The notes under the pieces were generated by a model. The model was not told where the DNA came from, searched no databases, and saw only the letters and a program-made list of their open reading frames with translations. 36,662 bases of DNA from an uncultured Pseudomonadota bacterium. Lineage in GTDB: Bacteria; Pseudomonadota; Alphaproteobacteria; Rs-D84. Positions 1 through 36,662 of this stretch are shown here, in pieces. The stretch is taken from NCBI GenBank assembly GCA_947165555.1, contig CAMVAR010000001.1, forward strand, positions 1-36,662, in the 5' to 3' direction. How positions within the stretch are numbered: position 1 is the stretch's first letter; every line of letters begins with the position of its first letter. Position numbers and translations under genes: made by a program.

Positions 1-59
1 AAAAAAACAATTCAGGCAAAATAAATGTCTGTTTTCCGGTCTTTTCGTAAAAAAGTATC

Positions 60-81
60 AAAAAGGCCGGCATTGCCGGCC
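60..81 (-). terminator. Rho-independent terminator downstream of pheT
   Basis: The hairpin GGCCGGC-ATT-GCCGGCC lies at 65-81. On the minus strand it is followed by TTTTT (plus-strand A-run at 60-64), about 30 nt past the pheT stop. Confidence 0.6.
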
Positions 82-112
82 GAAATGATAAAAAATGCAA
101 AAAACACCGGTA

Positions 113-2425
113 TTATTTATCACGCACATGGGCGGGACACTTTTTTTCCACCGCCGCGATTATATCGGCGTGTAATTTTCCAAGCTCTTGTTCCGACATT
201 TTTTCACGCGGTGTAAATGTAATTGTGAATGCGACGGATTTTTTACCGTCCGGCATTTCAAACGAATCAAAAATAACAATATCTGTTATCAAATTTGACA
301 CCGAACGCGCCGCAGCAACTAATTTTTCTGCCGGAAAATCATTTGGAACAACAAATGCAAAGTCACGTGTTATTGGTTGAAATTCACTCATCACAATCGG
401 ACCACGCGGTAAAACCCTGTGCGGCAGGTTTTCTATGTTTTCAACAATTCCAATACATACATTTGTTTTTATCTTTAATTTTTTCGCAACCGATGGATGC
501 AATTCGCCGAATTCCGCCAAAACATTTTTACCCTGCATTATTCGACCATAACGGTACGGATGCGCCCAAAGTGGCGGGTTTTCCGTATCGATTGTAAAGT
601 TTCGACCGTTTAATAATGATACTATGTCCGCCTTGACATCATATATGTCCACCGGACGATTACGTTTTTGCCAATGTTTCGGGGCCGTCACGCCGGTGCG
701 GACAATGCAAATTTCGGTATGTTGTTCATTCGGCGTATCGCCATCGAACACGGTGCCCACCTCGAACAAATTCAAATCCGGATACCCGCGTTTTTCATTA
801 TTGGCAACCGCAATCAACAGATTTCCCAACAAACCATTCCGCGCCGTATCTAAATCGACAATTATCGGGTTTGCAATACGAATTATCGGTTTTGTTGATA
901 ACAATTCTTCAACCCGCGAATTACCAAAGCCAAATGTAATTGATTCATTTAATCCACGATTTGCCAATTTGTGTTTTAATTCCAAAATCGTATCTGTATG
1001 CGGAACAACACAGGCATCATTAGACATTTCTTTTAGGCCGATTTTATCATACCCATAAATACGCGCCAATTCTGAAACGATTGTTTCTGGGATTGTTATA
1101 TCCGTTCTTTGCGGGTTTGGTGTGATTACCCAATCACCCGATTTATTGTTTTTGATTTCAAAATGCAATTTTTCCAATATCGCGCGTTGGGTATCATCAT
1201 CTAATTTTATTCCGGTTTTTTGTTCGAACATAGACGTGTTGTACACCACAGATTCCGGCGTATAGGACGCACGACCGGCAACCGACACATTCACAATTTT
1301 ACCACCACATTCGTCCATTATCATCTTGGCCGCCAATGCCAACGCGGCGGCCGTTCCATCCGGATTTATTCCACGTTCATAACGATACGAAGAATCGGTT
1401 GATATACCGTATCTTTTCGATGATTTACGAACAGTCACCGGGTCAAAATATGCAGATTCCAGAATAATATTCTTGGTATCATCCGATGTGCAACTGCGTG
1501 CGCCACCAACAACGCCCGCCAACGCAAGAATTCCCGCATCATCACATATAACCAAATCTTTGTCACACAGTTCGTATTCTGTACCGAACAGGTCTGTAAA
1601 TTTTTCATTTGGTTTTGCCATACGAACCGTAATATCACCGACAATTTTATCGGCATCAAAACAATGCATCGGTTGCGCCAAATCATAGCAAATATAATTT
1701 GTTGTATCGATTGGTGCATTCTTGGGATTTATTCCCGCAGATAACAACCGCGATTGTATTGTTTTATTCGAAGGTGAATTTTTTATCCCATGAATTTCAC
1801 AGAAACGGTATGTCGGACACGCGGACGGTGCCATCAAATTTACCTTTCTTGAACCGGATACGGATGATAATTCATCAATATTATTTTCAATGTATGTTCC
1901 GGCGCCGGCGACACTTAAATCCAACGCGATTCCGCGCACCGATAAATAGTCCGGACGATTTGGCGTAATAGATGTTTCAAATACGGTCGGACAATCAATA
2001 ACCGGGGTCCCGATTTTTGTGTTTTCTGGTAATTCAATAATACCGCTGTGGTCATTGTTTATACCCAATTCCAAACCACTGCACATCATACCATCGGACA
2101 CAACACCACGCAGTTTTCCACTTTCAATTTTATGTCCCTGGATTATACAGCCCGGCACCGCCAAAGCCGATACCAACCCCGTGCGCGCATTTGGTGCGCC
2201 ACATACAACCTGGCGTAATTTACCGGAACCATCATCAACCATCAACACGTGCAGATGGTCACTGTTTTTATGCGGTCGGCATTCCACAATTTTTGCGGCA
2301 ATCGGTGGCACCGGTTCGGATAAATCTTCAACCTCTAATCCGATTGCGGTCAATTTATCTGCGATTTCCCGTGGGGTTAAATCTGTATCAAGATATTGTT
2401 TCAACCATTCATAAGACCATTTCAT
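113..2425 (-). CDS. pheT: Phenylalanine--tRNA ligase beta subunit
   Basis: This is a 770-aa ORF. The N-terminus MKWSYEWLKQYLDTDLTPREIADKLTAIGLEVE is the classic PheT start. Its length and its position directly downstream of pheS fit. Confidence 0.97.
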   Translation of the reverse strand: MKWSYEWLKQYLDTDLTPREIADKLTAIGLEVEDLSEPVPPIAAKIVECRPHKNSDHLHVLMVDDGSGKLRQVVCGAPNARTGLVSALAVPGCIIQGHKIESGKLRGVVSDGMMCSGLELGINNDHSGIIELPENTKIGTPVIDCPTVFETSITPNRPDYLSVRGIALDLSVAGAGTYIENNIDELSSVSGSRKVNLMAPSACPTYRFCEIHGIKNSPSNKTIQSRLLSAGINPKNAPIDTTNYICYDLAQPMHCFDADKIVGDITVRMAKPNEKFTDLFGTEYELCDKDLVICDDAGILALAGVVGGARSCTSDDTKNIILESAYFDPVTVRKSSKRYGISTDSSYRYERGINPDGTAAALALAAKMIMDECGGKIVNVSVAGRASYTPESVVYNTSMFEQKTGIKLDDDTQRAILEKLHFEIKNNKSGDWVITPNPQRTDITIPETIVSELARIYGYDKIGLKEMSNDACVVPHTDTILELKHKLANRGLNESITFGFGNSRVEELLSTKPIIRIANPIIVDLDTARNGLLGNLLIAVANNEKRGYPDLNLFEVGTVFDGDTPNEQHTEICIVRTGVTAPKHWQKRNRPVDIYDVKADIVSLLNGRNFTIDTENPPLWAHPYRYGRIMQGKNVLAEFGELHPSVAKKLKIKTNVCIGIVENIENLPHRVLPRGPIVMSEFQPITRDFAFVVPNDFPAEKLVAAARSVSNLITDIVIFDSFEMPDGKKSVAFTITFTPREKMSEQELGKLHADIIAAVEKKCPAHVRDK

Positions 2426-2441
2426 TTTTTACCCCCTGTTA

Positions 2442-3398
2442 TTAAAAACCCGTACTTTTTAACCAACGCACATCGGAATCTGTGAATGCGCGTATATCAT
2501 TCAAACCATATTTAACCATTGCCAATCGCGCCCAACCAAATCCGAACGCAAAACCTTGATATTTATTTGGGTCAATATTGCAATTCTTTAATACAGTTGG
2601 GTGAACCATACCACCACAGAGCAATTCCATCCATTTATCCCCAAAACGCATGTCAACCTCTATGGATGGTTCGGTAAACGGAAAGTATGATGGACGAATA
2701 CGCAATTCTATATTGTCTTGTTCAAAAAAACGTGTCGCAAATGTTCGCATCGTTGCCAATAAATCAGATAAATTTATTCCTTTTTCAACCGTATCAATAT
2801 GTAAACCTTCGATTTGACCAAACATTGCCGAATGCGTCGCGTCCAATTCTTTGCGATAACATTGACCGACCGTGAACATTTTGATTGGCACACCATGCGT
2901 TTCCATCGCACGAATTTGCACCGCCGATGTCTGGGTGCGCATAACATTGCCATTTGGCAAAAAGAACGTATCCTGCATATCGCGTGCCGGATGATATGAT
3001 GGTGTATTCAATGCGGTAAAGTTATGCCAATCATCTTCGATTTCCGGACCGGTCATAAATGTATAACCCATAGATTCAAAAATATCAATTACTTCTTGGG
3101 CACTTTTGGTCAACGGATGAATCGTGCCACGATTTTCCGGTTCGGCGTTTAATGATACATCCAATTTTTCACCCGCCAATGCCGCGTTTAATGCCGCGGT
3201 TTCTAATTCGGCCTGGCGATTTTTGAACAATTCACGCAGTTCCGTGTTTTCGCGATTTAATTCTGCGCGGGCATCGTTATCAAGTTCCTTCATCTGTTTC
3301 AGGCGTGCCGTCATTGTGCCATTTTTACCGAACACCGATGTATATAATTCCTGTAATTCGGTCAATGATTGTGTCTGTATTATTTTTTCGTTTAACAT
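2442..3398 (-). CDS. pheS: Phenylalanine--tRNA ligase alpha subunit
   Basis: This is a 318-aa ORF. It has a class II aaRS core (HPARDMQDTFF, FRIRPSYFPFTEPS, GFAFGFGWARLAM). An AAGAAGG Shine-Dalgarno sequence precedes the ATG. Confidence 0.97.
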   Translation of the reverse strand: MLNEKIIQTQSLTELQELYTSVFGKNGTMTARLKQMKELDNDARAELNRENTELRELFKNRQAELETAALNAALAGEKLDVSLNAEPENRGTIHPLTKSAQEVIDIFESMGYTFMTGPEIEDDWHNFTALNTPSYHPARDMQDTFFLPNGNVMRTQTSAVQIRAMETHGVPIKMFTVGQCYRKELDATHSAMFGQIEGLHIDTVEKGINLSDLLATMRTFATRFFEQDNIELRIRPSYFPFTEPSIEVDMRFGDKWMELLCGGMVHPTVLKNCNIDPNKYQGFAFGFGWARLAMVKYGLNDIRAFTDSDVRWLKSTGF

Positions 3399-3420
3399 AA
3401 CTTTACCTTCTTTAATAGAT

Positions 3421-3444
3421 ATGGGGTCGCGTTCGCGGCCCCAT
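3421..3444 (-). promoter_or_regulatory. Stem-loop in the rplT-pheS intergenic region (function unknown)
   Basis: The imperfect inverted repeat ATGGGGTCGCG/CGCGGCCCCAT has one mismatch. It sits between the rplT stop and the pheS Shine-Dalgarno sequence. No T-run follows on the minus strand, so it is not a canonical terminator. Confidence 0.35.
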
Positions 3445-3477
3445 AATCATAAACAAAAAACACTGCGCCGCCAAGGG

Positions 3478-3843
3478 TTATTTATTACCCCCGATAAATC
3501 GTTTTGCCGTTTCAACCAATGCGGCGAAGTTTTTATCGCCGGCATAGGCCATTTCCGCCAAAACCTTGCGGTCTAATTCAACACCCGCCTTGCGCAGGCC
3601 ATTCATGAATTGGCTGTATGTGATACCAGATGGGCGCACCGCCGCATTGATACGAACAATCCACAAAGACCGAAAATCACGTTTCTTGGCGCGACGGTCG
3701 CGATACGCATACTGACCCGCCTTTTCCGATTTTTCGCGCGCGGCACGATATGTGCTGCTGTGGCGACCAAGATAACCCTTGGCGCGTTCTAGAATTTTAT
3801 TGTGTTTTTGACGAACCGTTGTTCCACGTTTTACCCTTGCCAT
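3478..3843 (-). CDS. rplT: 50S ribosomal protein L20
   Basis: This is a 121-aa ORF with [24 protein letters not shown]...[24 protein letters not shown]. An AGGGGG Shine-Dalgarno sequence lies upstream. Confidence 0.97.
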
Positions 3844-3855
3844 TTTGCGCCCCCT

Positions 3856-4059
3856 TTATTTCAAACCATACGGTGCCAAGATTTTAGCCTGGGCCACCAT
3901 GTTTTCATTCAGATATTGCGGTTTTGAACCGGCGTTATTTGCACGCGCGGATTTTTTACGCAACAGTTTCTTGTGGGCGTTTCTGCGAACGTTGATTTTC
4001 CCGGTCGCAGTCATTCTTGCACGCTTTTTCAAGTATGACTTTGTTTTTAATTTTGGCAT
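3856..4059 (-). CDS. rpmI: 50S ribosomal protein L35
   Basis: I use the internal start MPKLKTKSYLKKRARMTATGKI, which is preceded by AAGAGG. The track ORF extends 16 codons further upstream with no supporting signal. Confidence 0.92.
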   Translation of the reverse strand: MPKLKTKSYLKKRARMTATGKINVRRNAHKKLLRKKSARANNAGSKPQYLNENMVAQAKILAPYGLK

Positions 4060-4201
4060 TTTTAACCTCTTGTTTTTATTATATTCTGATGGCAATGCCA
4101 TTGCCATTTCGAATGTTTATGCCCATAATTGTGCCATATTTATTTTGAAAATCAAGTTTTTATTGAATATTAAACTTTTTATGTTTAAACTGGGGCCAAG
4201 A

Positions 4202-5026
4202 ATGAGTTCGAAAAAGTCATCTTCCAGGTTACATACGATTGTAAAGGTCGTTTTGGTTGCGGCAATTTTGCCCGTGGCATTTATATATATAATCGTTGCA
4301 CGCCCAAACTATCGGATTATTACGAACATTGCGCACTTTTCCATGCCCATAGTTAACGCATTTGGCGATTTGGTTACATGGCCCATACGCGCCAGTGGTA
4401 ATATCGCCATGAAAATACACAATATTTCAAACCTGGAACAGGAAAATGAAGAATTACGTGTACGTTTGGCCCAGGCATTAGAAAAACAAAATGAGCACGA
4501 TATCGCAATACGCGAAATACAACGATTGCAAAATGAACTGGATGTTGTGCGCAGTTCTGTTTTTTCCACAATTGTCGCAGATGTTACGTATGATAATACC
4601 GCATTAAATCATGGGACATTTATTATAAACCGTGGTACACGCGACGGTGTTGAGCCGGGTATGGTTGTGGTGTCGTTTGAAAATAAACTGGCCGGGATTG
4701 TTATTGATGCGGGGGCGAATTTTGCACGTGTGCGGTCAATCATAGATTCTAATACAAATATCGCCGTACGTGTTGCCGGGTCTGATGTATATGGTTTTTT
4801 GCGGGGAAATGGTTCATCAACACCAACATTCGGATTCATTAGTGATAGTAAATTTCAACCCGGACCCGGTGTAAAATTATTGACCAGCAGTATTAGTGGT
4901 GTTTTACCACCGAATATATATGTTGGTGATTTAATAAATGATTCTGATGTTGATGTTTTAACACCGCGCCAAATATCACGTGTTATGGTTTTAAAATTTA
5001 ACTCTATGGGACAAATGTACGAATGA
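4202..5026 (+). CDS. mreC: Rod shape-determining protein MreC
   Basis: I use the start at MSSKKSSSRL. The protein has an N-terminal TM helix, a coiled coil (NLEQENEELRVRLAQ) and a beta-rich MreC C-domain (GTRDGVEPGMVVV...GIVIDAGANFARVRSIID). The track ORF start at 3845 overlaps rpmI on the opposite strand. Confidence 0.9.
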   Translation: MSSKKSSSRLHTIVKVVLVAAILPVAFIYIIVARPNYRIITNIAHFSMPIVNAFGDLVTWPIRASGNIAMKIHNISNLEQENEELRVRLAQALEKQNEHDIAIREIQRLQNELDVVRSSVFSTIVADVTYDNTALNHGTFIINRGTRDGVEPGMVVVSFENKLAGIVIDAGANFARVRSIIDSNTNIAVRVAGSDVYGFLRGNGSSTPTFGFISDSKFQPGPGVKLLTSSISGVLPPNIYVGDLINDSDVDVLTPRQISRVMVLKFNSMGQMYE

Positions 5027-5478
5027 AATATAAAATAATGGAATATTTGCGTATTGGATTGCCGTTTTTGATGACGTTGGCTCTGTGGCGGTTATCAACA
5101 CCATGGATAAATCCGGCGGGCATATTGGCAATTATTCCAATATTTTATTGTTCTTTTATTCATCCGACACCATATTTTGTACCGTATGCACTGTTTTTTT
5201 GTTTTTTAATTGATTATAAATTTAACACTGTTTTAACATGGACTATTTTTTATTGCATATATTATGTGACGATTAATTTACAGACAATTATTGATATTAC
5301 ACACACAAACATGCGTGGGATATTTGCATTTATGTTATTTTTTGGAATTGTGTTATTTGCAATTACCTTATTCAATCTGACATGGTTAGGTTTTGGATGG
5401 TTTATATTAACTTTTTTAATTACATGTATAATGTATATTCCAATAACCAAGATTCTGGCGGTGGTTCACGATGATTGA
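5023..5478 (+). CDS. mreD: Polytopic membrane protein in the MreD position
   Basis: This is a 151-aa very hydrophobic ORF. It has an ATGA overlap with the mreC stop and overlaps the mrdA start. The assignment rests on synteny (mreC-mreD-mrdA-rodA). Confidence 0.6.
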   Translation: MKYKIMEYLRIGLPFLMTLALWRLSTPWINPAGILAIIPIFYCSFIHPTPYFVPYALFFCFLIDYKFNTVLTWTIFYCIYYVTINLQTIIDITHTNMRGIFAFMLFFGIVLFAITLFNLTWLGFGWFILTFLITCIMYIPITKILAVVHDD

Positions 5479-7243
5479 TACAGAAATATCTAAAACATTT
5501 GACCGGCGCAGCGCACTGTTTCTTAGTGGGGGAATGGTGTTAACATCTGTACTTATTTTGCGCATGTTACAGATGCAGGTGTTTAGTTACAAAACATACA
5601 AGAAAAAAAGTGAAAATAATTCATTCAGAATCCAGATTAATATGCCTGAACGTGGCAAAATTTTGTCGCGTGACGGGACGCCGATTTCACATGATGTACC
5701 AATATATCGTATTTATATAATTCCCGAAGAAACCGATGATTTAGAAAACCTGGTTGATATTGTAACGCGCGATTTAAAACTTGGACCAAAACGCGTTAAT
5801 AAAATATGGGCCCGTATAAAAAAACAGCAAAAATTTCAACCGGTGTTAATCAGTGAAAATACAAATTGGGATACATTGGCCGCATTACAGGCAAAAAACC
5901 TGGACGGATTACATATTGGCGAAGGTTACGCACGTATGTATGAATTGGGGCCGGCCGGCGCACAATTTTTTGGCTATGTTGGTGCACCCGATAAACCCGT
6001 CGCAAACGCACCGTTTTATACACATGGTATTACCGGAATCGAACGAACATTTAACGATGAACTGTGTGGTGTGCCGGGACAAACGGTTATGATTGCAAAC
6101 GCCGTCGGGCGCATCACCGGCGAAGACCGGTCCCAGTACAAAGAACCAATTATTGGCCACGACATTAAAACAACAATTAATGACACCGTACAACGTAAAT
6201 TATATGATGCCTTGACCCTGCATCAGGCGGGTTGTGGTGTGGCACTGGATATACAAACCGGTGATATTTTGGCCATGGCATCCACCCCCAGTTTTGACCC
6301 AAATAACTTTTCTGGGGATGATTCAGATGAATATATTGCAGGATTACGCCAAAATTTTGCAAAACCATTTATGAACAAGGTGTTCGAAGGACTTTATCCA
6401 CCGGGGTCAACATTTAAAATTGTTGTTGCATTGGCGGCATTGGAATCTGGTGCAATTACAACAAACGATACCGTGTTTTGTCCCGGACACTGGGATTACG
6501 GGGACCGGCGTTATCATTGTTGGGAATCCAAAGGTCACGGTCGTGTAAATGTTATTGATGCGTTAAAACATTCGTGTGACATTTACTTTTATCAAATTGC
6601 ATTACGTATTGGTATTGATGCAATTAAACGTATGGCGATTCGATTGGGATTGACCGAGAAATATATCGAAGATATTATACAAAAACAAATGACCGGTATT
6701 ATCCCAGACCGTAAATGGAAAGAGGCAAATATTGGCGCACGATGGGTACATGGGGATACCGTTATTTCCGGTATAGGCCAGGGTTTTATCCTGGTTAACT
6801 GTATGCAATTGGCTGTTATGATGGCACGTGTGGCATCAAATAAAAATATTGTTCCACGATTGTTAAAATCCGATAAAATACCAAAATTCAAACCGGTTGG
6901 ATTACAGCAAAAAAATATAAATATTGTTCTTGCCGGGTTAGAAGAGGTTGTAAAACCCGGCGGTACCGCATCGGGCAGTGCAATAAATGTCAATGGTGCA
7001 AAAATGGGCGGAAAAACAGGAACATCCCAGGTACGCAGTATTTCGCGCGCCGAACGGATTAGTGGTGTTTTAACAAATAAACAATTAGAATGGCGTATGC
7101 GTAATCATGGATTGTTTGTTGGATATGCACCAACCGATAATCCAAAATATGCCGTATGTGTTATAACCGAACACGCCGGGTCCAGTGGCAGTGCCGCACG
7201 AACCGTCGCCGCAACAATGAAAGAACTATTAAAAAACGAATAA
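5471..7243 (+). CDS. mrdA: Penicillin-binding protein 2 (elongasome transpeptidase)
   Basis: This is a 590-aa ORF with an N-terminal TM helix. It carries the SxxK motif (PPGSTFKIV) and the KTG motif (GGKTGTSQV). It lies upstream of rodA. Confidence 0.95.
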   Translation: MIDTEISKTFDRRSALFLSGGMVLTSVLILRMLQMQVFSYKTYKKKSENNSFRIQINMPERGKILSRDGTPISHDVPIYRIYIIPEETDDLENLVDIVTRDLKLGPKRVNKIWARIKKQQKFQPVLISENTNWDTLAALQAKNLDGLHIGEGYARMYELGPAGAQFFGYVGAPDKPVANAPFYTHGITGIERTFNDELCGVPGQTVMIANAVGRITGEDRSQYKEPIIGHDIKTTINDTVQRKLYDALTLHQAGCGVALDIQTGDILAMASTPSFDPNNFSGDDSDEYIAGLRQNFAKPFMNKVFEGLYPPGSTFKIVVALAALESGAITTNDTVFCPGHWDYGDRRYHCWESKGHGRVNVIDALKHSCDIYFYQIALRIGIDAIKRMAIRLGLTEKYIEDIIQKQMTGIIPDRKWKEANIGARWVHGDTVISGIGQGFILVNCMQLAVMMARVASNKNIVPRLLKSDKIPKFKPVGLQQKNINIVLAGLEEVVKPGGTASGSAINVNGAKMGGKTGTSQVRSISRAERISGVLTNKQLEWRMRNHGLFVGYAPTDNPKYAVCVITEHAGSSGSAARTVAATMKELLKNE

Positions 7244-7246
7244 ACT

Positions 7247-8392
7247 ATGTCACGACAAACACGTGTTTCAAATGCAAATATGATGAGTTTTTCCGAAAAA
7301 CTGGCGCGGTTTTCGTGGGTGATGTTTGTACCGATGTGTATTGTGCTGATTATATCTGAAATAATGCTATATTCGGCGGGTGGTGGCGCATGGCGGCCAT
7401 TTGCATTATCACAATTATTTAAAATTATTATTGGATTTGCGACTTTTTCAATTGCCGCATTTACAAACATAAAATTATGGATTAAATCGGCATACTTAAT
7501 ATATGCAATTGCCTTTGTTTTGATTGTTTTGGTTACATTTGTTGGTCATACAGGTATGGGTGCCCAACGTTGGTTAAACCTGGGGATTATGCATGTTCAG
7601 CCATCTGAATTGTTTAAAATAGCGTTGGTGTTGGCACTGGCGCGATATTTTGCATGGATGAATTCAGTAGATTTAGATAAATTTAAAAATTATATTGTGC
7701 CGTCATTGATGATGCTAATACCGTTTGGTTTAATTGTTTTACAGCCAGATTTGGGTACCGCGTTGTCAATTGCAATGGTTACAATTGGAATGTTTTATAT
7801 TGTTGGTGCAAATAAAAAATGGTTTATTATTGGTGCGATTTTGGCACTTATGTCGGCACCGGTTGTATGGTTTGGTGGGCTACACCAATATCAGCGCGAA
7901 CGTATTATAACATTTGTAAATCCCGACCATGACGCCCAGGGTGCCGGTTACCAGATAAATCAGGCAAAAATAGCATTTGGTAGTGGCGGCATAATTGGCA
8001 AAGGGTATATGAATGGTTCACAATCACAACAATCATTTTTGCCAGAAAAACAGACCGATTTTATCTTTACTATGTTGGGTGAAGAATTTGGATTTATTGG
8101 TGCGTTTATTATAATTTTACTGTATTCTGTTATTGTTGCAACTTTGTTTTGGGCGGCCAAAACATGCCTTAATCGGTTTGGTCAATTGGTGTGTTTTGGT
8201 TTTATGTTGAACTTTTTCATTTATTATTTTATAAATATATCCATGGTATTGGGGTTGGTGCCAACCGTTGGGGTGCCGTTGCCACTTATGTCATTCGGCG
8301 GCAGCAGTCTTTTATCACTGCTGTTTGGGTTTGGTTTGTGCCAAAATGCCCATATACATAAAGACCAACAATTATCTGCAAAGGGAAGTTAA
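7247..8392 (+). CDS. rodA: SEDS-family peptidoglycan polymerase RodA
   Basis: This is a 381-aa polytopic ORF. It has FtsW/RodA signatures (QPSELFKIALVLALA, FLPEKQTDFIFTMLGEEFGFIG, GVPLPLMSFGGSSLL). The true start may be an internal Met. Confidence 0.93.
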   Translation: MSRQTRVSNANMMSFSEKLARFSWVMFVPMCIVLIISEIMLYSAGGGAWRPFALSQLFKIIIGFATFSIAAFTNIKLWIKSAYLIYAIAFVLIVLVTFVGHTGMGAQRWLNLGIMHVQPSELFKIALVLALARYFAWMNSVDLDKFKNYIVPSLMMLIPFGLIVLQPDLGTALSIAMVTIGMFYIVGANKKWFIIGAILALMSAPVVWFGGLHQYQRERIITFVNPDHDAQGAGYQINQAKIAFGSGGIIGKGYMNGSQSQQSFLPEKQTDFIFTMLGEEFGFIGAFIIILLYSVIVATLFWAAKTCLNRFGQLVCFGFMLNFFIYYFINISMVLGLVPTVGVPLPLMSFGGSSLLSLLFGFGLCQNAHIHKDQQLSAKGS

Positions 8393-8395
8393 GAA

Positions 8396-10630
8396 ATGAA
8401 CCTGCTTATCGTTGAATCACCGTCTAAGGCAAAAACAATTGAAAAATATTTGGGGCGTGGTTGGCATGTAATCGCGTCGGTGGGACATGTACGCGACCTG
8501 GTTCCGGAAAATGGCAGTGTTGATACCGAACATGACTTTGCAATGCACTGGCAAATTATGCCGGGTAAAGAAAAACAAATAAAACTTATTACCGATAATG
8601 TACAAAAGGCCGATGCGGTATATCTGGCATCGGACCCAGACCGCGAAGGCGAGGCCATTGCGTGGCATATTTTAGATATATTAAATTCAAAGAAATTGTT
8701 GGGTAAAACACCCGTGTATCGTGTCGCATTTCATGAAATTACCAAACGGGCCGTGATGGACGCAATTGAACATCCGCGGGAAATTGATTCAAACCTGGTT
8801 GATGCGTATTTGGTCCGTCGGGCATTAGATTATTTAATTGGATTTGAAATATCGCCATTGTTATGGCGACGCAATTTGGGTAAATCGGCCGGACGCGTAC
8901 AATCGGTTGCGGTCAAATTGGTCGTTGACCGCGAACGCGAAATCGAAGATTTTAAATCGGTTGAATATTGGTCTGTGGCCGGACAATGTGATATTGCAAA
9001 AAAATCTTTTAACGCCGGGTTGGTATTTTTTGATGGTCAAAAAATTGAAAAGATGACATTGAAAAATTCTGATGATGTGGATAATGTTTTGCAACGGTTA
9101 AAAACACCGGTACACGCCGAAATATCACGTATAGATAAGAAAAAAACATCACATAAACCATACGCACCATTCACAACCAGTACTTTACAGCAAGAGGCCG
9201 CACGAAAATTATATTTTTCATCAAAAAAAACAATGTCTGTTGCACAAAAATTATATGAAAACGGGTTTATTACATATATGCGTACCGATGCAACAAATTT
9301 ATCTGCGGATGCGATTGGTGAAATAAGACGTTTTATCATGGAAAACTATGGTAATAAATTTTTGCCCACATCGCCAAATATATACCTTACAAAATCAAAA
9401 AATGCCCAAGAAGCACACGAAGCAATTCGTCCAACACACTTTGATTCGGCAACCAACGATTTAGAAGGTGATGAAAAAAAACTTTATGATTTAATATGGA
9501 AACGTACAATTGCGTGCCAAATGACAAATGCAGAATTTGATTCTGTATCGGTTGATATTTTAACTGATGATAAAATCGCAACATTTCATGCCGTCGGAAC
9601 AACACGTACATTTGATGGTTTTATGAAAATCTATACCGAAGACAAAGATGATAACGACGATGAAAATAATACAAAATTACCGCCAATGAATATTGGGGAT
9701 AATGTTATAATTTCAAAAATTACACCAGACCAACATTTTACCCAACCCCCCGCCAGATATACCGAGGCATCGTTGGTAAAAAAATTAGAAGAATTGGGTA
9801 TTGGGCGACCATCAACATACGCAACAATTATGTCAACTATTGTTGACCGTAACTATGTCGAACAAGATAAACAACGTCGTTTTCATCCGACGTCTGGCGG
9901 TTGGGTTATTGCCGCATATTTGGCAAAATATTTTTCAGATTTGGTTGATGTGAATTTTACCGCAAAAACCGAAGATACATTGGACGATGTGTCAAATGGA
10001 AAAACAGATAAAATTGCCGCATTAAACGATTTCTGGGGTAATACAAAAAATATGATTTCCGGGGCGCGTGATGTTAAAACATCTGATATTATTGATAATA
10101 TAAATTTATTTATGTATAAACATTTGTTCACCGACAACAATGATAAATGTCCGAAATGCGGTGGAAAACTGGGGATAAAATTGTCTAAATTTGGGCCATT
10201 TATCGGTTGTGAAAATTATCCAACATGTGATTATACCGCACGTATGACATCAAATGATACAACGGAAAAAACACAAACAAAAAATGAATCACGCGATTTG
10301 GGTAATGGTATTTCTTTTCGCATCGGGCGATTTGGACCTTATGTGACGGACGGCAAAAAAAATATCGCGGCGAAAAAATATACCGCTGATACAATAACAC
10401 TGGAAATCGCAAACGAATTATTATCGGGCGGCACACAAAAGGTGGAACCAATTGAAATTGGGAAAAATCCAACAACCGATAAAATGATTTATTTCTATCC
10501 GACCGGGCGTTATGGCGCATATATTTCAAGTAACAAGGTAAATGTTAGTGTCAAAGAACAACCAGATTTAGAAACCGCAATTGATTTGATAAACAATAAA
10601 AAACCGAAAAAAATGTTTAAGAAAAGGTAA
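8396..10630 (+). CDS. topA: DNA topoisomerase I
   Basis: This is a 744-aa ORF. It has a TOPRIM N-terminus (LLIVESPSKAKTIEKYLG, DPDREGEAIAWH) and an active-site Tyr region (GFITYMRTD). It has a single C4 zinc ribbon (CPKCGG...CENYPTC) and a Lys-rich tail. Confidence 0.96.
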   Translation: MNLLIVESPSKAKTIEKYLGRGWHVIASVGHVRDLVPENGSVDTEHDFAMHWQIMPGKEKQIKLITDNVQKADAVYLASDPDREGEAIAWHILDILNSKKLLGKTPVYRVAFHEITKRAVMDAIEHPREIDSNLVDAYLVRRALDYLIGFEISPLLWRRNLGKSAGRVQSVAVKLVVDREREIEDFKSVEYWSVAGQCDIAKKSFNAGLVFFDGQKIEKMTLKNSDDVDNVLQRLKTPVHAEISRIDKKKTSHKPYAPFTTSTLQQEAARKLYFSSKKTMSVAQKLYENGFITYMRTDATNLSADAIGEIRRFIMENYGNKFLPTSPNIYLTKSKNAQEAHEAIRPTHFDSATNDLEGDEKKLYDLIWKRTIACQMTNAEFDSVSVDILTDDKIATFHAVGTTRTFDGFMKIYTEDKDDNDDENNTKLPPMNIGDNVIISKITPDQHFTQPPARYTEASLVKKLEELGIGRPSTYATIMSTIVDRNYVEQDKQRRFHPTSGGWVIAAYLAKYFSDLVDVNFTAKTEDTLDDVSNGKTDKIAALNDFWGNTKNMISGARDVKTSDIIDNINLFMYKHLFTDNNDKCPKCGGKLGIKLSKFGPFIGCENYPTCDYTARMTSNDTTEKTQTKNESRDLGNGISFRIGRFGPYVTDGKKNIAAKKYTADTITLEIANELLSGGTQKVEPIEIGKNPTTDKMIYFYPTGRYGAYISSNKVNVSVKEQPDLETAIDLINNKKPKKMFKKR

Positions 10631-10633
10631 AGT

Positions 10634-10912
10634 ATGAATATATTTCAAAAATATAAACTTTACAGAAATATCATAAAACAAAAACCGGTTTGTGTTATTG
10701 TTTATAATGATAAATATATGATTTATGATACAGATTCTTATAAAGTTGATATTTATTCTATTAAAAAATCGGATTTTTTGTATATTAAACCCCGTTTTTT
10801 TAAGCCTATATACTCTGCCAAAGTTCACAAAAAAAATGAAAAAAGTTTTGTACTTTTCGATGGTTTTATGGCAAAAAGATTATTTGAATATGGAAAACAA
10901 AACCAAAAATGA
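10634..10912 (+). CDS. Hypothetical 92-aa Lys/Tyr-rich protein, translationally coupled to dnaG
   Basis: An AAAGG Shine-Dalgarno sequence precedes the ATG, which lies 3 nt after the topA stop. The stop overlaps the dnaG start (ATGA at 10909-10912). I recognise no family, and the region is extremely AT-rich. Confidence 0.4.
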   Translation: MNIFQKYKLYRNIIKQKPVCVIVYNDKYMIYDTDSYKVDIYSIKKSDFLYIKPRFFKPIYSAKVHKKNEKSFVLFDGFMAKRLFEYGKQNQK

Positions 10913-12522
10913 CAAAATATGACAATAATTTTACCGACCAATTACGTGAACGACTTTCAATTGTCGATGTTGTATCGCGGCGTGTGCCTTTGAAAAAAAA
11001 AGGTCAAAATTATTGGGGGTGTTGCCCGTTTCATAATGAAAAAACACCGTCTTTTTCTGTCAATGAAGACAAAGGTTTTTTTCACTGTTTCGGTTGTGGA
11101 AAGCACGGTGACATTATTTCGTTCACAATGGAAACTGAACATGTTGATTTCAAAACCGCGATTGCCGAATTGGCCGATATGGCGGGATTAAAGTTGCCGG
11201 ATTATAAACCGAAATCACAACAACAAATTGATGCGGAAGAATCATATATTTCAATCACGGCGGCGGCGGCGAAAATGTACGCGGAAAAACTTTTTACACC
11301 CGATGGCGCGCATGCGTTGGAATATGTGCGTCGCCGCGGTTTTAGTGATGAAATGATAAAAAAATATGGTATCGGATATGCACCAAAAAATAATATTATT
11401 TCAAACAAATTTGCAAATACTAAACAGGAAAAAATTATTGCGACGGGTCTTGTACGCCGCGGTGATTACGGGTTATATGATTTCTTTCGTGATAAATTAA
11501 TGTTTCCAATTTTTAATACACATGGACAAATTGTTGCGTTTTCCGGGCGTTCATTGGATGGGTCAGAACCCAAATATATAAATACAACCGATACAGAAAT
11601 GTTCCATAAACGACAAACTTTGTTCGGGTTTAATTTTGCACGCGAATCTATTCACCGTGCAAACCGCGCAATTATTGTCGAAGGTCAAATTGACGCAATT
11701 CAGATGCAATGTCATGGTTTTGGTGAAACGGTTGCACCACTTGGCACCGCATTGACCGAAGACCATATTGCAATTTTATGCAAGGCGAACAGAAACATTA
11801 TTTTTTGTTTTGATGGTGATAACGCCGGACAAAAGGCCGCCGCACGTGCATGTGGTTTAATAATACCATTTTTACGCGATAATTCCGATGTGCGTTTCGC
11901 ATTTGTCACCGGTGGCAAAGACCCTGATGAAATTTTACGCCGGGGCGGGGCGGGGGATATGAAAAAAATCATTGATGATGCGGTGCCATTGGTGGATTTT
12001 TTATGGAATACGGCAAATAAAAATTTCCTTGTTAATACACCATCTGGGAAAACCCAGGCGGAAAAATTTATTAATACAGAAATTGAAAAAATTAATGATA
12101 AATTATTACGTTCTCAATTCGCCCAAGAATATAATAAACGAAAATTTAACGAATGGCACAAATGGAAAAAAACACCGGAAATAGTACCTATATCGGTTCC
12201 TAAGACAGATTCTGTTATAAAAAATACTATTATTTATATTGTAAATAAATATCCAGAAATCGCAGAACGATATGGTGATTTTATAGGTGGTTTTAATCTG
12301 GATTTTAATACAGATGTAAATGTGGATTTAAATTTAGATTTAAAGTCTGCGGAAAAATACCTGGTGTCGTTAAAATTACAAAAATATATCGAAAATTTAG
12401 AGTTAAAAAAACGTGAAATTACCATTGGTGCGTTATCAAATGGAAATGATGTACGTGACGAAATACGCCGTATAGACGATGAAATAATAAAAATGAAAGA
12501 ACGTTTTGATTTGTTGGTGTAA
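10909..12522 (+). CDS. dnaG: DNA primase
   Basis: This is a 537-aa ORF. It has a CHC2 zinc finger (CCPFHNEKTPSFSV...FHCFGCGKHGD) and a TOPRIM region (IIVEGQIDAI...CFDGDNAGQKAA). Confidence 0.95.
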   Translation: MTKYDNNFTDQLRERLSIVDVVSRRVPLKKKGQNYWGCCPFHNEKTPSFSVNEDKGFFHCFGCGKHGDIISFTMETEHVDFKTAIAELADMAGLKLPDYKPKSQQQIDAEESYISITAAAAKMYAEKLFTPDGAHALEYVRRRGFSDEMIKKYGIGYAPKNNIISNKFANTKQEKIIATGLVRRGDYGLYDFFRDKLMFPIFNTHGQIVAFSGRSLDGSEPKYINTTDTEMFHKRQTLFGFNFARESIHRANRAIIVEGQIDAIQMQCHGFGETVAPLGTALTEDHIAILCKANRNIIFCFDGDNAGQKAAARACGLIIPFLRDNSDVRFAFVTGGKDPDEILRRGGAGDMKKIIDDAVPLVDFLWNTANKNFLVNTPSGKTQAEKFINTEIEKINDKLLRSQFAQEYNKRKFNEWHKWKKTPEIVPISVPKTDSVIKNTIIYIVNKYPEIAERYGDFIGGFNLDFNTDVNVDLNLDLKSAEKYLVSLKLQKYIENLELKKREITIGALSNGNDVRDEIRRIDDEIIKMKERFDLLV

Positions 12523-12528
12523 TCGATT

Positions 12529-13608
12529 TTAATTGTTAAACAAGAAATGACATATATCACCTTCTTGCATTATATAATCACGGCCAACAAGACGCATTTT
12601 TCCCGCCTCTTTGACGGCGACTTCACCACCAAATTCTATATAATCAGATGGTGATATAACCTCGGCCCGGATAAAACCACGTTCAAAATCAGTATGAATT
12701 TTTCCGGCCGCCATTGGCGCGGTCATACCACGGGTAATTGTCCATGCGTGTGCCTCTTTTGGACCGACGGTATAAAATGTTTGTAACCCCAATGTTTCGT
12801 ATCCGGTTTTTATAATTTTTTCCAATCCGGATTGTTCCAATCCCAAATCATTTAAAAAAATTTTTCGTTCATCAGGGTCAACAATTTGCGCAATTTCCAT
12901 TTCTATTTTCCCTGATATTATTAAAACCGGATTTTTTTCACCAAATTTTTTTATAACCATTTCCGAATATTTATTACCGGATGCCGCGGCTGATTCTTCG
13001 ACATTACATACATAAATAACCGGTTTTGACGTTAGTAAATTAAATGGTTTACAATCAACATCTGTTTCACGCGCAGGTACAGATTTTTCTAAACTTTCAC
13101 GAATTTTGTTTGCATCAGCTAATAGTTTTATTGCAACCTTGTCCAAACCATGCGCCTTTTTTTCAAGGTTTTTTATTTGTTTTGTTAAACTTTCTAAATC
13201 AGCAAGCATAAGTTCGGTTTCAATTGTTTCAATATCTGAAATTGGGTCAATACGGCCATCAACATGCACAATATCATCATTTTCAAAACATCGCACAACA
13301 TGAATTATTGCGTCCGTTTCAAGAATATTCCCAAGAAATTTATTCCCTAAACCTTCGCCTGTTGATGCCCCACGGACCAAACCTGCAATATCAACAATTT
13401 CCAACTGAGTCGGGATTATTTTCGCAGAATTATCAACCGCCGCCAATTTATGTAATGTTTCATCTGGTACAACAACACGACCGGTATTTGGTTCAATTGT
13501 ACAAAACGGATAATTTTGCGCGTCGGCCGCGGCACTTTGTGTTAATGCATTAAATAATGTCGATTTACCAACATTTGGCAATCCAACAATTCCGCAATTG
13601 AAACCCAT
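12529..13608 (-). CDS. ychF: Ribosome-binding ATPase YchF
   Basis: I use the start at MGFNCGIVGLPNVGKSTLFNALT, which carries the G1 motif. The 18-codon upstream extension in the track is unsupported. The C-terminus has a TGS-like ending. Confidence 0.94.
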   Translation of the reverse strand: MGFNCGIVGLPNVGKSTLFNALTQSAAADAQNYPFCTIEPNTGRVVVPDETLHKLAAVDNSAKIIPTQLEIVDIAGLVRGASTGEGLGNKFLGNILETDAIIHVVRCFENDDIVHVDGRIDPISDIETIETELMLADLESLTKQIKNLEKKAHGLDKVAIKLLADANKIRESLEKSVPARETDVDCKPFNLLTSKPVIYVCNVEESAAASGNKYSEMVIKKFGEKNPVLIISGKIEMEIAQIVDPDERKIFLNDLGLEQSGLEKIIKTGYETLGLQTFYTVGPKEAHAWTITRGMTAPMAAGKIHTDFERGFIRAEVISPSDYIEFGGEVAVKEAGKMRLVGRDYIMQEGDICHFLFNN

Positions 13609-13636
13609 AATAAAATCCTTTATAATACATATTAAT

Positions 13637-14323
13637 ATGTCATACATCTGGAACAAATTCAATATAAAAACATTTCCCGCAGAAACGATTGTTTACTGTG
13701 ATGGGAATTATCAAGAACAATTTTCAACACTAACAGAATTTGGCGCGTTATCAAAAAAATACGATTTACCAGTACATATTATATATGTTGGTAAAATTCA
13801 GCGCGAAAATACATTAAATATAAATTTGAATACAGATAATCAACCGGTATTTCTTAGTGTTAATGTTTCAAATGATTCCCCGGCAATTTTAAACATTTTT
13901 ATCAAAAATGCCGGGGAAAATTCTGATATTCGTGGCCATATAATGTTGAAAAATTATTCAGATTTGGTCGTTAATATTATCGGGGAACATATTGTTAAAA
14001 ATTCAGGTATTTTATTACAAACCAAGGTAATTGGTGCAAAAAACAGTTATTCAAAAATATCGGCCGTCGCAATTGTTGAAAAAAATTGCGAAAATATAGT
14101 TTCTGATGTTCGTATGTCAGGACACGCATTAGATACAACCGCAAAAATACGATTTATACCGCGACAATGTATTTCATCAGTACCAAAATCTGCCGAACAT
14201 AGTGCGTATTTATTCCACGAAAACCCGGCACAGGAATTATATCTGCGTGGGGCGGGATTATCCGGTGCAGAGGTCAAAGATACTATGGTCGAAGCATTTA
14301 TAAACGATTTTAATCTGTTTTAA
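13637..14323 (+). CDS. Short SufD/SufB-like (UPF0051) beta-helix protein
   Basis: The C-terminal region SAEHSAYLFHENPAQELYLRGAGLSGAEVKDTMVEAFINDF mirrors the SufD C-terminus (...HGATVG..DDEQLFYLRSRGI..EA..L...AF). I chose the start at MSYIWNK to avoid overlap with ychF. There are no sufB, sufC or sufS neighbours. Confidence 0.55.
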   Translation: MSYIWNKFNIKTFPAETIVYCDGNYQEQFSTLTEFGALSKKYDLPVHIIYVGKIQRENTLNINLNTDNQPVFLSVNVSNDSPAILNIFIKNAGENSDIRGHIMLKNYSDLVVNIIGEHIVKNSGILLQTKVIGAKNSYSKISAVAIVEKNCENIVSDVRMSGHALDTTAKIRFIPRQCISSVPKSAEHSAYLFHENPAQELYLRGAGLSGAEVKDTMVEAFINDFNLF

Positions 14324-14337
14324 ATACATATAAAAAA

Positions 14338-14367
14338 ACGGTATCTTGTAACCATCAAGAATACCGT
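14338..14367. terminator. Bidirectional hairpin between the convergent SufD-like gene and rpmJ
   Basis: The hairpin is ACGGTATCTTG-taaccat-CAAGAATACCGT. An A-run flanks it upstream and TAATTT follows it downstream. Confidence 0.5.
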
Positions 14368-14387
14368 AATTTATTATAAATACAGGA

Positions 14388-14522
14388 TTATTTTCTTTTA
14401 AAACCCTGTTTTGCTTTGAATTTTGGGTTATCTGGGTCGATTAATACAATCTGTTTACCACGACGGATTTGTTTTATATTACCGCGCTTTTTCCAGGCCC
14501 GCAAAGAACTTAAAAACTTCAT
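14388..14522 (-). CDS. rpmJ: 50S ribosomal protein L36 (Cys-free type)
   Basis: This gene is not in the ORF track because it is only 44 aa. My hand translation is MKFLSSLRAWKKRGNIKQIRRGKQIVLIDPDNPKFKAKQGFKRK. It matches the YkgO/alphaproteobacterial L36 pattern (MK..sL+..k.r......+R+G+.yvI.k.nP+FKA+QG). An AAAGGA Shine-Dalgarno sequence lies upstream. Confidence 0.85.
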   Translation of the reverse strand: MKFLSSLRAWKKRGNIKQIRRGKQIVLIDPDNPKFKAKQGFKRK

Positions 14523-14611
14523 ATTAATATCCTTTTTGCATGGGGTATTATAAACACTTTTTAACAAAAATCAAATAATATATTATTTATTTTGTTTTTG
14601 TTATTTGGTCG

Positions 14612-14796
14612 GTTGAATTTGTTGAAAAGTGGTTTTAAACAAAGTTTTCAACAAAAAAATCCAGTAATTTAGTGGTTTTTAATAAAAATGTTGAAAAATA
14701 TAACCTGTTGAAAAACTGTGGAAAAAAATAAAGGTTTTCAATATTTTCAACAATTTTATGTTTTTGTTTTTTATACTTGTTGAAAATTGTTGAAAT
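14612..14796. promoter_or_regulatory. Array of about 10 GTTGAAA(A)/TTTTCAAC motifs upstream of virB3
   Basis: Forward copies start at 14612, 14621, 14690, 14707, 14718 (the variant GTGGAAAA), 14779 and 14789. Inverted copies start at 14645, 14735 (variant) and 14744. Several pairs are spaced 9-11 bp apart. Confidence 0.6.
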
Positions 14797-14805
14797 TGTT
14801 ATAAT
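14777..14805 (+). promoter_or_regulatory. Putative sigma70 promoter with extended -10 for virB3-virB4
   Basis: The layout is TTGTTG (14777-14782), 17 nt, then TATAAT (14800-14805). A TG lies at 14797-14798, giving TGTTATAAT. An AGGGGGG Shine-Dalgarno sequence lies 8 nt before the virB3 ATG. Confidence 0.5.
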
Positions 14806-14836
14806 GCAATTATAGCAGGTTAGGGGGGAATTTAAA

Positions 14837-15142
14837 ATGAGACAACAGGTACTAAAAGCATTGGCAAATCCGTCACATTTGTTCTTTGTACCGTACACAT
14901 TGGCCGTGATAAATTTCATGGTTCAGTTTTGTATTTTTATTATTTTATTTACAATTGGTATTTTTGTTTTTGGAATAGAAGATGTTGCCGGATATATAAA
15001 CCCATTGTATTTTTTAATATCTGTATGTGTTGTTCATATGATTTTAGCGCGTTATTCAAAACGTGACCCACAACTTGGCCAAATTTTAATCGCAAAAATA
15101 CGTATGTTAAAAAATAAAATACCACGGAGGTTGGCCGCATGA
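14837..15142 (+). CDS. virB3: Type IV secretion system protein VirB3/TrbD-like
   Basis: This is a 101-aa ORF with two hydrophobic helices. It has the VirB3-type N-terminus (KALANPSHLFFVPYTLAVINFM) and ...ARYSKRDPQLGQIL. Its stop overlaps the virB4 start (ATGA). Confidence 0.75.
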   Translation: MRQQVLKALANPSHLFFVPYTLAVINFMVQFCIFIILFTIGIFVFGIEDVAGYINPLYFLISVCVVHMILARYSKRDPQLGQILIAKIRMLKNKIPRRLAA

Positions 15143-17556
15143 TAGATGGTTTTTTTGGATATTTTGCCGGCGGTGGTTTTTCAGAAACGATGACATTAAC
15201 TATTATGGCCATCGCGGTGATTTTTGTATTTATTATATTAATGATATATGTGCCAACAATTGTAAAACATGTTTTTCCAAAATTTGGTTATAAACATTAT
15301 TATCAATATATTCCATTTCAAACCGTATATACCGATGATTCGTTGGAATTATCAGATGGATGTTTGGTACGTGTGTATGCAATATCTGGGGTACAAACCA
15401 GTATGCAGACCGATGAACAAAAAGAAAAATTTTTAGATTTACGGGCGCAGTTATTTAATCAAATTCATGACCCGAACGTTATATTGCGTTTTTTTACAAC
15501 ACGCGATGCCGTTGGTGAAAATACAGATTATGAATTTGACCAACCGGTTTTACAAAAAATTTATGATAAATGGCATGCCCAGGGGTTACGTATATTTATC
15601 AATAATTATTATGTTGTGTTATCGGTGCGCGGGATAAATACACGTGATAAATTAAATCAATATAGTAATTATATAGAATCTATTTTGGCACCATATAATC
15701 CGCGTGTTTTGAAAAATAAATCACGTAATAATATGGCAAAGTTTTTTGGTCGTATTTTTTCACCAATTACAAAACCAAATCCCGTCGTGTGTGATGAAAA
15801 AATTACAGAGTTATCAACCGTTGATGATGTGGAATTTTTACGTAATGGTATTGTTCGTTATATAAGTGGTAATCGTGAATATTTTGCGGCGTTGATGTCT
15901 TTTCGGGCGGCACCTGATTTCTTGGACGAAGATTTTTATGATTCTGTTAATACAATTCAAACAGAAATGATTTGTATGAATGGTTTTAAAATCATGGATT
16001 CAACCGATGTTGATACGGTTATGCGACAAAGACGTAGTGTTGCATCAAAAGAAAATGATTCAACCGAAGAACAAATTTCGCATGCACAATCGGTCATGGA
16101 TGAAAATGTGTCTGGGAATCAGACGTTGGTGAATTATTATCCATTGTTTGTAATTTTTGGAAAATCAATCGAAGAATTAACAGAATATGTTGATGAATTT
16201 AAAAAAATTTCTGCATCGTTTGGCGTGTCACCAATACAGGAAAATTTTGCAACCAAGGTTTCGTGGTTTTCGATGGTGCCGGGATTTGATACATTTCCAC
16301 GAACATTTAAAATGCTATCGCGGGCCGCCGCAATTAGTATACCAATGTCCAGTGCACCACGCGGTATTTCGGATTCAGATTGGGGAAATGGACCGTTGGT
16401 TGTTTTTCCCACGGCCCAGGGTACCCCATATCAATTTCAATTTCATGTATCATCTGCGCCGGCCGCGGTTGGTCATACATTAACAATCGGTCCAACCGGT
16501 GGTGGTAAAACAACATTATTTTCATTCCTTATTGCACAATCGTTGCGACATAAAAAACTAAAAGCGTTTTTCTTTGACCGTAACAAAGGTGCAGAAATAT
16601 TTACACTGGCCGTTGGTGGAAAATATATCACAATGCAAGGTAAAGAAAAATCTGATACGACATTTTTAACACATCTTAATCCATTAAAAATGCCGGATAC
16701 GGTCGCAAATCGTGCATTTTTACGTCGATGGTTTGCAATGATTTCGGAACAAAATGATGCAATATCGTCCGATGAAATTGCGCGCGCGGTATCAGTTAAT
16801 TATGATTATTTATCAGATAAAGATAGAATGTTAAAAAATCTGTGGGAAAGTTGTTTTTCATCCGCAGGAAAAATGCGCCCCGCGTTGAAAAAGTGGGTGG
16901 ACCCGTTGCAATATGGTGATATATTTAATGAAGATAGTGATACACTGGATTTACAATCACGTTTAACTACATTTGATTTTACCGATATTTTACAAGATGC
17001 GGTTTTGGCACCGGCGGTTATTTCATATATATTGCATCGTATAAATAATACAACCGTTTCAGGTGGAAATCCATCGCTTATTATGATAGACGAAACCGCG
17101 CCGATGTTGGAAAATAAAATGTTCCGTGATAACTTTATCACCGGTTTACAAGAAGGACGTAAAAATCGTCAGGCATATATGGTCGCGTTCCAACGTGCAA
17201 ATGTACTGGATAAATTGGGTATTGGTGATGTTGTTCGTGGTCAGGCTCAAACGATTATGTTTTTCCGGAATCCCGCCGCGGATGCGTCTGATTATGAACA
17301 TTGGAATTTAAATCCATTGGAAATGGCATTTATCCAAGGCAAGGCGTATCCAAATCTGAAACGTGCGGTTTTGTTATCACGTCCTGTGAATAATGAATCG
17401 GTTATTTTAAATACAGAATTGGGTGGATTAGGAAATATGTTGCGTTTATTTGAATCTGGACGTTCATCGGTGTTATTGGCCGAAGAACTGTATCGACAAT
17501 ATGGTTCGGCATTTGTTAACGAATACCTTAGAAAACAAGGGGTTGGTGATTTATAA
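15139..17556 (+). CDS. virB4: Type IV secretion system ATPase VirB4/TrbE family
   Basis: This is an 805-aa ORF. It has Walker A (IGPTGGGKTTLFSFL), Walker B (SLIMIDETAPML) and downstream GRKNRQAYMVAFQ. An extra N-terminal TM helix is present. Confidence 0.93.
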   Translation: MIDGFFGYFAGGGFSETMTLTIMAIAVIFVFIILMIYVPTIVKHVFPKFGYKHYYQYIPFQTVYTDDSLELSDGCLVRVYAISGVQTSMQTDEQKEKFLDLRAQLFNQIHDPNVILRFFTTRDAVGENTDYEFDQPVLQKIYDKWHAQGLRIFINNYYVVLSVRGINTRDKLNQYSNYIESILAPYNPRVLKNKSRNNMAKFFGRIFSPITKPNPVVCDEKITELSTVDDVEFLRNGIVRYISGNREYFAALMSFRAAPDFLDEDFYDSVNTIQTEMICMNGFKIMDSTDVDTVMRQRRSVASKENDSTEEQISHAQSVMDENVSGNQTLVNYYPLFVIFGKSIEELTEYVDEFKKISASFGVSPIQENFATKVSWFSMVPGFDTFPRTFKMLSRAAAISIPMSSAPRGISDSDWGNGPLVVFPTAQGTPYQFQFHVSSAPAAVGHTLTIGPTGGGKTTLFSFLIAQSLRHKKLKAFFFDRNKGAEIFTLAVGGKYITMQGKEKSDTTFLTHLNPLKMPDTVANRAFLRRWFAMISEQNDAISSDEIARAVSVNYDYLSDKDRMLKNLWESCFSSAGKMRPALKKWVDPLQYGDIFNEDSDTLDLQSRLTTFDFTDILQDAVLAPAVISYILHRINNTTVSGGNPSLIMIDETAPMLENKMFRDNFITGLQEGRKNRQAYMVAFQRANVLDKLGIGDVVRGQAQTIMFFRNPAADASDYEHWNLNPLEMAFIQGKAYPNLKRAVLLSRPVNNESVILNTELGGLGNMLRLFESGRSSVLLAEELYRQYGSAFVNEYLRKQGVGDL

Positions 17557-18166
17557 ATTTTTTAAAATTTTTTATGTATTGGTCGGTTTTGTTGGCCCAA
17601 TGGTTGCCGCGGCGGATTCGTGTGTAAAATACAAAGAAAAAATTAAATCGTCGGTTGTTATCCCAAAATATAATGTATCGGTTGTGCAACCGATTGAGTT
17701 TATGAATAAATACCATGGTAATGTTGTTGCAACACTGGTCCAGGATTTTGATTTAACTGTTGATGTTGTTGCAACAAATGGTGGATATTGTGTAATTTTG
17801 AAAAATGTTAATGCAACATTTGGATATGATGATTTTGCCGTTAAAATTGATAGGCTGTATCATAAAAATTCATGTGCATATAATGCAATACTGGGACATG
17901 AATACAGGCATATAGATGTGTATTTATCGGTAATTAAAGATTTGGATATGGATATAAAAAATTCTGTGATAAATTCGGCAAATTCGGTTATGCCAATATT
18001 TGTTCAATCACGTGAAGATATTGAATCTGGGATTAGTGAAATGAATATGAAAATACAGTCGCATCCAGAGATTATTTTATTAAAGCAAAAAATAAATGCC
18101 GCCGTTGAAATACGAAACAAGCGTATCGACCAAAATGAAGATAATACAGATTTAAACAAGTGTTAA
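17546..18166 (+). CDS. Secreted ~206-aa protein with HExxH motif
   Basis: I propose a GTG start after AAGGGG; a TTG at 17543 is also possible. The track start at 17450 lies inside virB4. The signal-like N-terminus is IYKFFKIFYVLVGFVGPMVAAADS. HEYRH is encoded at 17897-17911. The layout recalls DUF922-type predicted secreted Zn proteases, but this is from memory only. Confidence 0.55.
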   Translation: MIYKFFKIFYVLVGFVGPMVAAADSCVKYKEKIKSSVVIPKYNVSVVQPIEFMNKYHGNVVATLVQDFDLTVDVVATNGGYCVILKNVNATFGYDDFAVKIDRLYHKNSCAYNAILGHEYRHIDVYLSVIKDLDMDIKNSVINSANSVMPIFVQSREDIESGISEMNMKIQSHPEIILLKQKINAAVEIRNKRIDQNEDNTDLNKC

Positions 18167-18848
18167 CCAAAATATATCCAAACAATAATTGGTGCCAATA
18201 CCGCCGTCAACAGGCCTGATATAACAATGGCAAGGCTACTGAATGCACCTTCGATATGTCCCATTTCCATTGCCTTGACTGTGCCGGCGGCGTGGGATGC
18301 GTTACCAATTGAAATTCCGCGTGAAATTGGATTTTTTAATTTCATCCATTTGCATATTTTATCACTAACCGATGCACCCAAAATACCGCGGATACAGTTA
18401 GTGATACCATACCACCCAATTTTTCGGTTATTCCAATTGCCAATGCCGTGGTAACCGATATTGCCGCCAATGAACGTGCGATTATATCGGATAAACCGAA
18501 TAATATTACAACCACACAAACCGATACAACCGATGCAATAACACCAATAAATATAGAAAATAAAATTGGCCAAAAATGTTTCTTTAATAATGGTAATTGA
18601 CGGTACATCGGTACCGCAAAACACACGGTTACCGGTACCAGAAAATATGTTAAATATTTTGCACTGTTATTGTATGTTGAATATGGTATATTCATTAATA
18701 GTAGCACAATAATAACAATAATAGTTGTCAGAAATAGCGGTGTTGTTAACGGGGATTTAAAACGTTTATTGATAAGTGTTGCAATTATGAACACAGTAAT
18801 TGTTAACGCCGCACCAAAATATGTTGAATTTGTAATAAAATCTATCAT
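18163..18848 (-). pseudogene. lrgB: LrgB/CidB-family membrane protein interrupted by a frameshift
   Basis: Two overlapping ORFs, 18342-18848 and 18163-18624, carry the N-terminal and C-terminal halves of LrgB. The first ends ...ITEKLGGMVSLTVS, and the second continues GILGASV...GNASHAAGTVKAMEMGHIEGAFSSLAIVISGLLTAVLAP. The frame switch lies near 18386-18394. The summed length of about 228 aa matches intact LrgB. Confidence 0.6.
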
Positions 18849-19201
18849 TTTTTGTCCCGTCGTCGTTCAAGAAAGTAATCAGCGGTTTTTCCGGTTATAA
18901 TCATTGTAACAACATAGGCAGTTACCAATAGTAATACCAGATAATACCAAATTCCGGATATGTCAGACCATATATCAATAACCGCGACCGCGGGCGCAAC
19001 AAAAAATAATGCCATTATTCCATGAAACCAATCGGCAATGTCGGCCACCCATTCAAGTTTTACAATATGTGTGCATAGCGCAATAAATAGTAATAAAAGA
19101 CCATAAATACTGCCCGCGATAGGCAGGGGAATAAAGTGTTCGCATACTTCGCCAAGAAAGACGAATATTAAAATAATCATAAATTGAAACAGGTATTTCA
19201 T
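18845..19201 (-). CDS. lrgA: LrgA/CidA-family holin-like protein
   Basis: I use the start at MKYLFQFMIIL. The protein has four hydrophobic helices and the LrgA pattern (LPIAGSIYGLLLLFIAL...VKLEWV...LFFVPAAV). It overlaps the lrgB start by 4 nt. Confidence 0.8.
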   Translation of the reverse strand: MKYLFQFMIILIFVFLGEVCEHFIPLPIAGSIYGLLLLFIALCTHIVKLEWVADIADWFHGIMALFFVAPAVAVIDIWSDISGIWYYLVLLLVTAYVVTMIITGKTADYFLERRRDKK

Positions 19202-19270
19202 GGTATCTCTTGTGCCAAAATGATTATACAATAACTTTGAAATTTTTTTAACAAAAATATATTAAAAAAT

Positions 19271-19297
19271 AAAAAAACGGTGTGCGTAAACACACCG
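19271..19297 (-). terminator. Rho-independent terminator after the ygiW-like gene
   Basis: The hairpin CGGTGTG-cgtaaa-CACACCG lies at 19278-19297. On the minus strand it is followed by T7 (plus-strand A-run at 19271-19277). Confidence 0.7.
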
Positions 19298-19317
19298 AAA
19301 ATTTTTACATATAAAAA

Positions 19318-27203: not shown

Positions 27204-28130
27204 ATGAAAACACCGTGGTGGTTTTTGCATAAAACGCCGTTGGCATTATTACTGGTGCCGGTGTCGTGGATTTATTTTTTGTGTTCGCGTGTTGTGTTTT
27301 TATGGCGGCGTATGTTTGAATACAAATCGCGACGGAAAATTATATGTGTTGGTGGTATTTTGGCCGGTGGGGTTGGAAAAACACCAATTGTACGTGTGGT
27401 TGCAAAATATCTGGATGCACCCGTGGTTATGCGTGGATATAAAAAGAGTGCCAAGACCGGAAATATCGGGGACGAGGCGATGATGTTAATGCGTGATGAT
27501 ATTATTGTTCATGTCGGTCACAGAAAAAGCAATATTATGTTATTGAATCGTCAGGCGCATGACACAGGTCCAATTGTTATGGATGATGGTATGCAAAATC
27601 CGACTATTAAGAAAGATATTTCCATTTTTGTATTTGACCAATCAATTGGGTGGGGTAATGGTTTTATGTTGCCTGCCGGGCCGTTACGCGCCCCGCGCAA
27701 GGGTGTCGGGCGCGCCGATGCGATAATTGTTATTAAAAGTAGGGTAAAAAAGCGAAACTTTAACCTGCCGTCAAATGTGCCAATATTTTGGGCCGAAAAT
27801 AAAACAGTGTCACCATTCAAACGGGGTGAACGCATAGTTGCGTTTGCCGGAATTGGCTATCCAAAAAAGTTCTTTAAATCGTTGGATGGTGTGGTGACAA
27901 CACGGTCTTTTCCAGACCATTATCAATATACTGATGAAGATATAGAATATTTGTTGAAATTGGCCAAGAAAAAGCAAGCAAAATTATTAACCACAGAAAA
28001 AGATTGGGTTCGTTTATCCAATGATACACGTAAAAAAATACAATTTGCACGATTGGAAACGCATATTGCACCAGAGTTTTTTGAATGGATAAAGGAAAGG
28101 TTAAATGTCAACGATAAAACAAAGCGTTAA
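27204..28130 (+). CDS. lpxK: Tetraacyldisaccharide 4'-kinase
   Basis: This is a 308-aa ORF with an N-terminal hydrophobic helix. It has the P-loop VGGILAGGVGKTPIV and GDEAMML. Its size and context fit. Confidence 0.9.
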   Translation: MKTPWWFLHKTPLALLLVPVSWIYFLCSRVVFLWRRMFEYKSRRKIICVGGILAGGVGKTPIVRVVAKYLDAPVVMRGYKKSAKTGNIGDEAMMLMRDDIIVHVGHRKSNIMLLNRQAHDTGPIVMDDGMQNPTIKKDISIFVFDQSIGWGNGFMLPAGPLRAPRKGVGRADAIIVIKSRVKKRNFNLPSNVPIFWAENKTVSPFKRGERIVAFAGIGYPKKFFKSLDGVVTTRSFPDHYQYTDEDIEYLLKLAKKKQAKLLTTEKDWVRLSNDTRKKIQFARLETHIAPEFFEWIKERLNVNDKTKR

Positions 28131-29046
28131 AATATCGGGTCATGGTATTCATTCGGGGTTGCCGGTTAATATGGTGATAAACCCATCGGATACAATGGGA
28201 ATATTTTTTCGACGTGTTGATTTGCCAACATCAAAATTAATACCGGCGCGATTTGATAATGTTTGTGATACAAAAATGCGTAATACCACCATTGGCGATT
28301 TAAATGGTGCGCATGTTAAAACAATTGAACATGTTATGGCTGCATTATTTATTGCCGGCGTGGATAGTGCAATTATTGATATAGATGGCCCGGAAACACC
28401 AATATGTGATGGCAGTGCAGTTGAATTCTATAATGCAATAATACTTGCCGGTGTTGATGGTAATATAACCCGGCGTATTGTTGTAAAACGACCCGTTGTT
28501 GCGTATATGCGGGAAATGCGTCGCACATTGCCATTGTTTATGCGCATGCGATTGTTTTTGTTTGATTTGTTTTCCGGGCGGCGTGCCGATGGATATGTGA
28601 AATTAAGTCCGGCCAATGAAAATATTTTAAATATTAATGCGACATTGGTTTATAGGGAAAAAATTATTGGCAATCAAACATACTCTTATTCGTTTGATGG
28701 GTCCGATGCGGCAAAAAAAGATTTTGTTCAAAATGTTGCACGCGCGCGTACGTTTGGTAAATTTTCAGAATGGGAATATTTGAAATCACATGGAATGGCG
28801 CGGGGGGCAAATGAAACAAATATTATCGCATTGAATGATAATGGGGATGCAACACTAAATAAAACATTTTGGCCCGATGAATTTGTGCGTCATAAAATCA
28901 TAGATGCGATTGGCGATATGTTTACATCGGGTGGGATGATTGTCGGAAACATGGTGTCGTATAAGGGCAGTCATGGGCTGAATAATTTTGTTTTGAAAAA
29001 GTTGTTTAGTAATTCAGATAATTATGATATAGTGGATATGCAATAA
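28105..29046 (+). CDS. lpxC: UDP-3-O-acyl-N-acetylglucosamine deacetylase
   Basis: This is a 313-aa ORF. It has KISGHGIHSGLPVNMVINP, TIEHVMAALFIAGVDSAIIDIDGPETPICDGSA and HKIIDAIGDM. An AAAGGAAAGG Shine-Dalgarno sequence lies upstream. It overlaps the lpxK 3' end by 26 nt. Confidence 0.95.
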   Translation: MSTIKQSVKISGHGIHSGLPVNMVINPSDTMGIFFRRVDLPTSKLIPARFDNVCDTKMRNTTIGDLNGAHVKTIEHVMAALFIAGVDSAIIDIDGPETPICDGSAVEFYNAIILAGVDGNITRRIVVKRPVVAYMREMRRTLPLFMRMRLFLFDLFSGRRADGYVKLSPANENILNINATLVYREKIIGNQTYSYSFDGSDAAKKDFVQNVARARTFGKFSEWEYLKSHGMARGANETNIIALNDNGDATLNKTFWPDEFVRHKIIDAIGDMFTSGGMIVGNMVSYKGSHGLNNFVLKKLFSNSDNYDIVDMQ

Positions 29047-29061
29047 CAAAAGGAAAGGGTT

Positions 29062-29499
29062 ATGAAAAAATATTTTGGTTTTATGTTGTCGGCGTTGGTG
29101 CTGTTTGGATGCGGCGGGTACGTTAAGAATGAAAATGGCAGTCAATATATAAAACAACTGGATGGTGAACCAATTGGTTGTATGTTTTTGTATAAACTGG
29201 AAACAGAGATTTCGGTATATGACCAAGAAGATGCGCGACGTTATTTGGAAAATCGTATCGCAGACCAGGCCCGTCCCGGAAATGCGTACTGGATTGTTAG
29301 TCAACGGACAAGACCAAATGAATGGGTTGTGTTTGGTCCGGAGCGCGCCTTTGTTTTGGCTGCAAATGTTTATAATTGTCCAAATTTGAATACCGTGCGG
29401 ACCGCACGTTCGGATAGTCCAATGCCGGAAATGGAACCGGTGCCGTGTCGTGGGGCGGGGTTATTTTATGGCGTGCAAACGAATGGTTGTGTCCAATAA
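29062..29499 (+). CDS. Small lipoprotein (145 aa), possibly DUF4156-like
   Basis: It has a signal peptide with a lipobox (MKKYFGFMLSALVLFGC). An AAAGGAAAGGG Shine-Dalgarno sequence lies upstream. It contains 5 further Cys. The family guess is weak. Confidence 0.7.
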   Translation: MKKYFGFMLSALVLFGCGGYVKNENGSQYIKQLDGEPIGCMFLYKLETEISVYDQEDARRYLENRIADQARPGNAYWIVSQRTRPNEWVVFGPERAFVLAANVYNCPNLNTVRTARSDSPMPEMEPVPCRGAGLFYGVQTNGCVQ

Positions 29500-29523
29500 G
29501 TTATATGTTTTTGTAAAAAAATA

Positions 29524-29551
29524 AAACCGTTATATCAATAACGGTTTTTTT
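29524..29551 (+). terminator. Rho-independent terminator after the lipoprotein gene
   Basis: The hairpin AAACCGTTAT-atca-ATAACGGTTT is followed by a T-run. Confidence 0.8.
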
Positions 29552-29555
29552 ACAC

Positions 29556-29585
29556 TGGAATTAGAAATAGGTTTTGTGTTATAAT
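29556..29585 (+). promoter_or_regulatory. Putative extended -10 promoter for the pilus-like operon
   Basis: TGTTATAAT lies at 29577-29585, with TATAAT at 29580-29585. A weak -35 element, TGGAAT, lies 18 nt upstream. The 9-mer is identical to the one at the virB3 promoter. Confidence 0.45.
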
Positions 29586-29614
29586 TTATTTCAGAATAAA
29601 CCGAGAGAGAAATT

Positions 29615-30883
29615 TTGGCACAACAATATATACAAATTAAACGAAAAAAATATGCGGCTGGATTATTCTGGCAACCAATGGTTTCGGGATTTACACCACG
29701 GGCATACGCATATAAATTGGCGCGGGGAATTGACCGGCGGATGCGGTTATACATAAATCAATTGGGAATGATTGGTTTGGGTGGACGTGCGTTCGGGCAT
29801 CGGTCGGGAATGCCATCGATTGCAATAGAAATAATAAATGCGTTACCCGGTTATTCTTCGATAATGGGTGTGTTTAATGTTGGAAATAAATATGTTCTGG
29901 TTGCGGTAAGAAACGGTGTTATTTTGCATGATATGTTATTTGAAGATGAAAATGCCGCACGTGAAAAATATGTGGAATTATCTGAAATTCCGGATTGGAA
30001 TGCGCTATTCGCGCCTGCTGTGTGGGGTATGCCGCGTGCGGTTGAACGTGATTTAATTGAAATGATTACCGGAAGTAGTCATGGTGTGTTGCGCCCGATT
30101 AGTCGTGTGGGTGCGGGTATGTTGTCGTTAATTATACTGTTCGGATTTGGTTTATTGTTTTTATATTTATTCCGTGAACCATTAAATCAGATTATGGCAC
30201 CGACACCACAAATATCAAAAATAAATCCAGAATTAGCCCAGGAATATAAACGCCAAATTGAAGAAAAAAATAAAGAATTAGATAAACAATATAATATACG
30301 CCAAGAACCAGTTATTGAACCACTGGTTATGCCGTATGATATGTTGCCGGATATGGGGGTGCGTGCAGATGTGTGTTATCGTGCAATTGCATTTTTAATG
30401 CAACCAATTACGGGATGGAACCAGACGGTTGTTGAATGTGGCGAAACACATGCAAACGCAACGTTTAAACGGTCGTTTGGAACACTGGATGATTTCTATG
30501 CGATGGCCGAAAATTTAATGCCCGGTGTATTTGTCCAAGAAATTAGTGATGATGAAATTTTGGTGCGTGCAAAATTACCGGAACGTATCGGTAGAAAATC
30601 GGTTGATATGCGTACACCGGATGATATTGTTCGTGATTTGACCAGTCGTTTTCAATCAATGAACACAGATGCAGAAATTACCGTTGTTGTTGATACAATA
30701 GCAAATGAAACGCAATCCGCAGATATTTATCTAATTGAATTATTTGCGGAATCTAAATTAACCCCGGAACAGTTTATGAAAATTTTTGATGGGGTTGATG
30801 GTGTGTACATGACCAAGGTTACCTGGGGCGTGGCAAGGAAAATATGGAACTATGAGGTGATAATCTATGCAAAACAAAATTAA
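29615..30883 (+). CDS. PilO/PilO2-like type IVb pilus accessory protein (bitopic)
   Basis: The start is a TTG preceded by GAGAGAGA. The N-terminus IKRKKYAAGLFWQPM resembles the ...FVAGLFWQ... start of type 4b PilO2 proteins, as I remember them. A single TM helix (GAGMLSLIILFGFGLLFLYLF) is present. The gene order fits the R64/PAPI-1 pilO-pilP-pilQ-pilR arrangement. Confidence 0.6.
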   Translation: MAQQYIQIKRKKYAAGLFWQPMVSGFTPRAYAYKLARGIDRRMRLYINQLGMIGLGGRAFGHRSGMPSIAIEIINALPGYSSIMGVFNVGNKYVLVAVRNGVILHDMLFEDENAAREKYVELSEIPDWNALFAPAVWGMPRAVERDLIEMITGSSHGVLRPISRVGAGMLSLIILFGFGLLFLYLFREPLNQIMAPTPQISKINPELAQEYKRQIEEKNKELDKQYNIRQEPVIEPLVMPYDMLPDMGVRADVCYRAIAFLMQPITGWNQTVVECGETHANATFKRSFGTLDDFYAMAENLMPGVFVQEISDDEILVRAKLPERIGRKSVDMRTPDDIVRDLTSRFQSMNTDAEITVVVDTIANETQSADIYLIELFAESKLTPEQFMKIFDGVDGVYMTKVTWGVARKIWNYEVIIYAKQN

Positions 30884-31568
30884 AATGTTATTTGTGTGTG
30901 TGGCGGCATTATTTTGTGTGGCGTCGTCGTACGCTGATTTGGAATACGATACACAATTCGAAGATGTTATTGATGTTATCGATGAAACGGATAATATCAC
31001 GGTTAATTCGCCCGAAGATATTTCCGCAGACGCAATCGAAGAATATCAGGTCGAAGGCTCTTTGTTTCAACAAATTACTGATTTGGAACAAGAAAAGATT
31101 TTAATGCAGTTGGAAAAAGAACGCGCGCAATTAAATTTGGATTTGGACCGATTGGCCGCAGAAAAAATTAAATTGCATTTAGAAATAGATAATCTGTCGG
31201 GGCGCGCAGAACAACAACAGCAAGAATTAGAAGCTGAACGTGCGCGTCTAGATGCCGAAGCCCGTCGCATGGAAACGGAACGAAATGCAATCGCAACACG
31301 ACAGGCAGAGCCAGTCGTGCGTACACAGCCTGTGGCGTCAGAGAAAAAAGAAACAGAGTTTGAACAAAAATATAAACTGGTCAACGTGTTCGGTGCCGGT
31401 GCGCAATTGCAGGCCACAGTTCAAGATTTAGAATCCGGTCAAAATAAACGTATTAGTGTTGGTAAAGAAATGGATGGATATACGGTAAAATCTATATCAT
31501 TGGATGACGGAATTGTTTTTGTTAATGGTGACGAGGTAAGAACATTAAATATATCGGGTAAAAATTAA
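30867..31568 (+). CDS. PilP-like periplasmic protein with coiled coil
   Basis: A GAGGTGA Shine-Dalgarno sequence lies upstream. The signal peptide is MQNKIKMLFVCVAALFCVASSYA. A long Glu/Arg/Gln coiled coil follows. The C-terminal beta domain is YKLVNVFGAGAQLQATVQDL...VGKEMDGYTVKSISLDDGIVFVNG, which is PilP/GspC-HR-like. The gene overlaps the upstream gene. Confidence 0.5.
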   Translation: MQNKIKMLFVCVAALFCVASSYADLEYDTQFEDVIDVIDETDNITVNSPEDISADAIEEYQVEGSLFQQITDLEQEKILMQLEKERAQLNLDLDRLAAEKIKLHLEIDNLSGRAEQQQQELEAERARLDAEARRMETERNAIATRQAEPVVRTQPVASEKKETEFEQKYKLVNVFGAGAQLQATVQDLESGQNKRISVGKEMDGYTVKSISLDDGIVFVNGDEVRTLNISGKN

Positions 31569-31572
31569 CAAA

Positions 31573-33210
31573 ATGAAATCGAACGAAAATAGCGTTTTGA
31601 ATAATATGTCTAATATAGAAAAACCGTCGGTGCCGGCCGGTTTGGAACATGCCGATAACAAGGATATTATTGATTATTTGTTCACCGAAAATAATCATCT
31701 GTTGACGGCCCCGGGTGCCGAATTTGAATTACCAAAAGATACCCAGGGATTATTGGCATATTTTTCCGGTGGGTGCATCATTATTTCACGTACGCATAAA
31801 TTTGATGGTCGGGTGTTGGCGTTTATAGATTTGTTGCGCAGAAAAAATCGTCCAATGCGTGAACCGTTTTATTCTGATTTGGGTTTGGTTTCCGACATAT
31901 ATAAATACCATGAAAATAAGTTGGGGGGTGGGGACCGGTCGCGTTTGGATTATAACAACCAAATGCAAAAAGATTTTGTTGATATTGTTGCCCGTGCCGC
32001 TGCACAAAAAGTATCAGATATTCATATCAAGGTAGCCGACCAAACGACTATATTTTTCCGTATAGATGGCAGTATGCAACCGGTTTTAGAATTTAATGCC
32101 GGGTGGGGCGAATCTTTTGTGCGCGCCGCATTCGCTTCATCTGATATTTCAAATGCAAATTATGCCCAGAATGAGTATCAATCTGCGCAAAAGGATGGGC
32201 GTACACCATTGCGCGGAACCAAAGATTTGTATTTGCCCCATGGAATTTTGGGTATAAGAATGCAATTTAATCCAATCGCATTCGGCAGTCGTTATGTGGT
32301 GATGCGCTTGCTTTACGACAATCCATCGGAAAGTATCAAGATAGAGCAGGAATTTGGTAAATATGAACAAAATCTGTTGCGGCGGTTGCGGTCGTTTCCA
32401 ACAGGATTGGTCGTGGTTGCCGGTCCAACCAGTTCGGGTAAGTCAACGACACTGGTTCGGAATATGGTTTTGATGTTAAAAGAACATCATTATGAAATAA
32501 ACCTGATTACGGTAGAAGACCCCGTCGAACAAAAAATATTTGGTGCAAATCAAATTCCGGTTGTAAATACCGCCAACGAAGAACAACGCGAAAACGAATA
32601 TACCGAGGCATTGGCCGCCGCGTTGCGCAGTGACCCTGATACATTGATGGTTGGTGAAATTCGTACATTGGCCGCCGCACAATTAACAGTCAAGGGCGCA
32701 TTGTCCGGCCATAATGTTTGGACGACGTTACATGCAAATTCTGCAATGGCCGCATTGGTACGATTGTTAGATATGGGGGTAGAGGCGTTTAAGTTAAAAG
32801 AAGAAACAATGATGCGTGGTTTGGTATCTATGCGTTTGTTTAAACGTTTATGTCCACATTGTCGGCAACGCCTGATAGAACATCCAGAATTACCGGAATA
32901 TAAACGTGTTAATGATTGTTTCGGTGAATTGGGTCTGCGCCAGGTTTTTGTTCGTGGGGTGGGGTGTGAACACTGTAACGGGACCGGAACCCAGGGACGT
33001 ATCAAGGCCGGCGAAGTTATTATTACAAATAGTGAATTTTTACAGTTGGCATTGGCGGGTAATACCGATGCAGCCGTCAAATATTGGTTGGAAGAATTAG
33101 ATGGTCGTACATTAAAAGAATCTGCGTCGTCGTTGATGTTGCGTGGTATTATCGGTGTCGATGAATTGGAACGATGGGTCGGATTATTGGACCGGCCGGG
33201 GGTGTATTAA
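31573..33210 (+). CDS. GspE/PilB-family secretion ATPase (type IVb PilQ-like)
   Basis: This is a 545-aa ORF. It has Walker A (VVAGPTSSGKSTTL), an Asp box/Walker B (LRSDPDTLMVGEIR) and a His box (GHNVWTTLHANSA). A tetracysteine motif is also present (CPHCRQ...GCEHCNGTG). Confidence 0.93.
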   Translation: MKSNENSVLNNMSNIEKPSVPAGLEHADNKDIIDYLFTENNHLLTAPGAEFELPKDTQGLLAYFSGGCIIISRTHKFDGRVLAFIDLLRRKNRPMREPFYSDLGLVSDIYKYHENKLGGGDRSRLDYNNQMQKDFVDIVARAAAQKVSDIHIKVADQTTIFFRIDGSMQPVLEFNAGWGESFVRAAFASSDISNANYAQNEYQSAQKDGRTPLRGTKDLYLPHGILGIRMQFNPIAFGSRYVVMRLLYDNPSESIKIEQEFGKYEQNLLRRLRSFPTGLVVVAGPTSSGKSTTLVRNMVLMLKEHHYEINLITVEDPVEQKIFGANQIPVVNTANEEQRENEYTEALAAALRSDPDTLMVGEIRTLAAAQLTVKGALSGHNVWTTLHANSAMAALVRLLDMGVEAFKLKEETMMRGLVSMRLFKRLCPHCRQRLIEHPELPEYKRVNDCFGELGLRQVFVRGVGCEHCNGTGTQGRIKAGEVIITNSEFLQLALAGNTDAAVKYWLEELDGRTLKESASSLMLRGIIGVDELERWVGLLDRPGVY

Positions 33211-33213
33211 AAC

Positions 33214-34284
33214 ATGAACAGATTGGAATTATTTTATGCCAAAATGGTGTGCAGGTTTAGCAATAATAAAAGAATTGCAATTTGGCGTAAATTGGCTTCT
33301 TTGTTGAAAAATGACTTTACATTGGTTAACGCATTAAACCGGTTACAGATGATTGAATCACGGGGCGGGGCCAAACCGAACGAACCGTTTGCAATATGTC
33401 TGCGGGAATGGGAAAAAAATCTTGAACGGGGATTAAGTTTTTCCGATGCGACACGTGGTTGGGTTCCGGCCGAAGAAACATTATTGTTGACGTCCGGAAA
33501 CATGTCCAGTTTGGTTGTTGCGCTGGAAAATGTTGGTAATATAATTGTTGCGAACAAGCGTATCGGTTCTGCTGTGTTTGGCGCGATTGCGTATCCGTTG
33601 TTATTATTGGTTTTGGTGTTGGGCATAATTGTTATGGTTGGATTATACCTGGTGCCACCATTGGCTGATGTGGCGGGTGATGGTATGGTGTGGCGTGGAT
33701 GGGCATCGTCATTGATTTGGTTGTCCAATTTAGCGGGAAAATATTGGCATATATTTACGGTATGTTTTATTGTTTTGTGCATTGTTGTTTGGTGGTCTTT
33801 GCCAATTTGGGCCGGCCGAATGCGCGCCGTGTTTGACCGGTTGCCACCGTGGAGTGTTTATAAGGTTCGTATATCGGTTGGTTGGATGATGTCGTTGGCG
33901 GCGATGGTTTCGTCGGGTGTAACGGTGCCGGACGCAATGCGTATGTTGGCGGACAATTCCAATCGGTATCTGCGCAATATATTGGAACGAACATTACGGT
34001 ATATTGCGAACGGTGATAATTTGGGGGATGCGTTGGCAAATACCGGCTTGGATTTCCCGAACCAGGAAATTATTGGTGATTTGACGATTTATGCCGACAT
34101 GAATGATTTTGACGATAACCTGGGCCAGATATCCAAAGACTATCTGGAAAATTCGGTAAAGCGCATTGAATCCATATCCAGCAGTTTAAATACAATTGGA
34201 ATTTTACTGATATCTGCGGTAATTGCGTGGATTGTGTTGGGTACATTCCAGATGCAGGACCAGATTACAGCATTCCTTAGTTAA
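33214..34284 (+). CDS. GspF/PilC-family inner-membrane platform protein (type IVb PilR-like)
   Basis: This is a 356-aa ORF. It has two cytoplasmic helical repeats, each followed by TM helices, which is the T2SS-F layout. It starts 3 nt after the ATPase stop. Confidence 0.85.
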   Translation: MNRLELFYAKMVCRFSNNKRIAIWRKLASLLKNDFTLVNALNRLQMIESRGGAKPNEPFAICLREWEKNLERGLSFSDATRGWVPAEETLLLTSGNMSSLVVALENVGNIIVANKRIGSAVFGAIAYPLLLLVLVLGIIVMVGLYLVPPLADVAGDGMVWRGWASSLIWLSNLAGKYWHIFTVCFIVLCIVVWWSLPIWAGRMRAVFDRLPPWSVYKVRISVGWMMSLAAMVSSGVTVPDAMRMLADNSNRYLRNILERTLRYIANGDNLGDALANTGLDFPNQEIIGDLTIYADMNDFDDNLGQISKDYLENSVKRIESISSSLNTIGILLISAVIAWIVLGTFQMQDQITAFLS

Positions 34285-34342
34285 TATTGATACAATTTAA
34301 TAAAACACGTTCCACTTTTTGCTTTTATTTTTTTTGCCTATG

Positions 34343-34351
34343 TGGTATAAT
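34343..34351 (+). promoter_or_regulatory. Extended -10 element upstream of the Cys-rich gene
   Basis: TGGTATAAT lies 27 nt before the ATG at 34378. An AAGGGG Shine-Dalgarno sequence lies 7 nt before the start. Confidence 0.4.
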
Positions 34352-34377
34352 AAATTGATACCAAAAGGGGAACGAGG

Positions 34378-36662
34378 ATGAGATTTCTTTTAAAAATTGT
34401 TGGTTTTTTGCCGGTTTTGTGCATGTTTGATGCGGGCGCGGCGGTGCGTGCGGGTGCGGGTGGAAACACCAATTCGACCGGGCGTATTTCGGTTTCGCCA
34501 TCGATTGGTGTAACATCGACGGCCGGTATGGCGGCGGCGCGGCGTTTGCCGACGATGGTTTCGGCGAAAAATGTTGCGGCGGCGGCGATTGCGGCGGCAT
34601 CTGTTAATACAACAACGTCATCATCATCGTCGTTAATGACGGAACGCGAATGTGTTGATGCCTATACCGAATGTATCAAGGATGCCGATGTTTGTGGTAT
34701 TGGTTTTGAAGAATGTACAACATCTGAATTATTCTATGCAAAAAAGCCCCAGTGTAACAGTGTTTTGTTGCAATGTGATGCAACCGGTATCAATACATTG
34801 TTTGGGACATCGAATACGGATAATCTGGCGACGAAAAATACGACCGGTGAATATGTGTATCCCACCGCGTCCAGTATCCTGGGCCAGTTTATAGAGGCCG
34901 GTGCCATCAATAATCGCCTTGATACGACGGCATGCGTAAAACGCTATACATCATGTTTAAAGAAAGAGAGTGTGTGTGGCGAATATTTTGAATTATGTAC
35001 ATCAAATGCCGAATTTAAAAAGCAAAAGATTTTCTGTGAATCGACATTGGCCCGGTGCCAGGATGGTGGCCTGAATGAATTGTTGGGTTCGACAAATGTG
35101 TCCGCGAACCCCACATCGGCCAGTCGTATTGGTGTCATGATTCGCGAAGGTGCGGATTTGGCCGCGGTTAATGCCGTGTCCACGTGTTACAAGGTTGCCG
35201 ACCAATGTATCCTGTCGGCGTGTACCGCGAACCCATATAAATGTATAGTGGACAGTAACACCGAATTGGTTATGCGTACCGATGATATAAACGAAGATAA
35301 TACGGTCAAGGCCGACACCACCGGCGCATTTATTGATGCGATTACGACGTCAACGGTTTCGCGTTATATCCGGTCATCGTGTGCCGAAACGATTGGGGGC
35401 AACAAATATTGCTATATGACCGTGAATGACGGGCGTGTTCCGACGGCGTCCCAGATTAACGACGAAGAAAACCGTTCGGATGTATATTCTGATATTTATT
35501 CGGCGCGCATGAACAGTGCGTTACGTGAAAAAATCCAAAAATTGGCCGACACATTTGATAAAAAGACCAAGGATAAATGTTCCGATACGATTACCGCCTG
35601 TGCGATGCGTTCGTGTGGTTCGGGATTGGGGTCGGCGTGTTATGAGTTGGTGTTTGGTTCCGGGCGTAATTGCTTTGACGGGACGACGGGCGGTGGCACA
35701 TGTTCGATTAACGGCAATTCAACATATAACGAGGTTAAGATTGGATGTGAATCAATTGTGAATACCGATGCAAATTGTAAATATGCGGCGGCATCCGTTG
35801 GTTCCAAGACATACGGTTATGAATATAACACCGCCGATGCATTCGACAGATTGTTCCCGGCATTGGAAAATGGCACGGACCCGATTGGGGTTGTGTCCCG
35901 ATTGAATGCGTCGTTGGCGGAAAATTATAACAATGCCGCGATTGAAAGAATGGCCAAACAGTGCAAAAATACGGCGGTCAGTTGTATTCGTTCACTGTGT
36001 GGTTCGGACTTTACAAATTGCTATCGTAACCGTACGGATGTTATGACCGATACGTATGCGACCGCATCACATCCGGATTCACAGGCGGCAACCGGCACGG
36101 ATGAAAACGGTCATACGATTACATATGATTCTTCGGCGTTTGATAAAAGTATGAACAAGGTTGGCGGGGTACTTGACTTTACGATTGTTCGTGGTTTGTG
36201 TATAAATACCGTCAAAGAGGCCGATGTGTGCGATGAACATTTGAAAATTCAGGCAATTAAGACTTACACCGGCCAGGGTGGTAAAACCGGTTGGGGTGAT
36301 AATAAGAGTGTTCGTGACGCATGGGTTGGTGCGGTCAAAGATGGCTATTCGGCACGCGTTAGCCGTGATGACGAGGCCGTATTGATTGGTTGTCGTGCAT
36401 CAGATTCCAAGGGTGGAAAATGTGACATCAATGTTATTGCGGAATGTGATACCGTTGATACGAATGGTTGCGTCTATGATGTCGAAGCGTACGAGGCACG
36501 TAATGTTTACCAGTTGAATATGGCGGCGAATACATTATTCCAAGAGGTTATGGGTGACCTGGAATTAGAGGCCCAGGCAAAGTATAACGCCAAATTGACG
36601 CGTGAACAGAATATGTGCATGTCCGCGAACAGTGGTGGCATTATGGGACGTAAAGATATTGC
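34378..36662 (+). CDS. Very large secreted Cys-rich repeat protein (5' partial, at least 761 aa, runs off the window)
   Basis: This ORF is absent from the track because no stop is reached. I translated the frame by hand from ATG 34378 to 36662 and found no stop. The signal peptide is MRFLLKIVGFLPVLCMFDAGAA, followed by an Ala/Ser/Thr-rich linker. By manual count there are about 38 Cys. A tandem 94-aa module carries the pattern C-x6-C-x6-C-x6-C-x12-C-x6-C. The antisense ORFs here are shadows. Confidence 0.85.
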   Translation, partial: MRFLLKIVGFLPVLCMFDAGAAVRAGAGGNTNSTGRISVSPSIGVTSTAGMAAARRLPTMVSAKNVAAAAIAAASVNTTTSSSSSLMTERECVDAYTECIKDADVCGIGFEECTTSELFYAKKPQCNSVLLQCDATGINTLFGTSNTDNLATKNTTGEYVYPTASSILGQFIEAGAINNRLDTTACVKRYTSCLKKESVCGEYFELCTSNAEFKKQKIFCESTLARCQDGGLNELLGSTNVSANPTSASRIGVMIREGADLAAVNAVSTCYKVADQCILSACTANPYKCIVDSNTELVMRTDDINEDNTVKADTTGAFIDAITTSTVSRYIRSSCAETIGGNKYCYMTVNDGRVPTASQINDEENRSDVYSDIYSARMNSALREKIQKLADTFDKKTKDKCSDTITACAMRSCGSGLGSACYELVFGSGRNCFDGTTGGGTCSINGNSTYNEVKIGCESIVNTDANCKYAAASVGSKTYGYEYNTADAFDRLFPALENGTDPIGVVSRLNASLAENYNNAAIERMAKQCKNTAVSCIRSLCGSDFTNCYRNRTDVMTDTYATASHPDSQAATGTDENGHTITYDSSAFDKSMNKVGGVLDFTIVRGLCINTVKEADVCDEHLKIQAIKTYTGQGGKTGWGDNKSVRDAWVGAVKDGYSARVSRDDEAVLIGCRASDSKGGKCDINVIAECDTVDTNGCVYDVEAYEARNVYQLNMAANTLFQEVMGDLELEAQAKYNAKLTREQNMCMSANSGGIMGRKDI

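Follow-up and report, generated by a model that had tools for sequence, protein, structure and literature searches.

The locus examined here raises the question of what a dense array of short repeats is doing directly upstream of virB3 and virB4, two genes of a type IV secretion system (T4SS). The whole stretch of DNA that was analyzed (the window, 36,662 nucleotides) was assigned by VirB4 searches to Candidatus Enterousia, a member of the Alphaproteobacteria in the GTDB order Rs-D84. Candidatus Enterousia is known for its reduced gut genomes of ~0.9 Mb (PMC12306168). A sequence-only reading had taken the array for an operator controlling secretion gene expression, with plasmid- or ICE-derived iterons as a fallback. 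Our analysis pointed to a different role: the array is very probably the chromosomal replication origin (oriC) of the Candidatus Enterousia genome and not a dedicated secretion-gene switch. This conclusion draws on the statistics and conservation of the motif and on the layout of the array, which is unique, lies at the GC-skew switch, and is homologous to arrays with canonical boxes in sister families.

Composition of the repeat array

The repeats lie in the spacer between rpmJ and virB3, which spans 314 bp (14523-14836) and has a GC content of 22%. Exact copies of the 8-mer GTTGAAAA were found in the forward orientation at 14621, 14690, 14707, and 14779 and inverted at 14645 and 14744 (n = 6). 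Four more copies carry one mismatch (14633, minus strand; 14718, plus; 14735, minus; 14789, plus), and one copy carries two (14612, plus). A T precedes six of the six exact copies, indicating that the true unit is the 9-mer TGTTGAAAA, which is present in the spacer as six exact and five weaker copies. The array as first described, with about ten copies of which seven were forward and three inverted, was thus confirmed as such, while the tally became seven forward and four inverted. The close pairs were also recovered, at a spacing of 9 bp for 14612/14621 and 14735/14744 and of 10 bp for 14779/14789, as was the dyad 14621-N16-14652. In the array as a whole, the 9-bp unit occurs in both orientations at box spacings of 9, 10, 11, and 12 bp.

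The sequence-only reading had proposed weighing the frequency of the 8-mer against the local AT-rich composition. When the local 314-bp spacer was shuffled 20,000 times with its dinucleotides preserved, TGTTGAAAA was seen 0.04 times on average and at most twice, and none of the shuffles (0/20,000) reached the six copies observed, a frequency greatly above expectation. The GTTGAAAA cluster is the sole one in the 751-kb assembly of the organism itself (125 contigs, 43% GC). No known RNA was found in the spacer (Rfam, E up to 1). The features of the locus are as follows.

14388-14522, minus strand: rpmJ (ribosomal protein L36) coding sequence, Pfam Ribosomal_L36, conserved among relatives; left flank, transcribed away from the array
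14547-14574, minus strand: rpmJ promoter TTGATT-16-TATAAT, 10/12 matches in the promoter scan; both hexamers near-invariant in 91 sequences
14560-14591, no strand: AT-rich candidate DNA-unwinding element with the least stable 30-mers; overlaps the rpmJ -35
14592-14606, plus strand: five trinucleotide repeats, TTG TTT TTG TTA TTT (genus consensus T-[T/A]-[G/A]), DnaA-trio-like
14607-14610, no strand: 4-bp GC cluster, GGTC (genus GG[C/G]C from column counts in 91 sequences), separating the trios from the boxes
14611-14619, plus strand: weak box GGTTGAATT (genus TGTTGAAAT), in the same orientation as the next box
14620-14628, plus strand: strong box TGTTGAAAA (minus strand TTTTCAACA), with a 13-bp spacer to the first trio
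14633-14641, minus strand: weak box, plus strand TTTTAAACA, one mismatch each to TGTTRAAAA and the relaxed DnaA box; TTAACA in relatives
14645-14653, minus strand: box, plus strand TTTTCAACA, conserved across 91 sequences
14689-14697, plus strand: box TGTTGAAAA, an exact copy, placed in the alignment of 91 sequences
14706-14714, plus strand: box TGTTGAAAA, at a position without conservation in most congeners
14717-14725, plus strand: box TGTGGAAAA (= TTTTCCACA), 0 mismatches to TTWTNCACA; genus consensus here GTTGAAAA
14735-14752, minus strand: two abutting boxes, plus strand TTTTCAATA TTTTCAACA, kept as a pair in relatives
14778-14796, plus strand: TGTTGAAAA-T-TGTTGAAAT, two boxes in tandem that lie over the -35 and the spacer of the virB3 promoter
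14797-14805, plus strand: extended -10 TGTTATAAT of the virB3-virB4 promoter, near-invariant in 91 sequences
14837-17556, plus strand: virB3 (14837-15142) and virB4 (15139-17556), Pfam VirB3 and CagE_TrbE_VirB; right flank, transcribed away from the array

The repeat unit as a probable DnaA box variant

On the opposite strand, the motif becomes TTTT[C/T]AACA (plus-strand consensus TGTT[G/A]AAAA). It differs from the relaxed DnaA box TTWTNCACA by one mismatch, an A in place of C at position 6; the sole position at which it varies is the N of TTWTNCACA. Eight 9-mers with at most one mismatch to TTWTNCACA lie within 14620-14786, one of them, TTTTCCACA at 14717-14725, being an exact match within the window. 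The single non-coding region contains more than the three such boxes looked for in an oriC. The 9-mer is identical to the mollicute DnaA-box consensus TT(T/A)TCAACA (PMC3322544), the DnaA-box motif 'ttttcaaca' used for Lawsonia is the same as the array motif (PMC2671203), and TTATTAACA has been used as the DnaA box for M. hominis (PMC2751442). The earlier remark that the motif was not recognized as a DnaA site is not supported, given the one-mismatch distance to TTWTNCACA, the identity with the mollicute consensus, and the one exact copy.

The homologous arrays of other Rs-D84 families were informative in this respect, as they contain intermediate forms of the box. Family f2 has arrays of TTAT[C/T]AACA with tandem pairs, located upstream of virB3. 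In family f5 (genome G028), six boxes lie in ~200 bp upstream of virB3, and TTTTTCACA, TTATTCACA, and TTTTCCACA are mixed there with AACA boxes. The array of family f3 (genome G040) contains two TTATTCACA and three TTATTAACA. On this reading, TTTT[C/T]AACA (TGTTGAAAA on the plus strand) is the putative DnaA box of this lineage, to which DnaA would be expected to bind.

The repeats might instead be half-sites of the CtrA type (TTAA-N7-TTAAC), which occur in the origins and cell-cycle promoters of Alphaproteobacteria. A formal match to TTAA-N7-TTAAC does occur, as TTAACAGTTTTTTAACA in some congeners; however, most copies have TCAA and not TTAA, and a period of 11 bp, as for CtrA, is at odds with the spacings of 9 and 10 bp. 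PF00486, expected of CtrA/OmpR-type regulators, was not found in five genomes by a search that was positive in the Caulobacter and E. coli controls. We give practically no credence to CtrA sites as an explanation of the array.

Conservation of the array

The motif was looked for upstream of orthologous virB3 genes, as the sequence-only reading had proposed, and was present in all 19 congeneric genomes first examined (19/19), with the array positions the same throughout and with a VirB3 identity of merely 43-69%. In an alignment of 91 distinct Enterousia sequences, the information content was high on the boxes and low between them; judging from the alignment, this pattern is a binding-site footprint. 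The block CTTGTTGAAAATTGTTGAAATTGTTATAAT is almost invariant in the 91 sequences, and the promoter-proximal tandem boxes, CTTGTTGAAAATTGTTGAAAT, are near-invariant across the same set. The part of the spacer that is most conserved is the block overlapping the promoter. We take the array to be a genuine element under strong selection. The 19 congeners and the 91 sequences together supported the earlier idea of an ordered, conserved array of predicted sites for a DNA-binding protein.

The virB3-virB4 promoter

The right arm of the array was proposed to overlap the virB3 promoter, and we found this to be the case: the pair at 14778-14796 covers both the -35 and the spacer. The -10 element that had been postulated is also real, and as the extended -10 TGTTATAAT (14797-14805) it is near-invariant in 91 related sequences; the promoter scan did not call it because of its weak -35. 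With the -10 at this position, transcription would start near 14812, placing the array upstream of the promoter and outside the transcribed leader. The description of the array as the leader of the virB3-virB4 operon is not compatible with this arrangement. As two boxes overlap the virB3 promoter, DnaA may also modulate virB3. DnaA occupancy probably modulates virB3-virB4 transcription, or this transcription assists the opening of the origin, as far as can be judged from the arrangement of the sites.

Predicted unwinding layout at the left end

Read from left to right, the left end of the array opens with AT-rich DNA of the lowest stability; five 3-nt repeats and a 4-bp GC cluster come next, followed by a weak and then a strong box. 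Within 14400-14900, the 30-mers that are least stable by nearest-neighbour dG begin at positions 14560-14576, and the sequence from 14575 to 14591 is 100% A+T. An easily melted AT-rich element of the kind expected next to the boxes of an oriC is thus present, and its 30-mers abut the trinucleotide repeats. These repeats keep a strict 3-nt period among relatives: T occupies the first base of the triplet in 90-91 of the 91 sequences and the middle base in 51-89 of them, depending on the triplet. Some congeners have TAG TTG TAG TAG TAG, and TAG occurs 3-4 times only in some of them.

We compared this layout with the basal unwinding system (BUS) of Richardson, Pelliciari, and Murray. The tandem co-oriented boxes, allowed to lie up to 3 bp apart, abut here (14611-14619 and 14620-14628), and the spacer, allowed to reach 16 bp, measures 13 bp (14607-14619). 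In the published description, the commonest predicted spacer is likewise 13 bp and the distal box is the better match (PMC8287927). In the cryo-EM model of B. subtilis, trio 1 is T16-A17-G18, followed on the 3' side by G19-G20, and the strand polarity of the repeats in the array agrees with this 5'-T16 A17 G18 G19 G20-3' order (PMC10721633). However, at least three trios with a central adenine, (NAN)x3, are part of the BUS definition, and all five middle bases in the window are T; because of this middle T, we describe the layout as BUS-like without counting it among the canonical members. The order of elements at the left end is also that of E. coli oriC, namely T-rich 13-mers, a GC-rich stretch, and TGTGGATAA (R1). 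The E. coli oriC sequence used for this purpose was compared with 5,426 genomes and proved to be exact and single-copy.

Uniqueness of the array

To determine box density, we counted the a-priori pattern TTWTN[C/A]ACA in 300-bp windows, over the whole of the organism's own assembly (G000) and over the origin-proximal regions of the other genomes. The array was the densest window in every case, with 10 boxes versus 4 in the next window in G000, 7 versus 2 in the complete genome (G041), 6 versus 2 in both G013 and G003, 5 versus 4 in G025, 7 versus 4 in G040, and 6 versus 3 in G028. The remainder of G000 and the 120 kb surrounding the G041 skew switch contained no cluster of classical DnaA boxes. 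Across six near-complete genomes, the tandem pattern TGTTRAAA-N0-3-TGTTRAAA was essentially limited to the array locus; with the pattern reversed as a control, there were 0 matches.

Extra matches to the tandem pattern were noted at G002:C8 and G003:C1:497 kb, and also at G028:C4, inside an apparent coding sequence.

These data bear directly on the main idea of the sequence-only reading, in which a dedicated transcription factor, not DnaA, would use the array as its operator and switch the type IV secretion genes. The position of the array speaks for such an operator: in families f1, f2, and f5 it is located directly upstream of virB3, and its right arm overlaps the promoter. An operator of this kind would be expected to recur at other secretion operons and to have a cognate regulator. 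The other T4SS locus of G041, which carries VirB10 at ~30 kb, has no array, and no exact box was found around it, from 21.6 to 31.0 kb; the check for recurrence upstream of other secretion genes, which was made at this locus, was accordingly negative. A search of five genomes, among them the complete one, found no winged-helix regulators of the OmpR/PhoB/CtrA type. Within each genome the tandem pattern is unique, the motif equals a known DnaA-box variant, and the homologous arrays of the sister families hold canonical DnaA boxes. Moreover, the array of G040 is separate from virB3, as it directly follows parA-parB and precedes a DUF1653 gene. A dedicated T4SS operator is, in our judgment, very unlikely.

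Family f5 (G028) was tried as a case in which array and virB3 might be decoupled, and the array was again upstream of virB3; the decoupled case is family f3 (G040). The distance from parB to the array, which are adjacent in G040, is 10-46 kb in G025, G013, and G041.

Position on the chromosome

The own assembly is too fragmented (125 contigs) for skew analysis, and the placement was made from relatives. In the complete circular genome G041 (OZ007020.1, 958,618 bp), the array lies at 205,095-205,270. The GC skew of OZ007020.1, sampled over ~40% of the genome, was negative from 720 kb via 0 to ~145-157 kb, mixed at 157-205 kb, and, between 205 and ~680 kb, positive throughout (+0.12 to +0.28). 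The terminus is at 680-720 kb, and its antipode at 201-241 kb is a range that includes the array. In the draft genome G013, the skew is negative for 230 kb, reaches a plateau at 232-244 kb, and is then positive, with the array at 232.6-232.75 kb; the draft genome G003 has its switch within 28 kb of the contig start and its array at 23.7 kb. The cumulative minimum of G025 (family f2), determined at a step of 5 kb, is at 180,000 in a 240-kb contig, within a plateau that is flat over 170-195 kb; its array is at 179,989-180,164. In G040 (family f3), the skew is positive from 430-440 kb, and the array lies at ~432.4-432.67 kb. The gene strand bias of G025 and G040 is weak, so that transcription alone does not account for their skew. 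To within a mixed zone of ~18-48 kb, the position of the array in G041, G013, G025, and G040 agreed with the GC-skew minimum opposite the terminus.

Some of the data speak against the array being oriC. The skew defines a mixed zone only, with the array at one edge of it (157-205 kb in G041; 232-250 kb in G013). Over distances of 1-2 kb, the skew tracks the orientation of the genes; the cumulative minimum of the window itself is at ~4 kb. In addition, with the origin at the array, ~8.7 kb of genes to its left (mreC to dnaG) would be transcribed head-on to replication.

The divergence of rpmI and mreC (~4.06-4.2 kb), at the cumulative-skew minimum of the window, was considered as an alternative origin and rejected; it contains no boxes, and the skew there tracks the gene strand.

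An alternative that retains DnaA is a DnaA-controlled promoter or titrating site, of the datA, DARS, or dnaA-promoter type, serving virB3-virB4 and rpmJ, with the true oriC elsewhere in the mixed-skew zone. The skew resolves the origin no finer than the 18-48-kb zone, and the two boxes that overlap the virB3 promoter belong to the most conserved block of the spacer, both of which would suit such a site. No second DnaA-box cluster was found in the zone or in the own assembly, however, and a mere regulatory site would have no need of the complete unwinding layout at the left end; the array of G040 is, furthermore, away from the virB3 promoter. We regard a promoter or titration site as improbable, though the least so of the alternatives.

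The fallback to replication or partition iterons, brought in with the T4SS genes from a plasmid or ICE, was partly borne out, in that a replication function is supported; the plasmid or ICE origin is not. T4SS genes are often borne on plasmids or ICEs, and iterons are short direct repeats. On the other hand, no similarity to 72,556 plasmids was detected, no Rep or Par gene is adjacent to the array within the window, and the repeat unit measures 9 bp, as against the 17-22 bp of the direct repeats expected of plasmid iterons. The element lies in a core spacer beside rpmJ across the genus and the order, at the skew switch of the chromosome. We consider imported iterons hardly credible and oriC by far the better account of the array.

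The DnaA protein

The genome of the organism encodes DnaA, recognized by its PF00308 match on contig C111, where the gene is truncated at the contig end; the DnaA of G041 is full-length (428 aa). The distance between dnaA and the array is ~140-160 kb, which lends no support to the oriC reading. A dnaA gene far from the origin is not unusual in Alphaproteobacteria.

Enterousia DnaA is divergent from the solved structures (E = 3e-40 to B. subtilis DnaA). In domain IV, at the positions that we take to be 423, 435, and 439 of the E. coli protein, it has A/T/G/S, A, and Y, respectively. The proline at the presumed position 423 is kept in families f3 and f5, which have CACA boxes, and is lost in f1 and f2, which have essentially only AACA boxes. 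The loss of Pro423 may thus go with AACA boxes, an association across four families that is only suggestive. In the ssDNA-binding motif of B. subtilis DnaA, Asn187 reads the middle adenine of the trio (PMC10721633). Enterousia DnaA has Ser at the residue aligned with Asn187, by residue count on the alignment. This Ser would fit the altered middle base of the trios, although the match is only a correlation.

Proposed mechanism and significance

From the arrangement of the sites, we infer the following course of initiation, including DnaA binding, the unwinding site, and the effect on the promoter. DnaA-ATP would occupy ~10 boxes across 14611-14796. The co-oriented pair of a weak and a strong box at 14611-14628 would then direct a DnaA oligomer over the GC cluster (14607-14610) to reach the five plus-strand trinucleotide repeats (14592-14606). 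The adjacent AT-rich stretch (~14560-14591), beside the rpmJ promoter, would open, and helicase loading would take place there. Divergent transcription of rpmJ and virB3 away from the origin would be expected to favor opening through negative supercoiling, by analogy with gidA transcription at E. coli oriC. At the other end, the rightmost boxes (14778-14796), which lie on the -35 and spacer of virB3, may allow DnaA to modulate virB3-virB4.

A more far-reaching proposal, which we offer tentatively and hold to be rather doubtful, is that the Rs-D84 origin and the virB3-virB4 promoter are fused, a state kept in at least three families and tying expression of the T4SS ATPase to replication initiation. 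Both codes read by DnaA would have shifted at the same time, the box from CACA to AACA with the loss of Pro423, and the middle base of the trio from A to T with Ser at the position of Asn187.

Among the papers listed for the genus (10 of 16), we found no published origin for Candidatus Enterousia or Rs-D84; the one consulted makes no mention of oriC, replication, or GC skew. If the array is oriC, the origin is located for Candidatus Enterousia and, by homology, for the gut-associated, reduced-genome order Rs-D84, and could be used for genome orientation, for growth-rate estimates from metagenome coverage, and for annotation. It also advises caution, as a repeat array of this kind should not be read as a virulence or secretion switch. 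The lineage may serve as a natural test case for the co-evolution of DnaA-box and DnaA-trio specificity with DnaA residues, and a possible link between replication initiation and the expression of a secretion-system module is raised.

Comparison with known origins

Caulobacter Cori and the predicted oriC of Rickettsia and Wolbachia are not beside dnaA, and neither is the putative origin of Enterousia. Alphaproteobacterial origins carry CtrA sites and are located near hemE, whereas Enterousia is without a CtrA-type regulator (five genomes), and its origin would be beside virB3.

The oriC regions of Mollicutes (Mycoplasma, Spiroplasma, phytoplasma) share with the array the 9-mer TTTTCAACA or TTATCAACA, with TTATTAACA in M. 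hominis, as well as the setting of AT-rich reduced genomes with the boxes clustered in one intergenic region (PMC3322544, PMC2751442). They differ in flanking dnaA, whereas the putative Enterousia origin lies between rpmJ and virB3, with dnaA 140-160 kb off. Since the host is an alphaproteobacterium (Rs-D84), the box variant common to both groups is probably convergent.

The BUS of B. subtilis (DnaA-box 6/7) resembles the left end of the array in its co-oriented pair with the stronger distal box, in its 13-bp spacer including a 4-bp GC cluster, and in having at least five 3-nt repeats on the 5'-T-N-G strand, followed by AT-rich DNA. The rule for BUS requires a middle A in the trios, whereas Enterousia mostly has T, with A in a minority of congeners.

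With E. coli oriC, the array shares a box in the orientation of TGTGGATAA that is preceded on its 5' side by a T-rich strand, a scaffold of boxes in both orientations, and promoters at the edges of the origin (gidA and mioC in E. coli). The two differ in the box variant, in the lack of evident IHF, Fis, or GATC elements in the array, and in the promoter of Enterousia, whose -35 and spacer are made of two boxes.

Surroundings of the box array and further DnaA-box-like sites

The position of the array relative to the secretion genes was examined in a genome of family f3 (G040), where a homologous array of boxes is present in the following region.

L186:10721-12906 (G040:C1:430,721-432,906), region holding the homologous box array of family f3

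The array there occupies a 243-bp spacer with parA-parB on one side and a DUF1653 gene on the other. Rather than preceding virB3, it follows virB4, at a distance of 2.5 kb from that gene's 3' end.

In the window, three further exact copies of GTTGAAAA, in addition to those of the array, were found within the SufD-like ORF immediately left of rpmJ (13721-14082), and the 300-bp stretch starting at 13887, with 4 boxes under the relaxed pattern TTWTN[C/A]ACA, was the joint second-densest of the whole assembly. These copies may be auxiliary DnaA boxes beside the candidate origin, or they may have arisen by chance.

A conserved element, CGAATCGTTGTCAAAAAATAAATGTT[G/A/C]AAAAATTGTTTAACA, was identified 5' of dnaA by sequence comparison of six Enterousia genomes (loci L147, L148, L149, L150, L151, and L021).

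L148:1240-1275 (complete circular relative G041), dnaA-upstream element, approximately 250 bp upstream of dnaA

The element consists of a single box, with its fifth base free (G, A, or C), opposite an inverted box-like TGTTTAACA; the copy in the window's own genome (L021) is degenerate, and that in L151 is weaker. DnaA may thereby autoregulate dnaA. Elsewhere in G041, five exact copies of TGTTRAAAA, all on the minus strand, are located within 1.75 kb (G041:C1:19833-21585), distant from the candidate origin, and are probably a coding repeat.

Type IV secretion genes and regulators

A homologue of VirB10/TrbI was detected in G041, while no match was observed in the incomplete assembly containing the window.

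G041:C1:30424-31050 (L194), VirB10/TrbI homologue, approximately 175 kb from virB3-virB4

At least two loci of G041 thus carry type IV secretion genes, and the pair virB3-virB4 is not truly an orphan. A VirB4 77% identical to that of the window was also observed in a record entitled "Bacteroides fragilis isolate ... cleanbin" (L083, CAVGNU010000002.1), which is probably mis-binned or mislabelled.

Six-frame searches of five Enterousia genomes, one of them complete (G000, G003, G013, G002, and G041), yielded no OmpR/CtrA-type winged-helix domain (PF00486); by these searches, Enterousia is apparently an alphaproteobacterial lineage without CtrA.

Comparison of DnaA with characterized proteins

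The comparison covered the DnaA of G041 (L148:1501-2787) and the C-termini of DnaA from ten Rs-D84 genomes, five from Enterousia and five from other families. Relative to the E. coli protein, Enterousia DnaA is substituted at the aligned positions of Pro423, Thr435, and His439; relative to the B. subtilis protein, it is substituted at those of Asn187 (placed by residue count on the alignment), Glu183, Asn196, and Arg202. Among the four families compared, Pro423 is absent in those whose arrays contain essentially only AACA boxes, as opposed to the canonical CACA, suggesting, at the level of aligned sequences, that loss of this residue tracks AACA-only arrays.

Follow-up and report, generated by a model that had tools for sequence, protein, structure and literature searches.

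Why should a bacterium keep the inner-membrane motor of a pilus with no pilin, prepilin peptidase or secretin in view? The question is posed by positions 29615-34284 of the window analysed here, a 36,662-nt stretch that is an entire contig (it ends at 36662) from Candidatus Enterousia, a clade of gut and rumen Alphaproteobacteria in the order Rs-D84. Four tightly packed genes encode a PilO2-like protein, a PilP-like protein, a BfpD/PilQ-type ATPase and a GspF-type platform, and an earlier note on this DNA had wondered whether they specify a repurposed or minimal machine. Very probably they make up a PilO2-PilP-PilQ-PilR operon for inner-membrane assembly, belonging to a type IVb pilus of the R64/PAPI-1 kind that is fixed in the chromosome. 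Judged by the partner genes of relatives, the system is a fragmented ordinary pilus and not a stripped-down new machine, and the operon would look orphaned because that system is fragmented across chromosomal loci.

An inner-membrane operon and its flanks

The open reading frames (Table 1) bear out the joining by overlap or 3-4-nt gaps that the earlier note described, pilO and pilP sharing 17 nt, with 4 nt between pilP and the ATPase gene and 3 nt between the latter and the platform gene. The ATPase and platform calls stand. The ATPase scores 220 bits against T2SSE, and readable in its translation are Walker A (GPTSSGKST), Walker B (LMVGEIR), the His box (GHNVWTTLHAN) and the tetracysteine (CPHC...CEHC). 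Its best PDB match, and so its best solved relative, is BfpD of the BFP system (8dze, 255.8 bits, residues 37-529), with PilF, GspE and PilB at no more than 156 bits; by these match scores it groups with BfpD and not with GspE or PilB. Those plasmid-borne ATPase matches that were inspected all lay inside T4b clusters. The platform has two T2SSF (PF00482) domains (92 bits). Its identity is 30-34% to the counterparts in reference T4b clusters, compared with 57-82% inside the clade. By scores and domains the pair is what an R64/PAPI-1-type pilus has, a type IVb-clade ATPase with a GspF-family platform.

Table 1. Features of the pilO operon and its flanks, numbered from the first letter of the window
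Feature	Position	Strand	Basis or remark
Conserved 145-aa lipoprotein	29062..29499	+	Lipobox LFGC; between lpxC and pilO
Hairpin, 11-bp stem	29523..29548	+	AAAACCGTTAT/ATAACGGTTTT, flanked by A and T runs
Extended -10 promoter element (predicted)	29577..29585	+	TGTTATAAT; ~30 nt 5' of pilO
pilO2-like gene, 422 aa	29615..30883	+	PF06864; TTG start
pilP-like gene, 233 aa	30867..31568	+	TIGR03021
Type IVb pilus extension ATPase, PilQ/BfpD clade, 545 aa	31573..33210	+	T2SSE
GspF/PilC-family platform, PilR-like, 356 aa	33214..34284	+	PF00482
-10 element of the Cys-rich gene	34343-34351		TGGTATAAT
Cys-rich Sec-signal protein, 761 aa visible	34378..36662	+	Sec signal, composition; cut by contig end

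The PilO and PilP calls had been the weaker ones, and are upheld once orthologues are used. The window's PilO2-like protein scores 24.6 bits (E 1.4e-5, residues 14-349) against PF06864 PAP_PilO, for which the gathering cut-off is 26.7; its family search gave 875 matches, and a PF06864 match is precomputed for most of the homologues, three being named 'type 4b pilus protein PilO2'. BLASTP pairs residues 1-143 with the annotated Methylovorus PilO2 (E 8e-11), and the PilO profile finds PilO2Bp (4bz0) in the PDB at E 0.004, over the first 73 residues only. The protein appears bitopic, with a cytoplasmic N-domain, one transmembrane helix at ~165-190 and a periplasmic C-domain. Its AF2 model is mediocre (pLDDT 68, below 50 in the N-domain). 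It places a helix at 164-185 and gives with confidence an alpha/beta C-domain made of two repeats. A PDB fold search with that model gave no significant match, PilO 2rjz ranking only 48th. The PF06864 match and bitopic layout are those of PilO2 in R64/PAPI-1-type pili, while the actin-like N-domain fold of PilO2 is unsupported by a model that is of low confidence there and for which the fold search was uninformative.

The PilP-like protein begins with a signal peptide and ends in a beta domain, and carries a conserved ~70-aa coiled-coil insert. It scores 34.5 bits on TIGR03021 pilP_fam, where the cut-off is 34.65, and that family was matched by 14 of the 14 PilP orthologues tested (best E 3.2e-10). 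An hhalign comparison with annotated PilPs was weak (E 7.7e-4, probability 25%, C-terminal 52 residues) and the PDB search yielded coiled-coil noise only. Family and position, between pilO2 and the ATPase gene as in the reference clusters, are as expected of PilP in an R64/PAPI-1-type pilus. Family profiles, PDB matches and orthologues agree, then, on the pilO-pilP-pilQ-pilR identities and R64/PAPI-1 type IVb order first proposed.

The flanks are also as previously described, with a terminator and lpx genes to the 5' side and a Cys-rich exoprotein to the 3' side. Upstream come DUF374, LpxK, LpxC and the 145-aa lipoprotein, and the hairpin and promoter stand between the last of these and pilO. 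The hairpin looks like a bidirectional terminator separating the lpx and lipoprotein genes from pilO; similar ones are found 5' of pilO in some relatives (L004, L016, L018, L038), not in all. Shared in the relatives' aligned upstream regions is a T(G/A)TGTTATAAT block followed by a AGAGAGAGAA ribosome-binding site and a TTG start, the expression TA[TAC]AAT matching 59 of 75 upstream loci, and the pilO operon is predicted to have its own conserved promoter. Almost every relative in which the lpx block is kept has the lipoprotein at the same place (34-80% identity), and family and profile searches with it gave no match. It was considered as a pilotin or TcpQ/PilL analogue and set aside, being without a family match and without similarity to TcpQ/OmpA references.

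Partner genes at other loci

Where, then, might the remainder of a pilus be? In relatives, partner genes lie at two or three other loci among housekeeping genes (dnaX, suf). L090 has TcpQ (PF10671) and a secretin, the latter scoring 250.9 bits on TIGR02520 (PilN family) versus 100 bits for MshL and showing, after reading through a scaffold gap, an LSGC lipobox. A secretin C-terminus lies 9 kb 5' of pilO in L029, where the lpx synteny is that of the window. The secretin locus L091 was left out as context because it looks chimeric, with foreign-looking upstream ORFs and a replaced secretin N-terminus.

The pilin locus of relatives runs dnaX, a 152-aa pilin and an OmpA lipoprotein. When the window and the first loci were scanned with strict class III and Flp motifs there was no match; these pilins were found by a looser scan for G-x4-E plus a hydrophobic helix. 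The N-terminus is MKxESG|RSLIEV, followed by the hydrophobic helix, and there is a C112-C139 pair. There are 1,380 relatives, to some of which NCBI gives the name 'type II secretion system protein'. The AF2 model (pLDDT 84) is of type IVb fold: every one of the top 16 PDB matches is a type IVb pilin (CofA, TcpA, PilS; TM 0.44-0.73). In leader and size the protein departs from classical type IVb prepilins, because its leader is of 6 residues, Arg is at +1 and the mature form has 146 residues. Beside dnaX-pilin-OmpA is an operon of three 400-450-aa proteins with pilin-type N-termini, and in L061 and L066 this whole block stands directly 5' of pilO.

How such parts would work together can be sketched by homology. 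A hexameric PilQ/BfpD-type ATPase would drive the PilR platform, which would lift processed pilins from the inner membrane; PilO2 and periplasmic PilP would link this motor to the PilN lipoprotein secretin, with the TcpQ-like protein stabilising it. The filament would be made of the 152-aa type IVb-fold pilin and probably be tipped or primed by the three large pilin-like proteins. It would likely serve for attachment to partner or host cells, for DNA uptake, or for both.

Secretion, a minimal core or mobile cargo?

Directly 3' of pilOPQR in the window is the gene for the Cys-rich protein (5.0% Cys against a median of 0.88%). Full-length members of its ~1,100-aa family are of ~1,035-1,200 aa; the 133 representatives are 40-69% identical to it over the whole visible length, and no Pfam domain was found in them. 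Could the machine be for secretion, instead of or besides being an adhesive pilus, with a short filament pushing Sec-exported proteins such as the Cys-rich one through the PilN secretin? TCP exports TcpF, and CFA/III CofJ, in like manner, type IVb pili being known to secrete operon-encoded factors via a large minor pilin (PMC6048534, PMC10120004, PMC9565799). In seven other contigs (L095, L098, L102, L103, L104, L109, L118) a co-oriented Cys-rich orthologue comes directly after the minor-pilin operon and rluD, and other Cys-rich secreted ORFs adjoin pilus loci (L026, L029, L031, L036, L085, L091). Even so, secretion is unlikely: the basis for it is gene adjacency, Cys-rich proteins abound in these genomes, pilus loci are over-represented in the sample, the Cys-rich gene carries its own promoter-like element (Table 1), and the hydrophobic C-terminal segments of family members suggest anchoring rather than release. 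From gene neighbourhood the Cys-rich protein is possibly linked to the pilus. A broader proposal, tentative and somewhat doubtful, is that Enterousia domesticated a plasmid-type type IVb pilus as a core dispersed organelle. On this view the pilus and the clade-specific ~1,100-aa Cys-rich exoprotein would work together in attachment or secretion, serving a partner-dependent lifestyle, and might do so with no A24 prepilin peptidase of the conventional sort.

What if the PilO-PilP-ATPase-platform unit dispenses with pilin, secretin and peptidase and is, say, a novel membrane machine? The observation behind this idea holds. Throughout the 36.6-kb contig, scans and domain searches detected neither a pilin nor a secretin nor a prepilin peptidase; there was no class III leader among its ORFs and no secretin or A24 domain among its large ORFs. 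Exact-sequence look-ups with the window's PilO and platform protein matched no record. Two secreted proteins, of 1,058 aa and 318 aa (20028-24139), were rejected as hidden pilus parts because they are without a pilin N-terminus and without a family. The closest relatives (PilO 66-71% identical to that of the window) have no partner gene in the 10 kb flanking the operon on each side, partner loci being seen in species with PilO 49-53% identical and none in that closest group. Nor was an A24 prepilin peptidase found in 2.55 Mb of fetched Enterousia-related loci by phmmer and tblastn, with the E. coli T4b A24 peptidase as query, or by the GxGD[VI]K motif, candidates from the motif scan being PlsY false positives.

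A minimal core is nevertheless quite improbable. At the level of the clade the idea is unsupported, since relatives with the same operon encode the PilN secretin and TcpQ, the pilin and the three pilin-like proteins, and in L061 and L066 the operon adjoins the pilin block. With 1,380 hits against 875, the pilin family is distributed no less widely than the PilO family. ATPase identity is 87-88% between the window and close relatives and 75-83% to the partner-carrying species, a pattern to be expected of one conserved function. When sequence of relatives is added, a canonical type IVb pilus emerges as far as secretin, TcpQ, pilin and minor pilins go, the prepilin peptidase being the part that was not found. 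Automated system callers may take a caution from the fragmented pilus: in reduced genomes a multi-component machine may be split among housekeeping operons, and one contig therefore looks incomplete or novel.

A PilO2-like gene is present in at least 76 GTDB species representatives of the Enterousia clade (a 77th match, L081, belongs to an unrelated canonical cluster and is outside the 76), and all four operon genes are detected wherever the relatives' contigs reach far enough. The order DUF374-LpxK-LpxC-lipoprotein-PilO-PilP-ATPase-platform is kept in ~65 species. That the operon is mobile-element cargo, the thin-pilus module of an ICE or conjugative plasmid like those of R64/PAPI-1 within a chromosomal insertion, is scarcely credible. 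For it speak the location of the closest characterised systems on plasmids or ICEs (PMC3984277) and the VirB3 and VirB4 found 12 kb upstream in the window. Against it, the operon sits between lpxC and gyrB, a chromosomal housekeeping context, in ~65 species, and neither integrase nor relaxase nor repeats are nearby; its G+C content matches that of its surroundings, its divergence tracks that of neighbouring housekeeping genes and the upstream promoter is conserved.

Likeness to characterised systems

The R64 thin pilus, the PAPI-1 pil system and Burkholderia pseudomallei Tfp7 ('Tfpb R64 variant') share the core order PilO2 (PF06864)-PilP (TIGR03021)-PilQ-PilR with the fragmented pilus proposed here. 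As in the Enterousia clade, the secretin of Tfp7 and of the Methylovorus and Bosea plasmid clusters is a PilN-family lipoprotein and is paired with a TcpQ-like protein; the clade's large pilin-like proteins are reminiscent of PilV, and the PAPI-1 and Tfp7 loci, like that of Enterousia, are without a peptidase gene. Core-protein identity to reference T4b clusters is only 23-34%. Unlike R64 and PAPI-1, where a single contiguous operon is on a conjugative plasmid or ICE, the Enterousia system is chromosomal, apparently vertical and split into at least three loci interleaved with lpxC, dnaX and suf. It also differs from them in the coiled-coil insert of PilP and in the short leader, Arg at +1 and 152-aa length of the pilin, and no PilM, PilT, PilU or shufflon was seen in the clade loci. 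A PilT-like retraction ATPase was likewise not seen in the fetched loci of relatives; TCP functions without one (PMC5207764).

Resemblance extends to the BFP, TCP, CFA/III (Cof) and Longus systems, in which the minor pilins are large and secreted proteins are linked to the operon. The clade pilin model is closest to the TcpA and CofA filament subunits of TCP and CFA/III (TM up to 0.73), and the same gene order as in Enterousia, TcpQ-secretin-PilO2-x-ATPase-platform, is found in a Cof-like cluster of E. coli. In contrast to Enterousia these four are encoded by single operons on plasmids or pathogenicity islands with their own A24 peptidase, and their pilins are of 180-200 aa with long leaders.

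Like the type II secretion system, the Enterousia system has a secretin, a platform of the GspF family, a GspE-family ATPase with tetracysteine and a major subunit of ~150 aa with a short leader. However, GspC, GspL and GspM are absent, with PilO2 and PilP instead; the GspE and GspF scores are 222 bits (cut-off 630) and 54 bits (cut-off 424), the clade secretin is PilN-family, not GspD, and the pilin fold matches type IVb pilins only. For Tad/Flp (type IVc) pili the only TadA-named NCBIfam match is TIGR03819 (TadA family conjugal transfer-associated ATPase), at 35.8 bits against a cut-off of 373, and the platform is a single two-domain protein versus the split TadB/TadC. The one match to the Flp pilin motif (G/XXXXEY), in L045, is not hydrophobic past the motif and reads as chance. 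As to type IVa or MSH pili, the PilB score is 200 bits against a cut-off of 676, and PilO here is of the PF06864 type, not the type IVa PF04350.

The episymbiotic Patescibacteria/Saccharibacteria, bacteria without an outer membrane, have type IVa or Com-like pili. They offer a functional analogy: like Enterousia, they keep a pilus, ComEC and DprA in a tiny genome without biosynthesis, and partner attachment and DNA uptake are the uses proposed. By comparison the Enterousia pilus would be of type IVb with a secretin, in a diderm alphaproteobacterium. Rs-D84, Enterousia included, is widespread in human, ruminant and bird guts, has genomes of <1 Mb and is without flagella, respiration and biosynthetic pathways; a partner-dependent lifestyle has been proposed for it and likened to that of genome-reduced episymbionts (PMC12306168). 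That comparative study makes no mention of pili in Rs-D84/Enterousia, and a literature search on RF32 together with pilus found no papers. With what seems a full type IVb pilus gene set kept in at least 76 species under strong constraint (ATPase 75-88% identical), the pilus is the most likely structure for partner or host contact or DNA uptake, and a concrete target for microscopy, metatranscriptomics and enrichment.

Besides the pilus genes the clade, reported to be without nucleotide biosynthesis, has ComEC (present in L095) and DprA (positions 3033-4055 of L029, recognised by eye).

The motor operon of the window

The four closely packed genes of the motor operon (on one strand in the ORF listing, PilO and PilP overlapping by 17 nt and the later gaps being 4 and 3 nt) are very probably, to judge from sequence comparison, the PilO2-PilP-PilQ-PilR operon of a chromosomal type IVb pilus of the R64/PAPI-1 kind in Candidatus Enterousia. 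The ORF listing and the families PF06864, TIGR03021, T2SSE and T2SSF agree with the earlier note on all four assignments, and its weakly recognised PilO and PilP calls have gained support. The PilO-like protein matches PF06864 over residues 14-349 (E 1.4e-5), its 24.6 bits lying slightly below the 26.7 cut-off; its N-domain aligns with an annotated Methylovorus PilO2 at E 8e-11 and, weakly, with the crystallised PilO2Bp (family definition: PMC3984277). While the window PilP scores 34.5 bits on TIGR03021 against a cut-off of 34.65, that model is matched by 14 of the 14 PilP orthologues tested, and profile-profile comparison of the Enterousia PilP with annotated PilPs is weak, yet in correct register at the C-terminus; the Enterousia protein also has a strongly conserved coiled-coil insert. 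The ATPase (220 bits on T2SSE) shows in translation the Walker A, Walker B, His-box and tetracysteine (CPHC...CEHC) motifs earlier ascribed to it, and its closest solved relative is BfpD, the ATPase of the type IVb bundle-forming pilus (255.8 bits over residues 37-529, where PilF, GspE and PilB reach no more than 156 bits). On the motor operon proteins, none of the equivalog models for T2SS, Tad or type IVa systems comes near its cut-off. The plasmid matches inspected (Methylovorus, Bosea and E. coli Cof-like) are parts of type IVb clusters with the gene order (OmpA)-TcpQ-PilN secretin-PilO2-PilP-ATPase-platform-pilin...PilV.

As had been noted from the sequence, a hairpin and lpx genes precede the operon, a Cys-rich exoprotein and not a prepilin follows it, and class III leaders are missing from every window ORF; scanned with Pfam, the larger ORFs give housekeeping genes and VirB3/VirB4, nothing else, the absence of partner genes covering the 36,662 bp that are both window and entire contig. 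Hairpins 5' of pilO occur in some species only. In the 75 nt upstream compared for loci L001-L080 of relatives, the -10 element TGTTATAAT is strongly conserved clade-wide, and AGAGAGAGAA and the TTG start are conserved with it. The 145-aa lipoprotein, which almost every Enterousia species conserves in the interval from lpxC to pilO, has the lipobox LFGC and gave no match in family searches; through its ARRYLENRIADQARPGNAYWIV segment it may resemble RcsF/DUF4156-type lipoproteins.

Features of the window and of loci or contigs from relatives (L handles)
Feature	Location	Strand	Remarks
VirB3, VirB4	window 14837-17556		
YgiW/YdeI protein	window 19318-19668	-	
318-aa, then 1,058-aa protein	window 20028-24139		
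tRNA-Met (CAT)	window 26186-26262	-	
DUF374, LpxK, LpxC, 145-aa lipoprotein	5' of pilO; lipoprotein 29062-29499		family searches
Hairpin	window 29523-29548		11 bp, T runs flanking
Extended -10 element TGTTATAAT, AGAGAGAGAA ribosome-binding site, TTG start	window 29577-29617		5' of pilO
PilO2-like gene	window 29615-30883	+	PF06864 (PAP_PilO)
PilP-like gene	window 30867-31568	+	TIGR03021 (PilP family)
Extension ATPase gene	window 31573-33210	+	T2SSE
Platform gene	window 33214-34284	+	two T2SSF domains
TGGTATAAT, similar to TGTTATAAT	window 34343-34351		before Cys-rich gene
Cys-rich protein	window 34378-36662		contig end
DprA-like ORF	L029 3033-4055		
318-aa protein homologue	L041 15587-16516		
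rluD <- 152 aa <- 175 aa <- 439 aa <- 405 aa <- 451 aa	L061/L066, directly 5' of pilO	-	
dnaX -> 152-aa pilin -> OmpA-family lipoprotein	L061/L066, directly 5' of pilO	+	
'97-aa' and '441-aa' secretin ORFs	L090 9681-11286		
Cys-rich orthologue	L095 1-1932	-	
Cys-rich orthologues	L098, L102, L103, L104, L109, L118, each ~1-2000	-	metagenome contigs
Pilin after dnaX	L095 9999-10459		
ComEC	L095 18667-20459		

Pilins and secretin in relatives

Pilin-type proteins of relatives came to light in a scan with a looser pattern, G-x4-E plus a hydrophobic helix. In the minus-strand operon of L061/L066 the 175-aa protein has a zinc ribbon and a transmembrane segment, and the three large proteins start RG|NVLVEL, RG|ASITEV and RG|NFLLQA, with a hydrophobic stretch after each. 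The 152-aa pilin of the plus strand has the N-terminus MKTESG|RSLIEVIG... and a C112-C139 pair. Other species have the minor-pilin/dnaX-pilin-OmpA block away from pilO, and pilins of a second class, 154-158 aa long, lie between uvrC and rluD. The pilin family numbers 1,380 relatives; an AlphaFold model with 36 of them as input reached pLDDT 84, and its PDB matches are type IVb pilins only (CofA filament, TcpA filament, S. Typhi PilS), with TM 0.44-0.73 for the 16 best, though the 6-residue leader and the Arg at +1 are atypical of such pilins. In L082-L086 and L095 the pilin gene starts within or right at the stop codon of dnaX, so that a pilus subunit is apparently co-transcribed with a replication gene, the OmpA-family lipoprotein gene following 1 nt on.

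A PilN-like C-terminus (phmmer, reference secretins) opens L029, which comes from a species that keeps the window's lpx synteny; pilO lies 9 kb downstream of it. Its relatives include that of L090, where the secretin, encoded after a protein with a TcpQ domain, scores 250.9 bits on TIGR02520 (PilN family) versus 100 bits on MshL; since the '97-aa' ORF there has an LSGC lipobox and ends in a scaffold N-gap, it and the '441-aa' ORF are one lipoprotein secretin of ~540 aa. Secretin relatives were found almost only as fragments or on short contigs, which suggests that the gene often breaks assemblies. L091, fusing foreign-looking ORFs with an Enterousia secretin, is a probable mis-binning or chimera.

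Probable use of the pilus and the Cys-rich neighbour

By homology, the PilR platform would assemble processed pilins, with the PilQ-type ATPase as its motor; a bridge to a TcpQ-stabilised PilN secretin would be formed by PilO2 and PilP, and the fibre may be primed or tipped by the large pilin-like proteins. From its context, the pilus most likely serves to attach the cell to a partner or host, to take up DNA, or both. Enterousia, placed in order Rs-D84 with genomes of ~0.75-1.0 Mb, has neither flagella nor respiration, lacks most biosynthesis and has been proposed to live in dependence on a partner (PMC12306168, which mentions type IV pili solely for another lineage). Near pilus loci, ComEC (DUF4131 and Competence domains) in L095 and an L029 ORF that reads by eye as DprA would fit the uptake of DNA by members of the clade.

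Might the pilus also, and non-exclusively, secrete surface proteins? The gene that invites the question encodes a protein with a Sec signal and 5.0% Cys (median 0.88%). This protein is not a pilin and belongs to a conserved family (no Pfam domain, ~1,035-1,200 aa when complete, with 133 representatives at 50% clustering that show 40-69% identity across all 762 visible residues). It adjoins the motor operon in the window and, as orthologues of 38-50% identity, directly follows rluD in 7 contigs, where rluD closes the minor-pilin operon and the orthologue shares its strand, so that the family abuts pilus operons in two arrangements; a homologue is absent from all 77 pilO loci, and further Cys-rich secreted ORFs adjoin pilus loci. 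Type IVb pili export operon-encoded factors with the help of a large minor pilin, CofB for CofJ and TcpB for TcpF (PMC6048534, PMC10120004, PMC9565799), which makes a link between Cys-rich protein and pilus plausible, but that link is one of adjacency, in a sample that favours pilus loci.

A probable dispersed pilus in a conserved setting

At clade level the set comprises TcpQ, PilN, PilO2, PilP, PilQ, PilR, a pilin of type IVb fold and three large pilin-like proteins, essentially equal to that of R64/PAPI-1/Tfp7 but distributed among three or more loci. The earlier note's idea of a minimal or repurposed machine is left unsupported, as relatives encode secretin, TcpQ, pilin and large pilin-like proteins at separate loci and the orphaned look of the motor operon arises only from fragmentation of the system across the chromosome. 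The dispersed chromosomal layout, the PilP insert and the short-leader pilin set this variant apart from the R64/PAPI-1-type pilus. Partner loci were seen in species with PilO 49-53% identical to the window's, not in the closest group (66-71%); their presence in that group and in the window's own genome is probable, given how widely both families are spread across the clade and how tightly the ATPase is conserved. Of what had been missing from view, relatives supplied pilins and a PilN-family secretin but no A24 prepilin peptidase in 2.55 Mb of fetched sequence; the PAPI-1 and Tfp7 operons are also without one, and both borrow a peptidase encoded elsewhere. No PilT-like ATPase was seen in the fetched loci, and TCP works without one (PMC5207764).

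The window PilO-like protein has 875 relatives; in MAGs of Alphaproteobacteria some of these are annotated as 'type 4b pilus protein PilO2'. A GTDB species-representative scan gave the 77 loci, all but L081 in the window's clade (44-71% identity) and nearly all labelled Candidatus Enterousia or uncultured gut/rumen Alphaproteobacteria. By tblastn of all loci, the four motor genes are detected wherever the contig reaches far enough, and ~65 species have the block DUF374-LpxK-LpxC-lipoprotein-PilO-PilP-ATPase-platform, most with gyrB downstream, commonly ~1.5-5 kb past a spacer that varies. Compared with the window proteins, the ATPase is 75-88% identical, the platform 57-82%, PilO 44-71% and PilP 43-66%. 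Block, identities and the promoter, ribosome-binding site and TTG start together indicate an old, constrained, independently promoted chromosomal unit. Cargo of a mobile element is very unlikely in view of the conserved chromosomal block and the operon's own promoter, its G+C content also being unremarkable. The value of the finding lies in what it tells about the life of a gut lineage that is abundant, uncultured and reduced in genome, and in the peptidase and Cys-rich-protein questions.

Two labels are at odds with their loci, both probably through mis-binning or chimerism: L054, a clear Enterousia locus, is labelled Bacteroides fragilis, and L081, labelled Lactobacillales, has a canonical secretin-PilO2-ATPase cluster with 28% identity to the window PilO. 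The type IV secretion genes VirB3 (101 aa) and VirB4 (805 aa), 12 kb upstream of the motor operon, are syntenic in many relatives (VirB4 73-94% identical); with no further VirB genes in the window, the T4SS too looks dispersed. Neither the 318-aa signal-peptide protein nor the 1,058-aa protein after it has a family match; the latter is Cys-rich in its N-terminal half and Gly/Ala-rich and hydrophobic in the middle, with an HEHGH (HExxH) metalloprotease-like motif, and a homologue of the former, 48% identical, lies just 3' of the platform gene in L041. The tRNA-Met gene is just upstream of the DUF374-lpx block, and the YgiW/YdeI OB-fold stress protein gene (124 bits) adjoins lrgAB.

Follow-up and report, generated by a model that had tools for sequence, protein, structure and literature searches.

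A predicted Sec-exported, cysteine-rich protein of Rs-D84 / Ca. Enterousia-type gut bacteria, with a hypervariable cassette in its relatives

Variable surface proteins such as flagellin (central domain), type IV pilin (D-region) and Anaplasma Msp2/P44 combine conserved ends with a segment that is replaced wholesale and exists in very many unrelated types; in the type IV pilin D-region, the variable part also carries paired cysteines. In the Helicobacter Hcp (Sel1-like) and CHCH families, cysteine pairs spaced i/i+7 or i/i+10 in helical hairpins form disulfides that staple antiparallel helices. The chlamydial OmcB and OmcA proteins are Sec-exported envelope proteins of host-dependent bacteria with ~4-5% Cys, and the PF05433 family (Rickettsia 17 kDa antigen, SlyB/Pcp) has two Gly/Ala-rich, GxxxG-type segments. 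The protein described here is like each of these in some respect, and differs from them in having no sequence or fold similarity to the flagellin, pilin and Msp2/P44 proteins, no Pfam match to Sel1 or CHCH even at E <= 1, and no homology to OmcB/OmcA in Pfam or NCBIfam.

The gene lies at the end of a window of 36,662 nucleotides from an uncultured Pseudomonadota bacterium (GCA_947165555.1, CAMVAR010000001.1:1-36662), to which all positions refer; all features are on the plus (+) strand. Translation of 34378-36662 gave 2,285 nt, or 761 codons, with no stop and open at the window end, as expected for the giant open reading frame of the original prediction, which the gene track lacks because it extends past the end of the window; the ORF listing omits 34378-36662 likewise. 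Homologs align across 100% of the 761-aa fragment with 60-68% identity, which argues that the reading frame contains no frameshift; the frameshift or stop that had been raised as a possible objection was not encountered. Judged from the full length of the family (~1,040-1,125 aa), the fragment is the 5′ two-thirds of the gene, with ~280-360 codons missing; exact-sequence matches to the platform and LpxC proteins of the window were not on record.

At least 784 homologs were found, all named 'hypothetical'; among 1.84 billion representatives, the family comprises 262 clusters at 50% identity. All are from reduced-genome gut Alphaproteobacteria of the Rs-D84 / Ca. Enterousia type, including termite-gut relatives, and the relatives with the gene come from ruminant, yak and termite guts; the gene appears to be single-copy and widespread in the clade. 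Neither the fragment nor the full-length homologs matched Pfam, NCBIfam, PHROGs or PDB sequences, and Pfam searches at E <= 1 returned nothing for four full-length family members. Across the sequences searched, the family is uncharacterised and confined to the order Rs-D84 / Ca. Enterousia and its termite-gut relatives, and the earlier statement that it belongs to no recognised family agrees with these searches and with the structural searches below.

The gene had also been described as richer in GC and in NCG codons than its neighbours, which holds in so far as its GC (0.471) is the highest in the window and its NCG/NCN ratio is 0.47, compared to 0.42-0.44 in three other genes. However, its GC3 is 0.473, no different from that of the adjoining platform gene, and much of the GC excess is in GC2 (0.477) and reflects the amino-acid composition of the protein. 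Horizontal acquisition was considered on the basis of this signal and rejected, as the GC3 difference is common to the platform gene, much of the remainder is amino-acid composition, and the gene is present in the ruminant, yak and termite gut relatives.

The N-terminus of the protein, MRFLLKIVGFLPVLCMFDAGA followed by AV, was read by inspection as a Sec-type signal peptide for SPase I (aa 1-21, 34378-34440), with an AxA site and predicted cleavage between A-G-A and A; AxA sites are kept at this position across the family. A cysteine (Cys15) lies in the hydrophobic core of the signal peptide. A lipoprotein was considered and rejected, since neither LPVLC nor LAVLC is a canonical lipobox, only 50% of members have Cys15, and the AxA site follows. 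The N-terminus does not correspond to a class III (prepilin) signal, and N_methyl gave no match in Pfam. Residues 22-88 (34441-34641) form a low-complexity Ala/Ser/Thr/Gly-rich linker (AlphaFold pLDDT <50), which contains an RRLPT motif (aa 55-59, 34540-34554) whose R and P are invariant (n=118 sequences). The Sec signal and the Ala/Ser/Thr-rich linker proposed earlier are thus both recognisable, the linker up to ~aa 88.

The fragment contains 38 Cys in 761 aa (4.99%), compared to 0.5-3% for the remaining real genes in the window, in line with the ~5% Cys stated earlier. The cysteine spacings 6,6,6,12,6 occur twice, beginning at aa 92 and aa 186, in two tandem 94-aa modules: copy 1 at aa 89-182 (34642-34923; C92, C99, C106, C113, C126, C133) and copy 2 at aa 183-276 (34924-35205; C186, C193, C200, C207, C220, C227). 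The spacings of the predicted repeat are exact, and local alignment of the two modules gave a score of 137, which not one of 2000 shuffles reached (27.9 +/- 5.4; z = 20); AlphaFold gave both the same secondary-structure pattern with a pLDDT of ~90. Distant family members have one module and are missing copy 1, and 99% of 185 sequences have the copy 2 Cys. The three C-x6-C-x4-C-x6/7-C units of the original prediction were found where claimed, at aa 270-289 (35185-35244; spacing 6,4,6), aa 401-421 (35578-35640; 6,4,7) and aa 529-548 (35962-36021; 6,4,6). The rest of the mostly alpha-helical Cys-rich region (35245-36662, assigned from Cys spacing and AlphaFold) carries five CX9C pairs (aa 335/345, 432/442, 457/467, 608/618 and 672/682) and further Cys at aa 690, 698 and 747; the pair 432/442 is an insertion that only some family members have, in which the two Cys tend to co-occur (phi 0.66).

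The conserved part of the protein is predicted to be a mostly helical scaffold with ~37 conserved Cys. Foldseek returned nothing for the full-length model in PDB and BFVD (best E 0.58 and 0.03, TM ~0.1), and nothing for the confident two-module model in PDB (best E 3.9); the conserved scaffold has no detectable relative of known structure. The predicted helical hairpins with Cys pairs at i/i+7 or i/i+10 are like those of Hcp and CHCH proteins, and C432-x9-C442 ... C457-x9-C467 would resemble a twin CX9C motif; the other CX9C pairs are isolated. Sel1/Hcp repeats are 36-aa helix pairs with CX7C, whereas this protein is CX6C-dominated and has a six-Cys module of 94 aa, and its confidently modelled module has no Foldseek match.

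With the signal peptide left out of the count, the mature Cys total is even in 177 of the 179 members (99%; range 30-48), although these counts are from related sequences and not independent samples. The variable insert of the relatives (see below) has 0, 2, 4, 6, 8 or 10 Cys, and the number is again even in 177/179; the N-terminal part has an odd count in 98%, and the tail exactly one Cys in 176/179. These even totals, which change in twos, indicate that all Cys of the mature protein would be disulfide-bonded, consistent with the earlier description of a disulfide-rich protein, and the strict evenness fits pairs within one molecule better than a lattice cross-linked between molecules. The even Cys parity of the insert would also place it outside the cytoplasm.

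In the window, the gene is directly downstream of genes that match PilO (PF06864, sub-threshold), PilP (TIGR03021), a GspE/PilB-type ATPase and a GspF/PilC-type platform protein; secretin, pilin and prepilin peptidase genes were not found in this pilus-like operon. Although these neighbours are like those of IncI1 R64-type thin pilus and type IVb clusters, the Cys-rich gene is not among the conserved members of such a cluster. The original prediction had presented the protein as a candidate pilus-associated adhesin or cargo, and had proposed co-occurrence with the upstream ATPase and platform genes as a check on this. ATPase, platform, PilO and PilP genes were present within 10 kb in 0/34 loci with the Cys-rich gene, and the Cys-rich gene was present in 0/32 loci with the LpxK-LpxC-PilO-PilP-ATPase-platform block. 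In relatives, the platform gene is the last of the pilus-like operon and convergent genes come next, and the usual position of the Cys-rich gene is between RluD and an rRNA operon, with a ~0.9 kb spacer 3′ of the gene; this is also the context of the two closest homologs examined. The absence of linkage in the 34 and 32 loci, an outcome that the original prediction had named as refuting, removes the basis for the pilus assignment, and the adjacency, which is unique to the window, would best be read as a lineage-specific rearrangement. CACTAAC(C) repeats, which were considered as a rearrangement substrate, are clustered in relatives and are not enriched in the window.

Homology between the upstream regions of orthologs starts at a conserved T-rich tract 5′ of the promoter (CCACTTTTTGCTTTTATTTTTTTT, 34312-34339), which places the synteny breakpoint with the 3′ flank of the platform gene here. 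Pairwise identity between loci is 0.27 at -150..-100, 0.62 at -70..-40 and 0.79 at -40..-1, relative to 0.47 for coding positions +45..+90. The extended -10 element TGGTATAAT (TGnTATAAT, 34343-34351) was found in 31/31 related loci at a constant distance from the start codon; it was missed by a simple -35/-10 scan due to the lack of a good -35 hexamer. It is followed by a short leader conserved across loci, AAATTGATACCAAAAGGGGAACGAGG (34352-34377), with a G-rich Shine-Dalgarno region at 34365-34377. The promoter and Shine-Dalgarno sequence attributed to the gene were therefore located, and this ~70 nt of promoter and leader, with a higher conservation than the coding sequence, moves with the gene and is kept in all 31 loci regardless of the upstream gene. 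A regulatory RNA in the conserved leader was rejected, as there was no Rfam match and no stable structure (less structured than shuffles, z = +1.5). The gene is predicted to be independently transcribed from its own promoter, and, judged from this conserved promoter and leader, co-transcription with the operon would not be expected.

A role as a tip adhesin, or as a substrate folded with disulfides in the periplasm for the neighbouring type IV pilus/T2SS-like machinery to display or secrete, is unlikely on these data. The position of the gene immediately 3′ of the PilO, PilP, ATPase and platform genes in the window is consistent with such a role, as is the Sec export and frequent disulfide bonding of T2SS substrates in general. 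Three large proteins with prepilin-like N-termini are also encoded 3-6 genes upstream in ~27/33 relatives, and in one locus (L034) the gene adjoins a 151-aa pilin-like gene. However, HMM support for the pilin nature of the large upstream proteins is sub-threshold, RluD separates the pilin-like block from the Cys-rich gene, and the block is not beside the gene in several lineages, the upstream context differing in L009, L022, L023 and L030. The machinery itself is unlinked in both sets of loci and its operon in the window is without a secretin; the protein has an SPase I-type N-terminus instead of a class III signal, and its gene has a deeply conserved promoter of its own. The presence of pilus-related genes nearby in two contexts, machinery in the window and pilin-like genes in relatives, leaves a small residual probability of a functional link.

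In full-length relatives, the region past the window end comprises, after the scaffold, a small domain rich in beta structure, two Gly-rich segments of weak hydrophobicity around an insert of 65-336 aa, and a conserved 45-aa tail that ends ...GDLIEISVD, with Asp, Glu or Lys as the terminal residue in the family. An autotransporter or beta-barrel is not indicated by Pfam, by a terminal aromatic residue or by the predicted structure, which is mostly helical. Clustering of 179 inserts gave 91 unrelated clusters, and 41% of the pairs with a core identity >= 97% had an insert identity <35%. Two members (P0004 and P0005) differ in a stretch of ~110 unrelated residues between 'GLGGLLNT' and 'GGLATSQNIK' and have 100% identity on either side of it, whereas two others (P0009 and P0054) have a core that is 68% identical and an insert that is 93% identical. 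Unrelated inserts in proteins that are otherwise 97-100% identical imply recombinational replacement, and indicate that, in the relatives, cassettes are exchanged wholesale between near-identical genes. A conserved scaffold with a recombining hypervariable segment, as expected of a variable surface antigen, is thus present in the homologs; for the gene in the window, whose corresponding region lies past the window end, the cassette is extrapolated from homologs of <= 68% identity.

The Gly-rich segments are ~40% Gly/Ala and of GxxxG type, and their median KD19 values (1.28 and 1.44) are under the usual threshold for a transmembrane helix. Glycine zipper 2TM (PF05433) and Gly-zipper_Omp (PF13488) did not reach threshold; the best score, obtained in the distant member P0195 only, was 21.7 bits (cut-off 24.2), and there was no match in P0003 or in close relatives of the window protein. 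In contrast to PF05433 proteins, the two segments are 65-336 aa apart and form no tight hairpin, and there is no lipobox. A diversity-generating retroelement was rejected by inspection, as the inserts are unrelated and of differing length (65-336 aa) and do not vary at selected positions. Unlike Msp2/P44, the loci examined have no silent donor cassettes within their ~10 kb flanks; unlike the flagellin, pilin and Msp2/P44 proteins, this one has neither a prepilin signal nor a beta-barrel porin signature, and its scaffold is a predicted disulfide-rich helical region of ~750 aa. Assemblies often break inside the gene, as would be expected of a strain-variable locus beside an rRNA operon.

The high content of invariant Cys, the Sec signal and the lack of a strong transmembrane or beta-barrel signal would also fit a periplasmic structural scaffold, like the chlamydial Cys-rich envelope proteins, that would make the envelope stiffer or act as its tether and in which the variable segment is an unconstrained linker; the reduced-genome, partner-dependent lifestyle of the Rs-D84 / Ca. 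Enterousia bacteria (PMC12306168) is consistent with this. Such a scaffold is nevertheless improbable, because an insert identity of 15-24% in proteins that are otherwise 97-100% identical is beyond neutral drift, and wholesale replacement with sharp boundaries among 91 types points to selection on an exposed part. The even Cys count also favours intramolecular pairs, and there is no match to a chlamydial outer membrane protein family. A further difference from the chlamydial proteins is that the window encodes MreC, PBP2 and RodA, which makes a normal peptidoglycan sacculus likely. Surface exposure of the variable segment may be inferred from its pattern of variation.

Cassette swapping on a conserved scaffold and the Gly-rich, zipper-like segments could suggest a polymorphic toxin or bacteriocin-like protein, with a delivery scaffold, an exchangeable effector cassette and glycine-zipper segments that take part in membrane insertion. 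This is very unlikely, as no Pfam domain, including toxin and enzyme domains, was found in 8 representative cassettes, the cassette is internal and followed by the conserved tail instead of being C-terminal, no immunity gene is linked to it (the ~0.9 kb spacer and the rRNA operon lie downstream), and an apparently single-copy gene is widespread in the clade. A metal- or cofactor-binding protein without disulfides (a periplasmic metal store or redox protein), which the 4-5% of invariant Cys and hosts that are anaerobes without a respiratory chain (PMC12306168), and so less obviously support disulfide formation, would favour, is very unlikely, since the CX6C, CX4C and CX9C motifs lie in predicted helices and are not of CX2C, CXXCH or Fe-S type, the Cys number shifts by twos only, hypervariable insert included, and no Pfam family matches.

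The evidence as a whole leans, by a small measure, towards a disulfide-stapled, strongly expressed protein of the envelope or surface whose variable cassette is exposed, and not a pilus component or dedicated cargo. A single-copy, independently transcribed gene would give rise to a Sec-exported protein of ~110 kDa, the whole of which would fold in the oxidising extracytoplasmic space. Helical hairpins would be stapled by CX6C and CX9C disulfides and one long-range disulfide would join the tail to the body. The protein would be abundant, as suggested by its promoter and leader, and would show its variable insert on the outside of the cell; there, phage, a partner cell or the host would exert diversifying selection that drives cassette turnover. 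A more specific reading is put forward tentatively: an undescribed kind of variable surface protein with a novel disulfide-stapled helical fold and a hypervariable, disulfide-bonded cassette between two glycine-zipper segments that is shown at the surface. In an obligately partner-dependent gut lineage with a reduced genome, this protein would be the main point of contact with partner, host or phage, and recombination between strains would maintain its diversity. A role in host interaction is plausible on the ground of the hypervariable cassette in relatives.

The loss of the pilus link on comparison with other genomes shows that, when genomes are scanned, two genes that adjoin in one window may give a misleading impression. 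The protein provides a confidently predicted disulfide-rich module that has no structural relative. As Rs-D84 genomes are reported to have no respiratory chain (PMC12306168), it also raises the question of how 30-48 paired Cys would be oxidised in such an anaerobe, and what would drive DsbB-type oxidation; among the genes of the window, none was recognised as a Dsb gene. The Rs-D84 / Ca. Enterousia bacteria have genomes of ~0.75-1.0 Mb, occur widely in the guts of livestock and termites and in human-associated guts, and are regarded as living off other cells with which they make contact (PMC12306168). A gene of ~3.2 kb is ~0.35% of such a genome, and its promoter is among the best conserved in the loci compared. 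The family may be of use as a strain-typing marker and as a metaproteomics target, and could include a phage receptor or adhesin. With its conserved gene and promoter and a cassette that differs between strains that are otherwise identical, the Cys-rich protein is a strong candidate for the principal surface or interface molecule of Rs-D84 / Ca. Enterousia, and may be what these partner-dependent bacteria mainly use for contact or adhesion.

Translation of the plus strand from 34378 to 36662 gave 761 codons with no stop, and this Cys-rich open reading frame (ORF) escapes standard ORF listing for the sole reason that the window ends before it does. Homologs span 100% of the 761-codon fragment at identities of up to 68%, so the frame is intact, as expected from the original prediction of a large hidden ORF open at the window end. 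Every element listed in that prediction (promoter element, ribosome-binding region, signal, linker, modules and units) was found. An extended -10 element (TGGTATAAT; 34343-34351, plus strand) is followed by a G-rich ribosome-binding region and then the ATG, and the encoded N-terminus has a hydrophobic stretch ending A-G-A/A and is Ala/Ser/Thr-rich to about residue 88. A motif in this region, RRLPT (34540-34554, residues 55-59), has Arg and Pro invariant in 118 sequences, and the linker around it is low-complexity and disordered. The fragment contains 38 Cys (5.0%) compared with 0.5-3% in the other real genes of the window, confirming the unusual Cys content. Cys spacings of 6, 6, 6, 12 and 6 from residue 92, again from residue 186, and then of 6,4,6, 6,4,7 and 6,4,6 reproduce the claimed tandem 94-residue six-Cys module and three CX6CX4CX6-7C units; alignment of the two modules scored 137, versus 27.9 +/- 5.4 in shuffles (z = 20). 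The proposed GC richness received weak support from the gene's GC of 0.471, but its GC3 (0.473) is identical to that of the adjoining GspF/PilC-type platform gene, and much of the excess sits in second codon positions.

The 70 nt 5' of the start codon, consisting of a T-rich tract, TGnTATAAT and the leader AAATTGATACCAAAAGGGGAACGAGG, are conserved in all loci regardless of the upstream gene, and the extended -10 element is kept in 31 of 31 loci, supporting the claim that the gene has its own promoter. Pairwise identity was 0.79 from -40 to -1, 0.62 from -70 to -40, 0.27 farther upstream and 0.47 in the early coding region; in the window, upstream homology starts at approximately 34312, about 28 nt past the platform gene stop codon. 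The leader had no Rfam family match and is less structured than shuffled controls, which fits efficient translation initiation. These sequence features suggest that the gene is probably expressed independently and at a high level.

Upstream of the Cys-rich gene in the window lie, in order, LpxK, LpxC, a small lipoprotein, PilO-like, PilP-like, a GspE/PilB-type ATPase and the GspF/PilC-type platform. Two reciprocal linkage tests were performed, using 34 loci with the Cys-rich gene (33 species-representative genomes and one more) and 32 metagenome loci with the platform gene. No pilus-like genes were present within 10 kb of the Cys-rich gene in any of the 34, and the Cys-rich gene was found in none of the 32, making its adjacency to the operon unique to the window among the 66 loci. 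Linkage to the upstream ATPase and platform genes being absent in both directions, the proposed pilus association was not upheld, and a pilus- or T2SS-linked adhesin or cargo is not favoured. The DUF374-LpxK-LpxC-lipoprotein-PilO-PilP-ATPase-platform block is syntenic in the 32 loci, from rumen and termite guts, and in relatives the operon terminates at the platform gene, with convergent genes next. The arrangement in the window would stem from a rearrangement specific to the lineage or from a chimeric join.

Approximately 27 of the 34 loci share a different gene order: a DUF4167 gene comes first, then three proteins of 400-470 aa, a zinc-ribbon/FxLYD protein, a small secreted protein, the pseudouridine synthase RluD and the Cys-rich gene. 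An Rfam scan of L001, L003 and L020 placed the start of a complete rRNA operon ~0.8-1 kb 3' of the gene; other loci have the same short spurious ORFs downstream, and the two closest homologs examined have the same RluD-gene-rRNA surroundings. The adjacent rRNA operon accounts for the many contigs that stop inside or just past the gene. The gene is cut by the assembly end or split into two ORFs in L013, L019, L024, L029, L031 and L034, and fragments are frequent among database members of the family; broken assemblies fit strain-level mosaicism and the adjacent rRNA operon, a possible reason for the window stopping partway through the gene.

What remains of the pilus link are the prepilin-like N-termini, with sub-threshold HMM support, of the three large proteins encoded upstream in most relatives and of a 151-aa protein farther away on that side; this block is not beside the Cys-rich gene in L009, L022, L023, L030 and L034. 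In L001 (4044-8969), as in about 27 other loci, the three proteins (e.g. RGTVLIEFLLTIAL) precede RluD and the Cys-rich gene and are followed by the zinc-ribbon/FxLYD membrane protein and the small secreted protein, none of which had a significant family match. In L034 (1464-1919), the 151-aa protein immediately precedes the Cys-rich gene, adjoins an OmpA-like lipoprotein and a Skp-like protein, and has an N-terminus (GRSLIEIVGVLAITAV) that looks like that of a classical prepilin. The DUF374-to-platform block of the window (26297-34284) contains no pilin, secretin or prepilin peptidase, and its ATPase and platform also match ComGA/ComGB-type models, making a DNA-uptake role conceivable. L025 (UBA1185, Cys-rich gene near the contig end) and L044 (JGI, pilus-like operon at 79-100 kb) could be one and the same contig, which would put gene and operon ~80 kb apart there. 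Clustered intergenic CACTAAC(C) short repeats, or their reverse complement (L008 9910-9930, L015 13446-13458, L040 11067-11100, L044 11067-11100), lie in relatives 5' of the Cys-rich promoter and 3' of the platform gene; the window shows no enrichment, and the motif may represent a repeat dispersed among intergenic regions that takes part in rearrangements.

Elsewhere, the window carries VirB3-like (14837-15142) and VirB4-like (15139-17556) type IV secretion genes, and the termite-gut metagenome loci L056 and L060 also have VirB4, on the upstream side of their LpxK-pilus-like block. Two consecutive ORFs of 318 and 1,058 aa (20028-24139) begin with signal-peptide-like sequences and had no match in Pfam or NCBIfam and no meaningful one in PHROGs; they are predicted to be additional uncharacterised exported proteins. 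A 128-aa ORF (25760-26146; 7% Cys) adjoining tRNA-Met (26186-26262, minus strand) had no family match and is probably not a real gene.

As originally stated, the Cys-rich protein belongs to no recognised family: Pfam, NCBIfam, PHROGs and PDB sequences gave no match for the fragment or full-length relatives. A word-indexed search returned at least 784 homologs, so the protein is no orphan; unfragmented homologs are all 1,040-1,260 aa, and every named one is a 'hypothetical protein'. The family is narrow, as a profile search run exhaustively over 1.84 billion cluster representatives yielded 262 clusters only. Homologs come from gut MAGs (rumen, omasum, yak, deer and others) that carry the label Alphaproteobacteria or Candidatus Enterousia; termite-gut 'Rickettsiales bacterium' MAGs supplied the most divergent ones. 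Enterousia is a member of the uncultured order Rs-D84, and its genomes (0.75-1.0 Mb, without TCA cycle and respiratory chain) have been read as those of obligate symbionts or parasites (PMC12306168). Distant family members keep the complete architecture but have one six-Cys module, which confines the tandem duplication to the Enterousia-like branch. Another secreted 5% Cys protein, in L009 (3661-6225, 854 aa, CX6CX6CX6C motif CIGALENCMKDDMVCGDNYFKC), has weak similarity to the module (27% over 112 aa, E 3e-4), so the module may recur in other proteins of the clade.

The most informative part of the gene falls outside the window, and its features were extrapolated from homologs. Full-length relatives carry a 65-336-residue segment between two Gly/Ala-rich stretches, with column conservation of about 0.15-0.3, compared with 0.7-0.85 elsewhere. 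Among pairs with cores at least 97% identical, 41% have inserts less than 35% identical. The homologs P0004 and P0005 show 100% identity on both sides, up to GLGGLLNT and from GGLATSQNIK, of ~110 unrelated residues, and P0009 and P0054 have cores only 68% identical but inserts 93% identical and near-identical C-terminal 280 residues. These comparisons indicate that insert variation is recombinational cassette replacement, a pattern that flagellins, pilins and major surface antigens show in their exposed regions; a periplasmic scaffold whose linker varies neutrally is not favoured. The 179 inserts form 91 clusters, eight representatives contained no known domains, and no silent cassette copies were found in the flanks available; a polymorphic toxin is likewise not favoured. 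The flanking Gly-rich segments are weakly hydrophobic and matched glycine-zipper Pfam models below threshold, in one distant member only.

Almost every Cys column is kept in 99% of 185 sequences. In the 179 full-length members, the mature chain has 30-48 Cys, an even number in 177; the N-terminal body number is odd in 98% (most often 37) and a single Cys lies in the C-terminal tail of 176, pointing to one long-range body-tail bond. The hypervariable insert has 0, 2, 4, 6, 8 or 10 Cys, even in 177 of 179. Gain and loss in twos, even in this otherwise unconstrained insert, argue for predicted disulfide pairs rather than free thiols or metal sites, and a metal-binding protein is not favoured. Together with the signal peptide, Cys parity would place the entire chain, insert included, outside the cytoplasm.

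An AlphaFold2 model of a full-length homolog (118-sequence alignment) is mostly helical between residues ~77 and ~600, where the majority of blocks have pLDDT 75-89; it also contains disordered linkers and predicted beta elements, which lie at ~630-805 and at the very C-terminus. When window residues 86-300 were modelled, both 94-residue modules had the same predicted secondary structure, with pLDDT of about 90. CX6C, CX4C and CX9C spacings map onto predicted helices, matching the known geometry of disulfide-stapled helical hairpins. Foldseek gave no significant match to PDB or BFVD for the full-length model, or to PDB for the two-module model. Family, six-Cys module and architecture alike are undescribed and lack a structural relative; a conserved scaffold with a recombining variable segment is an already known kind of protein.

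The evidence best supports a lineage-specific envelope or surface protein that would be strongly expressed, exported by Sec and disulfide-bonded throughout, and in which a conserved helical scaffold would bear a variable, probably exposed cassette. The analysis itself shows the export signal, the conserved promoter, the Cys parity, the exchange of cassettes and the lack of pilus linkage. Such a protein may be abundant and surface-exposed and take part in contact with partner, host or phage. On this inferred function, the protein is a concrete candidate, open to testing, for the interface molecule of a gut lineage that depends on partners and is poorly understood.
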